DNA from: Candidatus Caldarchaeum sp.
GTDB taxonomy: Archaea; Thermoproteota; Nitrososphaeria_A; Caldarchaeales; Caldarchaeaceae
Assembly: GCA_038844785.1 (NCBI GenBank)
Contig: JAWBRA010000003.1
Coordinates: 5,363-69,362, forward strand
DNA length: 64,000 nt
Direction: 5' to 3'
Shown here: positions 1 to 64,000 of the stretch, one piece after another
Numbering within the stretch: the stretch's first letter is position 1
How the letters are laid out: each line of letters opens with the position of its first letter
The notes under the pieces: generated by a model
What the model was told of the DNA's origin: nothing
The model's database searches: none
The model's input: only the letters and a program-made list of their open reading frames with translations
Made by a program: the position numbers and the translations under genes

Positions 1-183
1 GAAATGGCTGCTCTGAAAGCTGTCACAGTGCATGGAGGAATCGGCGTAGCTTTAGACGGAATGGTTGAGAGATTTCTACGAGATTCACAGATATTCAAGA
101 TATACGAAGGCGTCAACGACATCCAGAAGCTTGTCATCCTTCGTCAGATGCTAAAAACCACTTTCGGGATGGACGTAGACTGA
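1..183 (+). CDS. acyl-CoA dehydrogenase, C-terminal fragment (5' end lies outside the window)
   Basis: Frame-1 translation ...HGGIGVALDGMVERFLRDSQIFKIYEGVNDIQKLVILRQMLKTTFGMDVD* matches the conserved ACAD C-terminal motif (IYEGTN-IQ-LVIAR). Confidence 0.55.
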   Translation, partial: EMAALKAVTVHGGIGVALDGMVERFLRDSQIFKIYEGVNDIQKLVILRQMLKTTFGMDVD

Positions 184-245
184 TTAGAGATAATTCAACT
201 CCACAACCTTTTTTAGTAAAGTTCTAGCCACATTTTGATGGGGAC

Positions 246-806
246 ATGGCCTCTTTCGTCAGGCTGGCAGCTGGGGCGTTAGTAAGCCTCGCCATAATAC
301 TGCTGCTATCTACCGTTGAGCTTTCCTTCCCCCAACCCCTTCAGGCTGTGGTTATCTCGTTGGTCTTGACGGCGGTGGCTTCAGGTTTTGTAGCAGGCTC
401 GGCAACCACGGCCGCCGCCGGAACTTTCATCGGCGGCTTTGCAGCACTTGTTCTCGCGATACTCTGGAACGTAACGCTCTGGTCGCCTTCTCCTGTTCCA
501 TCCGACATGCCCATCATTAGAACACTCCTACTGGGTGGAGCAGCTGTCCTAGCGGCGGGTGTCGGCTTTGTCAGGGGAAGCATACTCCGCAAAACCCCCG
601 TCCCCACTGAACCGCGGAAAGAACAGTCTCAAGCCGTGCAACCTCAGGCTTCAAGCCCGGCCACGTCCCCACTTATCCCCGAATCCAAGCCTACCCCCGT
701 TGTGTTGGAGGTTGAGAATAGAATATGCAAGTTCTGCAGCAGCGTTATACCTGCTGAGTCTGTGTACTGCCCCATGTGTGGGGCTAAGCTGGTTGAGGAA
801 GAGTGA
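246..806 (+). CDS. multi-pass membrane protein with C-terminal CxxC...CxxC zinc ribbon
   Basis: Hydrophobic N-terminal two-thirds, a Pro/Ser/Thr-rich linker, and a C-terminal CKFC...CPMCG motif. Its stop overlaps the start of the next gene. Confidence 0.45.
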   Translation: MASFVRLAAGALVSLAIILLLSTVELSFPQPLQAVVISLVLTAVASGFVAGSATTAAAGTFIGGFAALVLAILWNVTLWSPSPVPSDMPIIRTLLLGGAAVLAAGVGFVRGSILRKTPVPTEPRKEQSQAVQPQASSPATSPLIPESKPTPVVLEVENRICKFCSSVIPAESVYCPMCGAKLVEEE

Positions 807-3664
807 ATTGGATGTTCTCAGAAGAGACGCTTTCCGTCCTAAACCTGCTGGTTAAGCCTTTAAAAGATGCGGTGGTGGAGAAGTTTGGAGAGCTGACTCA
901 GCCGCAGCTGAAAAGCATTCCTAGAATACTGGCGGGAGAAAACCTTCTGCTGATGGCTCCCACCGGCACGGGGAAGACGGAAGCGGCTTTGATACCTTTG
1001 CTGAACAAAATTATTTCACAGCCTAGCTTTGAAGGGGTTAAGATTCTTTACATCACCCCTTTGAGGGCGTTAAACCGCGATCTGCTCGAAAGGATAGAAT
1101 GGTGGGCTGGAAGGTTTGACATGACCGTAGCTGTTAGACACGGTGATACTGCTCAGAGGGAGCGTAGAACGCAGACACTCATCCCGCCGACCATCTTGAT
1201 AACAACGCCTGAGACGCTTCAAATACTTTTGACTGCTAGGTTGTTCCGCCAGCATCTCCGCAGGGTTGATGCTGTTGTAGTGGATGAGGTCCATGAGCTT
1301 GCTGGAGATAAGCGTGGCAGCCAGCTCTCCGTGGCTTTGGAAAGGCTGGCAGAGATTACAGGAAGAGATTTCCAGCGGATTGGCTTGTCGGCTACGGTTG
1401 GAAGCCCTGAGAAAGTGGCAGCCTTTCTCGCAGGTGTTGGAAGAAGCTGTAGCGTGGTAAGAGTACCCGTGGTAAGAAACCTGCATGTCGCCGTCAAATA
1501 TCCAGAGCCAGGCCCGGAAGACTTCGACCTCGCCGAAAAACTATCAATATACCCAGACGTGGCGGCTAGGATGAACTTGATAAAGTCTCTCGTAGAATCA
1601 CATGAATCAACTCTTGTCTTCACGAACACAAGACCCCTTGCCGAGATTCTCACCAACAGGTTTAGGGCTTGGGATGAAGCAGCTCCGATAGGGATTCATC
1701 ACGGAAGCCTTTCGAAAGCAACACGCGTTGGGGCTGAGCAGGCGCTGAAGATGGGAGGGCTTGCGGGAGTTGTATGCACTTCGTCGCTCGAAATGGGTAT
1801 AGACGTGGGAAGAATAGAGCTTTGCATACAGTACAACTCTCCAAGAGAGGTAACCAGGCTCGTGCAGAGAGTGGGCCGCAGCGGCCACTCAATCCACGGC
1901 ACAGCTAAGGGGGTCATAATCGTCACCGATTCCGACGATGCTTTGGAAAGCGTCGTCATAGCCAGACGTGCTTTGAAAGACCTCATAGAAGATGTCGAAA
2001 TCTTCGAAAACAGTTATGACGTTCTCGCACACCAGCTGGCTGGGCTTGTAATCGAGAAGAAAGAGATAGGGTTGGATAAGGCGTTAAACATCTTTAGACG
2101 ATCTTATTGTTTTAGAAAGCTCACGATGGAGGAACTTCTGAAAGCCGCACAGCATCTGGAGAAGCTTGGAGCCGTGATGAGAACCAGCGACAACGTCGTG
2201 ACACAGGGGCCGAAAACATCCATCCTCTACGACTATTACTTCAACAACCTCTCGATGATACCTGAGGAGAAACAGTATCTAGTGGTTCTTGAATCGACGG
2301 GCGAGCCTATAGGCATACTTGACGAAGAGTTTGTGGCTGAGCATGGAGAGCCGGGGACTCGTTTTATCTTGATGGGGAGGGCTTGGGAGATAATTCAAAC
2401 AGCCGGCGAAAGAATTTATGTTTCCGCTTTGGATAGTCTCGAAGGCTCAGTCCCCTCTTGGGTAGGCGACGAGATACCCGTTCCCTTCGAAATAGCTGAG
2501 GAAGTGGGAAAAATACGTAGGCTGTATGCCGAAGCCGTTGCCAGAGGAAGTTCAGACGATGTTTTACAATCCTTGGCGGAACATTACATGACCGACAGGT
2601 CTTTGCTGGAAAAATCCCTACGGGAGGTCAAGATTCATATCGATAAAGGTCTCCCCGTGCCCTCGGATAAGACTGTCGTTTTAGAGGAGACGCCTGAGTA
2701 CATCGTTTTACACATATGCGGCGGGCTGAAGCCGAACAGGACCATAGCCCGTGTGCTGGCTTACGTTCTCTCGTCAAAGATAGGTGCTGTAGTGACTGTG
2801 CAGCAAGACCCTTATCGGATAGTTTTCAAAGGTCGTGAGCTCAGCCTCGAGCTTGTGGCAGAAGAGCTTAGGAACCTAGCTCGAGATAATCAATGGCTGA
2901 AGCTTGTGGAGAAGGCTGTAGAGTCTTCGAGCCTGTTTAGGAGAAGGCTTGTCCACGTGGCGCGTAAAATGGGCGTTTTGAGCAAGGAGGCTAGCATACT
3001 GGACGTAAGCGCGACAAAACTAGCTGAAATGCTGCGTGACACCGTTGTCTACGAAGAGGCTTTAAAACACTGTCTAGCCGCCGATTTCGACCATGAAACG
3101 TCTTTCAAGCTGATTAACAAGATTTCAACAGGCGAGACCTCTCTCATCCCGGTAAGGGTTGAGGAACTTTCTCCGCTGGCCAGGTTGACGGTCAGCAGGT
3201 ACGCCAGCGACGTAGACGTGATTGTTTCTGAAAGGTTGCAGAGGCTTGTGGTCAACGCTGTAAGGGGGAGGCTTAACAACGAGCTTGTAACCCTAGTGTG
3301 CACATCATGCTGGCAGTGGTATGCACGGGTTGCTGTGAAAGAGCTGGATACGAAGCCTGTCTGCGGTGCTTGCGGGTCTTCTTCGCTCGGGGTTTTGAAG
3401 CCCGAGCCTGAAGAGGTACTGAACCTGCTAGCACGCCGTGGGAAACCGTCGAACAGTAAAGAGCGGCAGCTTAGAAAACAGGCTCTGAAGACCGCCCCCC
3501 TAGTAGCGAAGTATGGGAAGGCCGCTGTATTCACATTGGCGAGCCATTATCTCGACGTGGAGGACGCTGCCAAGATCCTTGAGAATGAGTCAAGCCTGGG
3601 AGTGAGGCTTGTAGAGCTTATCGTGGAGGCTGAGAAAAAGAGGCTTCAGGAGCTGTTTAAGTAG
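803..3664 (+). CDS. lhr: Lhr-type large ATP-dependent DEAD/DEAH-box helicase
   Basis: Walker A MAPTGTGKTEAA, a YITPLRALNRD motif, a DEVH box, helicase C motifs (HHGSLS, QRVGRSGH), and a C-terminal zinc ribbon CTSC...CGAC. At 953 aa it matches archaeal Lhr in size. Confidence 0.8.
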   Translation: MNWMFSEETLSVLNLLVKPLKDAVVEKFGELTQPQLKSIPRILAGENLLLMAPTGTGKTEAALIPLLNKIISQPSFEGVKILYITPLRALNRDLLERIEWWAGRFDMTVAVRHGDTAQRERRTQTLIPPTILITTPETLQILLTARLFRQHLRRVDAVVVDEVHELAGDKRGSQLSVALERLAEITGRDFQRIGLSATVGSPEKVAAFLAGVGRSCSVVRVPVVRNLHVAVKYPEPGPEDFDLAEKLSIYPDVAARMNLIKSLVESHESTLVFTNTRPLAEILTNRFRAWDEAAPIGIHHGSLSKATRVGAEQALKMGGLAGVVCTSSLEMGIDVGRIELCIQYNSPREVTRLVQRVGRSGHSIHGTAKGVIIVTDSDDALESVVIARRALKDLIEDVEIFENSYDVLAHQLAGLVIEKKEIGLDKALNIFRRSYCFRKLTMEELLKAAQHLEKLGAVMRTSDNVVTQGPKTSILYDYYFNNLSMIPEEKQYLVVLESTGEPIGILDEEFVAEHGEPGTRFILMGRAWEIIQTAGERIYVSALDSLEGSVPSWVGDEIPVPFEIAEEVGKIRRLYAEAVARGSSDDVLQSLAEHYMTDRSLLEKSLREVKIHIDKGLPVPSDKTVVLEETPEYIVLHICGGLKPNRTIARVLAYVLSSKIGAVVTVQQDPYRIVFKGRELSLELVAEELRNLARDNQWLKLVEKAVESSSLFRRRLVHVARKMGVLSKEASILDVSATKLAEMLRDTVVYEEALKHCLAADFDHETSFKLINKISTGETSLIPVRVEELSPLARLTVSRYASDVDVIVSERLQRLVVNAVRGRLNNELVTLVCTSCWQWYARVAVKELDTKPVCGACGSSSLGVLKPEPEEVLNLLARRGKPSNSKERQLRKQALKTAPLVAKYGKAAVFTLASHYLDVEDAAKILENESSLGVRLVELIVEAEKKRLQELFK

Positions 3665-4262
3665 TTTTCTCCTGCTCGCTTTCGGCAACGCTTGAAAGGT
3701 TTGAGACAGCCTTTATCAACTCTTTCTGGTCGACCTCTGCAACAGCCCTCCATCCAACGGAGAGAACTCCGTCGCCCGCGTCGACCAAGTATCCTCTTCG
3801 GCTAAACCTTTCCAAAGCCGCTTCAACACGCCATCTAGGAAGCTTAGACTCAAGCATTTCAAGCAATTCTTGCTTGGGTGCTTTCCCACCTCTTGAGTAC
3901 AGCAAAGCCAGCGCCGCCGAAAGAACGGCCAGGTCATCTATCCTCCAACCGGCAGCCACAATGTCGGAGAGGCTCAAAGGATCCGTCAAAGTTATGAAAT
4001 ACCTGGCTCTGTCGTAGTCGTCTTCGACCGGTTGTCTGTCCCCCGGTGTTTCAAAAAGGATTTTCACACGCAAGCCTAAGGGTTCAAGCCTGTGGTTCAG
4101 GCTCTCTATGACTTTGAGATAGTTTTTCCCCAGCCTTCTTCTAAGCTCGTAACCCCTAACGCCGGGGAGCCTGTGGCTGGTGAAAAGCAGCATAGCCATG
4201 GCCGTTGAGAGCTTTTTTCTCGCTGCAGACTGTTCAGGGGATGGTTCAGACAAGCACAGCAC
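3657..4262 (-). CDS. ScpB-like protein (tandem winged-helix), third gene of the SMC-like operon
   Basis: 201 aa with two wHTH-like halves (YELRRRLGKNYLKVIESLNHRLEPLGLRV... and ...KQELLEMLESKLPRWRVEAALERFSRRGYLV). Its start overlaps the upstream kleisin-like gene by 17 nt. Confidence 0.5.
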   Translation of the reverse strand: MLCLSEPSPEQSAARKKLSTAMAMLLFTSHRLPGVRGYELRRRLGKNYLKVIESLNHRLEPLGLRVKILFETPGDRQPVEDDYDRARYFITLTDPLSLSDIVAAGWRIDDLAVLSAALALLYSRGGKAPKQELLEMLESKLPRWRVEAALERFSRRGYLVDAGDGVLSVGWRAVAEVDQKELIKAVSNLSSVAESEQEKTT

Positions 4263-5010
4263 CCTCCTTCAAAACAATAACCATGGAGGCGACGTTTCTC
4301 CTCTCAGCCTTAGACTCAAAGGGTTTAAGCGTCACCTTTCCGGTGATAGGGTTTCTCACAACTTCAGCCAAGCCTTCGCTGACTATGAAAGCTGTCAGAT
4401 AAGCCCTTTCAACCGTTTTCTCCACCCCTTCCCTGGATATGAAGGAAGCATAGTCGACTTCACCGTTCTCGTCTCTTGAAGCAAGCATTTCACTATGCAG
4501 CTTCTTCAGCTCAAGCTCTATCTCCTCTCTCTGGCTGAACGTGTTCAAAGCCTGGCGGAAATCAACTTCAGGGCCTATCTCTGTGGTTGCGGAAGACTTT
4601 AGATTGCGGGTCGGCAGGCTTAGAAAATATTCCAACCCCATCGCCACCATGCCGCGAGTAAGCTGCTCAGCGGACACGATGGGTCTCCAGCTTGATACAA
4701 GAGCTTGGGCCAGCGATTTTTTATCAGCTGACAAAATCTTCAACACTATCAACTGCGTGTCAACAAGCAGGGAAGAAGCTCTGTCTTTAAGCCATTTATG
4801 TTGCAGGGCAATGACTAAGGCAACCCTGTAGAGCGTTTCCGCGTCCAACGTCAGAATCTCTGTATCGCTGGTCCTCTCCACGATCGACCTCAGCTTGGCC
4901 AAAATAGCCTTCACATCAACGCTGTAGGGGTCGGCTCCGGTCTTTGCTATCGTCTCGCAGAGTGAAATCAGCCTTTCCAGCTCATCCTTAGCCAGCTTGA
5001 CGCTCGTCAC
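4246..5010 (-). CDS. kleisin (ScpA)-like protein
   Basis: 254 aa with an N-terminal helical region and a C-terminal winged-helix-like segment (VDYASFISREG..AYLTAFIVSEGLAEVV) resembling the ScpA C-terminus. It is translationally coupled, by overlaps, between the SMC-like and ScpB-like genes. Confidence 0.45.
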   Translation of the reverse strand: MTSVKLAKDELERLISLCETIAKTGADPYSVDVKAILAKLRSIVERTSDTEILTLDAETLYRVALVIALQHKWLKDRASSLLVDTQLIVLKILSADKKSLAQALVSSWRPIVSAEQLTRGMVAMGLEYFLSLPTRNLKSSATTEIGPEVDFRQALNTFSQREEIELELKKLHSEMLASRDENGEVDYASFISREGVEKTVERAYLTAFIVSEGLAEVVRNPITGKVTLKPFESKAERRNVASMVIVLKEGAVLV

Positions 5011-6742
5011 TAGAAAACACCTCCGCCGCAGCCGGTATCGAGACGACGGACCTTCCCTTCACGTTCTGTACTAGGATGGTATTCATGTCCTGTCTGTATG
5101 GAACCCTGCCAGGTGTTATGATGATGTATTGTGTGTCACCGTCCTGTTTGGCTGTTGACGTGAGTATGTTGATTATCCGCTCGCGGTTTAGCGGGTCGAG
5201 GTGAACGTCGAATTCGTCGACCGCCCTGAAGGGTGATTTTATGTATTTTTGAAGCGCTAGGAGAAAAGCCATCGTCGCAACTATCCTTTCGCCGCCGCTC
5301 TGTGTGTGAGCGTTCAGCAAAGTTGGTTCAACACCTCTGAACCCCACGTAGATCTCCACCGATGCTTTGTCTATGTCGTTCAAGTTCCTCAGCTCTAGTT
5401 TCCCTGAACCTCCTACAACGGACAGAATTTTTTGATACTCTGGTTCGACGGCGGCTATGAGGCTGCGTAGGAACTCACGCCACTTCTGCTTCCTGTACTC
5501 GGCTTCTTCGAGGGCTTTACGTGCATTTTCGCTCAGCTGGGAAGCTTTAAGCTCCGCCTCCCTGTACTTGGCTTCAGCAAGCATAAACATCTCCTCCGCC
5601 TGAGGTGTTGGATTGCCCATGGACGCAAGCTGCAGCCCCACAGCCTTCAGCTCTTCAGAGACTTCCAACGGCTTTCTCCCAGTATCTATTCGCGGCCCCT
5701 TCTCGGAAGCTTCCGAAACCCTTCTGGCCAGCTCCTTCTCAGCCGCAGTCAACTCATATCTTAGATCTCTCAACTCGGATTCTCTGATCTCTTTTCTCTC
5801 GAGGCTCCTGCCAAGCCTTTCAGCAGTTTTTACCAACTCGTTTAATTTTTTCGCCAGTTCTTCTTCGGAGGCTCTTTCGCTAAATTGCTGCAGAAGCCTT
5901 TGGGAGAGAATGTTAACATCCTCCGAAATTCTTCCAGCCTCTTTCTCAAGCTTTTCAACCTCTTCGTTCAGCATGTTTATCTTGTCTTGGATTCTATCCC
6001 TAGATTTCTCAGCCTCTTTGACCAACGACCAGAGATACTCTGACTCGAGCAGCTTTTTACGTTCCTCAAGCTGTTTAATGATGGTAAGCTTCTGGTATTC
6101 CTCCCGCCAGTAATCTACTGCTGCCCGTGCGTCCTCCAAAGTCTTCCTTATCACAGCTTCTTCGGCCAATAGAGACGAGAGCTTGGTCTCTGCCTGCTTT
6201 ATCTTCTCCCTCAGACCGGCAGCGCCGACAGCCTCCTCGATCATAACAAGCTTCTCCCTACTGTCTCTGCTAACAAACTGTTCAATCATGTTTTGATGCA
6301 TTATTATTAGCATGTTGTCTGGGTTTATCCCAATCTTTGAGAGAAGGTTCTCGACCTCGGCTTTGGTCTTAAACTTGTTGTTTACATAGTGCCAGTATTC
6401 GCCGTTCTTTTTCAGAAACCTAGCGATTGTAACGGAGTCGGAGGAGATTGTGGGTATGGGGCGTTTTCCGTCAACAGGTCTGTTGTCGAAGACCACTGCA
6501 ACTCTGGCTGCGTCCATGCCTCGGCGTATCAGGTCGCTCAACCTCTGACCCCTCTCAGTGTAGGTCTGCCCCAAAGCCACTGAAATCGCCAGCAGAATCG
6601 ATGACTTACCTGCTCCGTTTGGGCCAACGACCACGTTCAACCCAGGTTGAAGAGAGATTCGACTATATTCATGGGACATGAAGTTCTCTAAGATAACCTC
6701 CTTGACGTAAGGCCTTGCCCTCCCGCCTTCACCCGCTGACAA
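4988..6742 (-). CDS. half-size SMC-like ATPase (N-terminal Walker A head, short coiled coils, C-terminal signature/Walker B head)
   Basis: N-terminus VVGPNGAGKSSILLAI (Walker A). C-terminus SGGERIVATMAFLLAL (ABC signature) and RAVDEFDVHLD (Walker B/D-loop). A long charged heptad-like middle. Only 584 aa, with no CxxC zinc hook and no classical hinge. Confidence 0.7.
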   Translation of the reverse strand: MSAGEGGRARPYVKEVILENFMSHEYSRISLQPGLNVVVGPNGAGKSSILLAISVALGQTYTERGQRLSDLIRRGMDAARVAVVFDNRPVDGKRPIPTISSDSVTIARFLKKNGEYWHYVNNKFKTKAEVENLLSKIGINPDNMLIIMHQNMIEQFVSRDSREKLVMIEEAVGAAGLREKIKQAETKLSSLLAEEAVIRKTLEDARAAVDYWREEYQKLTIIKQLEERKKLLESEYLWSLVKEAEKSRDRIQDKINMLNEEVEKLEKEAGRISEDVNILSQRLLQQFSERASEEELAKKLNELVKTAERLGRSLERKEIRESELRDLRYELTAAEKELARRVSEASEKGPRIDTGRKPLEVSEELKAVGLQLASMGNPTPQAEEMFMLAEAKYREAELKASQLSENARKALEEAEYRKQKWREFLRSLIAAVEPEYQKILSVVGGSGKLELRNLNDIDKASVEIYVGFRGVEPTLLNAHTQSGGERIVATMAFLLALQKYIKSPFRAVDEFDVHLDPLNRERIINILTSTAKQDGDTQYIIITPGRVPYRQDMNTILVQNVKGRSVVSIPAAAEVFSSDERQAG

Positions 6743-6879
6743 CCTTACCCTGCAGGCCTCTACTGCCCGATTATATAAATTCCCCCGCTTGGAAAGAAGA
6801 ATTTGGGCTTACATCACACATACGTGAGGATATCCGATGGTATGTTGTCAATAAATATGCGGAGGCCGTTTTCCGCTAA

Positions 6880-6888
6880 GATATATAG
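6880..6888 (+). promoter_or_regulatory. TATA box (atatatag) about 26 nt upstream of the cdvC ATG; leaderless-type promoter
   Basis: AT-rich octamer at the expected archaeal distance. The divergent SMC-like operon has its own tttatataa element near 6758-6768. Confidence 0.45.
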
Positions 6889-6913
6889 ATTCGCTGGGAC
6901 GCCGGCCATAGGC

Positions 6914-8032
6914 ATGTCGCAGGAGCTGGAAAGAATAGCTGCAACGAGGGCAAAAGAAGCCGTCAACTTTGATAGGATGGGTCAGAAACACAAGGCGATT
7001 AAATCTTACCGTGATGCGATAGATATTTTATGGAGGCTTTACCACCTAGCCCCCGACACATCGATAAGAAGGATTTACGCCGACAAGATCAAGGAGTACC
7101 AATCTAGGATTGATGAGTTAACGAACGAGACTACGCCTGCCGAGCCTGTGCAGCTGGATGCAAAGCCTGTTCGGACAAACCTGATCACGATGGAGAAACC
7201 TAAAGTAAGCTGGGAGGACATCGTGAACATAGAGGAGGCGAAGAAAGCCATCAGAGAAAGCATAATCTTTCCCACAAAAAGGCCTGACCTTTTTCCTCTC
7301 GGGTGGCCGAGGGGAATTCTTCTCTTCGGCCCACCTGGATGCGGCAAAACTTTGTTAGCAGCAGCTGTGGCTTCTGAGCTCGAAGCCAGCTTTTACACGG
7401 TCGATGCGGCGAGCATAATGTCCAAATGGTTGGGCGAGTCAGAGAAGAATGTCTCAAAAATCTTTAATCAATGCAGGCAGGAGGCAAGGTCTGGGAGACC
7501 CGTTGTAATTTTCATAGATGAAGTGGACTCGCTGACAACCGAGAGATTTATGGAGGTCGGTGGTGAGGCGAGGGTGAGAAACCAACTAATAAAGGAGATG
7601 GACAGCGTAATTGACAAGGGCCGGAGAGATTTTCTCTACGTGATAGCGGCTACAAACAAGCCCTGGCATCTCGACGAACCCTTCATAAGAAGGTTTCAAA
7701 AAAGAATTTATGTTTCTCTGCCAGACCTCAACGCGCGGGTGAAGCTGTTTGAAATGTATACGAAGGGGTTGAAGCTCGACGCTGGGGTGGAGCTGACACA
7801 GCTGGCGAAGATAACTGACGGATACTCGGCTGCAGACATCCACGACATATGTGTTGAAGCCCAGCTAAAGGTTGTGAGCGAGTTTTTCTCAACCACTGAT
7901 GGAGAAAAGGGTGAGCCGAGGCCAGTAACCATGGATGATTTTATGGACATCATCAAAAAACGAAAACACTCTATAATGCTGCAAAACCTGAAAAAACTCC
8001 TCGACTGGAACTCAAAATACGGAACTAGCTAG
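6914..8032 (+). CDS. cdvC: CdvC / Vps4 AAA+ ATPase with N-terminal MIT domain
   Basis: MIT-like N-terminus (ATRAKEAVNFDRMGQKHKAIKSYRDAIDILWRL), AAA Walker A GILLFGPPGCGKTLLA, Walker B VVIFIDEVD, and a Vps4-type C-terminus. Start taken at the internal ATG at 6914, giving 372 aa. Confidence 0.8.
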   Translation: MSQELERIAATRAKEAVNFDRMGQKHKAIKSYRDAIDILWRLYHLAPDTSIRRIYADKIKEYQSRIDELTNETTPAEPVQLDAKPVRTNLITMEKPKVSWEDIVNIEEAKKAIRESIIFPTKRPDLFPLGWPRGILLFGPPGCGKTLLAAAVASELEASFYTVDAASIMSKWLGESEKNVSKIFNQCRQEARSGRPVVIFIDEVDSLTTERFMEVGGEARVRNQLIKEMDSVIDKGRRDFLYVIAATNKPWHLDEPFIRRFQKRIYVSLPDLNARVKLFEMYTKGLKLDAGVELTQLAKITDGYSAADIHDICVEAQLKVVSEFFSTTDGEKGEPRPVTMDDFMDIIKKRKHSIMLQNLKKLLDWNSKYGTS

Positions 8033-8819
8033 CTTCTGCAACCTCCAGCTGTATTAACCCTTTTTGATGCAGGTTTTTCAACACATCGGACACGGTTTGA
8101 GAGTCGAGGCCAAGCTCGGAGGCGCATCGGTCAAGGTCAAGCTCTTCTATATCATGTTCTACCACGTAGCTGTAGACTGTTTTCTCTATGTCGGTTAGCT
8201 TAGGCACCTCCGGGAAAGATTGGCGAACCTTTTCCGCTGCAATCTTCCTCGCCTGCTCGAGTATGAACGAAGCCTCTTCTGTGGCAGCGTCATGCTTCTC
8301 TGAGCTGGGCTCGACGTAAACACCTGCGCTTGACATAAAGTCGTCGATCATCGCCATCAGGTTTCTCAGGTTTTCTGAAGCCTCAGGCGCCACATCCGAT
8401 ATCTCGGCTGCTACGTTCTGCAACATCGCAGACAAGGGTTGTATCAAGGCTAGAGCTTCCCCAAGTTCGAGGATGCTTTCAAGCCTTATCTTTACCTGGA
8501 GAAGAACTAGCTGGCTGTGGAGTACTATTCCAGCCAGCTTCTTTATCTCAGCTATCTCTGATGCGTAGATTTTTGCTTTTTCATCATCCTTGGCTTGAAT
8601 GGCCTCCACGCATCTTTCAAAATACTCCCTGCTCCTTGCCAGCATTTCCCTGTATCTGTTGTTTAGCCTCTCTATGTGTCCGTTGAGTGAGGATATGGAT
8701 TTTTCGACTTTAGCGGTAAACTCTTCAGAGACCTCAAACGGCTGTACATCCTCCTGATTGATTTCCCGCCAATCGTTCTTGCGCCGCAAAAACCCTATCA
8801 AGCCAGCTCGCTGCTGCAC
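8025..8819 (-). CDS. cdvB: ESCRT-III (Snf7)-like CdvB with C-terminal winged-helix
   Basis: 264 aa, helical and charged (Snf7-like) over the first roughly 200 aa. C-terminal wH-like segment TVYSYVVEHDIEELDLDRCASELGLDSQTVSDVLKNLHQKGLI. Convergent with cdvC, with an 8-nt overlap. Confidence 0.55.
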   Translation of the reverse strand: MQQRAGLIGFLRRKNDWREINQEDVQPFEVSEEFTAKVEKSISSLNGHIERLNNRYREMLARSREYFERCVEAIQAKDDEKAKIYASEIAEIKKLAGIVLHSQLVLLQVKIRLESILELGEALALIQPLSAMLQNVAAEISDVAPEASENLRNLMAMIDDFMSSAGVYVEPSSEKHDAATEEASFILEQARKIAAEKVRQSFPEVPKLTDIEKTVYSYVVEHDIEELDLDRCASELGLDSQTVSDVLKNLHQKGLIQLEVAEAS

Positions 8820-8896
8820 AGCGGCTTAATATGCTTCATCTGCAGAGCGTTGATAGATATTCCCAATTTATTACAGGGGTTATACATGGTTAATAG

Positions 8897-9310
8897 TCAT
8901 GAACAGCGTGAGATGAAAATGTCTTCACGTTCATACTCGGCGACCCATGTCTTGGTCGAGCTTGGCTTAAGCCTTAAACCTATAAGCCTAAAACCATCCG
9001 GGATGTCTTCAGCCGCCAGTTTCAAAGCCTCCTGTATAGAGTCGGCGTTTTTCTCCTTGAGAATTCTCTTCTCGCCTTTTTCTCTTTCAACACGGTAGCA
9101 GCTGAGGCAGAGCGTACGGCCACGGAGGACGGTTACGGTCATTCTCTTAACAGCGGAACCGCAGCTGTCGCAGGAGACCTGCTGTAGCCCGCAGTTTCTG
9201 CAGACGTTCCCAAACCCTGTTATGTAAAATGATGTATCTTTGCCGGCTATCTCGCGTCCGCAAACCTTGCAGACAACGTTGCCACCAGTCTTCTGGAGGT
9301 GTCCCAGCAT
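8897..9310 (-). CDS. small multi-CxxC zinc-ribbon protein
   Basis: 137 aa with at least five CxxC pairs (CKVCG, CRNCG, CDSCG, CLSC). Confidence 0.4.
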   Translation of the reverse strand: MLGHLQKTGGNVVCKVCGREIAGKDTSFYITGFGNVCRNCGLQQVSCDSCGSAVKRMTVTVLRGRTLCLSCYRVEREKGEKRILKEKNADSIQEALKLAAEDIPDGFRLIGLRLKPSSTKTWVAEYEREDIFISRCS

Positions 9311-9372
9311 GCTATGCGATGGCCATCCTCTGAGGTTATAAGTTTAGCAGAGATACAGCTATTAACGGCCAG

Positions 9373-10761
9373 TTGGCACGGGCAAGCGGATGCAGTTTGG
9401 CGGAGCCGGCGGATTTGCTGCTGGAGAGGTTTGGACCGGAGCCGGATTGGCTCAGCAGGATGAGGAGAAAATGTTTTGAGCTGTTCCGCTCAATGCCTCC
9501 TGAAACCTCCGAGCTTTACATACGACACTACGAAGCACCCACCCTAGAAGAGCACCAAATCCTAGACATGCTTGGAGACGGAGATGGAAGGGATGTTCCC
9601 GAAGAGTTCAGGCATGTTAAAGATGATGAAGAGCATCCGACCGTCGTGTACGTAGGAAGCCAGCTCGCCCACATCCATCTCCCTGAAAAATTAGCCAAGG
9701 CTGGGCTTGAGCTGGTGGAGTTAAAGCAGGCCTTGAACAAACATGAGCAATACATCCGTGAGCGTCTTCAAGACTTGGTGAACTCGCCTTACGTCGACAA
9801 ATACACATGCCTAACCCACGCTTTGTTTAATGCAGGCATTTTCATAAGAGCGCCGAAATACGTCAGGTTGGAAAAACCCGTGCGAATCATGTACATTCTA
9901 ACCAGGCCTGCCGAGGCTGTTTTCAGCAAAACTCTGGTGGTATCCGAGGGGGGGTCGAACCTTTCTTTGGTCGAGGAGCTCCACGGTATGCCTGAATCCG
10001 GAGGATGCGTGCTCGGCCATCATGTACATCTGCTACCAAGCGAATCCAGCATGCTGAGACACGGTGTGTTGCAGAACCTGCACCACAACAACATTTACCT
10101 GGGCAACCGCTTGACCGAGCTTGGCAGATACTCTTCCGCTTTGCTTGTGGGCTCTTTGATAGGCGGCGGGCTTTCCAAAGTCAGGGTTGACAGCGCCATG
10201 CAGGGGGACGGCTCAAGCGTCAACGACCTGGAGCTGGTCTTCGGCGACGGGCAACAGAGGATGGATTTGACTGCGAACCTACATCACATAGGATTCGGAA
10301 CTCAGGGCAGGGAGGTGGCAAAAGGAGTTGTAAAGGAGAAGGCCAGAGTAATCTTCAAAGGCATGATAACAGTTGAGAAAACAGCTAAGAACACCAGCGC
10401 CTACCTCGCTAAGCATGCTATGATTATGAGCCCGGAGGCCCGCGCCTATGCCATACCGTCGCTCGAGATAAAAACCGACGAGGTTAAGGCAACACATTCG
10501 GCAAGCGTCAGCCAGATAGACCCAGACCAAATATACTATCTTATGACAAGGGGAATCCCGTACGAGGAGGCTAGGAAGATGCTGGCGCTAGGATTTTTCG
10601 AGCCTGTCGTCTCCATGATAGATTTGGATGAGGTGAGGTGGGGTCTGAGAAGCCTTCTCGAAAGCAAATGGGGCGGAAGTGTTACTGAGCTTTTTGAAGA
10701 GCCTGAGGTCACCGTTTCAAGCCTGTTCGGAACCCACTACAAATACAGATATGGACGTTAA
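9373..10761 (+). CDS. SufB/SufD-family Fe-S cluster assembly protein
   Basis: C-terminal motifs of the SufBD family: AKNTSAYLAKHAMIMSPEARAYAIPSLEI, THSASVSQIDPDQIYYLMTRGIPYEEA. No adjacent sufC. Confidence 0.7.
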   Translation: MARASGCSLAEPADLLLERFGPEPDWLSRMRRKCFELFRSMPPETSELYIRHYEAPTLEEHQILDMLGDGDGRDVPEEFRHVKDDEEHPTVVYVGSQLAHIHLPEKLAKAGLELVELKQALNKHEQYIRERLQDLVNSPYVDKYTCLTHALFNAGIFIRAPKYVRLEKPVRIMYILTRPAEAVFSKTLVVSEGGSNLSLVEELHGMPESGGCVLGHHVHLLPSESSMLRHGVLQNLHHNNIYLGNRLTELGRYSSALLVGSLIGGGLSKVRVDSAMQGDGSSVNDLELVFGDGQQRMDLTANLHHIGFGTQGREVAKGVVKEKARVIFKGMITVEKTAKNTSAYLAKHAMIMSPEARAYAIPSLEIKTDEVKATHSASVSQIDPDQIYYLMTRGIPYEEARKMLALGFFEPVVSMIDLDEVRWGLRSLLESKWGGSVTELFEEPEVTVSSLFGTHYKYRYGR

Positions 10762-11320
10762 CCCGTTCTCCAAACTCAAGAGTCTTCTAAACCCTTTGAA
10801 CGATGGCGGAGACGGGACAAGCTTGGACCATGACTCGGCCGCCGTCGCCGTAATCTTTCGCGAAAATATGCCCTGGCCAGAGCTGCTGCTGGTGAAGAGG
10901 GTCACCCTTTCGACAGACCCTTGGTCGGGGCAGATAGCTTTTCCAGGGGGTAGATACGAACCTGTCGACAAAGATTTGACCGATACAATGTTCCGGGAGC
11001 TGTGGGAGGAGGCTGGGATTCCGAAAACTTCAGTCGAGCTGCTGGGAACCCTGCCCTACATCAGCCCCGCCAACTATCCAAAGATGAAGGTCAAGCCATA
11101 CGTAGGCCGTTTGATGGAAAAAGTTGAGGCCAGGCCAGGGGCTGAGATAGAGAGAACCTACTGGGTTTCTCTGGACAAGCTTAAACCTCGGGTTGAGAAG
11201 GTTTACGCTCGTTCGTTTGGAAACGTCAGAAAATTCTTCTGCTACGTCTTTGACGGTGAGGTTGTCTGGGGGATGACCTCTGTCCTAATCCGCAGAATCA
11301 TGCGCATCTTGGATCTATAG
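10751..11320 (+). CDS. Nudix hydrolase (CoA-pyrophosphatase-like)
   Basis: Nudix box GGRYEPVDKDLTDTMFRELWEEAGI. Start placed at the ATG at 10751, overlapping the SufBD stop by 11 nt; the ORF-track start at 10679 lies inside the upstream gene. Confidence 0.7.
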   Translation: MDVNPFSKLKSLLNPLNDGGDGTSLDHDSAAVAVIFRENMPWPELLLVKRVTLSTDPWSGQIAFPGGRYEPVDKDLTDTMFRELWEEAGIPKTSVELLGTLPYISPANYPKMKVKPYVGRLMEKVEARPGAEIERTYWVSLDKLKPRVEKVYARSFGNVRKFFCYVFDGEVVWGMTSVLIRRIMRILDL

Positions 11321-12583
11321 CCTTTGTTCTATGAAGTCTTTGGCCGAGTCTATCAGAAGGTCGACGTCCTCTTCTGTGTGTGCGGCCGATATGAAAAGGT
11401 GGGGGTTGTAAGGCGGAACGTAAAGAACTCCCTTAGACACCATGTATTTGGAGAATTCAACGGTTAGCTTTACGTTCTTAGTCCTGTTGGCCGTGTGAAT
11501 GTCTCTAGGCTCCTCCTGCGTGAAATGTACACACACCAAGGAGCCTACACCGGTTACATGGGCGTTCACAGGCTCAAGAGCCTGTCTAAGCCCCTCCCTA
11601 GCCCTCTCGCCAAGCCTCTCCAGATGATGGTAGACCAAGCCCTTCTCAAGCTCTTTCAACAGCACATAGCCCGCCCGCATCGTCAACGGGTTCCCACTGT
11701 ATGTTCCTCCGTGGAAAACGCGTTCGTAAGGGTTATTCCTCGTCCTGTGGTCGAGGACCTCCATTATCTCTGCTTTTCCGCAGAACGCTCCGGCGGGAAA
11801 CGGGCCGCCTCCCACCGCCTTGCCCAAAACAGTCATGTCTGGCTTGACGCCGTAGAGTTGTTGGGCTCCGCCTGGGGCGAGGCGGAAACCCGTTATAACC
11901 TCGTCGAAGATGAGGACGGCGTTTTCTCTGTCGCATAATTCCCTCAACCCCTTAAGGTATTCGCGGTCGGCGGGTATGAAGCCTCCGGCACCCAGAACCG
12001 GTTCGACGATTATCGCCGCAAGCTCCTTGTTTTTTACGCGTTTCTCCACACCTTCGAGATCGTTGAAGGGTAGGAGTATCGTGTTTGCCGTCGATTCTCC
12101 GGGTATGCCTAAGCTGGAGGGTTTGTCAACGGGATATGTTACGCCTATCTGCAGGCCGTCGTATCCGCCGTGCCATCCCCCCTCAATTTTCCCAACAAGC
12201 TTTCTGCCGGTGTAGCCGCGGGCGGTACGGACGGCGTACATGTTTGCCTCTGTCCCGCTGTTGGTAGGCCTGACCATCTCCGCCGAGGGAACCATGCTGC
12301 AGACCTGCTTCGCCCATCTAATCTCCCAGAGGTGAGGATATCCGAAATGTGCGCCATGCCTCAGCTGCTCCATCGCAGCCTCGATTACAGGCCTGTAGCC
12401 ATGGCCCATCAGCAAGGCTCCATGCCCCATCCAAAAGTCAACATACCTCCTTCCAAGAACGTCCCAAACATAAGCTCCTTCAGCCCTCTCAACATAGACG
12501 GGAACAGGGTCAATATATCTGATGCTGTATGTGACGCCCGCGGGAAGGTATCTCAAAGCCTCTTTGAAAACGTTCAGATCCAT
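11315..12583 (-). CDS. class III PLP aminotransferase, glutamate-1-semialdehyde 2,1-aminomutase (HemL)-like
   Basis: AYVWDVLGRRYVDFWMGHGALLMGH...VRPTNSGTEANMYAVRTARGYTGR matches the HemL/aminotransferase-III pattern. Confidence 0.7.
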   Translation of the reverse strand: MDLNVFKEALRYLPAGVTYSIRYIDPVPVYVERAEGAYVWDVLGRRYVDFWMGHGALLMGHGYRPVIEAAMEQLRHGAHFGYPHLWEIRWAKQVCSMVPSAEMVRPTNSGTEANMYAVRTARGYTGRKLVGKIEGGWHGGYDGLQIGVTYPVDKPSSLGIPGESTANTILLPFNDLEGVEKRVKNKELAAIIVEPVLGAGGFIPADREYLKGLRELCDRENAVLIFDEVITGFRLAPGGAQQLYGVKPDMTVLGKAVGGGPFPAGAFCGKAEIMEVLDHRTRNNPYERVFHGGTYSGNPLTMRAGYVLLKELEKGLVYHHLERLGERAREGLRQALEPVNAHVTGVGSLVCVHFTQEEPRDIHTANRTKNVKLTVEFSKYMVSKGVLYVPPYNPHLFISAAHTEEDVDLLIDSAKDFIEQRL

Positions 12584-12812
12584 GTCGTAGGTACTGATAC
12601 GCCGTAGTAAAAAAGGTGTTTAAAACCCCTTGAATGTTTTTAGAGTATGATTTTGGGAATATTCGACCGTCTTCGAGGGGTAAATCATTTAATCTTTCCT
12701 GAAACAAGGTGTGGGTGGGCTGGGCTTGAGGGCTTGGGTTTTGGCTACCTTGCTGGTTTCCGTCGACCTGGTCTTCCTGTCCTTCCTAGTCTACTTCGCA
12801 TACCTTTAACCT

Positions 12813-12821
12813 CTATATATT
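12813..12821 (+). promoter_or_regulatory. TATA box (ctatatatt) about 28 nt upstream of the glyA ATG
   Basis: Lies in the 260-nt divergent intergenic region. The spacing is consistent with a leaderless transcript. Confidence 0.5.
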
Positions 12822-12844
12822 TGAGAAACGGCTTCTAGCCAGAC

Positions 12845-14179
12845 ATGACGGCCGCCTCCTTGTTAGAACCGTATCAAGCATACCAGAAAGTGCTTGAGCT
12901 GATGGAGAAACATCACGCCATGTTTAGAAAGTCCATCCCCTTGATAGCCAGCGAGAACGTAGTAAGCCCTGCGGTGCGTGAGGCTATGGCGAGCGACCTT
13001 CAGCACAGGTACGCTGAGGGATGGCCCGGGGAAAGGCTTTACGCCGGATGCAAATACATAGACGAGATAGAGCTTCTTGCCATCGAGCTCGGCAAAGCTG
13101 TCTACAGGGCTGAGTTTGTCGACGTCAGACCCATATCTGGTGTGATGGCAAACCTTGTCGCTTACTGCAGTTTCGCAAGGCCTGGAGATATTATGGTTGC
13201 CCTGACTATACCACATGGGGGGCATATTAGCCATGGGAAAGAGAAATGGGGTGGAACTGCCGGCGTTGTGCGTGGGCTTGAAGTAGAACGGTACGAGTTC
13301 AATGAAGAGCTTCACGAGATAGATGTTGATGCCACGGCCCGAAGGCTCCGGAGACTGGAGTCGGAGACGGGCAAGAAGCCGAAGCTTTTCATGCTTGGCG
13401 CCAGCGTGTTTCTTTTCCCCCACCCCGTCAAAGAGGTTAGGGCTTTGGCTGACCAGTACGGAGCCTACGTGGTTTACGACGCGGCCCACGTAGCCGGGCT
13501 GATAGCCGGCGGAAGGTTTCAAGACCCTCTGCGTGAGGGTGCTGACTGCATGACCATGAGCACTCACAAAACCTTAGCAGGACCACAGCACGGGATGGTT
13601 GTTTCATGGGAAAAATATGCGGAGCGTCTCAAACAAGTGGCTTTCCCCGGCCTTCTCTCAAACCACCATCTTCACGCCGTTGCAGGGGTGGCTATCGCCT
13701 TGGCTGAGGCCCTAGCCTTCTACAAAGACTATGCCGCACAGATAATCAGGAACTCGAAGGTATTGGCCGAGTCGCTCTATGAGCAAGGCGTCGACGTGCT
13801 GTATGAAAACAAAGGTTTCACTGAATCCCATACAATATTGGCCGATGTCTCCAAGTACATGGACGGCAGGACGGCTGAGGAGAAGCTTGAAAAAGCTGGA
13901 ATAATTCTTAACCGCAACCTGATACCGAAGGACTACAAACTTAAGACGGATTACAGGAGGCCTAGCGGGATAAGGATGGGTACGCAGGAGGTGACCCGCC
14001 TCGGCATGGGCGAGTCTGAGATGAAACAGATAGCCGAATACATCGCCGACATCATAGTCAGGGGAAAGAACCCTGAGACTGTGGGAAAGGAAGTAGCCGA
14101 GTTTAGGAACGAGTTCAGGAAGGTTCACTATTGTTTCGAGTCTATAACAGGCGCTTACGACTACATCAGGATTAGGTGA
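12845..14179 (+). CDS. glyA: serine hydroxymethyltransferase
   Basis: Archaeal-type SHMT motifs: IASENVVSPAVREAMASDLQHRYAEGWPGERLYAGC, plus the PLP-lysine region THKTLAGPQHG. Confidence 0.9.
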   Translation: MTAASLLEPYQAYQKVLELMEKHHAMFRKSIPLIASENVVSPAVREAMASDLQHRYAEGWPGERLYAGCKYIDEIELLAIELGKAVYRAEFVDVRPISGVMANLVAYCSFARPGDIMVALTIPHGGHISHGKEKWGGTAGVVRGLEVERYEFNEELHEIDVDATARRLRRLESETGKKPKLFMLGASVFLFPHPVKEVRALADQYGAYVVYDAAHVAGLIAGGRFQDPLREGADCMTMSTHKTLAGPQHGMVVSWEKYAERLKQVAFPGLLSNHHLHAVAGVAIALAEALAFYKDYAAQIIRNSKVLAESLYEQGVDVLYENKGFTESHTILADVSKYMDGRTAEEKLEKAGIILNRNLIPKDYKLKTDYRRPSGIRMGTQEVTRLGMGESEMKQIAEYIADIIVRGKNPETVGKEVAEFRNEFRKVHYCFESITGAYDYIRIR

Positions 14180-14185
14180 ACAAAG

Positions 14186-14896
14186 TTGCAGGGAGGCTAC
14201 GTCGTTGTTGTCGAAAACTTGAGGAAAGTTTACAGAAACAACGGTGTCGAGACCGTGGCGCTCAACGGAGTTAACCTAAGGGTTCGAAGGGGTGAGATGC
14301 TGGCGATAGTCGGCCCCAGCGGAAGCGGTAAATCAACGCTTCTCAACATGCTGGGAGCGTTGGATAAACCGACTGAAGGCAGGGTGCTTATAGACGGTGT
14401 TGACATAAGCAGGATAGACGACGACAAAAGAGCGGAATTCCGCAACAAGAAAATAGGTTTTGTCTTCCAGTCCTACAACCTCATAAACAGGCTGAAAGTC
14501 ATAAACAATGTAGAGCTGCCGTTAATTTTGCTGGAGATGCCTGAAGAGAAGAGGAAGGCTCTGGCTTTGAAGATGCTTAAGGAAGTGGGTCTCGAGTCTA
14601 AGGCTTACAACAAGCCAACCCAGCTCAGCGGCGGAGAGCAGCAACGCGTGGCCATAGCTAGAGCGCTTGTAACCGAGCCTAGCATAATACTGGCCGACGA
14701 GCCGACGGGCAACCTCGACTCAAAGTCGGGAGCGGTTGTTGTTAACTTGCTTAGAGAACTGACACGCAAAGGAAACACCGTCATAGTAGTGACACATAAC
14801 ATGGACGTAGCAAGAATGGCTGACAGAATAATCTACATCAAAGACGGTAAAATAGAAAAAGAGGAAACACCGGCCTTCGCAGGAAGCAAAGCATGA
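14186..14896 (+). CDS. ABC transporter ATP-binding protein (MacB/LolD-type)
   Basis: Walker [10 protein letters not shown], signature [15 protein letters not shown], Walker [12 protein letters not shown]. Confidence 0.85.
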
Positions 14897-16872
14897 AAAA
14901 CATAGCGCCATTCTTCATTCTTCTGATTTTGGCGTATTTGTTGACGCCGCTCAAAGTTGAAGGAGCGGCTGTCCAAGTGGTTGACGTGGTCTGGGGCTCT
15001 CCCAACAGTCCGGAGAGAGCCATCCCCGGAGACGAAAACATACAGCTAAGCCTCGTGGTAGCAAATATAGGAAACAAGCCTGTCTGCACGTTAGAGGCTG
15101 AGATACTTCCAAAACAGAACACCCATCTGCCTGTAACAAGCTGGGACGGTTCGAGAATAATTAGAGCGTACCATCAAGGGCAGCTGCTGCCTGGGACCAT
15201 GGCAACCCTTATATTTCGTGTAAACATAGCCAATGATTATACGCCGGGAAGGTACGAAGCTGTCGCAAGGCTTACATACAGAGAATGCAGCTCAACCTCC
15301 GACTATCTGCCGATCTCGCAGCAGACCGCCACCATCTACCTCCAGATATGGCGGCCGCCTGCATTGAGGCTTGTGAAGTCCGCCTGGCTCGTTAATGGGG
15401 TTGAGAAACCCGTAGGCCCTGGCACAGGCCTCGCAATCTTAAAGCTGTTCATCGAGGCTCCTTTGGAGACGTCCGTCAGAAGTGTGGAGGCATGGTTAAA
15501 CGCTCCACCAAGCTTCCGACTGTCGACGGGTGGAAAAGGTCTCTCAGACACGTTCCTCGAAACAGTTCCAGCTGGCGGGTTTTTCACTCTCGAGTTCCCA
15601 TTGGTTCTCTCCGACGATGTCCAGCTCGGAAACCATCAGTTCGAGCTCGACCTCCGTTTCAAGAACAAGTATGGTACCTTAATAAGGCAAAAGCTTCCCT
15701 TTACGGTGGAGCTGTCGGGCAGGGAGGTGCTTGAGGTTAAATCCCGTCCACAAAGCTTCTACAGAGGAGACCACGCTCTTCTATCTCTTTTAGTCGAAAA
15801 CACCGGAACGGCGCCTGCCTACAACGTGGAGATGGAGGTTAGGTCCGACAGCCCCAAGGTACAGGTTCTAATGTCAACAGCCAATTTGGGAAACCTTAAC
15901 CCAGGCCAGGCTTTGGAGGTTAAGGTGCCGCTGTATGTTGAAAGGTCGGCTGAAGCATCTGTTTACACAGTAATATCAACGCTGGTTTACAGGGATGGCC
16001 TGGGAAACCATGGGTCAAAGAGCTTCAAGACATCTTTCACAGTCTCCGAGGAGTTTCGAACAGGGGTTGAGGTTTCTCCAAGCCAACACTTCATCCAAGC
16101 AGCAGCAATCACGCCGCTGAAAATCAACATCGTCAACACAAACCCCTACACCATAAACGAGGTCAAAATCACTCTTGTTGCGCATAACACCTTGCTTACA
16201 GTCGTAGAGGGTCCGACGACGGTCAGCATATCCCAGTTGGCTCCGAACGCAGCCTACTCAATTCCTCTGAAGGTTTTGGCTGCACCTCAGGCGGGAGACT
16301 CTGTCAGCCTGCTGCAGGCTAGAGTCGAGTACAAGGATGAGGCTGGGGTGAGATGGGTTGACACGGTGGACATTCCACTGGCCGTCAGGGCGGATATTGA
16401 GATAAAGTTTAAAGGCGTTCGTCTTTCACCGCTGAAGGTTAGGCCAGGCGAGACAGTGGATGTTGCAGGCGACATTGTCAACGAAGGCTCCAACATAGCG
16501 AGAGCAGTGTCAGCAGAGGTTGTCGGAACAGCTCCCTTTGAAAACGTCGGAGAATCTCTTGCTTTCGTCGGAGTTGTAAACCCTTCGCAGGTCTCGGCGT
16601 TCACCCTCAACTTCCGTGTGAGCCATGACGCAAAACCCGGCACATATCAGGTAACTGTCAAAGCGGTTTACAGAAACGGGTTTGGCGAGACCTTCACGAA
16701 GGAGACAACGCTCAGCTATGAGGTGGTGGCAGCCAGCGCTCCAACCATAACGGTGCGTGAACAACAGCAACCAGCAACCACCACACAGTCTTTAGTCGCC
16801 ATCTCCATAGCCGCAGCAGCCATAATTGCATCTGCTTACATTATTATTAGAAGGAAAAGGCGAGCCGGTTGA
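14893..16872 (+). CDS. secreted CARDB/DUF11-like repeat surface protein with C-terminal TM anchor
   Basis: N-terminal signal peptide, several roughly 100-aa beta-rich repeats (V.PGE.V.V...V.N.G...A.NV), a Thr/Gln-rich stalk, and a C-terminal hydrophobic helix followed by RRKRRAG. ATGA and TTGA overlaps join it to both neighbours. Confidence 0.55.
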   Translation: MKNIAPFFILLILAYLLTPLKVEGAAVQVVDVVWGSPNSPERAIPGDENIQLSLVVANIGNKPVCTLEAEILPKQNTHLPVTSWDGSRIIRAYHQGQLLPGTMATLIFRVNIANDYTPGRYEAVARLTYRECSSTSDYLPISQQTATIYLQIWRPPALRLVKSAWLVNGVEKPVGPGTGLAILKLFIEAPLETSVRSVEAWLNAPPSFRLSTGGKGLSDTFLETVPAGGFFTLEFPLVLSDDVQLGNHQFELDLRFKNKYGTLIRQKLPFTVELSGREVLEVKSRPQSFYRGDHALLSLLVENTGTAPAYNVEMEVRSDSPKVQVLMSTANLGNLNPGQALEVKVPLYVERSAEASVYTVISTLVYRDGLGNHGSKSFKTSFTVSEEFRTGVEVSPSQHFIQAAAITPLKINIVNTNPYTINEVKITLVAHNTLLTVVEGPTTVSISQLAPNAAYSIPLKVLAAPQAGDSVSLLQARVEYKDEAGVRWVDTVDIPLAVRADIEIKFKGVRLSPLKVRPGETVDVAGDIVNEGSNIARAVSAEVVGTAPFENVGESLAFVGVVNPSQVSAFTLNFRVSHDAKPGTYQVTVKAVYRNGFGETFTKETTLSYEVVAASAPTITVREQQQPATTTQSLVAISIAAAAIIASAYIIIRRKRRAG

Positions 16873-18110
16873 AGCTCTCCGACTACCTAGGCTACGCCTG
16901 GAGCGCCTTAAAAGACAGAAGGTTGAGAACAACTCTCACGGTCCTAGGCATAGTAGTCGGCCCGGCTTTGATAACTGCTCTAAACGCCACAACGGCTGGG
17001 CTGACTGAATCCATCGTTTCAAACCTACAGGTCTTCGGAGCCGACATGATTCTAGTCCAGCGTATAGGCGACTTCAACTTCGACGACTCCGTGATAAAAT
17101 CCATAGAGCAGCTTCAGGGTGTGAAGGAGGTTTATCCCTACTATTTGATAGCCTCCGGAGAGATAAAAACAAGGGGCAAATCATTCCCAATGGACCCCGC
17201 CAGGTCATACACGGTCCTGGCGGTAGAGCTGAAAAAGCTTCCCAACCTCTTCCCCAACATAAAAATCGACCAAGGCGAGATTATAGACAATCCAGGATAC
17301 GCTGTGGCTGGGTACAGCGCATGGAACCCCAAGGACCCGAACATACCTCCGTTGGACGTAGGCTCTTTGTTTACGGTTTCAGCATCCTCAGCTGGAGGCT
17401 CGACAAGGTCCTTCGCGGTTTCTGCGAGGCTGTCAAGATACGGACAGGCCCTCTTCCTCAACCCCGACACCCAGATATTTGTCTCGCTCGAAGCCGGAAA
17501 ACTCATCACCAACAGAAGAAGCTACAGCGGTGCGTTCATCAGGATAAACGATCCATCGATCAGCGACACGGTTGTCACAACCTTAGAAAAATGGTACGGC
17601 GAAAACCTCAGAGTTTTCTCCATCACAGCAATATCTGCAACAGTTCAGCAGATAATCGGAACCCTTAACGTCTTTTTCTCATCGGTGGCATCCATGAGCC
17701 TGCTGGTAGCCTTCCTAGGAATAATGACAACGATGTTCACGTCGGTTACTGAAAGGGTGAGAGAGATAGGGTTGATCAAAGCACTTGGCTTCAAAACCCG
17801 CGACGTAATGCTTACGTTTTTGATGGAGGCGTTCATAATAGGTCTTATAGGCGGAGTCGCCGGGACGGCGGTGGGTGCGGCTTCATCATTCATCCTGTCA
17901 GACATTTTCTCGGGACCACCTGTGGAAAGAAGGCCTGGAACCTTTCCAATAGGCAGAAACACGGAGGGGATTAGAATCATCCCCATAATCACTCCGGAGC
18001 TGATCTTCACGGGCGTGGTTGTCGCCGTGGTGGTGGCTGTTTCAGCCGGCTTGATCCCCGCGTTCAGGGCCTCGAAGCTGGAGCCGATAGAGGCTTTAAG
18101 AAGAGAGTAG
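16869..18110 (+). CDS. ABC transporter permease, FtsX/MacB family
   Basis: One N-terminal TM helix, a large extracytoplasmic domain, and three C-terminal TM helices (LIKALGFKTRDVMLTFLMEAFIIGLIGG...). Confidence 0.75.
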   Translation: MKLSDYLGYAWSALKDRRLRTTLTVLGIVVGPALITALNATTAGLTESIVSNLQVFGADMILVQRIGDFNFDDSVIKSIEQLQGVKEVYPYYLIASGEIKTRGKSFPMDPARSYTVLAVELKKLPNLFPNIKIDQGEIIDNPGYAVAGYSAWNPKDPNIPPLDVGSLFTVSASSAGGSTRSFAVSARLSRYGQALFLNPDTQIFVSLEAGKLITNRRSYSGAFIRINDPSISDTVVTTLEKWYGENLRVFSITAISATVQQIIGTLNVFFSSVASMSLLVAFLGIMTTMFTSVTERVREIGLIKALGFKTRDVMLTFLMEAFIIGLIGGVAGTAVGAASSFILSDIFSGPPVERRPGTFPIGRNTEGIRIIPIITPELIFTGVVVAVVVAVSAGLIPAFRASKLEPIEALRRE

Positions 18111-18148
18111 CGGCAGATTTTTATTGCGAATTGTAACGGTGCTATTGA

Positions 18149-19432
18149 ATGCTGAACATAAAGCAAATCAGGTCCAACCCAGACCTCTTCCGACGCGGAC
18201 TGGCTAGGAGGGGGGTTTCACCCAGCCTAGTCGACCGGATTCTCGAGCTGGATTCGGAGAGGAGGTTGCTTTTGAAAAAAGTCGAAGAACTCCGGCGTGC
18301 AAGAAACGTCATAGCGGAGGAAGTGGCGGCAGCCAAGAAACGGGGTGAGAAATCAGCCGACCTGCTGGCGAAGATGAAAGACGTCAACGAACAGATAGAA
18401 GCCGTGGAGGAAAAGCTGGAAGATGTGGAGAAACAGCTGCGTACAATACTGTACAACACCCCTAACATACCTCATGAATCGGTTCCGGACGGCAGCTCAG
18501 AAGACGATAACGTTACGGTGAGAACCTGGGGCGAGGCTAGGAAAGAGGATTGGATGAAAGACCATGTCGACCTGCTGAAAATCCTAGGCATGGCCGACAC
18601 GGAGGCCGCAGCATCAGTAGCTGGAGCAAGGTTCTACTACTTGTTTGACGACCTCGTACTACTCAACTGGGCTCTGGCAAAATACGGCCTCGACTTCCTC
18701 AAAAGAAAAGGCTTCAAGCTGCTACAGCCACCCTACATGCTCACAAGAAAGATAATGGAGGGAGTTGTATCTTTCCAAGACTTCCAGGACATGCTGTATA
18801 AGATTGAGGACGAAGACCTGTATCTTATCGGAACGGCTGAGCACGCTATAGCCGGACTTCATGCAGGCGAGATATTGGACGGAAGGTTTCTCCCCCTACG
18901 ATACGCTGGTGTCAGCCCATGCTTCAGGAAGGAGGCTGGAGCCCACGGCAAAGACACGAAAGGAATCTTCCGGGTTCACCAGTTTGAGAAGGTTGAGCAG
19001 TTCAGCTTCACAAAGCCAAGCCAGTCCTGGCAAGAGCATGAGTTTCTCATATCAAACGCCGAGGAGATCTACCGTTCCCTAGGTCTTCCCTACAGGGTTG
19101 TAAACATTTGCGTCGGAGAGCTCGGCTCAATAGCCGCCAAAAAATACGACCTAGAGGTTTGGCTTCCCGCCCAAGGCAGGTATAGAGAGCTTGTCTCATG
19201 CAGCAACTGCACAGACTATCAAGCAATCAGGCTCAACATAAGATACCGTGAAGAACCCCATGTTGAGGTGACAGACTATGTCCACACTTTGAACAGCACC
19301 GCGATAGCTACCGAGAGAACAATCGTCGCAATCTTGGAGAACTATCAAAGACGCGATGGGTCTGTGGAGGTTCCGGAAGTTCTGCAACCATATCTCAACG
19401 GCTTGACAGTTATCAGGCCTGCTGATCGATGA
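18149..19432 (+). CDS. serS: seryl-tRNA synthetase
   Basis: N-terminal coiled-coil arm, class II motifs (FRKEAGAHGKDTKGIFRVHQFEKVEQF), and C-terminus GSGLAIPR-like. Confidence 0.9.
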   Translation: MLNIKQIRSNPDLFRRGLARRGVSPSLVDRILELDSERRLLLKKVEELRRARNVIAEEVAAAKKRGEKSADLLAKMKDVNEQIEAVEEKLEDVEKQLRTILYNTPNIPHESVPDGSSEDDNVTVRTWGEARKEDWMKDHVDLLKILGMADTEAAASVAGARFYYLFDDLVLLNWALAKYGLDFLKRKGFKLLQPPYMLTRKIMEGVVSFQDFQDMLYKIEDEDLYLIGTAEHAIAGLHAGEILDGRFLPLRYAGVSPCFRKEAGAHGKDTKGIFRVHQFEKVEQFSFTKPSQSWQEHEFLISNAEEIYRSLGLPYRVVNICVGELGSIAAKKYDLEVWLPAQGRYRELVSCSNCTDYQAIRLNIRYREEPHVEVTDYVHTLNSTAIATERTIVAILENYQRRDGSVEVPEVLQPYLNGLTVIRPADR

Positions 19433-20744
19433 TGTTCTGAACTGCTGAGGCCAAATGTAAAGGCGTTTCCAAAACTACGGGATCGACGCTTCTGAGGATG
19501 TGGCTTGCCGAGGCCATCGAAAGTAGAGGGTCGGCACCAGTTCCGATGAACCAAGCAACCAAGGCTTGGGCGTATCCGAAATACGTCTGCTTCAAAGGCC
19601 GTCCAATCCAGTTCAAGTAGGTCTTCAAACCGTTTGAAATAGAATCCACTTCCCCCACCACATAAACAGGTGCAGCAAGCTTTCTGCAGAGCTCCTCAAC
19701 ATCTCTCACGAGGGTTCGGTAGGTTGTCTTCAGGCTCTCTGCAACGGGTTTTTCGCTCCAGAGGACGTAGACAGGGTTTACGCCTGCCGTGGCGACATGT
19801 GAGACCACTACAGGCTGGCTCCGCGGCAGAAAAGGCCTTACCGCCGTAGCGTTGACATCGGCCGACAACAACACAGCCCTCGAGGATGCAACCGCATATC
19901 TGAGCTCAGGGTTTTCAACGAGCATGTTGAGGTCGCAGAAGGCTGTGAACCCTTTAAGAGACGTCAGAAATTCTCTGACCTTCTGGTCAGGCCCTGCGTC
20001 GCCGAATATGTAGGCCAGCTTCCCTGAGCCGAGCTTATCACGGCCTGTTCTACGGACAAGAAGCCTGAGCTGGCCGGGTCCTGCAAGTATTTCAGCCTCT
20101 TCTGGGATGCCTATCTTTTCAACAATGGTTTTTCCCGTTTGCTTTAAGTGAACCGGCTTAGGCTTGTGGAGGGCGACGGTTACGTCGGCTTGAAAGTAAA
20201 GGTCTCCAGCGCCCGTGTCAGGGTCAACCCCAGTAGGTATGTCAACAGCCAGTTTGAAGGCTTTAGAGCTGTTGGCAAGCTCGACCGCGGTCCTGTAAAC
20301 CCCTGACAACCCACCCCTCGCACCAGTTCCGAGAATGGCGTCCACAATCGCCTCGGCTTCGTCGAACAACTGTGCATGCTGCATGAGCTTCTCTATGGTT
20401 TCAACCGGTTCTAGAACGGTTGTGAGCCTCATGTTCTTTACCGCTTCATAGTTTATCCGAGCCTCTTGAGTCCTTATTTTAGACGGCTCGGCCAGCAGCA
20501 GCACCGTGACCTCAGCCCCCATGCAGGCCATGTGGCGGGCCGCAGCCAGCCCGTCCCCGCCGTTGTTCCCAGGCCCGCATAAAACCAAGATTTTCCGACC
20601 CTCGAGTTTTCCCAAAGCCTCTTCCAAGCGGGCTGCCACGGCTTTTCCCGCGTTCTCCATCAACACAAGCCTCCTGACACCCATCCAATCCGCGTTAGCG
20701 TCCAGAACCATCATCTCCTCAGAAGTAACAGTTTGCAAAGCCAA
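19413..20744 (-). CDS. YjeF_N NAD(P)H-hydrate epimerase domain protein with a divergent C-terminal domain (Nnr-like)
   Basis: N-terminal LMENAGKAVA...ILVLCGPGNNGGDGLAAARHM (YjeF_N). The C-terminal half matches the kinase-like YjeF_C only weakly. Convergent 20-nt overlap with serS. Confidence 0.55.
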   Translation of the reverse strand: MALQTVTSEEMMVLDANADWMGVRRLVLMENAGKAVAARLEEALGKLEGRKILVLCGPGNNGGDGLAAARHMACMGAEVTVLLLAEPSKIRTQEARINYEAVKNMRLTTVLEPVETIEKLMQHAQLFDEAEAIVDAILGTGARGGLSGVYRTAVELANSSKAFKLAVDIPTGVDPDTGAGDLYFQADVTVALHKPKPVHLKQTGKTIVEKIGIPEEAEILAGPGQLRLLVRRTGRDKLGSGKLAYIFGDAGPDQKVREFLTSLKGFTAFCDLNMLVENPELRYAVASSRAVLLSADVNATAVRPFLPRSQPVVVSHVATAGVNPVYVLWSEKPVAESLKTTYRTLVRDVEELCRKLAAPVYVVGEVDSISNGLKTYLNWIGRPLKQTYFGYAQALVAWFIGTGADPLLSMASASHILRSVDPVVLETPLHLASAVQNIIDQQA

Positions 20745-20779
20745 GCAATCTTTGAGGATTTTTTATATAAACATTACAG

Positions 20780-20835
20780 AAAAAAATCCTCCAGACAATA
20801 CCCAGATATATCGGGTAAAGAGTTCTGGAGAGAGT
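20780..20835 (-). terminator. stem-loop (7-bp outer stem, nested 5-bp inner stem) followed by a U7 tract on the minus strand; approximate coordinates
   Basis: Minus-sense TCTCCAGA...TCTGGAG hairpin, then ttttttt, then the TATA box tttatataaaaaa of the downstream Nnr-like gene. Confidence 0.35.
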
Positions 20836-20964
20836 TGTGGATTGGTGATACCGTCTGCTGCAAAAACAGTTTCATCTACAAGAAACGACTATGTTTGCTT
20901 AACATTCTACGGCCTGTTAAAAACCACGGCAATCCTGTAACGCCGGGACAGCCAAGGGACTGCG

Positions 20965-21902
20965 CTAAGGCTCGCCTCCAACGACGTTGGCCAAAACACC
21001 TATTTTCTCTATCTCCACCTCCACCAAGTCCTCCACGTTTAGCAGCTTGGGAGCTGGCTTGTAGAAAATTCCCACACCCGACGGAGTTCCAGTAGCTATG
21101 ACGTCACCGGGATCTAGGGTCATCATAAGCCGATACATGCCGAAAATCATGTTCCACGAGTTGGAGCTCTGCCTTATCTCGCCGTTTACCCTCGACATGA
21201 TTTTGAGGTTGTGGGGTCTCCAACCTCGTCTTGGGTAACCACCCATGGCCCGATGGGTGCAAACGTGTCGAATGACTTGCCGCGAACCCATTGACCTTCC
21301 TTAAACTGAATGTCACGTGCGGAGATATCGTTGAAACACGTGTAACCAAGAATAAACTCATGAGCCTGCGAACGAGAGACATTCCTGCATTTTCTCCCTA
21401 TGACAACCGCCAGCTCAGCCTCGTAATCCAGCTGTCTCGTAATCTTGGGGTAGATGATCGAGCTGCCCGGACCTGTTATGGCCGTGTACGGCTTCATGAA
21501 AATCACAGGCTCGTCAGGTGGTTTGACACCCTGCTCCTCAGCATGGTCTCTGTAGTTAAGACCCATGCAGATTATCTTCGGACGGTTATCAACCGGGGCT
21601 AGGAGGCTGACTTCAGAGACGGTGGCCTCAAGCGGATGCTTCCCCACAGCATCTTCTAACCGTCTTTTGTAAACTGTGTTCATGACACATTCTTCGGCGA
21701 ACTCGGCCACTGTTGTAGGAAGATTTTCGCCAAAAATACTGCTAAGGTAAGAGCGGCTATACACCCCTTCGTTAGCTATAATGGCATATTCCTCCCGGCC
21801 GCCGAATCTTATTCTAGCTATTTTCGTGGTTCGGCCATCGAGCGAAAAAGCTAAAAATTTTACGCAGCATAGTCGATCTCCAAAGCCAAGGCGAAAAATC
21901 AA
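20965..21902 (-). pseudogene. fumarylacetoacetate hydrolase (FAH)-family gene split by a single-base frameshift
   Basis: The N-terminal 238-aa ORF (ends ...PIGPWVVTQDEVGDP) and the C-terminal ORF (...HNLKIMSRVNGEIRQ...DPGDVIATGTPSGVG) are collinear with FAHD-type proteins. The frame changes inside a C4 run on the coding strand (G4 on the plus strand, about 21213-21216). Confidence 0.65.
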
Positions 21903-22069
21903 AAGCTATAGCCCCGCCGACTTTACGTCGGCTAACACAACGTGTCGAAGTATATCTGGATAGATACAGGCTGAAGACTGGTGCATCGAGCTGTGCTTCA
22001 ACCTTCCGTGACGCACTGACGATGACAAGGCCGATGGTTGAAGGAGAAACATGTAGACGATTCTGAGGT

Positions 22070-22175
22070 TTGGGCCCGGTGGGATTCGAACCCACGGCCA
22101 CCAGGTTATGAGCCTGGCGTTGCAGAAATATTACAAGCGGTAATATTTTCTCTGACCTAGCTGAGCTACGGGCCC
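22070..22175 (-). tRNA. tRNA with CAU anticodon (elongator Met or Ile2 type) carrying a roughly 30-nt intron at a non-canonical position (D-arm/position 25-26); coordinates approximate to 1 nt
   Basis: The reverse complement gives GGGCCCG/CGGGCCC acceptor stem, GCUC..GAGC D-stem, CCAGG-CUCAUAA-CCUGG anticodon arm, GUGGG-UUCGAAU-CCCAC T-arm and discriminator A. CCA is not encoded. An extra 30 nt (AAAAUAUUACCGCUUGUAAUAUUUCUGCAA, forming a 9-bp hairpin) sits between the D-stem and anticodon stem. Confidence 0.75.
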
Positions 22176-22196
22176 CGGCTAAATAAGCCAACTGCC

Positions 22197-22205
22197 CTTA
22201 TATAA
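22197..22205 (-). promoter_or_regulatory. TATA box (ttatataag) about 25 nt upstream of the tRNA 5' end
   Basis: Palindromic TATA element at the canonical distance. Confidence 0.5.
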
Positions 22206-22397
22206 GAATATGTCTGAAAGGAAAAATGAGGGGGGTGTTTGGCTGGAGGCCGGTCATCTGACAGCGTTTAAGCATGATGAAAACTGTGCATTGGCTCTTA
22301 AATCGCCGTAAAGCGTTGGGTACTGAATTGCCCGGCCTTCATCTGGTTTTTCTCCGCTGTCAGGCCTGGCCTCCAGCCATTGTTTGTTTGATTTTCT

Positions 22398-23186
22398 TCA
22401 GGAGTTAGCGTGTTTTTCGTGTAGTGGTTTATTGCTTGGGATTGGGCTGCTTTTCTGAGCCTGTGGTTGTGTCTTCTGTTGTTGGGTTTGTAGAGGCCGA
22501 CGTAGCATAGGGTTTTCCTCAGACCGGAATACGTGTAGTAGGAGGTCTGCTAGAGCTGCTTTTCCATAGAGGCTTTTGTATGTTAATCCTAGCTGTCTGC
22601 ATGTTTCATCATATCTGTGTAATGTTGTCTTCGCCATCCTTATTATCTGACGTGCCAGCCTGTCTTTGTCTCTGTCTATGGGTTTTACAGCTTCTGCGGA
22701 CGTTTTAAACAGCTTCAATAACCTCGGAAGCTTAAGCTGTTCAGTGTATTCGTCGATGAGCTTCATCAACCCAACATATTCTACTGTAACCTCCACGAAA
22801 CAACCTCCATCCATCATCGATAATATTTTCGCATCATTCTCATCGTTCTTGGACAGCGACAGCCTTTCTCTGTAGGCGGTTAGAAGGTCTGTCCTCTTCA
22901 GCCTGAAAACCCTGACGTCACGGCTGAGGAGCGCTGAAACGTCGTCATACATGGTTGGCGGTATGATGTCCACGTAAACCTCATCGCCTTCGGCTGCAGG
23001 AACGTCAACAAGACGAGATGTCCTAACACAGTGGTGTCCGTCGAAGACAACATGCGGCCTAGCTCTACGTCCACCGTTTGCAAACGCGTGAACATCGACG
23101 TAAAACCTTCTTGCCTCTCTCCCGAGAGGTTTATAAGCCTCTTTTCGGGGTCTCATCTCATCAGGCACCATTTCGTAAAAGTTCAA
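22398..23186 (-). CDS. hypothetical protein; N-terminal region resembles an IS110-family DEDD (RuvC-like) transposase domain, C-terminally truncated, with a Gln/Pro-rich tail
   Basis: FYVDVHAF (compare GIDVxK), acidic AAEGDE, and KNDENDAKIL (compare the K.D..DA motif) with IS110-like spacing. There is no Ser/'SG' catalytic Tnp region. Low-complexity tail QTQQQKTQPQAQK. TTG start. Confidence 0.3.
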   Translation of the reverse strand: MNFYEMVPDEMRPRKEAYKPLGREARRFYVDVHAFANGGRRARPHVVFDGHHCVRTSRLVDVPAAEGDEVYVDIIPPTMYDDVSALLSRDVRVFRLKRTDLLTAYRERLSLSKNDENDAKILSMMDGGCFVEVTVEYVGLMKLIDEYTEQLKLPRLLKLFKTSAEAVKPIDRDKDRLARQIIRMAKTTLHRYDETCRQLGLTYKSLYGKAALADLLLHVFRSEENPMLRRPLQTQQQKTQPQAQKSSPIPSNKPLHEKHANS

Positions 23187-23223
23187 TCTCAGGCTATATG
23201 CTTTCCTGTGGCTTAGAGTGTGG

Positions 23224-24254
23224 CTAGGAGACGCGTTGAAGCCCTCCCCTCCAGACCGGTGGGTAGGTTGACCTCGGCATCACAACTCTTGTCACGTCAA
23301 CGGCAACCCCCTCGGATGCGTTGACCATCTCCTCGCTGTCCATCAACGCCGTGCCGAAACCAACCAGCTCGCCTTTCAAGGTAAGCACGGCTACAAAGTC
23401 ACCCTTGGCAACGCCTGTCTCAAGCTTGCTAACACCAGCAACCATCAAGTCCGCCCCATGGCAAACGGCGTCCACAGCAGTGTCCAAAATGTAAACCTTC
23501 GGAACAAGCCGGACACACTCCTCAACAGGTTGGACGAGGTTCTTCAAGGTTTCCTCACGGCCCGTCTCCCTGTAATCTGTCCAAGCCTCGTAGAGCTCGA
23601 GCAAAGTATGCGAATCATCCTCTGTGAAAGGCCCTGCACGAGTTCTCCTAAGCTCCTCCATGTGCGCGCCGACGCCCAAGTATTCGCCGATGTCGTGGCA
23701 CAGCTTTCTAATGTAGGTCCCGCCAGAACAGCCAACCTTAAACAAAACCTTACGCCCCTCCCTCTCAACCAACTCAATGTAGTAAACCGTTCTGATGCGG
23801 GGTTTTCTTGCGACAGCCGCTCTCACAGGCGGTACCTGGTATATCTCACCTGTGAAAAAATCGAATGCCTCAGCCAGACTGTCGTCGGAAACATCGCCGT
23901 GGAGCTCCATCAAGCAAACATATTCTTTCCCGCTGTGCATCAAAGCCGCAGCCGCCTTCGTCCCCTCTCCAAGCATCAAGGGCAGGACGCCGGAGACAGC
24001 GGGATCTCCCCGAAAGCTTCTAGGGTCCCGCCGTGTCCAGCCTGGTTTATCTCCAGAATTTTTTTCACGATGTAAGCTACTTCATGGCTCGTCGGCCCCC
24101 TCTGCTTGTCCAAGTTAATAACACCGAGCCGAAGCAGTTCGTCCACACTCCTTTGATGAGGTGGTTTCCCGTAGCTAGGGTCTGTTTCGGCCTCGCGTCT
24201 AACAAGCATCTCCCGGCTAACGTTCCACGGAGGCTGGGATTTCATATCTTTCAA
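23224..24254 (-). CDS. cbf5: H/ACA RNP pseudouridine synthase Cbf5 (TruB family), reading frame interrupted by a 14-nt insertion (candidate mini-intron)
   Basis: Exon-1 frame ...GVINLDKQRGPTSHEVAYIVKKILEINQAGHGGTL, then 14 nt, then exon-2 frame DPAVSGVLPLMLGEGTKAAAALMHSGKEYVCLMELHGDV... collinear with Cbf5 through the PUA domain. The ORF track shows this as two ORFs (23976..24254 and 23224..23979). Confidence 0.8.
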
Positions 24255-24525
24255 CCATGTATTTCTCCAAACCAGCCGCCTTAATTGCTTTCAGAACATC
24301 CTCGTCGGAGGCGTTTTCAGGTATTTCGACCTTCTTAGGCGTCGGCACTATGTGTTTCATGTTCACACGCCTCCTCCGCAGGCCGGTCAACGACTTCGGA
24401 CCAGTCAAAAGAACATAGCCGTCGTCAAACACAGCTACAACCACTCCCTTGGCCCCCGCGTCTCTTCCCATGGTTTTGACGCAGATCCTGCCTATGAACT
24501 CTTTCGCAACCATTCCAGCAGGCAT
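24217..24525 (-). CDS. rpl14e: ribosomal protein L14e (KOW)
   Basis: MPAGMVAKEFIGRICVKTMGRDAGAKGVVVAVFDDGYVLLTGPKSLTGLRRRRVNMKHIVPT. Start taken at the internal ATG at 24525. Confidence 0.85.
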   Translation of the reverse strand: MPAGMVAKEFIGRICVKTMGRDAGAKGVVVAVFDDGYVLLTGPKSLTGLRRRRVNMKHIVPTPKKVEIPENASDEDVLKAIKAAGLEKYMVERYEIPASVER

Positions 24526-24576
24526 GAAACGTCGAACATCATTTATACATATATTTGGCTGAGGGCTAAGCGTTCT

Positions 24577-25173
24577 ATGGCTTCGAAGCCTGTCATCTGC
24601 CTCTCCGGCTTCGCCGCTGTAGGCAAATCCACCGTCGGAAAAACTCTCGCCAAAAGAATGCGGCTCAAGTATGTCTCTGGAGGCGATGCCTTGAAAGCCC
24701 TTGCTAAGGATATGGGGCTTAAGCCCACAGGTCGTGGATGGTGGGAGTCTTCCAAAGGCCTTGAGTTCCTCAAAATCAGAAGCCGCGACCAATCCTTCGA
24801 CAAGAAAGTTGACAGAAAGCTGCTTGAGCTTTGCAGGACGGGGGGAGTAGTTGTGGACTCATGGGTTATGCCCTGGCTCTATAAAGGCAGGTCCTTCAAC
24901 GTATGGCTCACCGCCGATAAAAAAAGACGTGCCGAAAGACTGTCCAAGCGGAGCGGGATACCGGTGTCAAAGGCCTTCCGGCTATTGACCTTACGCGACC
25001 GCCAGAGCGCCGCCATATACAGAAAGCTTTACGGAATAAAGATGGGAGAAGATTTTCAGCCATTCCATCTAATAATAGACACTTCCAGCATGAATCCGTC
25101 GCAGGTTGTGGAGATAATCGAGAATGTAGCTGGACACTTTTTTAGGAGGAGCTCCACTCGGCGGCGACGGTGA
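24577..25173 (+). CDS. cmk: cytidylate kinase (archaeal type)
   Basis: P-loop ICLSGFAAVGKSTVGKTLA, with an NMP-binding region and lid typical of archaeal Cmk. Start taken at the ATG at 24577. Confidence 0.75.
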   Translation: MASKPVICLSGFAAVGKSTVGKTLAKRMRLKYVSGGDALKALAKDMGLKPTGRGWWESSKGLEFLKIRSRDQSFDKKVDRKLLELCRTGGVVVDSWVMPWLYKGRSFNVWLTADKKRRAERLSKRSGIPVSKAFRLLTLRDRQSAAIYRKLYGIKMGEDFQPFHLIIDTSSMNPSQVVEIIENVAGHFFRRSSTRRRR

Positions 25174-25420
25174 CTATCCTTTCAGCCAGGCATGAAGCGC
25201 ATACCACGCCTCCGAACATCCGGGAAACAGTCTTTGACGAAAGGCTTCCCCGCCTGTTTGACACAACGCCATGGATTGTACGGCCGCAGTAGCAACAACG
25301 TGGCTTGCCCGGCATGCTCTCGCGGAAAAAGAGTTTAACTCTGCCGCCAGGAGTTCTAACCGCTATCCTTTTCCTGCTTCTTGTCCTGAGGCTTCTTCTC
25401 AACTTCCGACACCCCCACAC
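25142..25420 (-). CDS. rpl34e: ribosomal protein L34e
   Basis: RSLRTRSRKRIAVRTPGGR...C..CG......CASCL zinc-ribbon pattern of L34e. Confidence 0.8.
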   Translation of the reverse strand: MWGCRKLRRSLRTRSRKRIAVRTPGGRVKLFFRESMPGKPRCCYCGRTIHGVVSNRRGSLSSKTVSRMFGGVVCASCLAERIVTVAAEWSSS

Positions 25421-25868
25421 CTGTAAAGCTGATCCCCATAAGCTTTGAGATGGGAGAGCCTACACCGAAAAACGATAGGATGAACCAGCCATAAAACCTT
25501 ATCTCACCGTTTTGGGAGATGAACGGTATCTCAAGCCCCGCCGGCATAAACCCTATCACATCGTTTCCAAAATATCCTGCCAGAACGGGGTAAACTGTGA
25601 AGAATATCATGAGGCTGGCGAACATGGTCATCAGGTTTTTCTTGCTTATCTCCGCGTTCAGCTTCTGAATGTAATCCTTCTTTTTCTGAAGCTTCTGCAG
25701 GGTCTTCTGGTCTTTTTTACGCGTGGCAGCCATAAACTCCCTGTTGAAAGCCTGTATCTCAGCCATCTTAGCCAAATCCTCCTTCTTGAATATCAAGCGT
25801 CTAATAGCTGTCGTAGCGGCTGATATTGCCGCAGCCAACCCAGCGATTAACACCATCTCAGAAAACAT
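25356..25868 (-). CDS. DUF106 / archaeal YidC-Oxa1-EMC3-like membrane protein
   Basis: Three TM segments separated by a Lys-rich coiled-coil loop (KKDQKTLQKLQKKKDYIQKL). Conserved position downstream of secY. Confidence 0.6.
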   Translation of the reverse strand: MFSEMVLIAGLAAAISAATTAIRRLIFKKEDLAKMAEIQAFNREFMAATRKKDQKTLQKLQKKKDYIQKLNAEISKKNLMTMFASLMIFFTVYPVLAGYFGNDVIGFMPAGLEIPFISQNGEIRFYGWFILSFFGVGSPISKLMGISFTGVGVSEVEKKPQDKKQEKDSG

Positions 25869-25869
25869 G

Positions 25870-27303
25870 CTACTCCTCTCCTAGGAAGCGGCCCAGCATG
25901 GGATACATCTCAGAAAGCCTCTCCCTCACCAGTATTTGATAGTATTGGTGGAGAATCCCTATCATAAGCAGCAGCCCTATGCCGGAGCCGAAAACGTTCA
26001 GATAATCTGCTACGCTGGCTACCACACCTATTATCAAGCCTCCTACGATGGTGACTGTGGAGATGTATTTTCCGATGACGCTTGCTATGATGGTTGGAGA
26101 CCTTCGGAAGCCGGGCACCTGCATGCCTGCGCTTATAAGCTGCTCAGCCACCTTCTCAGGTCCGAGACCTCCTATTTGAACCCAGAACTTGGCGAACAGG
26201 ACGGCGAAGGTTATCAGCAGTGCCGCGTGGACTACCGCTCTCACAGGGTCGTGCAGAACGTTTGTAAGCCCGCGCGGGCCTATGACGTAGTACGCCAGCC
26301 CGCCCGTTGGGATGAGAGTGCCCACGTTCTGGTCGTAGACATATGTTCCTATGAGGTTGAGGAAGAAGTTCTCGTTGTTGGGGTTGAACCTGCTCCAGAC
26401 CAGCGAGCCTAGGTAGAAGATGTTGCTGAAGATTGTTGTCGCGAAGATTATCGGGACGTTGGAGACGTAAAGCAGCTTGACAGGGTATTTGGCACGGTAT
26501 CCTTGGAACCTTGCGTAGGAGATGGGTATCTCAACCCTAACCGCTTCGATGTAAATCAGGGCGAGTATGAGGAAAATAGTAGAGAGAAGCCCTACTATGT
26601 CTGGGTAGCCTCCCCGCCTTATGAATGCCTCCGATATCCTGCCGGTCAACATCGTCTGGACAATGGCTGGAATTATTCCCTGATAAATTCCATCGGCCAG
26701 TATTATCGGGGATATAAGCGAGACAAACACCTCTTCGGCGACGCCCGCCACTATGAAAAGGCTTATCCCACTGCCCAGCCCCCACCCCTTCTGCACAAGC
26801 TCGTCAAGCAGAATTATCAGAATAGTCGCCATCACAAGCTGTATGAATATGAGGGTGTTTTGAGTGGGTGTTGTGGCTCCGAAGAAACCTGCGTAAACGT
26901 AGGCGGCTCCCTGAAATAATGTTATGACTATGGCGAGGAATTTGCTGGCCGAAGTGAATAACGCTCTGTCCTCGCTTTTCTTCAGGTCTAGCCTTATCAG
27001 CTCGGCGCCCACGAGAAGCTGGAGTATGAGCCCGGCGGTGACTATCGGGCCTATGCCGAGAGTTATGAGGGTTCCCTGTTTCTGGGCGAACACTATGTTG
27101 AGGAGCACTGGGCTCTGACCACCTTGGGGTGTTGAAGGAAGGCCGTAGAGAAAGGTGTGACCCATCCATACATAGACAACCAAAGCTAGAGCCGTCCAAG
27201 CAAGTTTCTCAGTCAAACCAACCTTTCTTCCAGGCTTCTTAATCTCCGGCAGTATGCGTGAGACTTTTTCAAAAAAAGTTCTGACAGATGATTGCTCGCT
27301 CAT
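25870..27303 (-). CDS. secY: preprotein translocase SecY
   Basis: Ten TM segments with SecY signature regions. Immediately follows rpl15. Confidence 0.9.
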   Translation of the reverse strand: MSEQSSVRTFFEKVSRILPEIKKPGRKVGLTEKLAWTALALVVYVWMGHTFLYGLPSTPQGGQSPVLLNIVFAQKQGTLITLGIGPIVTAGLILQLLVGAELIRLDLKKSEDRALFTSASKFLAIVITLFQGAAYVYAGFFGATTPTQNTLIFIQLVMATILIILLDELVQKGWGLGSGISLFIVAGVAEEVFVSLISPIILADGIYQGIIPAIVQTMLTGRISEAFIRRGGYPDIVGLLSTIFLILALIYIEAVRVEIPISYARFQGYRAKYPVKLLYVSNVPIIFATTIFSNIFYLGSLVWSRFNPNNENFFLNLIGTYVYDQNVGTLIPTGGLAYYVIGPRGLTNVLHDPVRAVVHAALLITFAVLFAKFWVQIGGLGPEKVAEQLISAGMQVPGFRRSPTIIASVIGKYISTVTIVGGLIIGVVASVADYLNVFGSGIGLLLMIGILHQYYQILVRERLSEMYPMLGRFLGEE

Positions 27304-27713
27304 GCTGGCTTGACCTCTCCTGGTCTGACAAGCTTCCCGCCTGCTTTTTCAATTTTCTCAGCTGCTTTTCTGCTCCACTGCTCCACTATTACCGTCAAGG
27401 GTTTGAAAAGCTTTCCGCCGCCGAGCAGCTTTTTGAAACCTAGCTCATGAAGGTTGACGGTGTCGGACCCAGATTTTTCGGCGTACTCGGAAACCTGAAC
27501 CAGGTTAACCGTCTTCTTCTCAATCCTTTTGACAGGCGTAAAACCATGCTCTCCAAAGTAGTCGGTTTTCACGAGTTTTGTCCACTTATGCTTATGGCCT
27601 CCAGCCATTCCCCTTCCACCTTTTGCACCGGTTTTCCTATGCTGTCCTATCTGACCCCATCCATGAGTTCTGGAGCCTCGGAGCTTCCGAACTTTCCTCA
27701 GCCTAGTGGGCAT
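27300..27713 (-). CDS. rpl15: ribosomal protein L15 (uL15)
   Basis: MPTRLRKVRKLRGSRTHGWGQIGQHRKTGAKGGRGMAGGHKHKW. Confidence 0.9.
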   Translation of the reverse strand: MPTRLRKVRKLRGSRTHGWGQIGQHRKTGAKGGRGMAGGHKHKWTKLVKTDYFGEHGFTPVKRIEKKTVNLVQVSEYAEKSGSDTVNLHELGFKKLLGGGKLFKPLTVIVEQWSRKAAEKIEKAGGKLVRPGEVKPA

Positions 27714-27776
27714 CTAACCACCTTTGTATCTAAGCTGTGGAATCTAACCCCGGGTTTGTTAATAAGTGTTTTTCAG

Positions 27777-28190
27777 CTAAAGCATCTTTCTCAGCAGCTC
27801 GTTAATGTCTTCTCCCCTGTCACCGTACTCCCCGCCCGACTTAAAGGACCTTTTTACTGAGTTTCTGAAACCTTTTCTGGGAGGTCTTAACCTGATGAGC
27901 AGCGGTTTGGGAAGACTCGCCTCGCCTCTTTCAAGAGCTTCGGAAAGCTTCTCCGCGTCTTCAGAAACGTATCCAGCTCTTATGAGGAAGGTGAAGATAG
28001 TCTGTTTGTTGGGCTTGCCCCAAGTCAGGTATCTTTGGGCCTTCTTCAGCATGCCTTCAACGCTTGGTGAAAGAGGGTAGAGACCTGCTGTGAAGGCTTT
28101 AGACAGCTTCAACGATTCAATAGTTTTTCTTGTGTCGGGGTCCATGCCCACGCTTCCCTTCAGCCTCACGGCAACCACGACACCATCCAT
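27777..28190 (-). CDS. rpl30: ribosomal protein L30 (uL30)
   Basis: MDGVVVAVRLKGSVGMDPDTRKTIESLKL... Start trimmed to the ATG that abuts the S5 stop. Confidence 0.85.
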   Translation of the reverse strand: MDGVVVAVRLKGSVGMDPDTRKTIESLKLSKAFTAGLYPLSPSVEGMLKKAQRYLTWGKPNKQTIFTFLIRAGYVSEDAEKLSEALERGEASLPKPLLIRLRPPRKGFRNSVKRSFKSGGEYGDRGEDINELLRKML

Positions 28191-28192
28191 CT

Positions 28193-28816
28193 CTAAACAG
28201 CCCCCCACAAATCCTGTAGAACGATTTTGTTGGTCTGTTTGAGGGCTTGGTAGGTTGCTCCTATGACTGACAGCGAGGTACGTGTCTCCCCGAAGCTTCT
28301 CGTCCAACAGTCTTTTATTCCAGCGAGCGCTAGAACAACTTTCTGAGCCTCGCCTGCGACAAGCCCGAGACCCCTGGGGCCGGGTAGGACCTGAACCCGA
28401 ACGCTTCCGTATTTTCCCTCAGTTTTAACCAGCAGGCTGTGGGGTTCTCCGCATGCACACTCCCAGCTTCCGCATCCTCTTCGGACGGGTATGAGGTTTA
28501 GCTTCGCATTCCTTATTGCTTTCTCGATGGCTAAGACAACCTGTGGAGATTTTCCGGTTCCGATGCCGACGTAGCCGTCCCTGTTGCCTACGACTATCAA
28601 GGCCTTAAACCTTGTTTTCTCACCCGCGTCTGTCTGCCGTTGGACGAGCTTAACGTCTATGACTTCCTGCTCCAGATTTGGCAGCAGTCTATCCACTATC
28701 TCAGGCTCCAGTATCCTAGCATGGGTTTGGAAAACCTGGTCAATCGAAGTTATCTTCCCCTCCTCCACCAGCCTACCCAGCAGGGTTTTAGGCCTCCATT
28801 CGCTCATTTCCTCCAC
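28193..28816 (-). CDS. rps5: ribosomal protein S5 (uS5)
   Basis: VVGNRDGYVGIGTGKSPQVVLAIEKAIRNAK. Confidence 0.9.
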   Translation of the reverse strand: MEEMSEWRPKTLLGRLVEEGKITSIDQVFQTHARILEPEIVDRLLPNLEQEVIDVKLVQRQTDAGEKTRFKALIVVGNRDGYVGIGTGKSPQVVLAIEKAIRNAKLNLIPVRRGCGSWECACGEPHSLLVKTEGKYGSVRVQVLPGPRGLGLVAGEAQKVVLALAGIKDCWTRSFGETRTSLSVIGATYQALKQTNKIVLQDLWGAV

Positions 28817-29381
28817 CTCTCAAGATTTTTTCCTTAACAAGCATGACGTTGGAAGCTAGGTTTCGTAGATATTCTCCGTCAGACTCGCAGAACTGTGTTA
28901 CGCCTGGTGTTTGAACCGTTGAGAGATAGTAACTGGTTATGTGTTTTCCAACCAGCCTTTCCTCGTCGGGCAACATCTCCTCCGAGGCTGGAACCTCCAT
29001 GCCTGCGTCTAGAACACCTTTGACGACGGCGTAGAGACGCGAGCCTTTAACCGACCTTTGGACACCTATGTCCAAAATGGCTTTTTTAAACCCGTTTTCC
29101 AAGGCTTTCTTACCGAGCAGCAACCCTGTCAGATAGGCTGCCGGGGTTGATTTGAAAGAGGCTCTCCAGCCATAGTGGACGAGAACGTCGGATGTGACAG
29201 TTAGCAGAGTCTCATCTCCTCCTAGCTTTGATTTCACAAGCTGGACTATGAGCCGTCTGTTTGTACGTCTGACGACCAGCCTTTCGAGGCCTGATTTCAC
29301 CAGCTTGAGTCTTTTCCTGTAGTCGGTTCTCCCCTCCCTTCTTCTCCTCGGCTTCATCCTCTTCAACATGTAAGCTGTCAT
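28788..29381 (-). CDS. rpl18: ribosomal protein L18 (uL18)
   Basis: RRRREGRTDYRKRLKLVKSGLERLVVRRTNRRLIVQLV. Confidence 0.9.
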   Translation of the reverse strand: MTAYMLKRMKPRRRREGRTDYRKRLKLVKSGLERLVVRRTNRRLIVQLVKSKLGGDETLLTVTSDVLVHYGWRASFKSTPAAYLTGLLLGKKALENGFKKAILDIGVQRSVKGSRLYAVVKGVLDAGMEVPASEEMLPDEERLVGKHITSYYLSTVQTPGVTQFCESDGEYLRNLASNVMLVKEKILRGGGNERMEA

Positions 29382-29815
29382 CCTACCACCCTCTTCAACA
29401 ACCCCCTGGCTTTGATGAATTCCCTTAGAGATGCAACGGACTTGAAGTTGCCCGCTTTGACGTAGGCGTAGAGCTGGCGGTAGTCGCTACTTTCTAGCTG
29501 TCCTTGGTCACGTAACTTTTTCAAAAACCTACGCTGAGCCCTAACCCTGCGCATCCACTGTAGTTTACGCGGGATAATCGAGTATTTTGCCCCCTCCCTG
29601 CTTCCTGGGCCGCGTCTGCGTCTCTCTCTAACCCGGGCTCTGCTGACGCCTTTTGAGGGAAGTTTCTGTATGGCACCGTCTCTTATCAACTGTTTAATCT
29701 CGGCGCGTGTTATGGCGGACTCTATCTCGTCAAGCCTTTCGGGGTCGAACCTGACCCTTGACACGCCGCATTTCATCAACTCCGCTGCAATCCTCTTCTG
29801 AAACTCTAAGGTCAT
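29378..29815 (-). CDS. rpl19e: ribosomal protein L19e
   Basis: KRIAAELMKCGVSRVRFDPERLDEIESAITRAEIKQLIRDG. Confidence 0.9.
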   Translation of the reverse strand: MTLEFQKRIAAELMKCGVSRVRFDPERLDEIESAITRAEIKQLIRDGAIQKLPSKGVSRARVRERRRRGPGSREGAKYSIIPRKLQWMRRVRAQRRFLKKLRDQGQLESSDYRQLYAYVKAGNFKSVASLREFIKARGLLKRVVG

Positions 29816-30207
29816 GGACTAGCCGCCTCCTGTCTGACGGGCGGGTTCAAAACTTTAAACCCTTTGCCAACGGCCAGCTGGTACAGCAACAGCTTTTTTC
29901 TCCTCCCAAGCTTAGAGGACAGCCTGACTGCATCTTTTTCCGGCGAGAGTTTCTCTAGCTGAGATGCCTCCGTCACAAGAACGTCTCTGTAGCCCGATGG
30001 ATGGATGCCTCTGTATGTGGCTGGGCTTCCGTAGCCTATCTTGACAAGCGGAGGCGAGCCGCTTTTCTGCAGCCTCATCCTACTGTCTTTCCCCCTGGGT
30101 CTTCTGTAGCCGGTCTGGAGCCTGACATAGCGCCAGCTCTCCTGCCTCACGAATTTTGGCGTAGCTGTTCTTTTTTTAAGAATTATACGCGGCAGCATTT
30201 TCATCAC
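29812..30207 (-). CDS. rpl32e: ribosomal protein L32e
   Basis: KFVRQESWRYVRLQTGYRRPRGKDSRMR. Confidence 0.9.
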   Translation of the reverse strand: MMKMLPRIILKKRTATPKFVRQESWRYVRLQTGYRRPRGKDSRMRLQKSGSPPLVKIGYGSPATYRGIHPSGYRDVLVTEASQLEKLSPEKDAVRLSSKLGRRKKLLLYQLAVGKGFKVLNPPVRQEAASP

Positions 30208-30746
30208 ATTCCTACCTTCTTCTCCATCACGTATATCCCGTCGAGAAACTTTCGCGGGTCTTTCCGGCTTATCTTCGTAGCGTTTTCGATGTTGGCTGCT
30301 GTTTGGCCCACGCTCTCCTTGTCAACACCAGTGATGATTATCTCGTCGCCTTTGACGGAAACACTGACGTCGCCAACTATCGAAGCTCTTCTACTATATC
30401 TCTCTCCAATGAAGTTTGAAATAACAACCTCTCTTCCAACAACCTTCACGGTTATGGGGAAGTGAGATGACACAACCTTCATTCTGTAGGTATAGCCTTT
30501 TGAGACGCCTTCGACTGCGTTGCGGATGATGGAAAGTACAGTCCCGAGAAGGGCTTTAGATTTACGGGACCCGCCAGGTATCTTAACATCAACCTTGTTA
30601 TCGCTGATTTTTATCTCTGCGGGTATGTGGCGAAGGTCTTTGACAACACGGCCCTTCTGCCCCTCCACCACCAGAACCCCTGAGTCGAAGCTGACGGAGA
30701 CTTTTTCAGGAATTGTATAGGATGCCTCAACCATTTTAGTAGACAT
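30204..30746 (-). CDS. rpl6: ribosomal protein L6 (uL6)
   Basis: Two L6 repeats (VSVSFDSGVLVVEGQKG..., YRMKVVSSHFPITVKVVGREVVI). Start trimmed to just downstream of rps8. Confidence 0.85.
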   Translation of the reverse strand: MSTKMVEASYTIPEKVSVSFDSGVLVVEGQKGRVVKDLRHIPAEIKISDNKVDVKIPGGSRKSKALLGTVLSIIRNAVEGVSKGYTYRMKVVSSHFPITVKVVGREVVISNFIGERYSRRASIVGDVSVSVKGDEIIITGVDKESVGQTAANIENATKISRKDPRKFLDGIYVMEKKVGM

Positions 30747-31119
30747 ATCCCAGCAACCTCCCTCCCGTGTGAATTTTTTTGGCCTCGTCATGGGACATAA
30801 TTCCTTTTGGCGTCGTCACGACAAGTACGCCGACACCTCTTCCAGGCAGATAACGTTGCTCGAAGAACTCGTACTGGTCGGCTTTAACGTTAAACCTCGG
30901 CCTTATGGGTGCAGACTTGTTGACACGCCCCAGCAGCTGCACTTTGAAAAGGCCGCCACGGCCGTTCTCTATGTACTCGAACGCGCCTATGTAACCTTTC
31001 CTTTGCAAAACCTTCAGTATCTCTCCAACAAGCTTCGAGGCCTTGACGATGCATTCGTGGTTACGAACCATTTCGTTGTTTTGAATTGTTGTGAACAACG
31101 CTGAAACAAGGTCTGTCAT
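30736..31119 (-). CDS. rps8: ribosomal protein S8 (uS8)
   Basis: MTDLVSALFTTIQNNEMVRNHECIVKASKLVGEILKVLQRKGYIGAFEYI. Confidence 0.9.
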   Translation of the reverse strand: MTDLVSALFTTIQNNEMVRNHECIVKASKLVGEILKVLQRKGYIGAFEYIENGRGGLFKVQLLGRVNKSAPIRPRFNVKADQYEFFEQRYLPGRGVGVLVVTTPKGIMSHDEAKKIHTGGRLLGYVY

Positions 31120-31129
31120 AAGAGATCAC

Positions 31130-31291
31130 CTAATCATAAACTTTGAACCCAAGCTTAGGGCCAATTTCGTTTATGCATCTTCTACAAATGTACAATCCAT
31201 ATTTTCTTATTACCCCAACGCTTGTTCCGCATCTTCTGCAGACGTGCACCCCTTTGCCGAACTTTCTTTGCTTCGGTGGTTTATGCTTCAT
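31130..31291 (-). CDS. rps14: ribosomal protein S14 (uS14, zinc-binding type); below the 60-aa ORF cutoff, found by hand
   Basis: Minus-strand translation MKHKPPKQRKFGKGVHVCRRCGTSVGVIRKYGLYICRRCINEIGPKLGFKVYD* (53 aa). Its ATG overlaps the rpl5 TGA (ATGA). Confidence 0.8.
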   Translation of the reverse strand: MKHKPPKQRKFGKGVHVCRRCGTSVGVIRKYGLYICRRCINEIGPKLGFKVYD

Positions 31292-31821
31292 TCCTCAACC
31301 ACCGTAACTCCCAGCGACTTGACAAACTCCATGGCCTCATCACGCGTGACTAGCTGGCGTTTCCCTATTTTAGCCCGTCGGTAAGCTCTCTTAGCCACCC
31401 GGTAGCCTGGTTTTGTCAAGTGAACCGTCACGTCCATACCTATAATTCCCAGCTCGGGGTCGTAGCGTGTTCCGGGGATGTCCAAGTGCTCTTTTATTCC
31501 GAAGGATACGTTGCCGTACTGGTCGAAGCTTGAAGCTTTCAGAGTGTTGTTTACGGCTGAAAGAGCTCTTCTGAGAAAATCAACAGCCGCCTGCTTCCGC
31601 AGTGTTACGCGTAAGGCTATTGGCTCTCCTTTGTGGATGCCGAACCCTCTAATCGTCTTCCTCGCCTTCCTAACCTCAGGTTTCTGACCAACCAATGCTT
31701 CGAGGATTTTCTGTGCTCTCTCAAGCCGTACACCCCCCTCACCCACGCTGCAGTTGACGACGACCTTTTCAATATGGGGCCTTTGCATGATGTTTTTGAC
31801 GGCTATGGCAGCGTTATCCAT
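31288..31821 (-). CDS. rpl5: ribosomal protein L5 (uL5)
   Basis: HIEKVVVNCSVGEGGVRLERAQKILEALVGQKP. Confidence 0.9.
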   Translation of the reverse strand: MDNAAIAVKNIMQRPHIEKVVVNCSVGEGGVRLERAQKILEALVGQKPEVRKARKTIRGFGIHKGEPIALRVTLRKQAAVDFLRRALSAVNNTLKASSFDQYGNVSFGIKEHLDIPGTRYDPELGIIGMDVTVHLTKPGYRVAKRAYRRAKIGKRQLVTRDEAMEFVKSLGVTVVEE

Positions 31822-32519
31822 GGTTTCTCCACACCTATGGGCATGATGTTCTTCAACAGCGTGGTCACGGTTCCCTCGCTTGTCTCAACAGAGGCTGTGG
31901 GCTTGTCTGGAAACGTCACCTCCTTCCTAATCTTCAACACTCTGCCGTGTAGTCCCGCCCTCGAGCCTGAATGAATGTATCCATAAACTCCCAGTTCGAA
32001 TGAGGCGGCTTCCAAAATCCTTTGGTCTGGAAGGGAGATCTTGACGCCGTCGAGTATCTTATACGCACGTCCTTTATCCACGTCTTCGCCGCGGAAAAGT
32101 ATTGTTCTTCCGTCGTGTAATCCCAGGGTCAACCCACCTCCTTTTACGTGGTTCTTCCTCAGTACTTGACATACCTTGAACCCGGATTCTTCGCCTGTTA
32201 TCTTGAACAGGCTTACGCCTTTACCAACCTTTATCAACACTCTGTAATGCTCTCCGACTTCGGGGATTGAAAGAACATCCATAAGCCCCAGGGGAAAACG
32301 CGGATCCTTAACAGCTCTTCCGTCGACGTAGAACTTACAGGCTTTTATGAGCTTTCTCGCCGTTGCCCCGTCATCAGCGTATCCAAGCATGTCTCTGACG
32401 GCTATCAACAATGGTATTGACTTGTTTTTGGGATGCGGCCCGGGTCTTGGGCTTACTGTGAAAACCGTCGGTTTTTTGGGAAAGTGTCGGGGTGCGGCGA
32501 GAGATTTCAAATGTGTCAT
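31803..32519 (-). CDS. rps4e: ribosomal protein S4e
   Basis: MTHLKSLAAPRHFPKKPTVFTVSPRPGPHPKNKSIPL. Confidence 0.9.
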   Translation of the reverse strand: MTHLKSLAAPRHFPKKPTVFTVSPRPGPHPKNKSIPLLIAVRDMLGYADDGATARKLIKACKFYVDGRAVKDPRFPLGLMDVLSIPEVGEHYRVLIKVGKGVSLFKITGEESGFKVCQVLRKNHVKGGGLTLGLHDGRTILFRGEDVDKGRAYKILDGVKISLPDQRILEAASFELGVYGYIHSGSRAGLHGRVLKIRKEVTFPDKPTASVETSEGTVTTLLKNIMPIGVEKPWITLP

Positions 32520-32884
32520 GCAGCCTTCGCCTCCAGCTTTTCTTTCCTATATTTGTCGTCTAAGTTGAGCTGGGTCAGCATCACGTTGGGCACCCGTATC
32601 GGTACGTCAACTGTGGAGCCGTCGGCCTTTTTACGAGAGACGTTCTCTACGTAAACCATCTGACGTCTTAGGTCTACTCTCTTAACCTTTCCCTCAACAC
32701 CTTTAAAGCTTCCTTTCAAAATCTTCACAGTATCTCCAACCCTAAGCGGGAGAGATCGTCTGCCATACTTTTCTCTAAGGCTCGGTGAGAGATGCGCGGA
32801 CATGAATTTCTTCAGAATGTGTATTGGTGCGTTAAACCGTTTGAAACGCTGTTTACGTGGTTTACGTGACGGCATTATCCACAC
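32516..32884 (-). CDS. rpl24: ribosomal protein L24 (uL24, KOW)
   Basis: VGDTVKILKGSFKGVEGKVKRVDLRRQMVYVE. Confidence 0.9.
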   Translation of the reverse strand: MWIMPSRKPRKQRFKRFNAPIHILKKFMSAHLSPSLREKYGRRSLPLRVGDTVKILKGSFKGVEGKVKRVDLRRQMVYVENVSRKKADGSTVDVPIRVPNVMLTQLNLDDKYRKEKLEAKAA

Positions 32885-32885
32885 C

Positions 32886-33320
32886 TCACACGATTATGCT
32901 CGCCGCATTCGCTATTCTGGGCCAGCGTTCTGCCGCCTCCTTCGCAACAGGTCCCTTTATCTCTGTGCCTTTCAAGTCGCCTTCGGGGGTTATCATCACA
33001 GCGGCCGTGTCCTCGAAGCTTATCCATGTTCCGTCGCTTCGGCGGTAAGGCTTCCTCTGCCTAATCAGAACGGCGTGCATGGGTTTCTTCCTCAGGTCTA
33101 TAGGGCCTTTCTTAACCGTGACGCTTAGCATGTCTCCTACGCATGCTGCTGGCACGCGTCTTAACCTGGTTGATATGCCGTGTATTTGGATGATTTTGAG
33201 AACTTGGGCTCCTGAGTTGTCGGCACAGTTGACGAGAGAACCTAGAACAACCGTTCTGGGGATGTTGGGTTTTCGCTCCAGAATACCAACTGCTGCAACA
33301 GCTCTAGACCGCTTCGCCAT
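32886..33320 (-). CDS. rpl14: ribosomal protein L14 (uL14)
   Basis: GSLVNCADNSGAQVLKIIQI...AVLIRQRKPYRRSDG. Confidence 0.9.
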   Translation of the reverse strand: MAKRSRAVAAVGILERKPNIPRTVVLGSLVNCADNSGAQVLKIIQIHGISTRLRRVPAACVGDMLSVTVKKGPIDLRKKPMHAVLIRQRKPYRRSDGTWISFEDTAAVMITPEGDLKGTEIKGPVAKEAAERWPRIANAASIIV

Positions 33321-33322
33321 AC

Positions 33323-33652
33323 CTACACCACCTTCTCCAACACAACAAAGCTAACAGTCTTGCTTAAAGGCCTGCATTCACCTATGCGGACTTTGTCGCC
33401 AACTTCAACATCAAGACATGGAGGAAGATGGGCGGAGATCCGTGACCTTCTCCTTTCGTAGCGTTTAAACTTCCTGATGTAAATTTGGTACTTCTTCTCG
33501 ACGACAACGGTCTTGCTCATCTTCTTTTTTATTATGGTGCCGGTTATCAATATCCCTCTTACAGGTAGCCCTCCGTGGAAGGGGCAGTCCCTGTCCTCAC
33601 ATGTCCGCGAGGGTGGTCTGACGGGAATACCGATGTTTCTTACCGAGCTCAT
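33323..33652 (-). CDS. rps17: ribosomal protein S17 (uS17)
   Basis: GTIIKKKMSKTVVVEKKYQIYIRKFKRYERRRSRISAH. Confidence 0.9.
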   Translation of the reverse strand: MSSVRNIGIPVRPPSRTCEDRDCPFHGGLPVRGILITGTIIKKKMSKTVVVEKKYQIYIRKFKRYERRRSRISAHLPPCLDVEVGDKVRIGECRPLSKTVSFVVLEKVV

Positions 33653-33653
33653 T

Positions 33654-33908
33654 TTATTTCACCCTTGTCAGTCTTTCGAAAGGTCTACCTACGAGTTTGG
33701 AGCCTTCGATTTTAACCTCATTACCGTCTTCCAAGACTATGTTTAAAAGGCTCCCAGCCTTGGGGATGGTTTTTTCGTTTTTGCTGGTTTTTATGGTTAA
33801 CGTGTTGCGGGTTTCCCTCACGATTGTCCCTGCAAAAGACTGTCCGTTGTAGTATGCTCTTGCCGTCAAACCCAGCAGTAAGATGTTTGCAGGGTGTTTA
33901 TTTGACAT
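33654..33908 (-). CDS. rnp1: RNase P protein subunit Rpp29 (Pop4-like, Sm fold)
   Basis: 84 aa, ...GQSFAGTIVRETRNTLTIKTSKNEKTIPKAGSLLNIVLEDGNEVKIEGSKLVGRPFER, in the conserved slot between rpl29 and rps17. Confidence 0.6.
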   Translation of the reverse strand: MSNKHPANILLLGLTARAYYNGQSFAGTIVRETRNTLTIKTSKNEKTIPKAGSLLNIVLEDGNEVKIEGSKLVGRPFERLTRVK

Positions 33909-34107
33909 TTTTAGCCATCTCTCTTTCCCGAAGGATCGTGTATGCTCTGGCTATGCTTCTTCTTAAAAGCTTCACCCTGGCGGGGTTTTGTACACCGCCA
34001 CCTGTACCTATTTCGGTCCTTACCTTACGCAGCTCCGATTTGAGTTCCTCGATTTTTTCCCTGAGTTCTTCGTCAGCTAGCTCCCTAAGCTCCTTGAGCT
34101 CCCTCAA
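33898..34107 (-). CDS. rpl29: ribosomal protein L29 (uL29)
   Basis: MRELKELRELADEELREKIEELKSELRKVRTEI. Confidence 0.85.
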   Translation of the reverse strand: MRELKELRELADEELREKIEELKSELRKVRTEIGTGGGVQNPARVKLLRRSIARAYTILREREMAKNVK

Positions 34108-34699
34108 CGGTTTTCACCCTGATCTCTTCCGGAAGAGGTGCGTCGGGTGGGTATATCAAGACCCTGACCCCGAAAACACCTGTCTTGAGCTTGACGGAAG
34201 CTTTTCCCTCGATGACGTAATCCATCGCAAGCTCGCCCGACTTCGGCATAAAGCCATCTGTGAATTTCTCTGTCCTAGCCCTGGCGGATGTGAGCTTTCC
34301 GCTTATGTGCACCTCGACTCCTTTCGCACCAGCTTCCATTATCCTCCTAACCGCCCAGAAGCCAACCCTCCTGTACCTGACACCCCTCTCCAAATCCTGC
34401 GCTATCCTCTCAGCCATAACGTAGGGGTTGAGTTCAGGAACCTCCACTTCAACGACTGTGACAACCGGGTTCTCCACTTGGAACTTTTTCTCCAAAGTCT
34501 CGGTTATCTCTTTTATGACCTTCCCTTTAGGACCTATCACACGGCTTGGCCGCATGGCGTAGATTGTCACACGCGTGCCAATGGGAGTTAAACTAATGCT
34601 CACTCCGCCGAAAAGCGCAGACCTCAGCTTCTCCCGAAGATACTCTTCGATGTCGGCTTTCTTTATACGTGTTTGTAGAATCTGTTTGATTATAGTCAT
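34085..34699 (-). CDS. rps3: ribosomal protein S3 (uS3, KH domain)
   Basis: RVTIYAMRPSRVIGPKGKVIKEITETLEKKF...HISGKLTSARARTE. Confidence 0.9.
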   Translation of the reverse strand: MTIIKQILQTRIKKADIEEYLREKLRSALFGGVSISLTPIGTRVTIYAMRPSRVIGPKGKVIKEITETLEKKFQVENPVVTVVEVEVPELNPYVMAERIAQDLERGVRYRRVGFWAVRRIMEAGAKGVEVHISGKLTSARARTEKFTDGFMPKSGELAMDYVIEGKASVKLKTGVFGVRVLIYPPDAPLPEEIRVKTVEGAQGA

Positions 34700-35154
34700 T
34701 TCTCAGCCACCGCCGCTAGCTCGATGTGGACGTATGTTTTGTTGTAAGGGCTGGAGCGTCCGAAAGCTCTTTCGATAAATTTTCTCACAACACGGCCTTT
34801 ATGAGAGGCCGCGTGAACTATCCTGGTTTTCTCCGGGTCGAGGCCTTTAAACTCAGCGTTTGCCTCGAGGCTTTCCAACAGCCTCAGCATGTGCTTAGAT
34901 ACTTTCACAGGATATCCTCCAGGGCCTTTCGTCTCAGCATGGTGAGCCCTCTTCTTAACGTGTCGGCTATACCTTATCATACGCTTGCCTTCCACAACGC
35001 TTTCTAGAAGTTTTCTTGCATCGGGTATCGTGAGGCCTTTTATCGCTTTACAAACTTCTCTAGCCCATTTGGGCGATACGTCGACCTCCCGCAGGCTAGC
35101 TCTTACTTCATTTTCCTTCTCGCCTATAGCCGTCGAGTATCCCCATTTTGGCAT
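34696..35154 (-). CDS. rpl22: ribosomal protein L22 (uL22); first gene of the L22-to-L34e operon
   Basis: KWAREVCKAIKGLTIPDARKLLESVVEGKRMIRYSRH. A TATA-like element tttataac lies about 40 nt upstream (about 35191-35203). Confidence 0.9.
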   Translation of the reverse strand: MPKWGYSTAIGEKENEVRASLREVDVSPKWAREVCKAIKGLTIPDARKLLESVVEGKRMIRYSRHVKKRAHHAETKGPGGYPVKVSKHMLRLLESLEANAEFKGLDPEKTRIVHAASHKGRVVRKFIERAFGRSSPYNKTYVHIELAAVAEK

Positions 35155-35249
35155 GTTATCGTCTAAGCCTAACCACTAACAGCGTCACGTTATAAACATA
35201 TCTAGCAGGCCCAGCAAGGCTTAAACAATCCAGCATAATAGATACTGAC

Positions 35250-36227
35250 GTGGAGTTAAAGAGGTCTGTCCAGTTCACAGGCGGGAGCTCCTACACGGTA
35301 ACGCTGCCCAAAAACTGGGTTAAACGTATGGGGATAAAAAAAGGCTCCCTAGTCTCCATCAAGCCGACTGAAGACGGCGGCATTTTACTCTACCCTGAAA
35401 AGATAGAGCTCAAACAAGAGTCTGAGGTGGAGATAGTTTTAGGCCCTCACGTGGGCCAGATGATTGTTGGGGCATACCTTTACGGCTATAATCTGATAAA
35501 AATCAAGTCGCCGACGCCGATGACGGATGAAGAGCTAGCTGAGGTCAAAAAAGTTGTGAGAGGGTTGGCTGGAGCAGAGATAGTTGACGAAACACCGGCA
35601 AAAATAGAGGTTCAGGTAGTGCTCGACAAGGAGCTTGTGGCTCCGGAGAAGATGCTGAGACGGCAGCATACCCTTGTTTTAGGCATGCTTGAGAACGCGG
35701 TTGATGCTTTGGTGAAGAAAAACCTCTCCCTCGCCAAGCTTGCTGCACAAAGCGACGAAGAGGTAGACCGTCTCTACTTCACGCTCGTCAGAGTCATCAG
35801 GTCGGCGGTAATAGACCCGGTGCTCGCGAAAAAACTCAACACCTCGCCCCTGACCTTGCTGGACCTGAGGGTGGCAGCTAAGTTCATAGAAGACGCGGGC
35901 GACCAAGCGTCGGAAATAGCTAAAGTAGCGGTGAAAGCCAACAAGGAGTTCAACGACGATGTGTTGAAGGAATTGAAGACGCTCGCGGGCTTAATTCTAT
36001 CGATGGAGGCGGGGCCTTTAGACGCTTTGTTCAGCCGAGACATAGAAAAGATAGCCAGAATCACAGGCATAAGGTCAGAGTTTCTCAAACGCGGCGACTT
36101 GTTCCTCAGAAAAACACCATACACTCCCAACACTTTCGCCACCTTCAAAATATACTCACATTTGGCGAAAATATGCGAGGATTTCTCCGACATAGCCGAG
36201 CTTGGGCTGCCGCTGAAAACAGCATGA
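35250..36227 (+). CDS. PhoU-domain regulator with N-terminal AbrB/SpoVT (swapped-hairpin) domain
   Basis: N-terminus SSYTVTLPKNWVKRMGIKKGSLVSI (AbrB-like), followed by two PhoU-like helical repeats. GTG start. Confidence 0.6.
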   Translation: MELKRSVQFTGGSSYTVTLPKNWVKRMGIKKGSLVSIKPTEDGGILLYPEKIELKQESEVEIVLGPHVGQMIVGAYLYGYNLIKIKSPTPMTDEELAEVKKVVRGLAGAEIVDETPAKIEVQVVLDKELVAPEKMLRRQHTLVLGMLENAVDALVKKNLSLAKLAAQSDEEVDRLYFTLVRVIRSAVIDPVLAKKLNTSPLTLLDLRVAAKFIEDAGDQASEIAKVAVKANKEFNDDVLKELKTLAGLILSMEAGPLDALFSRDIEKIARITGIRSEFLKRGDLFLRKTPYTPNTFATFKIYSHLAKICEDFSDIAELGLPLKTA

Positions 36228-36259
36228 TGTTTAAAGCTTGCTGAATACAGTTTTCAGGT

Positions 36260-37264
36260 ATGAGCGAAAAACCCTTTGACGTCTACGACATCACAATTAT
36301 CGGAGCTGGGCCGATAGGCTTGTTCGCCGCCTTCTACGCAGCGGGCATGAGGGGGATGAAAACGAAGGTGATTGAAGCCCTAGACGTTTATGGGGGGCAG
36401 CTGACGATGCTTTATCCCGACAAATTCATCTACGATGTGGCGGGGTTTCCAAAAATAATGGCCAGAGATCTAGCCAAACAGCTCTACGAACAGGCTACGG
36501 CCTACAAGCCTTTGATATTGTTTTCCGAAAAAGTCTTAAACCTCACAAGGCTTGACGGTGGGATTATTGAGCTGACAACGGATAAAGGTGTTCATTTTTC
36601 CAAAACAGTTTTGATAGCGGCTGGACACGGTGCGTTCACCCCGCGAAAGCTCGGCAACCCCTCTGTTGAAAGGTTTGAAAACAAGGGGGTTTACTACACG
36701 GTCCGCGATAAATGGGAGTTCAGGGGCAAGAGAGTTGTAATAGTCGGGGGAGGAGACTCGGCTGTTGACTGGGCTCTAAACCTCAAAGACATAGCTGAAG
36801 AAACTTACTTGGTTCACAGAAGGACGGAGTTCAGAGCCCATGAAGGAAGCGTCATAGAGTTGTTCCACTCACCTGTAAAGGTCCTCGTGCCCTACGAGGT
36901 AAAGGAAGCATATGGCTCCGACACCCTCGAAGCGGTAAAGGTCTTCAACAACAAGACCGGCGAAGAAATGATTATACAGTGTGACGCGCTGCTCCTGCAG
37001 CTAGGTCACATAGTAGATGTCTCTCTTTTCAAAAAATGGGGGCTTGAGATGGAGGGAAACGCGATAAAAATCAACGCAAGGTGTGAAACCAACATACCAG
37101 GCGTTTACGCCGCGGGAGACATTGCATACCAGCCCGATTCTGTTAAGCTAGCCTTGCTTGTGATTGGTTTCGCGCAGGCAGCCATAGCTGTAAACGTCGC
37201 CAAAAACTACATCGACCCGAAGTCGAGCTACTTCCCAGGCCACAGCTCAGAAAGGAGGATGTGA
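36260..37264 (+). CDS. TrxR-fold FAD/NAD(P)H oxidoreductase without CxxC (ferredoxin-NADP+ reductase type 2 / YumC-like)
   Basis: GxGxxG motifs ITIIGAGPIGLFAA and VVIVGGGDSAVDWA; no CxxC redox motif. Confidence 0.65.
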   Translation: MSEKPFDVYDITIIGAGPIGLFAAFYAAGMRGMKTKVIEALDVYGGQLTMLYPDKFIYDVAGFPKIMARDLAKQLYEQATAYKPLILFSEKVLNLTRLDGGIIELTTDKGVHFSKTVLIAAGHGAFTPRKLGNPSVERFENKGVYYTVRDKWEFRGKRVVIVGGGDSAVDWALNLKDIAEETYLVHRRTEFRAHEGSVIELFHSPVKVLVPYEVKEAYGSDTLEAVKVFNNKTGEEMIIQCDALLLQLGHIVDVSLFKKWGLEMEGNAIKINARCETNIPGVYAAGDIAYQPDSVKLALLVIGFAQAAIAVNVAKNYIDPKSSYFPGHSSERRM

Positions 37265-37267
37265 CTG

Positions 37268-38224
37268 GTGAAGGTTCGAGCTTATCTCGTGGGAGCCTTT
37301 CCCAGAACAACTTCACTCATAAAATCCTTCAGAGATTTTGCAAAAGGAAAAATATCCTACGATCAGCTTTCCGCTGAAATAGACCTAACTGTAAGACAGA
37401 TAGTCAGCCTACAGCTGGAGAACAACCTCACCTACATATCTGACGGGATGTTGACGTGGGACGATCTTTTCAGACCCGTCGCTCTTTCCCTGAACGGGGT
37501 CATCATAGACGGTTTATCAAGATGGTTTGACAACAACTTTTTCTTCAAAAAACCGGTCATCGTCGAAGAAATATCCGTAAAGAAAACACTTGACAGTTTT
37601 TTCTTCAACAGGATGGCATTACACGGCTTGAGTGCTAAGGCGGTGCTGCCCGACCCTTTTACGATGGCTAAACTTTCGGAGAACAAAACAAGTCACAGGT
37701 TTGAGGAAATTGCTTACCAGCTCGCCGATGCTATATCCCAGCTTGCATCAGGTCTTGACGGAGCTGTTCAAATACAGCTGACCGCTCCCGCACTTGTATC
37801 AGGCAAACTTTCCCGAGACGAGCTGGAGTTGGCGAAAGAATGCGTAAAAATAGTAAAGCGTAGGGTGGCTGGCGAGCTGCTGCTACACATGCCCCTCGGC
37901 TCAGCCTCAGCAGTCTTCCACCAAGTGCTGGACTTTTCAGCAGACGTCATAGGCATCGACCTTTACAAAACATCCCTAAACCAAATTACGGAGCACACCA
38001 TCAGTAAAAAGCTGTTTCTAGGTGTTCTCGATGGACGGAACACCCTGATGGAATCAAACGAGACCGTTTTAGAAACGCTGTCTCAGGTGTTCACGAGAAC
38101 AGGGTTGAAAGAATTGGACATAGGCCCGTCCTGCGAGCTTGAATTCCTCCCATACGAGATCGCCGTGGAAAAGGTTAGAAAGCTAGGTGAGCTGAAAAGG
38201 CTGGCGGGTGATAAACTCGGTTGA
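37268..38224 (+). CDS. methionine synthase II (MetE) N-terminal-domain homologue, stand-alone
   Basis: UROD/MetE-like TIM-barrel pattern without the zinc-ligand motifs. GTG start. Its stop overlaps the start of the catalytic metE gene. Confidence 0.5.
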   Translation: MKVRAYLVGAFPRTTSLIKSFRDFAKGKISYDQLSAEIDLTVRQIVSLQLENNLTYISDGMLTWDDLFRPVALSLNGVIIDGLSRWFDNNFFFKKPVIVEEISVKKTLDSFFFNRMALHGLSAKAVLPDPFTMAKLSENKTSHRFEEIAYQLADAISQLASGLDGAVQIQLTAPALVSGKLSRDELELAKECVKIVKRRVAGELLLHMPLGSASAVFHQVLDFSADVIGIDLYKTSLNQITEHTISKKLFLGVLDGRNTLMESNETVLETLSQVFTRTGLKELDIGPSCELEFLPYEIAVEKVRKLGELKRLAGDKLG

Positions 38225-39339
38225 CTAAGCTTTTCCCAGTAATGGAGGTAGGCAGCCTAAACAAAGCACCCTTCCTAACCAAGGACAGTTTGAAGGCGAC
38301 CCAGCAGGCGGAACGTTGGGGAAGAACCCTCGACGTCGAAAACTACCAGCAGCTTGTAAAATCTCTCGCTGAAAACAAGCTTACAGAGTCCGAGAAACTT
38401 GACTGGGCCTGCATCTACGGCCTGAGGTTTTTCGAAAAAGCCGGGTTAGACATAATCTATGACGGAGAGCAGCGTCGGATGGAGATGTACGAATATCCTC
38501 TGCAGTACGTTGACGGCTTCCAGTTCCGAGGCGTCGTAAGAGTATGGGACAACGAATACTATAGGAAGGCCGCGGTGGTGGACAGACCTCGTCTCCGCAG
38601 AATATACCACCTTGAAGAGCTGCAGTTCAACAAAAAACATGCGAGAAAACCTCTTAAAGTTCCTGTAACAGCGGCCTACACTCTAGCAGACTGGTCCTTT
38701 GACGAATACTACGTCAAAAAATCTGTTGGGGATGGTTGGGTTGAAAAACTCCATAACGCGAAGCAAGAATTTGTGCATGACTTGGTGAAAGAGGTTGTGA
38801 GGCCGGTTGTTTCAGCCTTGGCGACGGAGTCAGCTGACTACGTGCAGCTTGACGAGCCGGCAGCGGCCGCTAAGCCTTACGAATCCGAGCTGGTCGTTGA
38901 AAGCCTAAACGAGACGGTTAAAGGGTTGGCATCTAAAGTGGCCGTCCACATCTGCTATACCGATTACAAAGCCCTCTTCCCAGCAATCCTCGAGCTTAAA
39001 ACAGACGTACTGTCGATATCGTGCTCAAACGCCGACTTAACCGTTTTAGGAACAGATGAAGAGAGGAGACCGGGCTTCAAGGTGCTTAAAATTTTTAGAG
39101 ACTATTCCGTGCGGTTCAAAATAGCTCCCGGCGTCGTCGACGTCCACACCGATTTTATCGAGCCTCCCGAGCTTGTCAGGGACAGGCTTCTCCACGCCTC
39201 CAATTTAATGAAGGACCCGGATAAAATTGTAGCGTGCAACGACTGCGGGCTGAGGACAAGAAAATGGGATGCGGCTTTTCAAAAACAGGTGAACCTTGTA
39301 AAGGGTGCTGAGATGGCCCGGGAAGCTTTAGGAGAGTGA
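38221..39339 (+). CDS. metE: cobalamin-independent methionine synthase, catalytic (C-terminal-type) domain
   Basis: VQLDEPA, HICYTD and NDCGL zinc-ligand motifs typical of MetE. Confidence 0.75.
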   Translation: MTKLFPVMEVGSLNKAPFLTKDSLKATQQAERWGRTLDVENYQQLVKSLAENKLTESEKLDWACIYGLRFFEKAGLDIIYDGEQRRMEMYEYPLQYVDGFQFRGVVRVWDNEYYRKAAVVDRPRLRRIYHLEELQFNKKHARKPLKVPVTAAYTLADWSFDEYYVKKSVGDGWVEKLHNAKQEFVHDLVKEVVRPVVSALATESADYVQLDEPAAAAKPYESELVVESLNETVKGLASKVAVHICYTDYKALFPAILELKTDVLSISCSNADLTVLGTDEERRPGFKVLKIFRDYSVRFKIAPGVVDVHTDFIEPPELVRDRLLHASNLMKDPDKIVACNDCGLRTRKWDAAFQKQVNLVKGAEMAREALGE

Positions 39340-39341
39340 GG

Positions 39342-39821
39342 TTAAGATTTTTCCTCCTTTTTAGGCTGGGCTTGGACCGCTTTCCTCGAAACACCAACCG
39401 TCATGCCCTTCCTGCCTGTCGTCCTGGTTCTCTGCCCTCTGACCTTCAAGCCCAGCGAATGGCGTATCCCTTTCCAGCTCTTTGTCCTCATCATAAGCTG
39501 GATGTCTTCTTTTACAGCTAGCTCGAGGTCTGCTCCAAGAAGATGAAGGTTTTTGCCCGTAGCGGGGTCGAACCTCCTGTTCAACATCCATGCAGGAATT
39601 CCGAAAGCTTCAGGTTTTCTCGCTACCTGCTCGATTTTCTCAAGCTGTTTCTCCGTCAAAGACCCTATTCTTAACTCTGTGTCTAAGCCAGCGGCTCTTG
39701 CAATGGCATAACCAAGGTTTATGCCTATACCCTTGACCTTAGCCAAGGCATAAGGGATTTTTAGCGTTCCATCTATGTCCGTGTTCAAAATTCTCACTAT
39801 GTACTTTAGCTCCTTTGACAT
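39342..39821 (-). CDS. rps13: ribosomal protein S13 (uS13)
   Basis: YIVRILNTDIDGTLKIPYALAKVKGIGINLGYAIARAAGLD. Confidence 0.9.
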   Translation of the reverse strand: MSKELKYIVRILNTDIDGTLKIPYALAKVKGIGINLGYAIARAAGLDTELRIGSLTEKQLEKIEQVARKPEAFGIPAWMLNRRFDPATGKNLHLLGADLELAVKEDIQLMMRTKSWKGIRHSLGLKVRGQRTRTTGRKGMTVGVSRKAVQAQPKKEEKS

Positions 39822-39842
39822 CGGTGGTTGGGTGTAATACGT

Positions 39843-39850
39843 CTATATAA
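39843..39850 (+). promoter_or_regulatory. TATA box (ctatataa) in the 52-nt rps13/SDR divergent spacer
   Basis: About 25 nt upstream of the SDR gene's GTG start. Confidence 0.4.
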
Positions 39851-39873
39851 GCATGCAAAACTAACGTAACGCC

Positions 39874-40641
39874 GTGGGGCTACTAGATGGTAAAAAATGC
39901 ATAGTGACAGGGGCTACGGGAAGCGTGGGACGGGCGATTGTAGAGGAATTTTTGAAAGAGGGGGCGTCGGTGGCAGCCGGAGGAAGACGGGTCTCGCTCC
40001 TAAAGAGCCTTGCAGAGACTTGGAGTGCCGGGGCAAAAAATGCTGTGATTACCGATTTTCTGGACGTCTCCGATGAGGCAAGCGTCTCGGCTTTTGTCAA
40101 CAAAGCATACCAAGCCTTCGGCGGATTGAATGCCTTGGTTAACGTCGCAGGATACGCGCTGGAGAAAAGCCTTTGGACCAAAAGCTTGGTGGACCATACA
40201 TTAGATGATGTAGTGAAGGTGATGAAAGTGGATTTGCTCGGGTCCTTTCTGATGGTTAAACATGTTCTTCCGTTGATGCGAGATGGCGGTGGAGGCGTTA
40301 TAGTCAACTTCAGCTCAACGCCAGCCATATCGGGATATGATAAAGGCTTTGCCTACACGCTTGCCAAGGCAGCTGTCATCGGGTTGACCAAACATGTTGC
40401 ACGGGAGTTTGGAAGGTTTGGGATAAGGGCTTACACACTGGCTCTCGGCAACATAAAGACAGAAAGAACAGTTTCAGCTTTGACTCCGGAACAATACCGT
40501 GCTTTAGCGGAGGAGAGCTCGTTCGGCAGGTGGGGGAGGGTTGAGGAAGTTGCTTCAGTGACCGCGTTCCTTTGTTCCGACAAAGCATCCTATATAAACG
40601 GACAGACTATAATCGTCGATGGCGGAACAGTCATGCTGTAG
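39874..40641 (+). CDS. short-chain dehydrogenase/reductase (FabG-like)
   Basis: TGATGSVGRA (GxxxGxG), NVAG, and a YTLAKAA (YxxxK) catalytic motif. Confidence 0.8.
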   Translation: MGLLDGKKCIVTGATGSVGRAIVEEFLKEGASVAAGGRRVSLLKSLAETWSAGAKNAVITDFLDVSDEASVSAFVNKAYQAFGGLNALVNVAGYALEKSLWTKSLVDHTLDDVVKVMKVDLLGSFLMVKHVLPLMRDGGGGVIVNFSSTPAISGYDKGFAYTLAKAAVIGLTKHVAREFGRFGIRAYTLALGNIKTERTVSALTPEQYRALAEESSFGRWGRVEEVASVTAFLCSDKASYINGQTIIVDGGTVML

Positions 40642-40695
40642 AGAAAATCGGGAAACCTTATTAATCAGGTGAACGTCATACGCGTCGGAGCTGTA

Positions 40696-41016
40696 ATGGC
40701 GATTCAAGGCCTCGAATGGATCGTCGTCGCCATAGTGATTTTAGTGTTGTTCCTTTGGGGGCCTGAAAAACTTCCCAAAATAGCGAAGTCAATAGGTCAG
40801 GCGAAGAGGGAGTTTGAAAAAGCTTCAAGGGGGTTGGAGGACGAGCTTAACCGAGCTGCCGCTCTCCAGACTTCGGCCGCCACGCCACAGCCTTCAGCAC
40901 CGTCCGCCGACGACAAGCTGCTGGAGGTGGCGAGGGCTCTAAACATAACTACCGAAGGCAAAACCAGGGATGAGATAGCTAAAGAAATAATTGAAAAATC
41001 TCGGAAAACTGGTTAA
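40696..41016 (+). CDS. tatA: Sec-independent translocase TatA/E
   Basis: TM helix then GPEKLPKIAKSIGQAKREFEKA (amphipathic TatA motif). Start taken at the internal ATG. Confidence 0.7.
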   Translation: MAIQGLEWIVVAIVILVLFLWGPEKLPKIAKSIGQAKREFEKASRGLEDELNRAAALQTSAATPQPSAPSADDKLLEVARALNITTEGKTRDEIAKEIIEKSRKTG

Positions 41017-41046
41017 CGTTATATTTCGTTGGTTTCTTTGGGATAG

Positions 41047-41922
41047 GTGGCGGGGGCTTTGAGCAAAGATAAGGAAATGCCGTTAATCGAGCATCTGAGG
41101 GAGCTCAAAGACAGGGTTAAAGTCGTCATAATCTCCTTCATCATAGCTCTTATCTTCTGGCTTGCGTTTCCAGCCAACCTCAACCCTACATCGTTCAACC
41201 CCGACTTTTACGAGCCAATGGTTTCGCTGGTGTTGAAGAGGATAGTCGCAGACATAGGCGGCGGCAGGCTGGTCATAATAGGGTGCAGCGTGACGTCTCC
41301 CTTCGAGATAATCTTCCTGGCCGCCGCCTTCTTAGCCGTTGCAACGATAATGCCTGTCATAGGTTATGAAACATACGCCTACATAGACCCCGCCCTTTAT
41401 CCGCACGAGCGGAAACTTATCTACGGCTTTACAGCGGGTTTTTTCGCTCTCTTCACCGCCGGAGCGGTTTTTGGATATTTTGTTGCAGCGCCTTTGGTCA
41501 TGAGGGCTATGGTGTTCTTCTTCGAGCTTGCTGGAATAAACCCGACTGTCTGCGCCATGGATTTTTACAGCATGATTTTCACTACCGTTTTGTTGATTGG
41601 AGTTGTTTTCACCGCCCCCGCCATCGTGGTTCTCCTTGTTAGGTTCGGGTTGTTGAACACCGAAACCATAACAAAAAACAGGCTTTACATATACGGCATT
41701 CTATACATAATAGTGGCTTTCATAACGCCTGACGGCTGGCTTGTTGGAAACGCGGTCCTTTTTCTTCCGTTGGTGGCGTTGATAGAATCTTCGATCTTTG
41801 TCGCCCGAAGAGTTGAGAAGTCAAGGGGCCTTGACACAGGAGGCTCACACTGCAAGTTCTGCGGAGCTCGAATGGCTGAGGGGCAGGTTTTCTGCGGAAA
41901 ATGTGGAAGAGCCCAAGAGTAA
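41047..41922 (+). CDS. tatC: Sec-independent translocase TatC with C-terminal zinc-ribbon extension
   Basis: Six TM segments with TatC motifs, plus a terminal CKFCGARMAEGQVFCGKCG. Confidence 0.8.
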   Translation: MAGALSKDKEMPLIEHLRELKDRVKVVIISFIIALIFWLAFPANLNPTSFNPDFYEPMVSLVLKRIVADIGGGRLVIIGCSVTSPFEIIFLAAAFLAVATIMPVIGYETYAYIDPALYPHERKLIYGFTAGFFALFTAGAVFGYFVAAPLVMRAMVFFFELAGINPTVCAMDFYSMIFTTVLLIGVVFTAPAIVVLLVRFGLLNTETITKNRLYIYGILYIIVAFITPDGWLVGNAVLFLPLVALIESSIFVARRVEKSRGLDTGGSHCKFCGARMAEGQVFCGKCGRAQE

Positions 41923-41926
41923 ACCG

Positions 41927-42235
41927 TTAAACAGCTTTCCTCAAACCTTTTATCGTCCCAGAGACTTTGACCGTTCTGATGACGGTGTAGACATTTTTTA
42001 AGTTTCTTACGAGTGAGATCGCAAGAATCAGTTTCGGAAGCCACTCTTTGTAACATGATAGAAACAGATTAGAGCCTATGGTTCCTTTTTTAAAGCCCGA
42101 GTCCACTAAACCTGTTTTTCCATATAGCTCGTAGAAACATTCTCTCACCGCCTCTGAAACGTCTTCCAAGCTTGCTTCCGACGACGGTTTGACTATGACG
42201 TAACGTCGTTTCAGGCGGAGGGTTCTAGCGCTCAA
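41927..42235 (-). CDS. rnp2: RNase P protein subunit Pop5 (Rpp14-like)
   Basis: RRYVIVKPSS...VRTVKVSGTIKGLRK matches the Pop5 N- and C-terminal signatures. Confidence 0.6.
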   Translation of the reverse strand: MSARTLRLKRRYVIVKPSSEASLEDVSEAVRECFYELYGKTGLVDSGFKKGTIGSNLFLSCYKEWLPKLILAISLVRNLKNVYTVIRTVKVSGTIKGLRKAV

Positions 42236-42830
42236 GTTTCTCTCTCACCAGCTTCAGCGGAATTGTTGAAACAGCGTCCAGGTCGGGTGCTTGAACCTCC
42301 TTCATAGCGGAAAGCACGTACGCCAGCTGTTTGGGAGGCATGAGCTCTTCAGCGCCAGCCGCACCGCTGGAAATAACTAACGGTATCTGAAAACGTGCAG
42401 CCGTCTTGCATAGTTTCTGGAGGTTTCTCCATTTTCTCAAGTCTTTAAAAGCTTCAGCCAGCTCGGAGACGGTTATCTCAAGGATGTTGTCGAAAACCTG
42501 AAGAACGTGCCTGTCCAGCTCTGCAATCTCGCCGTGGGCCATCACCGTGCCAACCCTTCTGTCCCTTGCGGCAACCATCAACGCCTCACGGGTCAAAGGC
42601 TTCACCCCTATCAACAGCTTCCTGTCAACAGCTCTCAGACGCTGCAAAAGCTCAGAACGCGACCTAGCTTCTACAACCGCTTTCCCGTAGACAGACAATC
42701 CATGAATGCTTAAAACCGACATGTTTTTCAGGTCAGTCGTGCAGACATGCTTAAAACCCAACGCCACAAGGGTTTCCGCTGTTCTCGGGTCGATTTTCGT
42801 GACATAAAGGTCTACGTACTCTCTACCCAA
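42225..42830 (-). CDS. rnp3: RNase P protein subunit Rpp30-like (TIM-barrel)
   Basis: 201 aa directly upstream of Pop5 and overlapping it. EYVDLYV...IPLVISSGAAGAEEL is compatible with Rpp30. Confidence 0.5.
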   Translation of the reverse strand: MGREYVDLYVTKIDPRTAETLVALGFKHVCTTDLKNMSVLSIHGLSVYGKAVVEARSRSELLQRLRAVDRKLLIGVKPLTREALMVAARDRRVGTVMAHGEIAELDRHVLQVFDNILEITVSELAEAFKDLRKWRNLQKLCKTAARFQIPLVISSGAAGAEELMPPKQLAYVLSAMKEVQAPDLDAVSTIPLKLVREKLER

Positions 42831-43216
42831 CGGAAAACCTCCCTCCAGTCGCCTTCGTAGCTGAACTCCATTTTAACCGGGTCAACGTCCTCTGCCACTA
42901 TCTCTCCCTTGAAAGCCTTTTGCTTGTCAAGCCGTATGTGAAACTTTCCGGTTTCCGGAGATTTTTGCTCAACACCCAGAACCCCGACACCTAAGTGAGA
43001 CAGGATTTTCTTAAAAACCGAGGCTACTTCAGACTCGTTCAAAACCTCATACTCTAAAGCGTATATGGCGTCTCCGTAATGACCCTCCATTTTAGTCTCT
43101 TTGACGGAAAATTTGACGCCGTTGAGGATGTTCTCAACAGATTTCTTCACCTTCTCCAGATCTTCGGTGGCGTAGCAGTGGACCCTGCATTTTAGCCGTA
43201 CGAGCCTCAGCATCAA
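42812..43216 (-). CDS. small conserved archaeal protein (COG1325/DUF54-like, predicted exosome/RNA-binding associated)
   Basis: N-terminus RVHCYATEDLEKVKKSVENIL resembles COG1325 proteins found in the archaeal exosome/proteasome/RNase P neighbourhood. Confidence 0.3.
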   Translation of the reverse strand: MMLRLVRLKCRVHCYATEDLEKVKKSVENILNGVKFSVKETKMEGHYGDAIYALEYEVLNESEVASVFKKILSHLGVGVLGVEQKSPETGKFHIRLDKQKAFKGEIVAEDVDPVKMEFSYEGDWREVFRWVEST

Positions 43217-43288
43217 GCTGTGTTAAGCCGTCTTCCCTAATAGGTTTTCAACTTTAAGAGCTACCTGTAGAGGAAAACAAGCAGGCTT

Positions 43289-43714
43289 ATGTCCTTCTAC
43301 AGGATGTTGAACAGGTATTGGCGTGAAAGGCCCGAGTCGCTGGTCACAGCTATGAGGGGGCGTTTGGTTGAATGGCGGAAAGAGAAAAGCGTGGTCAGAG
43401 TTGACAAGCCGCTGAGGCTTGACAGGGCGAGAAGCATCGGTTACCGCGACAAACAGGGCTATGTTGTTCTGCGTGTTAGAGTCAGGAGGGGGGGTTTCAG
43501 CAAGCCCAGGCCAAGGTCGGGAAGAAGGCCTAAAGCCTTGGGTGTGGTTAAACACAAGGTTAACATCTCACTTAAAGAGGAAGCCATTCAGAGGGCGTTG
43601 AAAAAATATCCCAACTTAAAGGCTTTAGGAGCATATCCTCTGGCGTCTGACGCCATGTACAAATGGTTTGAAGTGGTCGCCGTGGACCCAAGCCATCCAT
43701 CTGTTAAACTCTAA
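43289..43714 (+). CDS. rpl15e: ribosomal protein L15e (short form, 141 aa)
   Basis: YWRERPESLVTAMRGRLVEWRKEKSVVRVDKPLRLDRARSIGYRDKQGYVVLRVRVRRGGFSKPRPRSGRRPK...YKWFEVVAVDPSHPSV. It ends at a stop roughly 45-50 aa before the usual L15e C-terminus. Confidence 0.8.
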   Translation: MSFYRMLNRYWRERPESLVTAMRGRLVEWRKEKSVVRVDKPLRLDRARSIGYRDKQGYVVLRVRVRRGGFSKPRPRSGRRPKALGVVKHKVNISLKEEAIQRALKKYPNLKALGAYPLASDAMYKWFEVVAVDPSHPSVKL

Positions 43715-43747
43715 AAACTATCATCCATGGATAATTTTTGGTAGTCG

Positions 43748-44956
43748 ATGGAGTTAGCTGGAATAGTTGGGAAGCCTAACGTAGGTAAAAGCACTCTTTT
43801 CTCCGCGCTCAGCATGACGGAAGTCGAGATAGCAAACTATCCCTTCACAACAAAAAAAGCGAACGTCGGCGTCACTTACCTAAGGCTGGAATGCATCTGT
43901 AAAAAGCTAGGGGTTAAGGACAACCCTCGAAACTCCCTGTGTATCGACGGCGTTAGGTTGGTGCCAATCCAGATAATTGACTGCCCTGGAATTATTCAGG
44001 ACGCACATAAGGGGAAAGGCTTGGGGCTGCAGTTCTTGGACGAGATAAGACAGGCCTCTGCCTTGATAATCGTAGCAGACGCATCTGGCAGCACGTCAGC
44101 CGACGGCACCCCGTCGGAGCCAAGCTCCCACAACCCAGTTGAAGACGTTCTGATCGTTTTAAGAGAGTTCGACATATGGGTGCGAGAGATCATGGCCAAG
44201 CACTGGCCGAGAATTTCAAGAGGAGCTGAGGCGAGACAATTCAGCCTTGTCGCGGAGATAGCGAAAACGCTTTCGGGGCTTGGGGCCTCCGAAGCGGTTG
44301 TTCAAGAGGCTGTCAACAGCACTGGGTTGAACGTTTCCAAGCCCACGTCATGGAGCTTAGATGATCTTCACAGACTGGCTTCCGAGGTTAGGGCTAGGAC
44401 CAAACCTGTTGTGGTAGCAGCTAACAAATGCGACATACCCGGCTCTGAGGCTGGTGTTGAGAGGTTGAGGAAGGCTGGGTTCGATGTTGTGCCTTGCTCC
44501 GCCGAAGCGGAGAGAATGCTGAGGCTAGCAGCCTCAAAAAACCTCGTCAGATACACCCCAGGCGACCCTGACTTCCAGATTGTGGAGAAGGCCGTTTTGA
44601 CGGAAGCCCAGAGGAAGGCGTTGAAGAAAATAAGGGAGATGGTTTTTGAAAGATGGGGTAACACCGGGGTTCAGCAGCTCGTAAACAAGGTTTACCTGGA
44701 AAAGCTCCAGTACATCCCTGTCTATCCCGTGGAAAACCCCCACAACCTCTCGGACCGTGAAGGAAATGTGCTGCCCGACGTATACCTCATGCCTAAAAAC
44801 TCAACCCCAAGAGACCTAGCATTCAAAATCCACTCAGACCTAGGTGAAGGGTATTTGTATTCAGTCGACGCCGTTACTGGGTTGAGGCTTGGCGACGACC
44901 ATGTCTTAAAACCTAATCAAGTGGTTTCAATCGTTTCAGCCAAAAAAAGAGGTTAG
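43748..44956 (+). CDS. Obg/DRG/YchF-family GTPase with C-terminal TGS domain
   Basis: G1 GIVGKPNVGKSTLFSAL and G3 IIDCPGI motifs, with a TGS-like C-terminus (VYLMPKNSTPRDLAFKIHSDLGEGYLYSVDAVTGLRLGDDHVLKPNQVV). Confidence 0.75.
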   Translation: MELAGIVGKPNVGKSTLFSALSMTEVEIANYPFTTKKANVGVTYLRLECICKKLGVKDNPRNSLCIDGVRLVPIQIIDCPGIIQDAHKGKGLGLQFLDEIRQASALIIVADASGSTSADGTPSEPSSHNPVEDVLIVLREFDIWVREIMAKHWPRISRGAEARQFSLVAEIAKTLSGLGASEAVVQEAVNSTGLNVSKPTSWSLDDLHRLASEVRARTKPVVVAANKCDIPGSEAGVERLRKAGFDVVPCSAEAERMLRLAASKNLVRYTPGDPDFQIVEKAVLTEAQRKALKKIREMVFERWGNTGVQQLVNKVYLEKLQYIPVYPVENPHNLSDREGNVLPDVYLMPKNSTPRDLAFKIHSDLGEGYLYSVDAVTGLRLGDDHVLKPNQVVSIVSAKKRG

Positions 44957-45282
44957 ACTCCTTCCCTAAAATAATGGCCTAGTTGTTTTCTGCTTCCGAA
45001 GCTTCTTATACCCTTGCTCCGCAGCTGCTTTGACAGTTCGGCCGCCTCTTCAGCTGTTATCTCACCCCTTTTCAGCAGGAATTCGATGACCTCCTCTCCT
45101 TGCTCATCTGTGTCGCAGCGTCTAAGATAATCTATCGCCGTAGGAAGCCTGGTAGACGCCAGGCTTTCCGCCAGCTCAGCACTACTTCTTACGCCAGAAA
45201 CACGAGTCCTAACACCGCCATACATGATCTCGCGGAACAGCGCGGGAAACCTTCGTCTAAACTCTTCCACATCCATCTCCAT
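44953..45282 (-). CDS. conserved hypothetical small protein
   Basis: 109-aa ORF with coding-like composition; its start overlaps the GTPase gene's stop. Confidence 0.3.
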   Translation of the reverse strand: MEMDVEEFRRRFPALFREIMYGGVRTRVSGVRSSAELAESLASTRLPTAIDYLRRCDTDEQGEEVIEFLLKRGEITAEEAAELSKQLRSKGIRSFGSRKQLGHYFREGV

Positions 45283-45285
45283 GAG

Positions 45286-45897
45286 TCACGACCCTGTTTT
45301 CTGCTCGACGGCTACAGGCTGCAGCATTCCAATCTTCAAAACCTTACTCTTGACTATTCCGACATGGCGGGGAAGAACTATTTTCTTAACTTGGTTATAG
45401 ATGTCTGACGCGGTTTTGCCTAGGACCATCTCCTGAGCCAGCTGGTCATGTGTAAGGTTTGAAGCAGCTTCCTCCAAGATTCTACGCATAATCATACGGA
45501 TCGCTTTCTTCTTAGACGACGACGTACGCGACGTGGTGAAAACGGTTGGGTAAACTCGAAGGCTGAACCCGTCTTTCGTTACAACGTCAAAGATGTACTC
45601 TATCTTGTTGGTTCCTCTTTTAACAAGGCTGCGCAGGTATTCTCTTCCGTATTGATGGCCGTAAAAAACTGTGTTGCAGATGCTGTCTTTCACGTCAATA
45701 ATTTTGAAGTTTATGAGCATGTACTGTTTGGTAAAATCGTCAGTTATTGCGTAAAGGCTTGTTCTCAACACCCTGCCTATGAGCTTTGATGGGTCGTCAG
45801 CCATGGTGCTGCCCAGCCATCTCCCGCCGAAGTATGGCGGCGAGTAGATTTCAAACGTCTTTTTAGGCTTCTTCTGTTCGGAAGACTTCTTAGACAA
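45286..45897 (-). CDS. rps3ae: ribosomal protein S3Ae (eS1)
   Basis: KKTFEIYSPPYFGG...KIEYIFDVVTKDGFSLRVYPTVFT. The TATA element ctatatatt at about 45923-45932 lies about 30 nt upstream. Confidence 0.85.
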   Translation of the reverse strand: MSKKSSEQKKPKKTFEIYSPPYFGGRWLGSTMADDPSKLIGRVLRTSLYAITDDFTKQYMLINFKIIDVKDSICNTVFYGHQYGREYLRSLVKRGTNKIEYIFDVVTKDGFSLRVYPTVFTTSRTSSSKKKAIRMIMRRILEEAASNLTHDQLAQEMVLGKTASDIYNQVKKIVLPRHVGIVKSKVLKIGMLQPVAVEQKTGS

Positions 45898-45939
45898 CCC
45901 TTCTCAACCTGTTTACGGACAGCTATATATTTGTCGTCC

Positions 45940-46209
45940 CTATACGCTCTTTAACATTTTATAGATTTTCTCTGATAGCGCGGCCATGCTCAGGACATCG
46001 TCCAACGTGGCTAGCAGCGAAGCCAGCATTCTTCTGCATTCGACGGTGACGACTACCGTGTTGCCATCCAGCGAAGTTTCCACCTCGAGGCCCTTCGGCA
46101 AAGGCTTGTCGTCCGGCTTTATTGAGCTGTACACGGCCTGAGCCGTTTCCGCGTCTTCAAAAACCATTCTAACCACTGACTTGGCTGGCGGTGCTGGCAA
46201 GCTGTTCAC
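45940..46209 (-). CDS. pcc1: KEOPS subunit Pcc1-like
   Basis: 89 aa, VRMVFEDAETAQAVYSSIKPD...GNTVVVTVECRRMLASLLATLDDVLSMAAL matches the Pcc1/CTAG fold pattern. Lies near kae1/bud32. Confidence 0.55.
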   Translation of the reverse strand: MNSLPAPPAKSVVRMVFEDAETAQAVYSSIKPDDKPLPKGLEVETSLDGNTVVVTVECRRMLASLLATLDDVLSMAALSEKIYKMLKSV

Positions 46210-47620
46210 CCAGGGCCCTGTCGAGGTCTGCGAGAAACCTTATTATCCTGTCGGAGGGGATTTCAGCTCCAGCCGCTACGTTATGCCCTCCACCCTTGCC
46301 TCCGTAGGATGCGGCTAGGCGGGAGAGAAGCGTTCCCAGGTTTACCCCTCTGTCAACCAACTGTTTGGGTGCACGTGAAGAGATTTTGACCATCTTCCCA
46401 GCTGTCGCAAAAGCCACCAAAGCCTTGTCAGACGGCAGAAGACCTGAAGAAGAAATTATGGAGGCTATTGAGCTCACCTGCTTCTCATCTATCACGTCGC
46501 CGCCTTTCAGAACTATTATATGGTTTAACTCTTCGATGACGCCTGGCCGCGCTACGTAATCCATTGCCCGTGCAAGGCTGGCGCGGTACTCCTCCAACAC
46601 CCTCTGAGCTTCTTCTAAGACCTCGGCCCTAGCCCCCATCGCGACGACTATTCCCAGCCACGGTTTCCCAGTTTTACCGCAGGCGTTCAACAATGTTGCG
46701 AATTCTCTGGCATCCCTTAGGTACGTCCATAGCTCTTCCTTAACAAGGTCATAGGCTACTCCCACGAGCTCCTCCGCTATGCTTGATGGCAGGCCGTTGG
46801 AAACGAGGTATTCTATAAGCCCGTTGTAAAGTTTTTTCTTCTCTTCCTCCGTAAGGTCGGATAAGGTGCGCCATTGCTCCCCCTCTTTCAACGGCAGCCC
46901 CAAGCTTGATAAAAAGCTGTAGCAAGCATCTTCGCGACCGCTCAACCCAGGGATGTAAGGGCTTGTTGTTGAAGCAAGCGCCGCATGCAATGGTCTGAAG
47001 GTTCGGCCGTACAGGATGATGTCTTCACACGCCTCGAGAACGCCTGCTCTAACTCCATCTTCCACTATCAAGCTGTTCAACCCGTGAAGCCTTCTGCGGT
47101 TGTCCTTATCCTGCAAGTCTCCCAAAGCACCCACCACGGCCACAGCTGAGTAACGTATGTTGGACGGGTTCAATGCTTTGCATACAAGATATGCCACGCC
47201 TGCAGCGCTTATCTCTCTGGCTCCGTCAAACCCATAGTGATGGGGGTTGACATGCACCCATCCGCTCGGCGTTTCAACATCCCTAGGCTCGTGATGGTCG
47301 AGTATCACAACCTGCTTGCCAGCAAGAAGTTTCGAAAGATCTTCGAGATAGCCGCTGCCGATGTCGGTGAATATCAAGGCCTCCGATTCGACGTATCCTT
47401 CGTTAAGGAGCTGGATGAAGTCGTCTATCCTGTTGAGAGACCTGACTCTGTACCGAGCGTCCTCTTCTCTTAAAGCGCCCGCCACTATCCCTGCGGAAGA
47501 AAGGGCGTCAGCGTCGTTGTGCGTGAAAATGTCTATGAAAAAGCCTTCTCTAACCCAGTTTCTTATCTTAGCGGAGGCGGCCTCAACCGATTTGAAGAAC
47601 CGAGCCGTATCGCCTGTCAA
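46169..47620 (-). CDS. DHH/DHHA1 phosphoesterase, RecJ-like (GAN/Cdc45-type)
   Basis: Motif I HNDADALSSAGIV, the DHH motif ILDHHEP, and DHHA1 GGKGGGHNVAAGAEI. Confidence 0.65.
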   Translation of the reverse strand: MTGDTARFFKSVEAASAKIRNWVREGFFIDIFTHNDADALSSAGIVAGALREEDARYRVRSLNRIDDFIQLLNEGYVESEALIFTDIGSGYLEDLSKLLAGKQVVILDHHEPRDVETPSGWVHVNPHHYGFDGAREISAAGVAYLVCKALNPSNIRYSAVAVVGALGDLQDKDNRRRLHGLNSLIVEDGVRAGVLEACEDIILYGRTFRPLHAALASTTSPYIPGLSGREDACYSFLSSLGLPLKEGEQWRTLSDLTEEEKKKLYNGLIEYLVSNGLPSSIAEELVGVAYDLVKEELWTYLRDAREFATLLNACGKTGKPWLGIVVAMGARAEVLEEAQRVLEEYRASLARAMDYVARPGVIEELNHIIVLKGGDVIDEKQVSSIASIISSSGLLPSDKALVAFATAGKMVKISSRAPKQLVDRGVNLGTLLSRLAASYGGKGGGHNVAAGAEIPSDRIIRFLADLDRALGEQLASTASQVSG

Positions 47621-47634
47621 ACTTTCTCAACCAA

Positions 47635-48069
47635 TCATGCTTTTAATGGGTCATACTCTAATGGCAGCACGCCACGCGACTGGTAGTATTTTGTTAACCT
47701 TCTAACCTTCGACTCGATCAGCTGAAGCCTGTGGATGTTATGACCGTCTGATTTATGCTTTTCAAGATGCAGCCTCATTCTCCTGATTTTTTCAAGAAGG
47801 TTTGAAAGATCTTCTGGAATAGGCGGCTTCACCTTGTTTTCCTCCAGTATCTGCAAAATTGTTTTGCCGGTAACAAGCTTTACAAGCGGGACCGCGTACT
47901 GGTCTCTGAGAACAACCCCTATTTTACTCGGCGGCAGCCCTTCCCTCGCAAGCTTCACAACCAACGCCTCAACCTCCTCCGGAGTCAGCTTAACCCAGGA
48001 GGGGGGAAGCTTGCTTAACGGTCTTTTAGACCCGGACCTGCCCCGTCTTGAGGTATGCATCCTAGCCAT
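47635..48069 (-). CDS. rps15: ribosomal protein S15 (uS15/S13e)
   Basis: MARMHTSRRGRSGSKRP...LQLIESKVRRLTKYYQSRGVLP. Start taken at the internal ATG. Confidence 0.85.
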   Translation of the reverse strand: MARMHTSRRGRSGSKRPLSKLPPSWVKLTPEEVEALVVKLAREGLPPSKIGVVLRDQYAVPLVKLVTGKTILQILEENKVKPPIPEDLSNLLEKIRRMRLHLEKHKSDGHNIHRLQLIESKVRRLTKYYQSRGVLPLEYDPLKA

Positions 48070-48658
48070 TTTCTCTGCCCTTGTTCGGCTGTTTACGGAC
48101 CTTATAAAGCCAGCGGCAAAGCTTGCCCACGGAAACACCTCTGTGGCTTATCATGTTCTTCTCATCTGAGGACATTTGGGCGAACGTCTTGTTTTTTCCC
48201 TCGGGTATGAAGACGGGGTCGAAGCCAAAACCTTTCGTCCCCGACGGCTTAACCGCGATAAATCCGCGGCATACCCCCTCGAACGTTTTAGGAGCTGAAA
48301 CCCCATCATAATAGCAGACAGTAGACTGGAAGTATGCTCGCCTGTCCTTGCCGTCCAACATTTTCAATAAGTTTAGAAGGCCTATAGTGCGGTAAACGTA
48401 TGAAGAGTATGGTCCTGGGAACCCTCCTAAAGACTTTATGAAAAGCCCTGCATCCTCGACGAAAACCGGACGTTTTAGGATTCTGTATGCATGCAAGGCT
48501 CTGAAGACAGCTACTTCTGAAAGGCTGTCCGACTGTATCTCCATCGTTTCCCCGTAAAAAACCTTCAACCTCATACCATGTTTCTTGAAAATTCCTCTGA
48601 CCTCGCGGGCCTTACCCCTGTTGGATGTGACGAAGGTGACGTCAGCTTTTGACGACAT
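48062..48658 (-). CDS. non-canonical purine NTP pyrophosphatase (ITPase, Ham1/RdgB)
   Basis: TSNRGKAREV...GFGFDPVFIPEGKNKTFAQMSSDEKNMISHRG. Confidence 0.8.
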   Translation of the reverse strand: MSSKADVTFVTSNRGKAREVRGIFKKHGMRLKVFYGETMEIQSDSLSEVAVFRALHAYRILKRPVFVEDAGLFIKSLGGFPGPYSSYVYRTIGLLNLLKMLDGKDRRAYFQSTVCYYDGVSAPKTFEGVCRGFIAVKPSGTKGFGFDPVFIPEGKNKTFAQMSSDEKNMISHRGVSVGKLCRWLYKVRKQPNKGRENG

Positions 48659-49286
48659 ACCTGCCTCGCCTTCTTATCTCGCTAACCTTTTTCAAAATTT
48701 TTTCAACCTGGCCTTCTCCCGTAACAGAGCGATAGCCATCTAGGAAAAGCTTAACAAAGCTTGAGGATAAGTTGGGAAAAGTGCTTGCGGCAGACCTTTC
48801 TAGAAGATGGATGTCAACGGCCTTCTCCTCCAGCTCCGCGTTGAAGACGCTCAGGCCAAAATCCACCAACCATAGGCCGTCCGAACGGTCCACTATGATG
48901 TTTGAAAGCGTCAAGTCTCCATGTGCGATGTTTAGGCTGTGCATAAGCCCAACAATCTCTCCAAGCCGTACGGCTCTGTCCAAAGGGTTGGATACGAACC
49001 GAAGCTCAACCCCTTCGATCATCTGCATGTAGATGGCTGACTGCTTTAGGTCTAGGAAAAGCAGCAACGGTGCCGGAACGCCGTTCTCTGACAGGTATGT
49101 CAGCGTCTTAGCCTCGTGCACTGTTCTGTTGCGTCTAACTCTAGCGTCTATTGATTCTTGCCTATATCTTTTCGGTAGCCTGTGTTTTTTTACAAGTTTG
49201 ACGTCTTTCCAGAACGCTTCCCTAACCACAGCTTCAGCGCCTACCCTGATTACCCTGCCTTCAACAAAGTCTATCAACTCCAACAA
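48642..49286 (-). CDS. bud32: KEOPS kinase Bud32 (Kae1-associated, RIO-like)
   Basis: LIDFVEGRVIRVGAEAVV..., HGDLTLSNIIV, and LVDFGLS kinase motifs. The probable TTG start forms a TTGA overlap with the kae1 stop. Confidence 0.75.
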   Translation of the reverse strand: MLELIDFVEGRVIRVGAEAVVREAFWKDVKLVKKHRLPKRYRQESIDARVRRNRTVHEAKTLTYLSENGVPAPLLLFLDLKQSAIYMQMIEGVELRFVSNPLDRAVRLGEIVGLMHSLNIAHGDLTLSNIIVDRSDGLWLVDFGLSVFNAELEEKAVDIHLLERSAASTFPNLSSSFVKLFLDGYRSVTGEGQVEKILKKVSEIRRRGRYVVKS

Positions 49287-50257
49287 ACCTCGACCTCGTC
49301 CACCCTCATCCTTGGCTTGACATAGCTTTCTTCCACGTTGACAAGCTTTCCGCATTTGTAGTGGAGGTAGCCGTTCCAAGCTATCATAGCTCCGTTGTCT
49401 CCTGCGTACTCGTCAGGGACAACGTGGAGTGATGCGCCTCTGTCACCGCACATCGTCTGAAGCATTTGGCACAGACGTTTGCTGCGGGCCAGTCCACCGA
49501 CCAACAAAACCTCAGATTTGCCCGACATGGCTAAAGCCCTTTCCGTCACCTCCGTTAACATGCTGTAAACTGTCTCCGTCAACGAGAGACACACGTCTTG
49601 AACAGGTACGCCTGTTGACAACAGGTTTTCGGCAGCGGTCAGAATGCCTGAAAACGAGACATCCATCCCTTTGACTCTGTATGGGAGCTCGTAGACGGTG
49701 CTACCATCGAGCGCGTAGATTTCAGGAGCCGGCATCGGGCCGATGCCTGCAGTTATCCCAAAGGAGTCCAAACAGTTTCCAGCGGCGATGTCAAGGGTTT
49801 CCCCTAGAATTCTGTATCTTTTCTCAACCAACGCCGCTATCAAAGTGTTACCTCCAGCCACGTACAACACCACAGGGTCTCGGCATCCGGTGACAAGTTT
49901 TCCAACCTCTATGTGAGCAACCCCATGGTTTACGGCTACCAATGGCTTCTTCAGGGCTAGCGCTAAAGTTCTTGCAACCGTGGCCCCTGTTCTGAGGCAA
50001 GGGCCCATACCTGGACCCTGGGCGAAAGCTACCACATCTATGTCTCCAGGAGCTATGCCCGCTGTTTGAAAGGCTTCGGATAGGGCTGAAGGCGCGTTGG
50101 CTGCATGCTTCTGCGCGGCCTCACGGGGATGTATACCGCCTTTTTCAGGCTTGTAAACCTTTCTAACGTTAGACAGTATCTCTCCGTCTGAGGTTACAAT
50201 TCCGACTCCAAACGTGTGGGCCGTAGACTCTATGCCAAGAACCAGGGTTTTCCTCAC
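49274..50257 (-). CDS. kae1: tRNA threonylcarbamoyl-adenosine synthase Kae1 (TsaD)
   Basis: GIESTAHTFGVGIV...VNHGVAHIE...ASKR-like motifs. 327 aa, not fused to bud32. Confidence 0.9.
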   Translation of the reverse strand: MRKTLVLGIESTAHTFGVGIVTSDGEILSNVRKVYKPEKGGIHPREAAQKHAANAPSALSEAFQTAGIAPGDIDVVAFAQGPGMGPCLRTGATVARTLALALKKPLVAVNHGVAHIEVGKLVTGCRDPVVLYVAGGNTLIAALVEKRYRILGETLDIAAGNCLDSFGITAGIGPMPAPEIYALDGSTVYELPYRVKGMDVSFSGILTAAENLLSTGVPVQDVCLSLTETVYSMLTEVTERALAMSGKSEVLLVGGLARSKRLCQMLQTMCGDRGASLHVVPDEYAGDNGAMIAWNGYLHYKCGKLVNVEESYVKPRMRVDEVEVCWS

Positions 50258-50316
50258 ACCGCCACATACATAGATGGGATAACTATTAGTGTTGCGTAAA
50301 CATACTTTGGCTGGTC

Positions 50317-52569
50317 ATGAGTTTCCGCGAACCCATCGTCGTGGTGCTTGGCCATGTCGACCATGGGAAATGCGTAAGCCCGGAGACGATGATAAATGTG
50401 GAAAACATGGGATGGTTGAGAGCCGAAGAGGTGTTTAAAAAGTTTGCGGTGGGAGGCAAAGTTCTTAATTTGGCTGACGGCGTGGCCGTCAGACCAGCTA
50501 AACCACCTGTGCTTACAACGTTATCGAGAAAGCTTGAGCCAAGACGTGCATGCGCATCACTGATCTGGCGTAGAACCCCGCCTCCGGAAATGGTGAGAGT
50601 TCATTTCACCAACTCGGAGTCTGTGGAAACCACGCCCGAGCATCCTTTCCTAGTGGAAAAACGAGGAGTGGTGCGGTATGAAAGGGCTGACCGGCTTAAA
50701 GTCGGCGACAACGTTCTCGGCATGTCAAACAAGTCTCTAACGCTTAATAGAATTGAGCAGGTGGAAACTTTCAAGCCGAATTACTCCTACGTGTATGATT
50801 TCACCGTGCCGGGAACCCATCATTTCCTCGCAGAGAACATCTTTCTCCACAACACATCGCTTCTGGATAAGATGCGTGGCACGGTGGTGGCTGCGAGAGA
50901 AGCGGGAGGCATTACACAGCACATAGGAGCCACTTTATTTCCGGTGAAAGCTATAGAAGAGACCTGCCGACTCCTGCTGGGAGAGCTGAACGTCAGGCTG
51001 GAAATCCCGGGAATCCTATTCATAGACACACCTGGACATGCTGCTTTCTCAAACCTAAGAAAAAGGGGTGGGTCGATAGCCGACATGGCTATCCTTGTCG
51101 TCGACGTCATGAAAGGTGTTCAGGAACAGACGAAGGAAAGCATCCAGCTTCTCAGGTCTAGGAAAACGCCTTTTGTTGTTGCGCTCAACAAGATTGACAT
51201 GATACCGGGATGGAGGCCAACACCCTCAGCCCCATTCCAGAAAACATACGCAAACCAGCAGAGGGGGGTGGCGGATGACCTCGAAAATAGAGTCTACAAC
51301 CTCATGGGCGACCTTAGCTTTCTAGGCTTCAAGTCCGACCTCTACACGCGGATAAAATCCTTCACCGACACCGTAGCCATAGTTCCCGTCAGCGCTAAAA
51401 CAGGCGAGGGGATACCGGATTTGCTGCTCCTCATTCTCGGGCTGGCCCAGCAGTTTATGAAACAGCGTCTGAGACGTGTGTCCGGGCGTGGAGAAGGCGT
51501 TATACTTGAGCTGGTTGAGGAGGAGGGGCTTGGCGCTACAGCCAACGTAATACTTCACGCGGGAGCCCTCAAGGTTGGAGACAGAATAGCTTACCTGAGC
51601 AGGAATGGCCCAGCTGTTACAAGGGTCAAAACACTTCTAATGCCAAAGCCCTTGGAAGAGATAAGAGACCCGCGCGAAAGGTTGAGGAGTGTGGAGAGCG
51701 TACAGGCCGCTGCAGGCGTGAAGCTTGTAGCAGAAGGGTTGGAGGAGGCGGTCGCAGGCTCGCCTGTGCTGGTTGTCGTTAATGAGTCAGAGGACCTGCG
51801 GAGGATTGCTGAAGAAGCTCAAGAGTTCATGATTTCTACTGACAAGACGGGAATAGTTATCAAAGCAGACACGCTGGGCACGCTGGAGGCGGCGGTCACA
51901 TACCTGAGGGAGAAGGGTGTTCTCATACGTGTGGCTGACATCGGAGATGTATCAAAAAAGGACGTTGTCGAAGCGCATGTGGTTGGACAGAAGGACGAGC
52001 TTCTGGGCGTCATTTTGGCCTACAACGTCAAGGTTGACCAAGAACTGGAAAAGGAAGCCAACAGCAGAGGTGTTCGAGTCTTTAAAGGGGATGTGTTGTT
52101 CAGAATTGTGGAAGAATACGAGAGATGGGTTGAGGAAACCGTACGTCAAAAACAGTTGGCGGAATTCGAGACTTTGACAAAGCCGGGTAAGCTGAAGGTG
52201 CTGAAAGACTATATCTTCAGAAGAAGCGAGCCCGCGATAGTTGGCGTAGAAATTCTTGCAGGCGAGATAAAGCCTGGCATCCGTCTAGTTAACACAAACG
52301 GGAAAATCGTCGGCACAGTATCCCAGCTGCAGGACAGGGGGCAGCCTCTGCCTTCAGCCGGTAAAGGAGCTAAAATAGCGATATCGATAAAGGAGGGGGT
52401 AGTAGGACGAAACATACACGGCGACGAGGTTCTATACGTCTATGTTCCAGAACGGGATGCGAGACAGCTTTCAGCAAACTACGCAAGCTTACTGGATGAA
52501 GCCAGTTTGAAGACGCTGGAGGAATTTACGGAGATAATGAGGAGACAAAACCCCCTATGGGCACGGTAG
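50317..52569 (+). CDS. infB: translation initiation factor aIF5B (IF2 homologue), containing a mini-intein in the P-loop
   Basis: Extein: VLGHVDHGK|...|TSLLDKMRGTVVAAREAGGITQHIGAT, followed by the G domain, domains II-IV and the C-terminus. Confidence 0.9.
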   Translation: MSFREPIVVVLGHVDHGKCVSPETMINVENMGWLRAEEVFKKFAVGGKVLNLADGVAVRPAKPPVLTTLSRKLEPRRACASLIWRRTPPPEMVRVHFTNSESVETTPEHPFLVEKRGVVRYERADRLKVGDNVLGMSNKSLTLNRIEQVETFKPNYSYVYDFTVPGTHHFLAENIFLHNTSLLDKMRGTVVAAREAGGITQHIGATLFPVKAIEETCRLLLGELNVRLEIPGILFIDTPGHAAFSNLRKRGGSIADMAILVVDVMKGVQEQTKESIQLLRSRKTPFVVALNKIDMIPGWRPTPSAPFQKTYANQQRGVADDLENRVYNLMGDLSFLGFKSDLYTRIKSFTDTVAIVPVSAKTGEGIPDLLLLILGLAQQFMKQRLRRVSGRGEGVILELVEEEGLGATANVILHAGALKVGDRIAYLSRNGPAVTRVKTLLMPKPLEEIRDPRERLRSVESVQAAAGVKLVAEGLEEAVAGSPVLVVVNESEDLRRIAEEAQEFMISTDKTGIVIKADTLGTLEAAVTYLREKGVLIRVADIGDVSKKDVVEAHVVGQKDELLGVILAYNVKVDQELEKEANSRGVRVFKGDVLFRIVEEYERWVEETVRQKQLAEFETLTKPGKLKVLKDYIFRRSEPAIVGVEILAGEIKPGIRLVNTNGKIVGTVSQLQDRGQPLPSAGKGAKIAISIKEGVVGRNIHGDEVLYVYVPERDARQLSANYASLLDEASLKTLEEFTEIMRRQNPLWAR
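50371..50853 (+). mobile_element. 161-aa mini-intein inserted in the aIF5B GxxxxGK|T P-loop
   Basis: Begins Cys (CVSPETM...), has block B TTPEHPF, ends ...VYDFTVPGTHHFLAENIFLHN, and is followed by +1 Thr. There is no room for a homing-endonuclease domain. Confidence 0.85.
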
Positions 52570-52610
52570 CACCATGTTTAAATTGATGAGATAAAAAGGT
52601 CTGCGGAGAA

Positions 52611-53021
52611 ATGTCACAGCAGGCAGCCGGCCCGCGGATGGTTGTCTCAGATCCAGCGGTGAAAAAAGCTACAACAGTCCAGCTAAACCCTCAGCAGTTT
52701 AGGCTGTTAATCGGAAAGAAGATAGGCGATGTTTTAGATGCCTCAGCCTTTGGGTTTAAGGGTGCTATGCTAAAGATTACAGGAGGAACAGACAAGGACG
52801 GCTTCCCTATGAGGCCAGACGTATCCGGCCCCCGGAAAGTCAGGATTCTTCTTTCAGGCGGAGTTGGCTACCATCCAAGGAGAAAGCCTCCGTCGAAAAA
52901 GAAAAAGACTAGGAACAGGAGGCCGGTAAAAGGTGTCAGGAAAAGGGTTACGGTGAGAGGAAACGTGATAGGCGAGGCTATAGCGCAGATAAACGCGGTT
53001 TTGCTGAGGAAAGAGGGTTGA
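52611..53021 (+). CDS. rps6e: ribosomal protein S6e
   Basis: VQLNPQQFRLLIGKKIGDVLDASAFGFKGAMLKITGGTDKDGFPMRPD. Confidence 0.85.
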   Translation: MSQQAAGPRMVVSDPAVKKATTVQLNPQQFRLLIGKKIGDVLDASAFGFKGAMLKITGGTDKDGFPMRPDVSGPRKVRILLSGGVGYHPRRKPPSKKKKTRNRRPVKGVRKRVTVRGNVIGEAIAQINAVLLRKEG

Positions 53022-53314
53022 GCATGTCTGTCATTTCAGCAAAGATGACGGAGAACAAGCTCATAGGAAGAAGGGTGGTGTTGGCTCACGTCAGCTACCA
53101 GAAACCCTTGACAAGGGATGAGATGAAGCATGTGCTCGCTGAATACTTTAAAGTAGACCCGTCGAACGTCGTAATCAGAAAGGCAGACTTTATAACGGGA
53201 ACAAAAACAGTAAACATCCACGCCCACATATACGGCTCCGTCGAAGACATTAAAAAATACGAGCCAACCCATATACTCATTAGGAATAAGATAGTCGAGA
53301 AGGTGAAGAAATGA
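53018..53314 (+). CDS. rps24e: ribosomal protein S24e
   Basis: ENKLIGRRVVLAHVSYQKPLTRDEMKHVLAEYF...IHAHIYGSVEDIKKYEP. Confidence 0.85.
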   Translation: MSMSVISAKMTENKLIGRRVVLAHVSYQKPLTRDEMKHVLAEYFKVDPSNVVIRKADFITGTKTVNIHAHIYGSVEDIKKYEPTHILIRNKIVEKVKK

Positions 53315-53469
53315 GCAAAAAAGGTCTGTGGAACCGTTATGTCCTGAAAAACGGGGTGCTGCATAGAAGCCTAACATCATGTCCTAGATGTGGGCCAGGG
53401 TTTTTCATGGCTGACCACGGCAACAGGCTGACTTGTGGAAAGTGCGGCTACACAAAATTCAAGACGTAG
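53311..53469 (+). CDS. rps27ae: ribosomal protein S27ae (eS31, C4 zinc ribbon); below the ORF cutoff, found by hand
   Basis: MSKKGLWNRYVLKNGVLHRSLTSCPRCGPGFFMADHGNRLTCGKCGYTKFKT*. ATGA overlap with rps24e. Confidence 0.75.
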   Translation: MSKKGLWNRYVLKNGVLHRSLTSCPRCGPGFFMADHGNRLTCGKCGYTKFKT

Positions 53470-53980
53470 CTTCTTCAACAATCTTTTTGACAAGCCTCCA
53501 AACACGCTCTCCTCCTCGTACAACGACGTATCCTTTCCCTGGCTGTCCGTAAACAAGCAACCCTGATTCAGGAAGCGCCGACAGCGCAGGTAGGGCGAGC
53601 AGGTCTTCTTCACCGTCGACAAGCACAGCTCCCCTCCCTGCCTTAACCGTCTCAACCACGGCCGCCGCAGCCTCAGGAGTTATTGACCCTGCTGGGTTTG
53701 CGACATGGCGGACCTCATAGCCTTCGATGTTGGGCATCCCCACCTCCCGTCGTTCAACCTTCATGTCAACTATCACGACGTCTGGTTTAACGCCGAGGCT
53801 TAAAAAACGTCCGAACGTATAATCGCCAACGACAACCAAAGGCTTTGCTTTGGTAAACTCTTCATCAAGCCTTAAATCCCCATACCGCAGTTCTCCGAGA
53901 GGTGTTCTAAGCCTTTCTTTCAACCTCTCGGAGAAGAAGATTACTTTGTTCCAAAAAGGTTCAGTCGACTTTGACGGCAT
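53459..53980 (-). CDS. GTP-dependent dephospho-CoA kinase (DUF359/COG1909 family)
   Basis: LVVVGDYTFGRFL...VVIVDMKVERRE pattern, in the conserved position next to spt4/rpoE. Confidence 0.6.
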   Translation of the reverse strand: MPSKSTEPFWNKVIFFSERLKERLRTPLGELRYGDLRLDEEFTKAKPLVVVGDYTFGRFLSLGVKPDVVIVDMKVERREVGMPNIEGYEVRHVANPAGSITPEAAAAVVETVKAGRGAVLVDGEEDLLALPALSALPESGLLVYGQPGKGYVVVRGGERVWRLVKKIVEEATS

Positions 53981-54152
53981 ATCTCCCAGCTTTCCTTATG
54001 CCCAGCTCTTTAGCTATCTGCGACTTTTCCACGTCCAAGATTATCAGTAACCCTGAGAAGCTTGTGCTTAGATTAGATGAGCCGCAGGCATCACAAACGT
54101 CCCCAACGACTATGCGTCTGCAGTTCCTACAGGCTTTAGCTCTGGCCGACAC
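53961..54152 (-). CDS. spt4: transcription elongation factor Spt4 (RpoE'')
   Basis: ACRNCRRIV..CDACGSS zinc ribbon and a NusG-binding C-terminus, 63 aa. Confidence 0.75.
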   Translation of the reverse strand: MSARAKACRNCRRIVVGDVCDACGSSNLSTSFSGLLIILDVEKSQIAKELGIRKAGRYAVKVD

Positions 54153-54153
54153 A

Positions 54154-54705
54154 TTACTGCACCGCCTTGGCCTTCTCCTCCTCCACCCACTTCAGCGAAC
54201 CCATCAGAGGCTGGCGTGTGACAAGCGAAACCTTGCCCCCAGCCCCGCCTGCAAATGAGACCGCGTTTATCCTAGCCCTTACATCATCCCCGACCGTAAG
54301 CTTTCGCCCAGACTTCTTCCCTAACAGCATATTGTTTTTGTCGTCATATGTTATGAAGTCGTCCATGATCTGCGATATGTGCAGGAGCCCGTCAAGGGGC
54401 CCGACTCTGACGAAACATCCGAAATCCGTTATTTCAACAACCTCCCCCAAAATCACCTCGTTAACTTCAGGCATGTAGGATAACAGCTTGAAAGTACATC
54501 GATGGTAGGTTGAGCCATCCCTCGGAAGTAGCCGGCCGATTCTCTCAACCTTGGCGTCAACAACCATCACCACATACCCCAGCTCCTCATCAACAGCTCC
54601 TTCATATCTTTTCTTCAAATTGTTCAAGACAACTTGGTCTAACGGCTTACCGAATTCGCTGGGCGATATTCCCACAACCTCCATTGCCTCGACAATTGTA
54701 AACAA
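54154..54705 (-). CDS. rpoE: RNA polymerase subunit E' (Rpb7 homologue, S1 domain)
   Basis: TTG start; EFGKPLDQVV...GEVVEITDFGCFVRVGPLDGLLHISQIMDD. The TATA element tttataaa lies about 30 nt upstream (54733-54741). Confidence 0.85.
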   Translation of the reverse strand: MFTIVEAMEVVGISPSEFGKPLDQVVLNNLKKRYEGAVDEELGYVVMVVDAKVERIGRLLPRDGSTYHRCTFKLLSYMPEVNEVILGEVVEITDFGCFVRVGPLDGLLHISQIMDDFITYDDKNNMLLGKKSGRKLTVGDDVRARINAVSFAGGAGGKVSLVTRQPLMGSLKWVEEEKAKAVQ

Positions 54706-54752
54706 TGTTTACACACCTTTCACTTTCCCAGTATTTATAAATGAGCTCTTCT

Positions 54753-55139
54753 TCAACGCAATATAAGCCTAACTATTGGCTTCCCCGCCTTGCCGACAGA
54801 GATGTAGGGGAGACCTGAGCTCGCCAGTTTTTTCGCCAGCTTTGTGTCGACAGTTATGACCGGCATTTTATGTTCGGCCGCATATTTCTGAAGGGCTTCG
54901 TCCACGTTGTACATGCCATGGAATTGGACGATGTTTGCGTTAATCATTTTCTGTAAAGCCGCTCTTGCAAGCATGCCTTTTTTCCCCCTTTTCGACGCAA
55001 GCGTCCTCAACTCATCAACCACGTTCTCCAAGATCACTGGCTCTACATGTTCGCCCAGCTTCTGCTCAATCAGTTTCAAGTAGTCGCGACCCTTTTCCAA
55101 GCAAAGCAGCAGAAAGCTTGTGTCCAGAAGTGCTTTCAC
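54753..55139 (-). CDS. PIN-domain protein
   Basis: N-terminus ALLDTSFLL, an acidic residue at VVDEL, and a C-terminus ITVDTKL. Conserved position between rpoE and aIF2-gamma. Confidence 0.6.
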   Translation of the reverse strand: MKALLDTSFLLLCLEKGRDYLKLIEQKLGEHVEPVILENVVDELRTLASKRGKKGMLARAALQKMINANIVQFHGMYNVDEALQKYAAEHKMPVITVDTKLAKKLASSGLPYISVGKAGKPIVRLILR

Positions 55140-56396
55140 CTACCTCCCCACGATTTTACCGTAGCCTATGAGCCTCCATCCCGTCCCAACCTTTCGCGAT
55201 ATCGCAACCTTGCTTCCCTCTTCAGCGGCAACAGGTCTTGTAAGTTGAATCTCTATCTTTTCATGTCCTCTTTTTGTTACGACACCGCTTGAAACAGCTG
55301 ATAAAACGTTGACCACTAAAGCCTCTTTCTCAGCTATCTGTTTGACAACAACGTCGCCTTCAACGCCGAGAACTTTCTCAAACAAAACATACTCGAGCGT
55401 TAGGCTGTTCCAAACGGGTGGCAGGGTGCCCGGCGCGCCGGCTACGTTGCCTACAAGCCCGTCGCTTTTCCCTACAGCGGGGTCTAATGTTGTCTCCACC
55501 CCCGTCAAGCCGCCGGGATATGCTTTTTCAACCTTTCTGTTCCCAGCCATCAGGCTTGTGGCGGTTGTGTATATCGGCTCGTAGACTGTTTTGCCTTGTT
55601 TGGTTTTAGCCAAGCCTGGGACGATCTCCAGCTCGTCGCCGACTCTCAGAACTCCTTGGGTTATGGACCCTCCTATAACAGCTCCTTTGATCTGTCTTGC
55701 TGGTGTTCCTGGAATGTTGACGTCGAAAGACCTTAGAATAGGCATCCTAGCTGGTTTTGTGTGATCCCTCGACGGAGTGGGTATGGTCTTTTCGATGGCA
55801 TAGAGGAGTGGTTCTATTCCGATTGAATGCTGGCCAGAGACAGGGATGATAGGTATTGAATTGAATCCGTTTGCCGCCAGATATTTGGTAATCTCTTGAT
55901 AGTTTTCCAAAGCCCGTTCCCGGCTTACTAGGTCTATCTTGTTCTGTGCTATTATCAGGTTTTTTATCCCTAGGATTTTAGCTGCCTGGAGATGTTCGCT
56001 GTCTTGTGGTTGTGGAAACCTTTGGCGTGCGTCGGCGACGAATACAGCCCCGTCGAACAAGGCAGCACCCGACAACATTGTAACCATAAGCGAGTGGTGG
56101 CCGGGACAGTCTATGAAGGAAACAACCCTGACAAACTCGTTTTCAACATTGTGGACGGGGCATTTTTGTGATGAATAATAGTTGTAGGGTTCGCTGCACT
56201 GGGGGCATCGGTATATCGCCGCGTCAGCGTATCCTATTCGGATTGTTATCCCTCTTTTAAGTTCCTCGCTGTGCCTAGCTGTCCAAACCCCTGTTATGCT
56301 TTGGACGACCGTGCTTTTACCGTTGTCCACATGCCCCAAGGTTCCGATGTTTACTTCAGGCTGTTTCGGCAGCGCCATTCTATAAATGACGCTCAA
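55140..56396 (-). CDS. eif2g: translation initiation factor aIF2 gamma subunit
   Basis: NIGTLGHVDNGKST, a zinc knuckle CPQC...C, and DCPGH. Confidence 0.9.
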   Translation of the reverse strand: MSVIYRMALPKQPEVNIGTLGHVDNGKSTVVQSITGVWTARHSEELKRGITIRIGYADAAIYRCPQCSEPYNYYSSQKCPVHNVENEFVRVVSFIDCPGHHSLMVTMLSGAALFDGAVFVADARQRFPQPQDSEHLQAAKILGIKNLIIAQNKIDLVSRERALENYQEITKYLAANGFNSIPIIPVSGQHSIGIEPLLYAIEKTIPTPSRDHTKPARMPILRSFDVNIPGTPARQIKGAVIGGSITQGVLRVGDELEIVPGLAKTKQGKTVYEPIYTTATSLMAGNRKVEKAYPGGLTGVETTLDPAVGKSDGLVGNVAGAPGTLPPVWNSLTLEYVLFEKVLGVEGDVVVKQIAEKEALVVNVLSAVSSGVVTKRGHEKIEIQLTRPVAAEEGSKVAISRKVGTGWRLIGYGKIVGR

Positions 56397-56423
56397 AAGC
56401 TCTTAAAGTGTTTTATCCATCCA

Positions 56424-56834
56424 TCAGACTTCGTCAGGTCTGAAGAATATGGAGCATTCCTTCTCAAAGGATTCTCGGCTGTCGGATGCGTGGATTAAGT
56501 TGTCGGTTATGTCGAGGCCAAAGTCGCCGCGTATCGTGCCTGGTTCGGCTTTCACAGGGTCGGTCGCACCAATCAGCTTTCGAACAACTTGGACGGCCTC
56601 CCTACCTTCCCACACCATCAAAACAACAGGACCGGAGGTAATTGTCTCCACCAACCCCTCGAAGAAAGGCTTGCCTTGGTGAACCTCGTAAAGCCGTTCG
56701 GCCTCCTCTCTGGAGATTATCTTCGTCCTAAGCTGTTTCAGCCGCAACCCTTTTCTCTCAAGCCTTGAAATTATCTCTCCAACCAATCCTCTTGAAACAG
56801 CGCTTGGCTTAAGTATAACAAACGTCTTCTCCAT
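56424..56834 (-). CDS. ndk: nucleoside diphosphate kinase
   Basis: EKTFVILKPSAVSRGLVGEIISRLERKG...NLIHASD. Start taken at the internal ATG. Confidence 0.85.
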   Translation of the reverse strand: MEKTFVILKPSAVSRGLVGEIISRLERKGLRLKQLRTKIISREEAERLYEVHQGKPFFEGLVETITSGPVVLMVWEGREAVQVVRKLIGATDPVKAEPGTIRGDFGLDITDNLIHASDSRESFEKECSIFFRPDEV

Positions 56835-56845
56835 GCGTGAAGACC

Positions 56846-57028
56846 TCATTCACCTGCTTTCGTCCACTTAAGCTTTCTAGGGTCTTTTCTATGCTCAAGC
56901 ATGTAAACCCTGCAGCGTCTGGAGCAAAACCACAGAAGCGTTCCATCGTTTTTTACGTATAGCATTCCCCGGCCATGTATGAACTCTCTGTTGCAGAAGG
57001 AGCATCGATGCACAGTCACCATCTCCAA
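56846..57028 (-). CDS. rpl24e: ribosomal protein L24e
   Basis: CSFCNREFIHGRGMLYVKNDGTLLWFCSRRC. Confidence 0.85.
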   Translation of the reverse strand: MEMVTVHRCSFCNREFIHGRGMLYVKNDGTLLWFCSRRCRVYMLEHRKDPRKLKWTKAGE

Positions 57029-57029
57029 A

Positions 57030-57254
57030 TCACTTTATCTTCTCAGCTTCCCTTTCAACGTCCAACAGCATCAAAATGTCTCCTTCCCTAACCGGTCCTT
57101 TGACGTTTCGAGAGATTACTCTTCCCTCATCCTTCCCCTTTAGTATCCTTACCCGCACCTGGGTAACCTCTCCCGTAACACCTGTCCTCCCTACGATCTG
57201 CTCTACAACCGCTGGAACGGGCTCCTCAACTTTCGGCTGCGGCTTTTGGCTCAT
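57030..57254 (-). CDS. rps28e: ribosomal protein S28e
   Basis: [52 protein letters not shown]. Confidence 0.85.
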
Positions 57255-57267
57255 CTAAACAGCCACC

Positions 57268-57645
57268 TCATCTGCCTGATTTTATCTCGTTTATCTTCTT
57301 AGCTATTTCCTCCAAATAGCCTTTCGCCTCACCAGGGTCCGTTATCGAAACCGAGCTTGCTGGAACAGCTAGTCCAGCGACCTCGCCAAGCTGAGCCTTG
57401 GAGTTGACGAATGTATATGTTATTTTCTTTTCTTCGCAGAGGGTCGGTAGAAAAGCCACTATCTCAGGCGGGTCGACGTCGGTAGCTATGACAACAAACT
57501 TTGCCTGACCCCTTTCGATAGATTTGATGACTTCGTTGACGCCTTTCCTTATTTTTCCTGAGGTTCTAGCCAGCCTTACCGCTTCCAAAGTGGCTTTGAC
57601 AAGCTCTTCAGGTGGTGTGAAGGTTTGGTAGTATGGATTGGGCAT
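57268..57645 (-). CDS. rpl7ae: ribosomal protein L7Ae (K-turn binding)
   Basis: ATLEAVRLARTSGKIRKGVNEVIKSIERGQAKFVVIATDVDPPEIV. Confidence 0.9.
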   Translation of the reverse strand: MPNPYYQTFTPPEELVKATLEAVRLARTSGKIRKGVNEVIKSIERGQAKFVVIATDVDPPEIVAFLPTLCEEKKITYTFVNSKAQLGEVAGLAVPASSVSITDPGEAKGYLEEIAKKINEIKSGR

Positions 57646-57749
57646 GGGCCTTCATCTCCGTCAAGCTCTTTGAAGTCCACAACTTAAAGCTTATTTAATA
57701 AAGCTATTAACAACCGGTGGGACAAGCCTAAATCCATCCACTCCGACAG

Positions 57750-59468
57750 GTGGGCTGGATGGATGTCAGAGAGCTCGCCTATAAATGGGCTTTGAAGAAT
57801 GCAGTTGACCACGGCGGCAAAGCCTCTGTCAACGCAGTCATGTCAAAAGTTCTCGCCACCGATCCAAGTCTCAAAAATAGATTAGCCGAGGTTAAGAAAG
57901 TAGTTGAGGAGGTTGTTGAGGAGGTAAACTCTCTCCCGATAGATAAACAGTCTTCAATGCTTTCCGAGATGTATCCCGAAGTCGTGGCCAAAGTTGTTGC
58001 CGCTACAAAAGCTCTTCCGAAACTTCCTTCAGCTGTTTACGGCAAAGTTGTTACGCGTCTTCCACCCGAGCCCAGCGGCTACATGCACCTAGGTCACGCT
58101 ATAGCAGGGTTGATCAACGAATACTATGCAAGGATGTACGATGGAAAACTTTGGCTCAGGTTTGAAGACACAAATCCTAGGAGGGTTGAGTTGGTGTTTT
58201 ACGAAAGTTTTAGGAGAGGGTATAGATGGCTTGGGATCAGATGGGACTTCGAGAAAAACAACTCCGACGACATGGAGATCTACTATGACTACGCTGGAAA
58301 GCTTCTAGAGAAAGGTCTTCTCTACGCATGTTTTTGCAAGCCTGACGAAATGCATCAGCAGAGGGAGATGATGGCCGGGTGTAAGCATAGGGAACAGGAT
58401 GTGGGGGAGAACGCTAGGGTTTGGGACAAGGTTTTGAGCGGCGCCTACCATGAAGGCGAAGTCGCCTTCAGGCTTAAGGGAGTGCTCGACAGCCAAAACA
58501 CTGCGTTAAGGGACCCAGTCCTATTCAGGGTAGTCGACCACCCACATCCCTTGAAGGGTAGGGGTTATAGGCTCTGGCCTACATATGATTTTGCGGCGGC
58601 AGTCCAAGATGCTTTATGCGGGGTCACCCATGTTTTAAGAAGCAGTGAGTTCGCCTTCCGCGATGAGCTTCAAAACCTGATAAGACAGCATTTAGGTCTT
58701 CCCAACCCTGTCTACGTAGAGTTTGCACGCTTCGAGTTTAAAGGCGTTCCCACCTCAAAAAGGATAATCAGAGGACTCATAGAGAAGGGCTACGTCCACG
58801 GCTGGGACGACCCACGTCTTTCCACAATCGAAGCAGTTAAGCGAAGAGGTTTGCTTCCTGAAACCCTCCGGGAGTTTACCCTCACCTATGCAGGGGTAAC
58901 CTATGCAAAGAAAGAATACGACTGGAGCCTAGTCTACAGCATTAACCGTAAAATTATAGACAAGCAAGCGCGTAGGTTCTTTTTCGTGAAAAACCCTGTG
59001 AAACTTTTTTTGAAAGACTTTCCAGGGGCTAGGGTGGAAATCCCATATCATCCATCACATGACCTGGGCAGTAGAACATTGGACGTAGGCGACACGGTTT
59101 ACATCTCAGACGAAGACGCGGCCGGGCTCAGGAAGGGCGATGTTTTCAGATGCAAGCTGCTGGCGAACGTTAGGGTTATCAATGTTTTGCCGGACATGGT
59201 TGTAGGGGAGACATTTGGAAAAGAGCCTGCGCAAGGCGTTAAGATAATCCAATGGGTTCCAGAGGATTGTTTGAGGGTTAAGGTTTTAAAATATGGGCAG
59301 CTTCTCAGGGATGACGGGTCGTTCAATCCAGAAAGCTTCAAGGAGGTCCACGGATTCGGCGAGAAAAACATAGAGTCGGTGAAGGTTGATGAGGTAGTGC
59401 AGTTTGAGAGGTATGGTTTTTGCCGGCGTGACTCGTCAGAGCTTACGTTTATCTACTGCCATGAGTAA
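57750..59468 (+). CDS. gltX: glutamyl-tRNA synthetase (archaeal class I)
   Basis: VVTRLPPEPSGYMHLGHA (HIGH) and the KMSKS region. Confidence 0.9.
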   Translation: MGWMDVRELAYKWALKNAVDHGGKASVNAVMSKVLATDPSLKNRLAEVKKVVEEVVEEVNSLPIDKQSSMLSEMYPEVVAKVVAATKALPKLPSAVYGKVVTRLPPEPSGYMHLGHAIAGLINEYYARMYDGKLWLRFEDTNPRRVELVFYESFRRGYRWLGIRWDFEKNNSDDMEIYYDYAGKLLEKGLLYACFCKPDEMHQQREMMAGCKHREQDVGENARVWDKVLSGAYHEGEVAFRLKGVLDSQNTALRDPVLFRVVDHPHPLKGRGYRLWPTYDFAAAVQDALCGVTHVLRSSEFAFRDELQNLIRQHLGLPNPVYVEFARFEFKGVPTSKRIIRGLIEKGYVHGWDDPRLSTIEAVKRRGLLPETLREFTLTYAGVTYAKKEYDWSLVYSINRKIIDKQARRFFFVKNPVKLFLKDFPGARVEIPYHPSHDLGSRTLDVGDTVYISDEDAAGLRKGDVFRCKLLANVRVINVLPDMVVGETFGKEPAQGVKIIQWVPEDCLRVKVLKYGQLLRDDGSFNPESFKEVHGFGEKNIESVKVDEVVQFERYGFCRRDSSELTFIYCHE

Positions 59469-60519
59469 TTCTTCCGGAATACCATTCTCGTAGTGGGCCT
59501 AGCAAAACCTTTGGTGCTTTTTTGAGATCTTCAACGGTCCTGCATCCCGTAAGGTACATGGCCGTTTTAAGCTCTGTCGAAAACTGGTTGAGCTTTTCCA
59601 AGACCCTTTTCTCGGATTCGGTAGCCGGCTGAAGCAACGGCCTTGCAAAACCAGCCATCGAGGCGCCTAAGGCTATGGTTTTCGCAGCATCTAGACCGGT
59701 TCGTAAGCCGCCCGAAGCAATTATAGGCTTGTTGGTGACGCTGACGGCTTCTAGAACAGCTGCGGCCGTAGGTATCCCCCACTCTAAAAACACTTCGGCC
59801 AATTTCTTCTTCTCAACATCCCCGATCTCCTCAGCTCTAATCATCTCTATCAGAGTCCAGTTTGTTCCACCGGAGCCCGCCACGTCGAAAGCATCCACGC
59901 CCGATTCTTCGCCTCTCGCCACAACTTCCCGCGACAGACCGCAGCCTATCTCCTTCAAGATTATCGGTATGGATAGCTCCTTTTTAACCTGCGAAACTAT
60001 TTTGAAGAAGTTTTTGAACCTTGCTCGTCCATCTGGCTGGATAAGCTCCTGAAGCGGGTTTACATGTATGAACAGGGCGTCGGCTTCAATCATCTTAACA
60101 GCCTTTAAAGCCATTTCCACCCCGTTTTCCACGAGCTGGGCCGCGCCTATGTTTCCTATGAGAAAGGCGTCAGGCCCTCGATCCCTAGCAACCCTAAAGG
60201 TGTAGGCCGTCTCCGGTTTTACAATTCCCGCCCTCTGGCTGCCGACGCCCATAGGTATTTTAAAAACAGCGGCGGCCTCGCCGAGGTTGCCGTTTATCTT
60301 CTCCGCCTCAGCCGTGCCGCCCGTCATCGATTCTATGATAAAGGGGTGGCTAAACCGCCTGCCCAGGAAAGCGGCTTCCGTCCTCAAGTCGTCAGGGTCT
60401 ATCTCGGGGACAGCTTGATGCACTAGCTCAACATACTCCAGCCAGCTTGTTTTCCTGAACGAAACATCCCTTTCAAGGCTTATTTTGATGTGGTCGCTTT
60501 TACGTGACTCTATACCCAA
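59449..60519 (-). CDS. fni: isopentenyl-diphosphate delta-isomerase type 2 (FMN-dependent)
   Basis: RKSDHIKI...IESMTGG...AASGGLRTGLD motifs. Convergent 20-nt overlap with gltX. Confidence 0.85.
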   Translation of the reverse strand: MGIESRKSDHIKISLERDVSFRKTSWLEYVELVHQAVPEIDPDDLRTEAAFLGRRFSHPFIIESMTGGTAEAEKINGNLGEAAAVFKIPMGVGSQRAGIVKPETAYTFRVARDRGPDAFLIGNIGAAQLVENGVEMALKAVKMIEADALFIHVNPLQELIQPDGRARFKNFFKIVSQVKKELSIPIILKEIGCGLSREVVARGEESGVDAFDVAGSGGTNWTLIEMIRAEEIGDVEKKKLAEVFLEWGIPTAAAVLEAVSVTNKPIIASGGLRTGLDAAKTIALGASMAGFARPLLQPATESEKRVLEKLNQFSTELKTAMYLTGCRTVEDLKKAPKVLLGPLREWYSGRITHGSR

Positions 60520-61302
60520 TTAAGCCACCAACACAGTTCCTACTACCGGCTCCCCTTTTATAGCCGCTTCAACCCTGCCCTCAGCCAAGCCGTTAACGAT
60601 GGTTACCTTAACCCCGGCTCTGACGGCTTGGAAAGCTGTTTCAATTTTGTAAAACATCCCGCCCGTCACGTCCTCGCCCTCAACACCGCTGTAGTAAATT
60701 GTCGCATGCTTCCTGTAGTCCAGTTTGGGGATGAGCTTTCTCTCCTTCGTTGTCCTGTCGTATTCGTAGACTCCGTCGACGTCTGTTGCGAAGACAATTC
60801 GTGAGGCTTTCAACGCTTTCGCCAAGTAAACAGCTATATCGTCCCCTGAGAGAATGGCAAACTTCATCTCTCTGTCAAAGGTTGCGTCACCACAAGTAAC
60901 CGGTATAACCCCTAGGTCTAAGGCAGAAAATATAAGGTTCAGATGGGCTGTTTCGATCACTTCTTTCCTTGTTACAAACAGCATTGACGCTGGAATTCCA
61001 ACAGCCCCAATCCCAGTCTCAATAAGGCATTCGGTCACCATATGATTGAGCGTCTTCACCGATTGAAGCGTCTTTACAAAACCCTCCAGCTGTCTCTGCT
61101 CCCTGAATCCCTCGTTCAAACGATACTGCATGGCTATCGGATGTCCGAACGAGCCTGCTCCATGCACTATGGCTAGGGGTATTGGCCAACAGCGTGCTAC
61201 CTCACGGCTAATCCTTTCCATAACATCTTTTCTGAATACCTTCTCGCCTTTCTTGTCTGTTATGACCGAGCCGCCGATCTTGAGGATCACAAGCCCCTTC
61301 AT
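60520..61302 (-). CDS. ipk: isopentenyl phosphate kinase (amino-acid-kinase fold)
   Basis: VILKIGGSVITDK...AIVHGAGSFGH. Confidence 0.85.
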   Translation of the reverse strand: MKGLVILKIGGSVITDKKGEKVFRKDVMERISREVARCWPIPLAIVHGAGSFGHPIAMQYRLNEGFREQRQLEGFVKTLQSVKTLNHMVTECLIETGIGAVGIPASMLFVTRKEVIETAHLNLIFSALDLGVIPVTCGDATFDREMKFAILSGDDIAVYLAKALKASRIVFATDVDGVYEYDRTTKERKLIPKLDYRKHATIYYSGVEGEDVTGGMFYKIETAFQAVRAGVKVTIVNGLAEGRVEAAIKGEPVVGTVLVA

Positions 61303-62276
61303 ACCTCCTCTCTCACCCCTTTGCAGCCGGTCTCAGTTGTCCAGAAGCTTGGAAAATAGTCGGAAAGGTGTTTTGCTAGTTCATCATCTCCCACGGCTAT
61401 TACGCAGCCTCCTCCGCCAGCTCCAGTTATCTTAGCTCCATAAGCACCTTTCTCCAACAACGTTTCCACAACATTCTCAACAACCATGTTGGAAAGACCT
61501 AAACATTTCAACAGCAAGTGGTTGACAGTCATGAGACGCCCCAACAAGATTAGGTCGTTTGATTTAAGTGCTTCAACAGCTTTTTTGTAAAGCTCAGAGT
61601 ATATCTCGGTTAATTGTTTGAACTCATCCGGCCTTTCTGCTGAAAGGTTCTGGACATAGCTTACCATTTTTGAGGTCTTTCTCTTGATCCCGGTGTAGAC
61701 AATTAATATCTCGGGATGGTTATCGAGTTTAAGATTTTGGTATTTCCCAGGCCCGTTGTAGAGGAGTGTTCCACCTATTGCGGTTATGTGAGAATCTATA
61801 CCAGAGGGCCTTCCATGGAATTCCTTTTCCGCAAGCATGGAATATTGGATGACAGACTCTATGCTCATGTCGATGTCGTAGAGGGCTGCCAGGGCTTTGG
61901 CGAGGGCTACCGAAACAGCTGCAGAAGACCCTAAACCCGCAGCTCCTGGAATTTCAGAATGGATCTCTGCGTTGAAAAATGATGAAATGCCGAAATCCTC
62001 CATTATTTTAGAGGCCATGTTGAAAAGGGGCTGGAAAGGGGTTGCTTTGGAAGGATATGTCTGCTCGCCTTTACTGCTCCACACGGCCCATGTCTGGCCA
62101 GATTTTATCACGAACTTGTCATGACTCGGTGTTAACGTTGCTCTTGCACGCATCTTGATGGCTGTAACTATCGCAGGGTAGCCTGAGACGACAAAGTGTT
62201 CGCCGAACAGTATTACCTTCCCAGGAGCTGAGGCCACGGCCTTTTCCTTCATCGTTGTCCAAGCTCGATTAGGCAT
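61299..62276 (-). CDS. mvk: mevalonate kinase (GHMP family)
   Basis: APGKVILFGEHFVVSGYPAI...IPGAAGLGSSAAVSVALAKAL. Confidence 0.85.
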   Translation of the reverse strand: MPNRAWTTMKEKAVASAPGKVILFGEHFVVSGYPAIVTAIKMRARATLTPSHDKFVIKSGQTWAVWSSKGEQTYPSKATPFQPLFNMASKIMEDFGISSFFNAEIHSEIPGAAGLGSSAAVSVALAKALAALYDIDMSIESVIQYSMLAEKEFHGRPSGIDSHITAIGGTLLYNGPGKYQNLKLDNHPEILIVYTGIKRKTSKMVSYVQNLSAERPDEFKQLTEIYSELYKKAVEALKSNDLILLGRLMTVNHLLLKCLGLSNMVVENVVETLLEKGAYGAKITGAGGGGCVIAVGDDELAKHLSDYFPSFWTTETGCKGVREEV

Positions 62277-63100
62277 GAGGCGTAGCCCACGACAGAATCG
62301 TAGTCGCCGCTCGTGTCACCGCTTGTTGCCTGTTTCAAAACCTTTGCCTCCCTTGCTCCCAACATCTTCGCCGCGGTCAGCAGTGCTGCAACAGCCCCGT
62401 AACCGCACATCGTGATGTCATACTTCTGCATGGTTGAGTAAAGTTCTTCAACGTTGAGCTTGACTATTTTTTCAAGGGCTTTCTTGTCTTTCTCCAAAAC
62501 TTCTTCATGCGGCTCATAATGTGTGAAGTCGGTGGAAGCTATCATCAGTATGTTTCTTCCATCCACAACCTCAGCCACATCTCTGCCGATCCTAACGCAT
62601 GTTTCAAGGCTTTGGTCGTTTATGCATATCGGTACGAAGGAAAAATATTCGTAAATGTACTGGAGGAATGGTAGCTGGACCTCGATGGAATGTTCTCTGG
62701 AATGCGATACCTCGTCGAGGTAGAAAACATCGCTGTGTCCCGCAAGCTGGTTGACCAAGTTTCTGTCTATTGATACTTCACCTAGAGGGGTGAGCCATGA
62801 GCCTTCAGGATATATTGAGACAGCCGTTCCCACGCCGTAATGGTTGGGGCCGAAGATTATGACGCTGTCGGGCTTGCTGTAGGATGTTAAAACCCCGTAT
62901 GCGTGGGCGGCGACAGGCCCCGAATACATGTATCCAGCATGAGGGCAGATAAGAGCTGGGACTCTTAGGTCAGACCATTTGGCGGTAGGTAAAGAGCCGG
63001 GACCCAACGGAGAAGTAAAACAATCCCTTATCTGTTTGAGCAAAGAATTTTTTGTACCCGCGTAGAAAGCTCCAGCAACAGCTGGTCTACGCTTCGGCAT
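62249..63100 (-). CDS. MEMO1-family protein (AmmeMemoRadiSam system protein B)
   Basis: AGAFYAG...ICPHAGYMYSGPVAAHAY...DFTHY motifs. Overlaps the mvk start by 28 nt. Confidence 0.7.
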   Translation of the reverse strand: MPKRRPAVAGAFYAGTKNSLLKQIRDCFTSPLGPGSLPTAKWSDLRVPALICPHAGYMYSGPVAAHAYGVLTSYSKPDSVIIFGPNHYGVGTAVSIYPEGSWLTPLGEVSIDRNLVNQLAGHSDVFYLDEVSHSREHSIEVQLPFLQYIYEYFSFVPICINDQSLETCVRIGRDVAEVVDGRNILMIASTDFTHYEPHEEVLEKDKKALEKIVKLNVEELYSTMQKYDITMCGYGAVAALLTAAKMLGAREAKVLKQATSGDTSGDYDSVVGYASCLIELGQR

Positions 63101-64000
63101 AAGCCCCTCTCACCAGGTTTCTACTCCTTCTTAAATATCTGCCCCTCCCGGGCTTCGCTACAACCTGACCATCCCTCACCACAACCTCGCCCCTCGAGAA
63201 GACAGCCTCTATCCTGCAGTTAACCTCAACATCCTCGTATATAGAATGGTCGATGTTGCTGTGCAGGTTTTCTTTCGTAAGCCTGGTTTTAGCATTCGGG
63301 TCGAGGACGTAGAAGTCGGCGTCGCCGCCAACGGCGATTAAACCTTTCATCGGATAAAGACCGTAGAGCATGGCCGGGTTTCTGGCTGTCACCTCAACCA
63401 TTCTTCCAAGCGTAATTCTATTTTTCAAAACCCCTTCAGAGAATAGAATCATAGCTATCACCTCCGTGCCCGCCACGCCGCCGGGGATGTCGACAAAGAT
63501 TTTGTGTTTCAGCTTGTCAGATGAGTTGAAACAGGCGTGGTCGCTTCCAACGACGGTTATAGCTCCGCTGCCTAGGCCATCCCATAAAGCTTCCCTGTCT
63601 CCGACACCTTTTAAAGGCGGGGACATGGTAAACTTAGCTCCGTCAGGCCTTTTGTAAACTTCGTCTGTGAAAAGCAGGTAGTGTGGGCACGTCTCTGCAT
63701 GCATCTTTACACCGTTGTTTCTTGCTTGGCGAATGAGGTTTAAGCCTGCTCGTGATGAGAGATGCACAACAAGCGTCTCAGCACCCGTTATCTGTGTGAG
63801 AAAAGCCATCCGCTGGACAGCTTCCGCCTCAACAAAATCTGGCCTACTCCAAGCATGATAAATGGGTTCAGTCTTGCCCTCAGAAAGAAAGTTCTCTACA
63901 AGCATGTTGATAAGATGCTCGTTCTCACAGTGAGCTAGGACAAGCACATTATACTCAGCGCACATACGCATTAAACGGTATAATGAGCCATCATCGAGCA
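63087..64000 (-). CDS. cyclic amidohydrolase (dihydroorotase/dihydropyrimidinase family), C-terminal 300 aa; N-terminus lies beyond the window
   Basis: HAETCPHYL, GSDH, and a carboxylated-lysine region. The reading frame stays open to coordinate 64000. Confidence 0.6.
   Translation of the reverse strand, partial: LDDGSLYRLMRMCAEYNVLVLAHCENEHLINMLVENFLSEGKTEPIYHAWSRPDFVEAEAVQRMAFLTQITGAETLVVHLSSRAGLNLIRQARNNGVKMHAETCPHYLLFTDEVYKRPDGAKFTMSPPLKGVGDREALWDGLGSGAITVVGSDHACFNSSDKLKHKIFVDIPGGVAGTEVIAMILFSEGVLKNRITLGRMVEVTARNPAMLYGLYPMKGLIAVGGDADFYVLDPNAKTRLTKENLHSNIDHSIYEDVEVNCRIEAVFSRGEVVVRDGQVVAKPGRGRYLRRSRNLVRGAYAEA

Follow-up and report, generated by a model that had tools for sequence, protein, structure and literature searches.

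A three-gene operon of Candidatus Caldarchaeum as a likely archaeal counterpart of the SMC5/6 core with a short, hingeless ATPase

Three overlapping genes of Candidatus Caldarchaeum sp. likely constitute an archaeal counterpart of the core of the eukaryotic SMC5/6 complex, built on an ATPase composed of head, neck, and joint and working as an ATP-gated DNA clamp. The genes lie in a 64,000-nt stretch of contig JAWBRA010000003.1 (assembly GCA_038844785.1; positions 5,363 to 69,362 of the forward strand); this whole stretch is called the window below, and positions are counted from its first letter.

RESULTS

The 584-amino-acid (aa) product of the ATPase gene (positions 4988 to 6742, minus strand, TTG start) has a head and a short arm without a hinge. 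This gene overlaps by 23 nt the gene for a putative Nse4-like kleisin of 254 aa (4246 to 5010, minus strand, GTG start), which in turn overlaps by 17 nt the gene for an Nse1/Nse3-like kite, called at 201 aa (3657 to 4262, minus strand, GTG start). An earlier note on this DNA, made from its letters, had described three minus-strand genes of these sizes with these overlaps, and the open reading frame (ORF) calls bear it out. The true start of the kite gene is probably TTG 4253, since a 94%-identical homologue (P0159) is 198 aa long and a GGAGG motif lies 9 nt upstream; the kite would then have 198 aa and the kleisin/kite overlap would shrink to 8 nt. The three proteins appear to be made from a single transcript driven by a TATA box ahead of the ATPase gene, and to be translationally coupled by the overlaps. 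The candidate archaeal TATA box, TTTATATA (6772 to 6779, minus strand), was read from the letters, with a putative function; it is located ~30 nt upstream of the ATPase TTG and is preceded by a purine-rich stretch.

The order SMC-kleisin-kite is kept in all 11 genomic contexts collected, which come from Caldarchaeales, Thermofilales, and Bathyarchaeota-like contigs. Where genes were called (10 contexts), the trio genes overlap or are separated by gaps of ≤7 nt; at one locus, L001, the ORF list leaves 472 nt between the SMC ORF and the kleisin ORF. Location on one strand, overlapping or abutting genes, and an order conserved across lineages are the features on which we regard the trio as a putative operon. 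The proteins are currently annotated as "AAA family ATPase" and "hypothetical protein."

The 584-aa protein has the layout of the SMC superfamily, with an N-terminal Walker A motif, a C-terminal signature, Walker B, and D-loop, and an antiparallel coiled coil between them, and it matches Pfam SMC_N (PF02463) over residues 12 to 546 (E value of 3.1e-37; 128.6 bits, with a cut-off of 40). Walker A (G40-PNGAGKS47, 6602 to 6625, minus strand) is invariant in 47 homologues, and the ABC signature (S482-GGER486, 5285 to 5299, minus strand) and the Walker B/D-loop segment (D509-EFDVHLD516, 5195 to 5218, minus strand) are invariant in homologue alignment A3; sequence reading places the Q-loop at Q150. 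Sequence reading and the homologue alignment thus confirm the Walker A, signature, and D-loop motifs reported earlier. The switch loop, T543-P544-G545 (5108 to 5116, minus strand), aligns to "LITPK" of Smc5 and is of the SMC5/6 type. This "TP" motif occurs in 54 of 55 short members of the family, in all three hook forms, in all three long basal forms, and in 19 of 19 SMC5/6 sequences, whereas none of 10 canonical SMCs has it, their switch reading TH, SL, TL, or SH instead.

A search of the PDB with the single ATPase sequence placed SMC5 (1.7e-33) and SMC6 on top. With the family profile, the best matches were yeast and human SMC5/SMC6 (175 bits for SMC5 and 163 for SMC6), while Pyrococcus Smc reached 120 bits and Rad50 44. 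A heads-only tree joined the family with SMC5/SMC6 against canonical SMC in 100 of 100 bootstraps; this tree is neighbor joining rather than maximum likelihood, was built on 292 head columns, and used references verified as SMC5 (P0410) and SMC6 (P0375). Judged by these matches and this tree, the ATPase is a member of the SMC5/6 branch and not of the canonical Smc branch. A Bathyarchaeota entry of the family (ArcSMC_RLI24128.1) in the accessible part of a published alignment has the same head sequences, REVILENFMSYEY ... DEFEVHMD, and the label given to the family there is "ArcSMC ... SMC5/6-related" (PMC9389158). By this sequence correspondence, the 584-aa protein is the archaeal "SMC5/6-related" SMC of Yoshinaga and Inagaki (2021; PMC8665677) and Yoshinaga et al. 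(2022; PMC9389158). The earlier note had placed the trio in no named archaeal family; this named family exists, while the separation from Rad50 and coalescin stood.

In the AlphaFold2 model of the ATPase (pLDDT 82.8), residues 175 to 441 (5420 to 6220, minus strand; pLDDT mostly 82 to 93) are predicted to form an antiparallel coiled-coil arm. An ascending helix of 114 residues (175 to 288; ~17 nm) leads to a 4-residue turn (289 to 292; 5867 to 5878, minus strand) at the place where a hinge or hook would be, and the chain returns in helices 293 to 348, 358 to 375, and 382 to 441. The model contains no hinge domain, and Pfam SMC_hinge gave no match in the protein. The translation has no cysteine at all and therefore no CxxC hook. 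The earlier description of the ATPase as short, without a hinge, and without a zinc hook was right on each point, whereas its arm is about one third, not roughly half, of that of a canonical SMC: the span from Walker A to the signature is 442 residues here, versus 1057 in canonical SMC and about 910 in SMC5/6.

The descending helix is broken at residues 349 to 357 and 376 to 381, within a putative joint-like segment (346 to 382; 5597 to 5707, minus strand) whose G349, R356, and G376 are invariant in the homologue alignment. The best PDB fold match of the model is 5xei, an engineered "head + coiled coil + joint" construct of Pyrococcus yayanosii Smc. Conservation in the ATPase is lowest at the tip (majority fraction of 0.22 to 0.24), which is also an indel site of variable length (33 to 162 residues) in relatives. 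Long relatives carry an extra ~450 aa inserted exactly at the tip, and in some relatives from Bathyarchaeota, about 1,000 aa long, a hook-like CxxC motif occupies this place.

The best 120 homologues (down to 51% identity) are 433 to 636 aa long, or 574 to 636 aa when four shorter entries (433 to 561 aa, two of them labelled partial) are set aside, and ~50 further clusters at 50% identity span 541 to 690 aa. Because the homologues are equally short, the ATPase is not a truncation artefact; in this sample of sequences, a short length of ~550 to 690 aa is conserved across TACK archaea. In most of these archaea the ATPase thus appears, from alignments and the model, to keep head, neck, and joint only, turning back after about 114 residues and lacking any hinge or hook by which two arms could be linked at their far ends. 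The short arms could associate laterally or tip to tip and so enclose a lumen, an arrangement that a monomer model cannot show.

The 254-aa protein by itself gave no Pfam or NCBIfam match. The profile of its family (A1) matched only yeast Nse4 (E value of 0.0011) and human NSMCE4/EID3 (E value of 0.024) in the PDB, the Nse4 alignment covering profile positions 137 to 221. Pfam Nse4_C (PF08743) was matched by 8 of 31 homologues (best E value of 1.7e-6), mostly below curated cut-offs; three Bathyarchaeota-like orthologues scored 16 to 22 bits, the cut-off being 26. In the family alignment, conservation is strong over the N-terminal 115 residues, as would fit a kleisin. ScpA (PF02616) was absent from the matches of the 31 homologues (E value of ≤0.1) and of the window proteins (E value of ≤1). 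On the strength of these family matches, the protein is probably an Nse4-like kleisin.

The 201-aa protein likewise had no Pfam or NCBIfam match. Its AlphaFold2 model (pLDDT 79.9) comprises two winged-helix units and a C-terminal helix. Foldseek ranks 1 to 9 are all Nse3, Nse1, or MAGE chains (E values of 5e-7 to 7e-4), led by Nse3 (7dg2_C, 5.4e-7), the MAGE-G1/NSE1 complex, Nse1 (7dg2_A), and MAGEA4; the other kites JetB, ScpB, and MukE follow at ranks 16, 20, and 23. Among 45 homologues, SMC_Nse1 was matched by 18 and MAGE by 14, mostly below curated cut-offs, and ScpB (PF04079) was absent from the matches of these homologues (E value of ≤0.1) and of the window proteins (E value of ≤1). As modeled, the protein is a tandem-winged-helix kite with a fold closest to Nse3/Nse1/MAGE. 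Profiles, the fold model, and the gene overlaps together uphold the earlier picture of a tightly coupled operon for an SMC-type ATPase, a probable kleisin, and a tandem-winged-helix partner. Its description of the partners as ScpA- and ScpB-like holds for their kleisin and kite nature and fails for the resemblance to ScpA and ScpB in particular, given the Pfam results and the matches to Nse4 and Nse3/Nse1/MAGE instead.

On the far side of the kite gene lies a gene for an Lhr-type helicase of 953 aa (803 to 3664, plus strand; Pfam DEAD, DEAD_assoc, and WH_Lhr). It is convergent with the operon, and its 3′ end overlaps the kite gene by 8 nt, in agreement with the convergent overlap claimed before. 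An orthologous Lhr gene (44 to 66% identity) stands convergently beside the kite gene in 7 of the 11 contexts, a Thermofilales metagenome-assembled genome included; neither the Bathyarchaeota-like loci nor L083/84 have it. Lhr is thus a conserved neighbor and a possible functional partner of the trio. The link between them is one of convergence, not of co-transcription.

Upstream, the operon is flanked by a divergent gene for CdvC (NCBIfam NF041006, E value of 1.5e-147), which is adjoined by CdvB, as had been noted for this window. CdvC probably starts at ATG 6914, since it is only from residue 40 of the called ORF onward that the profile matches. The adjacency of cdvC and cdvB to the trio was found in this window alone and in none of the 10 other contexts, and the proposal of a chromosome-segregation/division locus was not supported. 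The neighborhood conserved in Caldarchaeales comprises genes for NAD kinase, a PIN protein, isocitrate/isopropylmalate dehydrogenase, and peptidase M54 on one side and for Lhr, a Zn-ribbon protein, and acyl-CoA dehydrogenase on the other. Identities of the trio proteins co-vary with those of their neighbors, as expected for vertical descent. No Mre11-like gene was present among the large ORFs of the window or in the 10 other contexts, and no nuclease or effector gene of the JetD or LmuA type was adjacent in any of the 11.

DISCUSSION

The three-part architecture of SMC, kleisin, and kite is also that of Smc-ScpAB, and the trio could be read as a shortened canonical condensin that organizes and segregates the chromosome and is functionally tied to cdvBC. 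The best NCBIfam match of the ATPase is in fact TIGR02169 (SMC_prok_A), at 196 bits, ScpB appears among the fold matches of the kite, and in the window cdvC is the operon's divergent neighbor. That score, however, is far under the 729-bit cut-off of TIGR02169, the profile search ranks SMC5/6 above prokaryotic Smc, and the tree separates the two with full bootstrap support. None of the 31 kleisin and 45 kite homologues matches ScpA or ScpB, while Nse4_C, SMC_Nse1, and MAGE do occur, and the link to cdvBC is confined to one context of 11. Moreover, Caldiarchaeum subterraneum, which has FtsZ and lacks CdvA, is reported to carry an operon-like SMC/ScpB/ScpA set (PMC3082918), which may be a separate canonical complex. 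We consider the condensin reading improbable; at the family level, profile scores, tree, and partner matches largely refute it.

We give little credence to an antiplasmid or antiviral defense module akin to Wadjet (JetABC) or Lamassu (LmuB/LmuC), in which the ATPase would sense foreign DNA and an Lhr/BrxHI-like helicase would take part. The PADLOC LmuB model matches the ATPase end to end (89.7 bits over residues 12 to 544), LmuB-type ATPases are also about 600 aa long (profile length of 611), and the mad3 model reaches 110 bits. JetB and MukE, the latter of MukBEF-type systems, are kites found among the fold matches of the Caldarchaeum kite, Lhr matches BrxHI at 1e-102 (PADLOC), and eukaryotic SMC5/6 is described, in the part of PMC9458440 available, as a restriction factor against viral replication. 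Yet the LmuB and mad3 matches reflect generic head similarity and are weaker than those to SMC5/6. The trio differs from Lamassu, Wadjet, and MukBEF-type systems in having no adjacent effector nuclease, no PADLOC match for its kleisin or kite, and a conserved housekeeping neighborhood whose identities speak for vertical descent. A Rad50/SbcC-like or coalescin/ASRP-like protein with unrelated partners is very improbable. The ATPase is hingeless and of ASRP size (NCBIfam profile length of 593), NCBIfam Rad50 models match it at up to 88 bits, and some close Bathyarchaeota relatives have CxxC at the arm tip; however, the ASRP model (NF045487) gives 47.3 bits against a cut-off of 300, the Rad50 models stay far below their cut-offs, and Rad50 heads score about a quarter as high as SMC5. 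The lack of any cysteine (a zinc hook is present in most ASRPs), the absence of a nearby Mre11 gene, and the nature of the partners argue likewise, kleisin and ScpA being unmentioned in the searchable ASRP text of PMC9389158. Profile scores and tree refute this identity for the 584-aa protein.

The counterpart of the SMC5/6 core is thus the reading that we prefer. Compared with the eukaryotic Smc5/6-Nse1/Nse3/Nse4 core (7TVE, 7QCD, and 8I13), the trio shares the best head sequence match, the "TP" switch, a putative Nse4-type C-terminal winged helix in the kleisin, and an Nse1/Nse3/MAGE-type tandem-winged-helix kite. It differs in having one SMC gene and one kite gene, each product presumably a homodimer, a kite without a RING, no Nse2, Nse5, or Nse6 genes in the operon, no hinge, and arms about one third as long. 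With Smc-ScpAB it has in common the SMC-kleisin-kite composition and the P. yayanosii Smc construct as best fold match; it is set apart by the tree branch of its SMC and by partners that do not match ScpA/ScpB models, and its ATPase lacks the arms of about 340 residues and the hinge dimerization domain of canonical Smc. [quoted passage not shown]

Operons of an SMC5/6-related SMC, an Nse4-like kleisin, and an Nse1/3-like kite are described for TACK and Asgard archaea in the accessible text of van Hooff et al. (bioRxiv 10.1101/2024.01.07.573240). Family, operon content, and TACK distribution there and in PMC8665677 and PMC9389158 agree with ours, and the searchable text of the three papers deals with phylogeny only. 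That text makes no mention of a hingeless hairpin arm, a length of 550 to 690 aa, CxxC-tipped variants, or an Lhr neighbor; an arm that ends just past the joint without a hinge is, as far as the searchable papers go, newly described here.

We take the steps of the proposed mechanism, the stoichiometry, the kleisin contacts with neck and cap, and the clamping of DNA from solved structures of Smc5/6-DNA and Smc-ScpAB, by analogy with which the ATPase probably acts as a homodimer. Two ATP molecules would be sandwiched between the two heads. The kleisin would contact both ATPases, one at the neck through its N-terminal helical domain (assigned from position and conservation) and the other at the cap through its C-terminal winged helix, while its middle region would carry two kites. 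DNA would be clamped atop the engaged heads, within the kleisin/kite compartment, and ATP hydrolysis would release or reset the clamp. If, as the monomer model suggests, the arms enclose no lumen, the complex probably serves genome maintenance as an ATP-gated clamp on DNA or as a sensor of it, and not as a long-range loop extruder, and it may act together with the neighboring Lhr helicase.

More tentatively, and with greater doubt than confidence, we suggest that most TACK archaea possess a natural "mini-SMC5/6": a hingeless complex that holds no DNA between its arms, works purely as an ATP-gated kleisin/kite clamp, and possibly feeds substrates to Lhr. In this view the arm ends in an interchangeable part: most members would have a simple hairpin, some Bathyarchaeota a CxxC hook like that of Rad50, and basal members, like eukaryotic SMC5/6, a globular segment resembling a hinge. 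If this is true, long arms and a hinge were not needed for the ancestral function of SMC5/6.

SMC5/6 is, to our knowledge, the least understood of the eukaryotic SMC complexes, and its archaeal relatives have, in the literature text accessible to us, been treated only as tree branches. In annotation, the three proteins could be given the names SMC5/6-like ATPase, Nse4-like kleisin, and Nse1/3-like kite, and the recurrent Lhr neighbor offers a concrete repair-linked hypothesis. Should the short hingeless form prove to be the one at work in most TACK archaea, it would provide a three-protein, thermostable minimal SMC5/6 core. With such a core, one could test in vitro what head, kleisin, and kite are capable of when long arms and a hinge are missing (DNA clamping, control of the ATPase, and recognition of DNA structure) and which of the eukaryotic complex's activities, for example loop extrusion or topological entrapment, would be later additions.

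Organization and conservation of the operon

Three genes on the minus strand of the window encode an SMC-type ATPase of 584 aa (positions 4988 to 6742), a putative kleisin of 254 aa (4246 to 5010), and a putative kite, a tandem winged-helix partner of 201 aa as called (3657 to 4262). With starts as called, ORF calls give overlaps of 23 nt between the ATPase and kleisin genes and 17 nt between the kleisin and kite genes, and the kite gene shares 8 nt with the 3′ end of the gene for a 953-aa Lhr-type helicase, which runs convergently to it (803 to 3664, plus strand). These calls bear out the earlier note, which had described a three-gene operon with overlaps of this kind and a convergent overlap with the helicase gene. 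The kite start is more likely the TTG at 4253, which gives 198 aa and has GGAGG 9 nt upstream, as in a 94%-identical homologue. CdvC (NCBIfam E value of 1.5e-147) is encoded divergently, upstream of the trio, with the CdvB gene next after it; its start is more likely the ATG at 6914 (372 aa) than the TTG at 6803 of the longest ORF. The region between the ATPase and CdvC genes (6743 to 6913) reads as carrying two divergent TATA-like boxes, TTTATATA on the minus strand (6779 to 6772), ~30 nt upstream of the ATPase TTG start, and ATATATAG on the plus strand (~6880 to 6887).

The SMC-kleisin-kite order was kept in 11 of 11 independent contexts, and all three proteins were orthologous between contexts, at 27 to 68% identity. 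The genes overlapped or lay at most 7 nt apart in the 10 contexts with called genes; at L001, a locus represented by an ORF list, 472 nt separated the SMC ORF from the kleisin ORF. Gene calls across these genomes show the trio as a tightly coupled, conserved predicted operon.

The ATPase heads are of the SMC5/6 type

The ATPase motifs of the 584-aa protein read as intact: Walker A (G40-PNGAGKS47), Q-loop (Q150), signature (S482-GGER486), and Walker B/D-loop (D509-EFDVHLD516). The protein matched Pfam SMC_N (E value of 3.1e-37), and a single-sequence search of PDB sequences placed SMC5 (1.7e-33) and then SMC6 on top. A 47-sequence family profile widened the gap, scoring 175 bits for SMC5, 163 for SMC6, 120 for Pyrococcus Smc, 99 for SMC3, and 44 for Rad50. 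Membership in Rad50 or ASRP was ruled out by NCBIfam scores (ASRP reached 47 bits where its cut-off is 300, and the Rad50 models likewise fell far under theirs) and by the absence of any cysteine from the protein.

An NJ tree was built from a heads-only alignment (90 sequences by 292 columns) that included canonical bacterial and archaeal SMCs from fetched loci. A contig scan with generic Walker A and D-loop patterns found at least 80 loci; 78 of the 80 listed were ordinary SMCs, mostly bacterial, some of which were reused as the canonical outgroup, and among the matches listed only L001 and a further locus, L002, held family members. The tree references P0410 and P0375 were verified as SMC5 (2.9e-191 to human SMC5) and SMC6 (2.9e-124), respectively. 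The short family (relatives of ~550 to 690 aa), SMC5, and SMC6 formed a group excluding canonical SMC in 100 of 100 bootstraps. A switch-loop TP was present in 54 of 55 short members and in all 19 SMC5/6 sequences; all 10 canonical SMCs had TH, SL, TL, or SH at that position. Judged from these comparisons, the heads are of the SMC5/6 type. Yoshinaga et al. 2022 (PMC9389158) include, in a supplementary alignment, a Bathyarchaeota "ArcSMC" entry with the same head sequences, and we therefore equate the ATPase with their "SMC5/6-related" archaeal SMC (PMC8665677, PMC9389158).

The ATPase arm is short and hingeless

A database entry identical to the 584-aa ATPase, labelled "AAA family ATPase," belongs to the MAG of a Candidatus Caldarchaeum sp. 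(Aigarchaeota/Caldarchaeales). The best 120 homologues, with identity down to 51%, measured 433 to 636 aa overall and 574 to 636 aa save for four shorter ones (433 to 561 aa, two labelled partial). When 1.84 billion cluster representatives were searched exhaustively, ~50 more clusters of 541 to 690 aa emerged at 36 to 46% identity, whose named sources were Thermoprotei, Korarchaeota (Methanodesulfokora), Bathyarchaeota, Thermofilales, and one "Thaumarchaeota" MAG. Conservation of length in well over 100 clusters rules out a truncated gene or assembly artefact as the cause of the short protein. The span from Walker A to the signature is 442 residues in the window ATPase and 429 to 562 over the short family; SMC5/6 proteins have ~910 and canonical SMC has 1057.

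An AlphaFold2 model (pLDDT 82.8) shows the arm as a short hairpin, in which a predicted ascending helix runs unbroken over residues 175 to 288 (114 residues, ~17 nm) into a 4-residue turn and the descending helix is interrupted at 349 to 357 and 376 to 381. Its best PDB fold match was 5xei, an engineered P. yayanosii Smc construct of head, coiled coil, and joint, followed by Smc5 and Smc6 head regions; the natural protein therefore stops roughly at the cut point of that construct. Conservation (majority fraction) was 0.76 to 0.80 in the heads, 0.61 to 0.69 in the neck and joint, 0.45 in the distal arm, and lowest, 0.24, at the tip, which is also a site of indels among relatives. The tip is thus unlikely to hold a conserved dimerisation module. 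The modelled hairpin, the conserved length, and the lack of cysteines agree with the original description of a short ATPase without hinge or zinc hook.

Longer arms occur among the relatives. Three Bathyarchaeota clusters of 1016 to 1047 aa have arms longer by ~450 residues, with the insertion precisely at the tip and a C-[DE]-[KR]-C-G-S motif (KPQIKCDKCGS) at the midpoint of the lengthened arm (residue 531 in P0304, 542 in P0307, which includes RLI38935.1, and 522 in P0325). The motif resembles the Rad50 zinc hook, and these forms were nested among short Bathyarchaeota forms in 100 of 100 bootstraps (NJ). Another relative, P0330 (982 aa), has a Gly/Pro-rich hydrophobic middle segment (residues ~400 to 560) that, from its composition, may be a hinge; Pfam SMC_hinge did not match it. 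P0330 branches near the base of the family, and the clade of short and hook forms excluding it was recovered in only 56 of 100 bootstraps (NJ).

The partners resemble Nse4 and Nse1/Nse3

Searched alone, the window kleisin and kite had no match in Pfam, NCBIfam, or PDB sequences, and the signal came solely from family profiles and homologues. Only 38 homologues of the kleisin were detectable, 2 of them with Nse4_C. A 31-sequence kleisin profile matched only yeast Nse4 (E value of 0.0011) and human NSMCE4/EID3 (0.024) in PDB, and the Nse4 alignment spanned profile positions 137 to 221, including the C-terminal domain. Pfam Nse4_C was matched by 8 of the 31 members, and by three distant Bathyarchaeota-like orthologues under the curated cut-off. 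Among the 278 homologues of the kite, 18 of 45 matched SMC_Nse1 and 14 of 45 matched MAGE; these partner matches, like those to Nse4_C, were mostly under curated cut-offs.

In the AlphaFold2 model of the kite (pLDDT 79.9), two winged-helix units are followed by a C-terminal helix. Foldseek against PDB ranked Nse3, MAGE-G1, Nse1, and MAGEA4 first (5e-7 to 7e-4), with JetB, ScpB, and MukE at ranks 16, 20, and 23; the kite profile gave no significant PDB sequence match (MAGE/Nse3 chain 7dg2_C at E 0.39), and the assignment is based on the fold search together with the Pfam matches of homologues. The predicted partners are an Nse4-like kleisin and, from model and homologues together, an Nse1/Nse3-like kite. 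The scheme of an SMC with kleisin and kite proposed in the earlier note holds, but not its ScpA/ScpB typing: ScpA and ScpB Pfam models matched none of the kleisin or kite homologues, and Nse4_C, SMC_Nse1, and MAGE were matched instead.

Genomic neighborhood

An orthologous convergent Lhr helicase (44 to 66% identity) adjoins the kite gene in 7 of the 11 contexts: the window, L001 (3951 to 6788), L081 (12104 to 14932), L085 (10137 to 13010), L086/87 (L086, 10614 to 13475, with a NUDIX gene between), L090 (6596 to 9427), and L091 (6614 to 9445). Since L001 is from a Thermofilales MAG, the link spans two archaeal classes. Lhr was absent beside the trio in the other four, three Bathyarchaeota-like loci and L083/84. 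Mobile-element genes (ParB_N/HTH, RHH, and phage-portal protein) lie downstream in L083 (10901 to 15578) and L084 (10900 to 15743), from two Nitrososphaerota MAGs, which suggests an integrated element at the Lhr position. The gene upstream of Lhr in the window (246 to 806, plus strand) encodes 186 aa, with hydrophobic segments toward the N terminus and a zinc ribbon (CxxC...CxxC) at the C terminus; in L081, L085, L086, L090, and L091, Lhr likewise has with it a Zn-ribbon gene of weak similarity to this one.

The proposed segregation/division link to cdv did not survive comparison. The trio had cdvC/cdvB beside it in the window only (1 of 11 contexts), and we reject a functional link because the adjacency is missing from all 10 others. 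For C. subterraneum, Nunoura et al. (PMC3082918) reported FtsZ together with CdvB and CdvC, the absence of CdvA, and an operon-like SMC/ScpB/ScpA set; that set may be the trio described here or a second, canonical complex.

Elsewhere in the window, a 137-aa ORF between cdvB and a SufBD-like gene (8897 to 9310, minus strand) contains several CxxC pairs but matched no Pfam family. A DHH/DHH-CID/DHHA1 protein of 483 aa (46169 to 47620, minus strand) is presumably of the RecJ/GAN (Cdc45-like) kind. An aIF5B/IF-2-type GTPase of 750 aa (50317 to 52569, plus strand) matches Pfam Intein_splicing at residues 139 to 179, before its GTP_EFTU match, and may contain a mini-intein or intein remnant.

Placement in the family and possible role

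Van Hooff et al. (bioRxiv 10.1101/2024.01.07.573240) reported the same operon type for TACK and Asgard archaea. Since both the ATPase family and this type of operon have been described before, the window trio is a further member. A search for short-armed or hingeless archaeal SMC5/6 returned only two studies of SMC evolution and a hinge-less SMC of Actinobacteria that is unrelated; the portions of the archaeal SMC5/6-related literature open to searching held no mention of a conserved hingeless "head-neck-joint" architecture, CxxC-tipped variants, or a recurrent Lhr neighbor.

The trio could also be read as a Lamassu/Wadjet-like defence system, and the LmuB model does match the ATPase (89.7 bits), but this support is generic. 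Neither kleisin nor kite matched a defence model, no effector gene is present, and the conserved neighborhood is of a housekeeping kind; with partners unmatched and the effector gene missing, we reject membership in either system. By analogy with solved Smc5/6-DNA and Smc-ScpAB structures, two heads of the SMC5/6-type complex would dimerise with ATP sandwiched between them, the kleisin would link one ATPase, at its neck, to the other, at its cap, a kite dimer would sit on the kleisin, and the heads would carry clamped DNA within the kleisin compartment. Arm tips that are not joined would leave no closed arm lumen, which makes a role as a clamp or sensor in genome maintenance likelier than one in long-range loop extrusion. 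The Lhr neighbor, a link of convergent synteny only, points the same way.

Follow-up and report, generated by a model that had tools for sequence, protein, structure and literature searches.

The H/ACA pseudouridine synthase gene cbf5 of a hot-spring archaeon, a Candidatus Caldarchaeum species, is interrupted, within the codon for the catalytic aspartate of its product, by 14 nucleotides that, judged from sequence comparison and RNA folding, very probably constitute a bulge-helix-bulge (BHB) type intron removed from the pre-mRNA by protein enzymes, and represent the Caldarchaeales version of the cbf5 intron known from the Sulfolobales and Desulfurococcales. The gene lies on the minus strand of a 64,000-nt stretch of DNA (GCA_038844785.1, JAWBRA010000003.1:5363-69362), which is referred to below as the window. 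The original prediction had read this insert as a splicing-endonuclease intron, and the expectations of that reading that could be examined at the level of sequence all held, namely the fold and its cleavage rule, the intactness of the gene in relatives, and covariation over 34 loci. Within the known class of such introns, the window intron is mechanistically unremarkable; its novelty lies in the host lineage, a size below the published minimum, and a clean, minimal BHL architecture. Also new, and extending beyond the window intron, are how broad the family is and how systematically the genes that carry it are mis-annotated.

Positions 24040..23981 of the minus strand read CTGGACACGGCGGGACCCTA GAAGCTTTCGGGGA GATCCCGCTGTCTCCGGCGTCCTGCC. 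The frame of exon 1 (...AGHGGTLEAFGEIPLSPASCP, then a stop) forms a 92-aa ORF at 23976-24254 that starts at 24254 or 24245 and that, after ...EINQAGHGGTL, continues as EAFGEIPLSPASCP to a stop ending at 23976. The frame of exon 2 (...MMLGEGTKAAAALMHSGKEYV...) forms a 251-aa ORF at 23224-23979, whose TTG start at 23979 lies 3' of DPAVSGVLP. Deletion of 14 nt at 24021-24008, 24020-24007, 24019-24006 or 24018-24005 gives the identical GHGGTLDPAVSGVLPLMLGEGTK, with ...AGHGGTLDPAVSGVLPLMLGEGTK... as the product across the junction. The in silico spliced product is 338 aa long from TTG 24254 and 335 aa long from ATG 24245, and contains DKCLD (2.7e-17), TruB_N (2.6e-25), TruB_C_2 (2.2e-24) and PUA (5.1e-21) domains; this architecture, together with the catalytic Asp in GTLDP, is obtained only after in silico splicing. 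The product aligns end to end with P. furiosus Cbf5 (3lwo_A, E=9e-111), and the junction is free of gaps (query AGHGGTLDPAVSGVLP, chain AGHGGTLDPKVSGVLP). The claims made at the outset about the reading frames, that Cbf5 is colinear with its orthologues up to ...AGHGGTL and then resumes with DPAVSGVLP... once 14 nt are removed, that four boundaries are equivalent, and that the catalytic Asp and everything downstream are lost without removal, are all confirmed. The gene order EMC3/TMCO1 - L34e - cmk - L14e - cbf5 is the usual archaeal one, and the same synteny is found in relatives. The predicted spliced mRNA would read ...GGGACCCUAG/AUCCCGCU... across the junction, without AAGCUUUCGGGGAG, and would encode the junction peptide ...GTLDPAVSGVLPL... 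The features of the locus are collected in Table 1.

Table 1. Features of the cbf5 locus and of the nearby tRNA gene, in positions of the window; here and in the text a slash within or between sequences marks a splice site
Feature	Position	Strand	Basis or content
cbf5 exon 1	24020..24245	-	ATG 24245, alternative TTG 24254; DKCLD and start of TruB_N to ...AGHGGTL, plus G of the catalytic Asp codon
cbf5 exon 2	23224..24005	-	AU of the Asp codon and PAVSGVLP... to stop 23226-23224; remaining TruB_N, TruB_C_2, PUA
Predicted 14-nt BHB/BHL intron, AAGCUUUCGGGGAG	24006..24019	-	Bulge cleavage rule; one of four frame-restoring options
Outer helix h, 5' strand, ACGGCGGGA (exon 1)	24026..24034	-	Fold; pairs with 24004-23996
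Outer helix h, 3' strand, UCCCGCUGU (exon 2)	23996..24004	-	Fold
Central helix H, 5' strand, CCCU (exon 1)	24022..24025	-	Thr wobble base and Leu codon bases 1-2
Central helix H, 3' strand, GGGG (intron)	24008..24011	-	Invariant in 8 Caldarchaeum-clade lineages
10-nt loop, AG/AAGCUUUC	24012..24021	-	5' splice site between 24020 and 24019; stands for 5' bulge and inner hairpin
3' bulge, canonical 3 nt, AG/A	24005..24007	-	3' splice site between 24006 and 24005
tRNA-Met(CAU), 105 nt	22071-22175	-	Rfam match
tRNA-Met intron, 30 nt	22149-22120	-	D-stem 3' strand (24/25); relaxed H-B-h' flanking motif

The minimum free energy fold of the 61 nt from 24045 to 23985 (-32.8 kcal/mol, z = -3.4) consists, in order, of a distal 6-bp helix, the 9-bp outer helix h, the 3-nt bulge AGA, the 4-bp helix H, and a terminal loop that holds the 5' junction. 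The same fold is returned at 60, 75 and 85 C, and the outer helix is thus kept in silico up to 85 C. The original prediction had held that no clean canonical motif could be drawn by eye; the computed fold provides a clean relaxed BHB made up of h, a 3-nt bulge, a 4-bp H and a loop. Compared with the canonical hBHBh' motif, it has the 4-bp helix as well as the 3' bulge, and the 5' site is located in the 10-nt loop or beside a weak stem of 2-3 bp (G26-C34 and A27-U33) that the fold places across it. Of the two flanking helices, for which at least 2 bp each would be expected, h has 9 bp and h' has 0 bp in the canonical register. As the 5' site sits in a 10-nt loop and h' has 0 bp, the motif is assigned to the relaxed hBH/BHL class, and as this site is without a defined 3-nt bulge and inner helix, its cleavage calls for a broad-specificity enzyme.

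In known cbf5 introns cleavage occurs between the second and third residues of the bulge (PMC2738675). Counted from the 4-bp helix, this point lies 2 nt in the 3' direction on each strand, so that cuts are predicted between 24020 and 24019 and between 24006 and 24005. Cuts at these positions excise the 14 nt of AAGCUUUCGGGGAG, rejoin the G/AU of the catalytic Asp codon, and restore GHGGTL-D-P. The structural rule and the protein-based borders are mutually independent and they agree; folding of the junction as hBH/BHL, which had been proposed as a check, selects a frame-restoring border, and on this model 24019-24006 are most likely the true borders. The segment named originally, 24020-24007 (GAAGCTTTCGGGGA), was correct in its length of 14 nt and in restoring the frame, but its border is placed one base away from the likelier one. 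The intron, originally described as ultra-short, is at 14 nt below the 16-44 bp published for cbf5 introns, yet it is not the minimum, since versions of 13 and 11 nt occur elsewhere. When the entire window was scanned for generic BHB patterns (H 4/4 with G-U pairs allowed, h at least 6, L 11-120), 959 matches came up versus 679-750 in block-shuffled sequence; being uninformative, the scan served neither as evidence nor as a search for further introns. This loose pattern is not rarer than expected by chance; the significance of the motif rests on the identity of its register with the protein-defined borders and on the comparative data.

The proteins nearest to the spliced product (65-93% identity) carry the names Candidatus Caldarchaeum or Caldarchaeales and have all been deposited as C-terminal fragments of 250-268 aa; in the protein database, no full-length annotated product exceeds 63% identity to the spliced Cbf5. 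The 93%-identical protein occurs on 16 contigs from JGI and NCBI assemblies; eight of these, drawn from JGI metagenomes and from NCBI MAGs, were retrieved, and all have the same split and a 14-nt insert, with an 89-aa DKCLD ORF, corresponding to the ATG start, that abuts a 250-aa ORF. The intron of these relatives, AAACAUUCGGGGAA, differs from that of the window at 3/14 positions, all of them in the loop or a bulge, and the exon flanks differ at 1/41 compared bases. In eight lineages of the Caldarchaeum clade (68-93% Cbf5 identity) the intron has a constant length of 14 nt, and GGGG, AG/A and A(A or G)/A are fixed. The interior 7-mer is hypervariable and different in each (AGCUUUC, AACAUUC, GGUGUUC, GAUCUUC, ACAUGGU, AAGCUUC, GACCCUC and ACCAUAC). 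A scan of metagenome contigs for the spliced (cDNA) junction of the Caldarchaeum clade gave 0 matches.

The insert extends well beyond this clade. The exon-2 alignment was scanned against one genome per species (GTDB representatives), and among the best 80 cbf5 loci 36 carry an insert of 11-35 nt between GxGTL and (D)PxVxG, at the identical nucleotide and in the same register. It is present in Caldarchaeum (14 nt), Pelearchaeum (22), Terraquivivens (20) and other Nitrososphaeria/Nitrososphaerota (11, 13, 14, 20 and 25 nt), in 20/26 Bathyarchaeia (11-32 nt), in a member of the Thermofilaceae (22) and in Culexmicrobium (20), and in 3/3 Jordarchaeia (31-35 nt), which belong to the kingdom Promethearchaeati, or Asgard archaea. 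Among the same 80 loci no insert was found in any Methanobacteriota, Halobacteriota, Archaeoglobi or Woesearchaeota locus, nor in the Methanomethylicia, the Wolframiiraptor/Geocrenenecus branch of the Caldarchaeales, or one sub-clade of the Bathyarchaeia. Most of the introns of at least 18 nt possess an inner hairpin (h') of 3-8 bp and are therefore canonical BHB motifs, whereas the introns of 11-14 nt are without it. A general scan of metagenome contigs for spliced junctions yielded 8 genomic intronless alleles from Bathyarchaeia and 0 cDNA. Those alleles whose nearest sampled relatives bear the intron read exactly CTAG/ATCCC, which is the predicted spliced junction. Three of the eight (L096, L099 and L100), 81-85% identical to the intron-bearing loci L032 and L054 and reading ...GGGACYCTAG/ATCCC..., have the appearance of natural deletions made precisely at the predicted splice sites. 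An 83-aa S. solfataricus fragment derived by OCR matched, as a query, only 8 short metagenomic proteins. In one uncultured contig (L089), whose exon 2 is 72% identical to this fragment, a 23-nt intron occurs in the identical register; the Asp codon of another, otherwise fragmented locus (L090) is without an intron.

Covariation was assessed over 34 junctions whose register had been set by the protein motif alone, and the counts that follow are without correction for phylogeny. Helix H is paired at 4/4 positions in 31/34 junctions and at 3/4 in the other 3, so that 97.8% of H cells are paired. The pair formed by the Thr wobble base and the intron is C-G in 20 cases, U-A in 10, A-U in 3 and U-G in 1, and is never unpaired, and that formed by the first base of the Leu codon is C-G in 31 and U-A in 2. 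Overall pairing amounts to 81.8%, compared with 34-51% after a shift of the 3' partner by 1-3 columns, and the covariation score, also without phylogeny correction, is 0.183 versus 0.109 in shuffled data, with 0/500 shuffles reaching 0.183. Compensatory changes recur in separate clades, with CUCU opposite AGAG in Bathyarchaeia and CACU opposite AGUG in Jordarchaeia, and further compensatory H pairs in L049 and L065 (CCUU with GAGG and CCUU with AAGG). Both bulges are conserved over the 34 junctions, one being AG/A (or AG/G) and the other A-N/A, the 3' bulge having the form A-N-A in all 34.

The constraint is also visible in the exons. The first four consecutive pairs of the outer helix can be formed in 27/37 intron-bearing genes versus 1/44 intronless genes. 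The codons concerned are Gly GGG, Leu CUA or UUA, Asp GAU and Pro CCC, and in the intronless Wolframiiraptor branch, which is nested within the Caldarchaeales, they have drifted to GGA, ACR, CUC and CCA. From these counts and this drift it follows that the RNA structure is under selection only where the insert exists.

A disrupted reading frame invites other explanations. One is that cbf5 is inactive because of a 14-nt insertion or a frameshift, being either a pseudogene or an artefact of sequencing or assembly, and it is true that the gene as read is out of frame and has lost its catalytic Asp, and that public pipelines call two ORFs. Against this, the 8 fetched contigs of the 93%-identical relative, from JGI and NCBI, and seven further lineages down to 65% identity have the same split and a 14-nt insert. 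A decayed downstream ORF in relatives, which the original prediction had named as the sign of a true pseudogene, is not what the relatives have, because in them the insert position and the split are the same and both exons are intact and equally conserved (exon 1 49-70%, exon 2 51-75%); the spliced ORFs are full length in 37/37, and the insert keeps a covarying structure. To our knowledge, cbf5 is otherwise near-universal in archaea, which also weighs against a pseudogene, and this explanation is regarded as extremely improbable. Another reading, that ribosomes shift frame (+1/-2) or hop over 14 nt and that no RNA is spliced, gains something from the lack of an in-frame stop in the overlap of the two frames, both in the window and in the other 14-nt versions, and from the exon-2 frame being open upstream (...DPRSFRGDPAVSG). 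However, a frameshift product would contain 4-5 additional residues in the invariant GTLDP catalytic loop, and the Asp codon in its context is recreated by exact excision only. Homologous inserts at the same nucleotide contain in-frame stops in 25/37 cases, and the 5/5 introns of a length divisible by three read Glu-Ala-stop. Lengths are distributed 22/10/5 over the residue classes 2/1/0 modulo 3, and there is thus no pressure to keep the frame. What is conserved, moreover, is a set of RNA helices and bulges in the EndA register rather than slippery sites, and recoding is accordingly judged very improbable. Pseudogene, sequencing error and recoding are, in sum, effectively excluded. That the gene is genuinely split, the N-terminal (DKCLD) and C-terminal (TruB/PUA) polypeptides being made separately and then assembled, would agree with both ORFs having possible start codons and being accepted by gene callers. 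Here the break would fall in the middle of the TruB_N fold, the Asp codon, divided as G/AU, would be whole in neither ORF, with the exon-2 ORF beginning at TTG 23979, past DPAVSGVLP, and the conserved BHB would be left unexplained, so that this arrangement can be given hardly any credence.

A different question is whether the introns of the various lineages are one and the same. Presence in 36/80 of the best species-representative loci, in at least five classes and at the same nucleotide, implies either an origin much deeper than hitherto placed or a strong insertion hotspot. A real intron might have been inserted independently in several lineages, without homology to the crenarchaeal cbf5 intron, if the exon sequence GGNGGGACNCUAGAYCCC acted as a proto-splice hairpin that repeatedly captured short BHB inserts. 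The codons for GG..DPA are intrinsically self-complementary (Gly GGC or GGG versus Ala GCC or Pro CCC), intron interiors have no sequence in common between phyla, and the distribution is patchy. Against such repeated capture, the insertion point is the same to the nucleotide in 37/37 introns, with the same bulges (AG/A and AN/A) and the same H register, presence tracks the Cbf5 tree and the nested absences resemble losses, and alleles of precise loss exist. As the complementary codons are found in only 1/44 intronless genes, the hairpin follows the intron and does not precede it, and independent insertion is considered unlikely. The alternative scenario, that a single ancient cbf5 intron predates the divergence of the major Thermoproteati classes (Nitrososphaeria including Caldarchaeales, Bathyarchaeia, Thermoprotei and Culexarchaeia) and is shared with at least one Asgard class, the Jordarchaeia, and so is not an innovation of the Sulfolobales and Desulfurococcales, can be put forward tentatively, at a little under even chances. 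The intron would since have stayed at a single nucleotide position and become as short as 11 nt in places, would have undergone precise loss on repeated occasions, and would have shaped the synonymous codons of the catalytic motif.

Whatever its age, an intron spliced by protein enzymes suggests a simple pathway for the window gene. In exon 1 ACGGCGGGA can pair with UCCCGCUGU of exon 2, and CCCU of exon 1 with GGGG of the intron, presenting the 3' splice site in the 3-nt bulge AG/A and the 5' splice site, also AG/A, in the 10-nt loop. A heterotetrameric (alpha-beta)2 splicing endonuclease would cut both sites, 2 nt 3' of H on each strand, and an RtcB-type ligase would join the exons, recreating the catalytic Asp codon G/AU, while the 14-mer would be discarded. 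As the unspliced mRNA would yield only a 92-aa fragment without the catalytic residue, active Cbf5 presumably depends on splicing. The genome of Ca. Caldiarchaeum subterraneum is reported to encode a heterotetrameric endonuclease and to have tRNA introns at non-canonical positions, in a paper that leaves cbf5 unmentioned (PMC3082918), and (alpha-beta)2 EndA, which is reported for Aigarchaeota, cleaves relaxed BHL motifs (PMC5829648). A second substrate predicted for a splicing endonuclease of broad specificity lies within the window itself. The nearby tRNA had been said to contain a non-canonical intron, and removal of 30 nt from the tRNA matched by Rfam at 22071-22175 indeed leaves a perfect 75-nt tRNA-Met(CAU) cloverleaf. 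The intron motif has an H of 3/4 bp, bulges AG/A and AA/C, and a 9-bp inner helix, and its non-canonical nature again implies a broad-specificity enzyme. ARAGORN found no tRNAs in the 64-kb window and misses the gene at 22071-22175; being too permissive for trial deletion, it was not relied on for the intron borders, which were set by the D-stem. The strict BHB scanner (H 4/4) missed this intron because its H is 3/4.

These findings have consequences for annotation. Deposited Cbf5 in the Caldarchaeum clade, in many Bathyarchaeia and in other MAGs consists of an 89-aa 'DKCLD' ORF and a 'Cbf5' of about 250 aa without the catalytic Asp, and gene callers as well as marker-gene and completeness tools will mis-score intron-bearing cbf5. 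A simple BHB-aware rule (CUAG/...A/AY at GTL-DP) would correct the annotation. The 11-14-nt versions define a natural minimal mRNA substrate for broad-specificity EndA, composed of an outer helix, a 3-nt bulge, a 4-bp helix and a loop of 7-10 nt, and the exon codon constraint shows cleanly how RNA structure selects synonymous sites inside a catalytic motif. A single ancient origin, if true, would make this, among introns in archaeal protein genes, the oldest and most widespread one known, and would imply a functional reason for keeping an intron in a catalytic codon, such as a coupling of Cbf5 output to EndA/RtcB activity.

The nearest known system is the cbf5 pre-mRNA intron of the Sulfolobales and Desulfurococcales (Watanabe et al. 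2002; Yoshinari et al. 2006; Yokobori et al. 2009, PMC2738675), which is 16-44 bp long, breaks up the catalytic residue's codon, mostly forms a relaxed BHB, and is spliced by EndA (PMC2738675). Its gain has been placed in the common ancestor of these two orders, with secondary loss in some lineages, and the Thermoproteales, Thaumarchaeota and Korarchaeum were scored as free of it in 2009 (PMC2738675). Reviews of 2020 and 2023 still present it as restricted either to crenarchaeota or to a small set of related archaea (PMC7714728, PMC10485636), and for archaeal pre-mRNA introns a 2025 paper on EndA structure has no citations beyond the same three classic papers (PMC12397907). No report of a cbf5 intron in Caldiarchaeum/Aigarchaeota, Bathyarchaeia, Culexarchaeia or Asgard archaea was found in a literature search that covered few subscription papers. 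The window intron shares with the published ones the gene, the catalytic-codon site (as compared by published description), the relaxed BHB cut between bulge residues 2 and 3, a short, non-coding sequence, a length free of multiples of three, and loss in some sub-lineages. It differs in its host, a member of the Caldarchaeales (Aigarchaeota; NCBI phylum Nitrososphaerota) and not of the Crenarchaeota sensu stricto, in its 14 nt, and in having no inner hairpin (BHL), and its splicing is predicted here. It thus falls outside the published range of 16-44 bp in Sulfolobales and Desulfurococcales only, a range that reflects the limits of the 2009 sample rather than mechanistic criteria.

Non-canonical tRNA introns with relaxed hBH, HBh' or BHL motifs, which are substrates of (alpha-beta)2 or epsilon2 EndA (Marck & Grosjean 2003; PMC5829648; PMC12397907), share with the cbf5 intron the predicted enzyme and the geometry of a 4-bp helix with cuts 2 nt 3' on each strand, and 14 nt lies within the 11-175 nt range of tRNA introns (quoted in PMC2738675). 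The cbf5 substrate, in contrast, is an mRNA coding region without a tRNA body, and codons make up its outer helix, so that synonymous sites are constrained. In Haloferax volcanii, the tRNA splicing endonuclease also processes an mRNA, that of HVO_1309, at a BHB (PMC7714728), but that intron resides in a 5' UTR rather than an ORF, in a euryarchaeon with an alpha2 enzyme, forms a canonical BHB, and is unconnected to a reading frame or catalytic codon. A more distant parallel is the splicing of HAC1/XBP1 in eukaryotes by IRE1 and tRNA ligase or RtcB, where protein enzymes likewise excise a short mRNA intron independently of the spliceosome, the reading frame is changed, and RtcB-type ligation follows. 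There the endonuclease is IRE1, which recognizes stem-loops and is regulated by stress, and the two systems are analogous, not homologous.

An intron at the identical nucleotide of cbf5 was found in 36 of the 80 best species-representative loci, with lengths of 11 to 35 nt, and its carriers include the Caldarchaeales, other Nitrososphaeria, Bathyarchaeia, Thermofilaceae, Culexarchaeia, and the Asgard Jordarchaeia. Public records split the intron-bearing gene in two, into an ORF of about 89 aa with the N-terminal DKCLD domain and an ORF of about 250 aa, and it is the latter that carries the name Cbf5 and yet lacks the catalytic Asp.

The intron is absent from some Bathyarchaeia alleles, namely those on the JGI metagenome contigs L096, L099 and L100, and likewise on L095, L097, L098, L101 and L102. 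At the very point where splicing is predicted to join the exons, these intronless genes have the sequence CTAG|ATCCC (the bar marking the predicted cut), their exon codons are still adapted to a motif of the bulge-helix-bulge (BHB) kind, and their nearest relatives have introns of 28-32 nt. This looks as if the intron had been lost recently and precisely, the outcome to be expected if the gene had recombined with a copy of the spliced mRNA.

The archaeal cbf5 contigs L030, L031 and L063 (Bathyarchaeia-like or other) belong to MAGs that carry the labels Terriglobia, Candidatus Sulfotelmatobacter and Anaerolineales, and are probably mis-binned. On L090, a JGI 3300041075 contig with 59% identity to a S. 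solfataricus fragment, cbf5 was called as three ORFs of 37, 123 and 142 aa; its GHSGTLDP motif is unbroken and the breaks fall elsewhere in the gene, where they could represent frameshifts, assembly errors or other inserts.

Features around cbf5 in the window
Feature	Position	Strand	Basis or note
tRNA-Met(CAU)	22071-22175	-	Rfam, 52.2 bits
tRNA-Met(CAU) intron, 30 nt	22149-22120	-	D-stem 3' strand, between positions 24 and 25
ORF, 262 aa, between cbf5 and tRNA-Met	22398-23186	-	no match in the Pfam comparison
Overlap of L14e-like ORF with cbf5 exon 1 start	24217-24254	- (both genes)	ORF coordinates

Upstream, the L14e-like ORF stops at 24217 and cbf5 starts at ATG 24245 or TTG 24254, and this same-strand overlap of some 30-40 nt suggests that rpl14e and cbf5 are co-transcribed. 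The downstream context differs in the window because a gene for an Fe-dependent repressor takes the place of the 262-aa ORF in the 82-93% identical relatives checked (L081-L088, L091 and L092); on gene order, an insertion or rearrangement beside tRNA-Met is possible.

The tRNA-Met gene was called by Rfam and received no call from ARAGORN. Its intron has a relaxed motif, with a 9-bp inner helix, a central helix of 3/4 bp, and the bulges AG|A and AA|C; the 5' bulge AG|A is common to this intron and that of cbf5 in the window. Shorter than the window's 14 nt are the cbf5 intron of L014 (13 nt) and those of L021 (GGGCUGGGGAA) and L025 (AGAGGGGGGAG), both of 11 nt, in which only 4 nt lead from the 5' cut-site nucleotide to the GGGG strand, the intron side of the central helix. 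The latter two are of the same size as the shortest tRNA intron cited for archaea, 11 nt (PMC2738675).

Follow-up and report, generated by a model that had tools for sequence, protein, structure and literature searches.

How does an archaeon translate with an initiation factor whose GTP-binding P-loop is interrupted by 161 residues, and is the interruption an intein? This question is raised by the ORF 50317..52569 (+), which encodes the 750-aa aIF5B of Candidatus Caldarchaeum, a hot-spring archaeon, and lies in the 64,000-nucleotide stretch of DNA analysed here (the window). The deposited protein name is only 'translation initiation factor IF-2'. Residues 19–179 of the precursor are very probably a class-1 mini-intein that excises itself, is vertically inherited and derives from a LAGLIDADG-bearing intein.

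The aIF5B gene and its interrupted P-loop

The host was identified as aIF5B by the models TIGR00491 (723 bits) and PRK14845, 'intein-containing IF-2' (798 bits), as the first-pass annotation had proposed. The 161-aa insert reported there at 50371-50853 was confirmed to the base by the ORF translation: it comprises aIF5B residues 19-179, exactly 161 aa (483 nt). The order in the precursor is MSFREPIVVVLGHVDHGK / CVSPETM...AENIFLHN / TSLLDKMRGT. The insert separates the Lys and the Thr of the G1 motif, which agrees with its claimed position at the most conserved site of the GTPase. The following features were distinguished.

50317..50370 (+): N-extein, aIF5B aa 1-18, aligned N-terminally with intein-less orthologues and solved aIF5B structures
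50350-50370 (+): first half of the G1/P-loop motif, GHVDHGK (G12-K18), which closes the N-extein
50371..50853 (+): putative class-1 mini-intein, HINT splicing domain only, 161 aa, 18.4 kDa (PF14890, TIGR01445, TIGR01443)
50371..50373 (+): Cys1 of block A, predicted nucleophile for the N-S acyl shift; invariant
50422..50493 (+): helix and two beta-strands, intein residues 18-41, between blocks A and B (DSSP)
50632..50643 (+): block B, T-P-E-H, with intein T88 and H91; T88, E90, H91 and P92 invariant
50725..50730 (+): probable vestigial homing-endonuclease insertion point, between intein S119 and N120 (alignment with P0021 and P0026)
50797..50820 (+): block F (VYDFTVPGTH) with Asp143 (F:4) and His150 (F:13); V141-Y-D-F-T-V146 invariant
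50848..50853 (+): block G, terminal His160-Asn161, with Asn at 50851-50853; invariant (TIGR01443, 25.6 bits)
50854..52569 (+): C-extein, aIF5B aa 180-750 and stop, aligned with intein-less orthologues
50854-50856 (+): Thr+1, predicted second nucleophile and P-loop Thr of GK[T]

The earlier claim that excision restores the G1 motif holds; the ending ...KTTLLD given with it does not, the real motif being GHVDHGKTSLLD. The alignment with intein-less aIF5B orthologues, proposed as a check, gave the same motif in P0018 and P0019, which lie at the syntenic locus with 78% extein identity and an identical gene neighbourhood; KTSLLD is thus also present in intein-less orthologues of Caldarchaeum's clade. 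Further intein-less sister lineages are P0022, P0025, P0027 and P0030. Since some orthologues are without the insert, the objection that all of them share it as a structural element fails, and its reading as an insertion survives. The product spliced in silico (589 aa) aligns without gaps across the junction with the solved aIF5B structures 5fg3 (2.9e-175) and 1g7r (3e-172).

There is no second aIF5B in the window, and a profile of 12 mini-inteins detected no second intein in its six-frame translation. An antisense ORF overlapping the C-terminal junction (50820..51110, 96 aa) was rejected as spurious because the opposite strand there is a strongly conserved coding region.

Intein family, fold and catalytic residues

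The insert scores above the cut-offs of the curated intein models: Pfam Intein_splicing (PF14890; 48.4 bits, cut-off 35.8), the N-terminal model TIGR01445 (35.3 bits, cut-off 24.5) and the C-terminal model TIGR01443 (25.6 bits, cut-off 15.6). PDB sequences matched by it include the Pho CDC21-1 intein (E=1.8e-20) and the Pho RadA intein (8e-13). AlphaFold predicts one compact HINT domain (pLDDT 96.4, pTM 0.89). The top 50 Foldseek matches of this model in the PDB are all HINT domains; the Pyrococcus abyssi CDC21-1 mini-intein (6rpp) is matched with a TM of 0.91 and an rmsd of 1.8 A. According to DSSP, the model has a helix (H18-26) and two strands (E30-34, E37-41) between blocks A and B; such an extension is described for CDC21-1 inteins and is typical of thermophile inteins (PMC6801210). 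An exhaustive HMMER search with the intein returned 485 relatives. Outside aIF5B, the best matches in a set of 1.84 billion proteins come from MCM inteins, located at GDPGxxK/C...HN/SQ. The match of the insert to the intein family is far beyond chance, and curated models, PDB inteins and predicted fold together bear out its earlier identification as a mini-intein.

The full class-1 residue set is present: Cys1, block B Thr and His, block F Asp, the terminal His-Asn and Thr+1. C1, T88, H91, D143, H160 and N161, as well as Thr+1, are invariant in 12 orthologous mini-inteins (34-90% identical), which covers all of the hallmarks listed in the first-pass annotation (N-terminal Cys, TxxH block B, terminal HN, +1 Thr). 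Cys1 is kept in both aligned endonuclease-bearing alleles too. His150 of block F is found in 11 of the 12; the exception is the closest allele, P0002 (96% identical), with Pro at this position, and therefore either H150 is not strictly required or the P0002 allele is impaired. Inteins of class 2 are without a position-1 nucleophile, and those of class 3 carry a Trp-Cys-Thr motif with Cys at F:4. The presence of Cys1 separates the insert from class 2, and class 3 is excluded because F:4 is Asp143, not Cys.

That protein splicing actually takes place, both as chemistry and in vivo, we infer from these residues; indirect support is provided by a dN/dS of 0.15 together with catalytic residue invariance. 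In-frame translation would yield an 83-kDa precursor with a split P-loop (GHVDHGK / intein / TSLLD). The N-S acyl shift at Lys18-Cys19 could be aided by block B Thr88 and His91, after which the hydroxyl of Thr+1 would attack the thioester, giving a branched ester. The block G Asn of inteins is the residue whose cyclisation releases the intein; here Asn161 would cyclise with the aid of His160 and His150, and the 18-kDa intein would be freed. An O-N shift would then form the Lys-Thr peptide bond. The end product would be an aIF5B of 589 aa (65 kDa) with its G1 motif, GHVDHGKTSLLD, intact.

Other P-loop inteins and the missing endonuclease

P-loops are a classic intein hot spot. The aIF5B P-loop insertion site is already known from other archaea, and the Caldarchaeum intein adds a further, ordinary case. 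InBase has IF2 inteins from Thermococcales and Methanococcales, which presumably occupy this same site. The NCBIfam model NF011418/PRK14845 covers intein-containing IF-2; its positions 24-130 align with intein residues 1-115, position 24 being Cys1. Archaeal aIF5B/IF-2 inteins of this type (P. abyssi, PRK14845) share host and insertion point with the Caldarchaeum intein, but PRK14845-type proteins are ~1050 aa long and have a LAGLIDADG endonuclease domain, whereas the present intein has 161 aa and none. The host lineages also differ: Caldarchaeales (Nitrososphaerota) here, Euryarchaeota for the known aIF5B/IF-2 inteins. A literature search found no paper describing the Caldarchaeum aIF5B mini-intein. 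With 15 inteins, aIF2/COG0532 is among the top archaeal intein hosts (PMC4760082), and it was in its 'mature (intein free)' form that P. abyssi aIF5B was studied structurally (PMC9226500). Inteins are also hosted by eIF5B, the eukaryotic orthologue, in Chytridiomycota and Glomeromycota (PMC5784728), that is, in eukaryotic hosts, unlike the archaeal Caldarchaeum intein.

Four proteins (P0146, P0149, P0151 and P0166; the first two are metagenomic aIF5B) have the same junctions, GHVDHGK/C...HN/T[TS]LLD, and match the Caldarchaeum intein at E=1e-15 to 4e-13. Its splicing domain appears homologous, by sequence, to the other inteins at the aIF5B P-loop site. MCM-a inteins score equal to or above these, and for this reason strict monophyly of the aIF5B inteins is not established. 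The best matches in both sequence and structure are the Pyrococcus CDC21-1 (MCM site a) mini-inteins 6rpp and 6rpq, which share the thermophile-type helix and two-strand extension; their host is different (MCM helicase, an AAA+ ATPase), and identity to the Caldarchaeum intein is ~28-33%. These mini-inteins are natural ones, 164-168 aa long, and follow the Walker A Lys (PMC6801210). The Pyrococcus horikoshii RadA mini-intein (4e2t, 4e2u, 2lqm) is likewise a hyperthermophile P-loop mini-intein (E=8e-13, TM 0.84-0.87), although its host is a recombinase; its conditional, extein-controlled splicing has been demonstrated experimentally (PMC4513877). Related inteins have been proposed to move from the P-loop of one protein to that of an unrelated one (PMC10710043), and the MCM/aIF5B relationship found here fits this proposal.

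No endonuclease family was detected in the insert by profile searches at E<=0.1, and the model shows one compact domain only, in line with the absence of a homing endonuclease claimed earlier. Endonuclease-bearing alleles with LAGLIDADG_3 (PF14528) occur at the same site in P0021, P0026, P0146 and P0149. The Caldarchaeum intein is colinear with the splicing domains of P0021 and P0026 (34% and 28% identical), and the LAGLIDADG-containing segments of these two, ~300-380 aa, fall exactly between ...GDxVL(GMS) and (NKS)L... in the alignment; in the Caldarchaeum intein this position is occupied by GMS/NKS only. The Caldarchaeum copy thus appears to have lost its endonuclease, and the mini-intein would descend from an intein that occupied this site and bore a LAGLIDADG domain.

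Current understanding is unchanged by this intein. In annotation, the mature factor should be given as 589 aa rather than 750 aa, and in phylogenomic marker alignments the aIF5B intein should be masked. One locus presents three allele types: a mini-intein vertically inherited across the clade, a nested intein-less lineage and endonuclease-bearing alleles. Together they could offer material for studying how the endonuclease is lost, how an intein is lost precisely and how inteins pass between P-loops (MCM, aIF5B). Being a compact thermophile mini-intein with Thr+1, the Caldarchaeum intein could also serve protein engineering as a reagent.

Descent, selection and alternative readings

Within the Caldarchaeales clade the mini-intein appears to be inherited vertically. 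Intein identity declines monotonically with extein identity, and NJ trees of intein and extein (bootstrapped with a numpy distance routine) have their major groups in common. The identical protein is found on 8 contigs, and related alleles in several MAGs. One Caldarchaeales sub-lineage would have lost the intein precisely; the intein-less lineage falls inside the clade with 54% bootstrap (100% for the inclusive clade), and with placement at only 54% the preference for loss over multiple gains is parsimony, not proof. Base composition speaks against a foreign origin: the intein, with GC 0.50 and GC3 0.55, matches both the extein (0.52 and 0.57) and the window (GC 0.50).

The dN/dS values are 0.146 and 0.16 for the intein versus 0.079 and 0.048 for the extein, and non-synonymous evolution of the intein is ~3 times faster. 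Purifying selection acts on the intein (dN/dS about 0.15); so low a value is expected wherever a domain is translated in frame within an essential protein, and alone is no proof of catalysis. The mini-intein is unable to home alone because it is without a homing endonuclease. Its maintenance could be explained by the inactivation of an essential gene that failed splicing would cause, and no other constraint is needed.

An unlikely alternative is that the intein has been domesticated as a conditional one, native aIF5B exteins holding the precursor inactive until temperature or another cue switches on translation initiation and GTP use. The intein would then control, post-translationally, how much active aIF5B is available and, through it, the joining of ribosomal subunits. 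The Pho RadA P-loop mini-intein, in which native exteins lock splicing in a temperature-dependent manner (PMC4513877), is among the closest solved relatives, and the case has been made that P-loop inteins are retained for adaptive reasons (PMC4760082). The persistence of an endonuclease-less intein under purifying selection while exteins of the clade diverged to 67-69% identity points the same way, but persistence and purifying selection alike are fully accounted for by failed splicing being lethal and precise deletions being rare. Conditional splicing is also opposed by the intein-free sister lineages (P0018, P0019, P0022, P0025, P0027, P0030), by the ~3 times higher non-synonymous rate and by the lack of a conserved extra Cys or metal site, internal Cys61 being variable among the 12 mini-inteins. 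A redox (disulfide) switch was rejected because the +1 residue is Thr and C61, the only internal Cys, is not conserved. By analogy with Pho RadA, long retention in Caldarchaeales through co-option, with native exteins gating splicing, for example by temperature, may be imagined, but we consider it improbable.

Self-excision is also preferred to the reading of the insert as a degenerate, non-splicing intein or a HINT-derived structural insertion, with the aIF5B copy either non-functional or working with the insert in place; this we hold to be very improbable. The endonuclease is gone and the block F His is substituted in one close allele, as such decay might predict, but the catalytic residues at the splice junctions and in blocks B, F and G are invariant across deep divergence, the ORF is intact and dN/dS of the insert is 0.15. 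In P-loop NTPases the Walker A/G1 Lys and Thr must adjoin for GTP binding, and the insert separates them, while purifying selection on the extein is still very strong (dN/dS 0.05-0.08) and the window offers no other aIF5B copy. Natural relatives of the intein, the CDC21-1 and RadA mini-inteins, do splice (PMC6801210). Scarcely credible is the reading of the insert as a HINT domain of bacterial-intein-like (BIL) or Hedgehog type, capable of cleavage only, or as an artefact of assembly or annotation. Lower in the Foldseek ranking, HINT domains of the BIL and Hedgehog types are matched as well, and Pfam PT-HINT scores 26.6 bits, slightly below its cut-off; yet the terminal His-Asn, the +1 nucleophile and the location in an essential protein's most conserved motif are hallmarks of inteins rather than of BIL or Hog domains, and the top sequence and structure matches are exclusively true inteins. 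Against an artefact, the same architecture is shown by many independent contigs and MAGs.

Host gene and insertion site

The aIF5B gene carrying the insert lies in housekeeping surroundings, and the features concerned are as follows.

50317..52569 (+), aIF5B ORF, 750 aa
50371-50853 (+), insert of 161 residues
upstream of aIF5B, divergent orientation: Kae1/TsaD and Bud32-like kinase
downstream of aIF5B: ribosomal proteins S6e and S24e
beyond S6e/S24e, opposite strand: DUF359, Spt4, Rpb7, PIN protein and aIF2-gamma

The assignment of the host to aIF5B in the first-pass annotation is upheld by curated archaeal aIF5B/IF-2 models, which match it end to end (TIGR00491, 723 bits, profile positions 2-591 of 591; NF011418/PRK14845, the NCBI model of intein-containing IF-2, 798 bits). 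GenBank already holds an identical protein (P0001, 'MAG: translation initiation factor IF-2 [Candidatus Caldarchaeum sp.]') from this lineage (Nitrososphaerota, Caldarchaeales, formerly Aigarchaeota). Residues 1-18 of the ORF finish in GHVDHGK, a Cys follows as residue 19 (nt 50371-50373), and the insert ends in ...AENIFLHN (last Asn at 50851-50853), followed by TSLLDKMRGT with Thr at 50854-50856. The coordinates, length and named residues claimed for the insert proved exact when the ORF was re-read. The sole correction needed concerns the restored motif, which had been written as ...KTTLLD; excision actually yields GHVDHGKTSLLD, and KTSLLD is also present in intein-less relatives of the same clade.

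Inteins have been recorded before at this position in aIF5B. In the NCBI intein-containing IF-2 model the intein starts at profile position 24, directly after the P-loop lysine. PMC4760082 counts 15 inteins in aIF2/COG0532 and ranks it within the top 15 intein hosts of archaea, the P. abyssi aIF5B studied structurally was the 'mature (intein free)' protein (PMC9226500), and inteins also occur in the eukaryotic orthologue eIF5B (PMC5784728). This intein would hold no surprise for a specialist; what sets it apart is that it is at once a natural mini-intein of 161 aa, an inhabitant of Caldarchaeales and vertically inherited across its clade. The literature search found no paper on inteins of the Caldarchaeales lineage.

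The Kae1/TsaD gene (49274..50257) and the Bud32/RIO-like kinase gene are separate, with no fusion (48642-50257 (-)). The mechanical kinase ORF starts at TTG, encodes 245 aa and runs 106 nt into Kae1; its real start probably lies further downstream, since called orthologues have 213 aa and overlap Kae1 by only ~10 nt.

Splicing domain and catalytic residues

Scored alone against curated models, the insert exceeds the cut-off for Pfam Intein_splicing (48.4 against 35.8 bits) and for the intein N-terminal (TIGR01445, 35.3 against 24.5 bits) and C-terminal regions (TIGR01443, 25.6 against 15.6 bits). The claimed absence of a homing endonuclease agrees with this search, in which no endonuclease family was detected in the 161 aa even at E<=0.1. 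The best matches among PDB sequences are the CDC21-1 mini-inteins of Pyrococcus horikoshii and P. abyssi (1.8e-20 and 1e-18); the P. horikoshii RadA intein matches at 8e-13. A very confident AlphaFold model, built with 12 orthologous mini-inteins as input (mean pLDDT 96.4, pTM 0.89), predicts a single, nearly all-beta domain, for which the top 50 Foldseek matches in the PDB are HINT domains only, led by PabCDC21-1 (TM 0.91, rmsd 1.8 A) and followed by RadA, TFIIB, VMA and PolII inteins. Between blocks A and B the model contains a helix (18-26) and two strands (30-34 and 37-41), an extension of the type described for thermophile inteins (PMC6801210).

In an alignment of 12 mini-inteins of aIF5B orthologues (34-90% identical to the window copy) only 24 columns are invariant. 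These include Cys1, Thr88 and His91 (block B, TxxH), Asp143 within VYDFTV (block F) and His160-Asn161 (block G), while Thr+1 is invariant across all aIF5B aligned; the hallmarks named earlier (N-terminal Cys, TxxH, terminal HN, +1 Thr) are thus present and conserved. The insert belongs to class 1, because Cys1 is present and F:4 is occupied by Asp, not Cys. Block F His150 is found in 11 of the 12. The sole exception, the P0002 allele (locus L001), which is the one closest to the window copy, has Pro (PGTPHF versus PGTHHF, corresponding to window 50818-50820); this allele may splice more poorly or use the adjacent His in place of the assisting block F residue.

We infer that the insert is self-splicing. 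By established intein chemistry, an N-S acyl shift at Lys18-Cys19 would be followed by trans-esterification by the Thr+1 hydroxyl, cyclisation of Asn161 and an O-N shift. The 83.1-kDa precursor would yield 64.8-kDa aIF5B and an 18.4-kDa intein (computed masses).

Orthologues, descent and alternative readings

Two relatives, P0018 and P0019 (78% extein identity, 589-592 aa), read GHVDHGKTSLLD. At the P0019 locus the genes follow exactly the order seen in the window and at loci L001 and L003, which carry the mini-intein. The relatives are thus true orthologues, distinguished from the window copy by a clean 483-nt insert. The condition proposed for refuting the intein, that orthologues share the insert as a structural element, is thereby contradicted. 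aIF5B can do without the insert and is restored when it is taken out: spliced in silico, the product aligns across the junction with no gap to the solved structures from Aeropyrum pernix (5fg3, 2.9e-175) and Methanothermobacter (1g7r, 3e-172).

Nei-Gojobori dN/dS was calculated for the window against two orthologous alleles.

Table. dN/dS of intein and extein
Region; vs L001 (P0002); vs L003 (P0003)
Intein; 0.146; 0.16
Extein; 0.079; 0.048

Purifying selection on the intein is clear, yet looser than on the host extein. Intein dS against the 96%-identical P0002 allele (window 50371-50853 vs L001 3055-3537) is 0.326 (30/113.5 sites), twice the extein dS of 0.167; stronger codon constraint on the extein, recombination or sampling noise could each account for this.

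Several results speak against a non-splicing structural insertion or a dead intein: the catalytic set is invariant, dN/dS is low, orthologues without the intein exist, and the extein is strongly constrained even though 161 residues part the Lys of its Walker A motif from the Thr. The His-Asn/+1 Thr junction and the order in which matches rank contradict a BIL or Hedgehog-type cleaving HINT domain. Curated intein models, the predicted HINT fold, catalytic residues and intein-less orthologues together bear out the mini-intein interpretation, and the element is very probably a true mini-intein of class 1, lodged at the P-loop site already known in aIF5B. Assembly artefact is excluded, as the insert recurs on many contigs. 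Splicing could possibly be conditional and regulatory, for which the related RadA P-loop intein offers a precedent; the persistence of the intein, the only other point in favour, is already explained by the lethality of non-splicing.

Intein and extein identities fall together (90/97, 62/88, 52/82, down to 34/69%), GC and GC3 of the two are equal, and their NJ trees recover the same major groups; the pattern is one of long vertical co-descent with the host. In the extein tree P0018/P0019 lie within a 100%-bootstrap clade whose other eight members carry the mini-intein, as does the sister clade P0013-P0016 (100% bootstrap). Branching inside the former clade is weakly supported (54%), so precise intein loss in the P0018/P0019 lineage is what we infer as the most parsimonious reading.

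More distant aIF5B proteins (P0021, P0026, P0146, P0149) have 460-540-aa inteins with LAGLIDADG_3 at the same site. Their extra segment follows ...GDxVL and precedes the final third of the splicing domain; at that point the window intein has GMS|NKS only, so the alignment makes the mini-intein best read as an endonuclease-deleted descendant of a LAGLIDADG-bearing element. Independent homing is no longer possible for it. Searched exhaustively with HMMER, a set of 1.84 billion representative proteins yielded 485 relatives at E<=1e-3, the top non-self matches being multi-intein MCM helicases (1.8e-26 to 2e-22). The matching MCM intein follows the Walker A lysine (GDPGxxK|C...HN|SQ) and so occupies the same Lys|Ser/Thr position as the aIF5B intein, which fits the published preference of inteins for P-loops, their commonest site (PMC4513877, PMC4760082), and possible movement of related inteins between P-loops of unrelated proteins (PMC10710043).

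Other features of the window

22071-22175 (-), tRNA (Rfam RF00005, 52.2 bits)
803-3664 (+), Lhr-type large DEAD/DEAH helicase, 953 aa, DEAD_assoc and WH_Lhr domains
4988-6742 (-), SMC_N/AAA_23 ATPase, 584 aa, Rad50/SMC-like

The helicase and the ATPase are repair genes of an ordinary kind, both free of inteins. ARAGORN reported no tRNA over the whole window. The Rfam tRNA has the anticodon loop CUCAUAA (anticodon CAU, Met or Ile2) and spans 105 nt against a 71-position model; its D-arm region runs to 46 nt compared with 13 in the model, which implies a ~33-nt intron at a non-canonical position.
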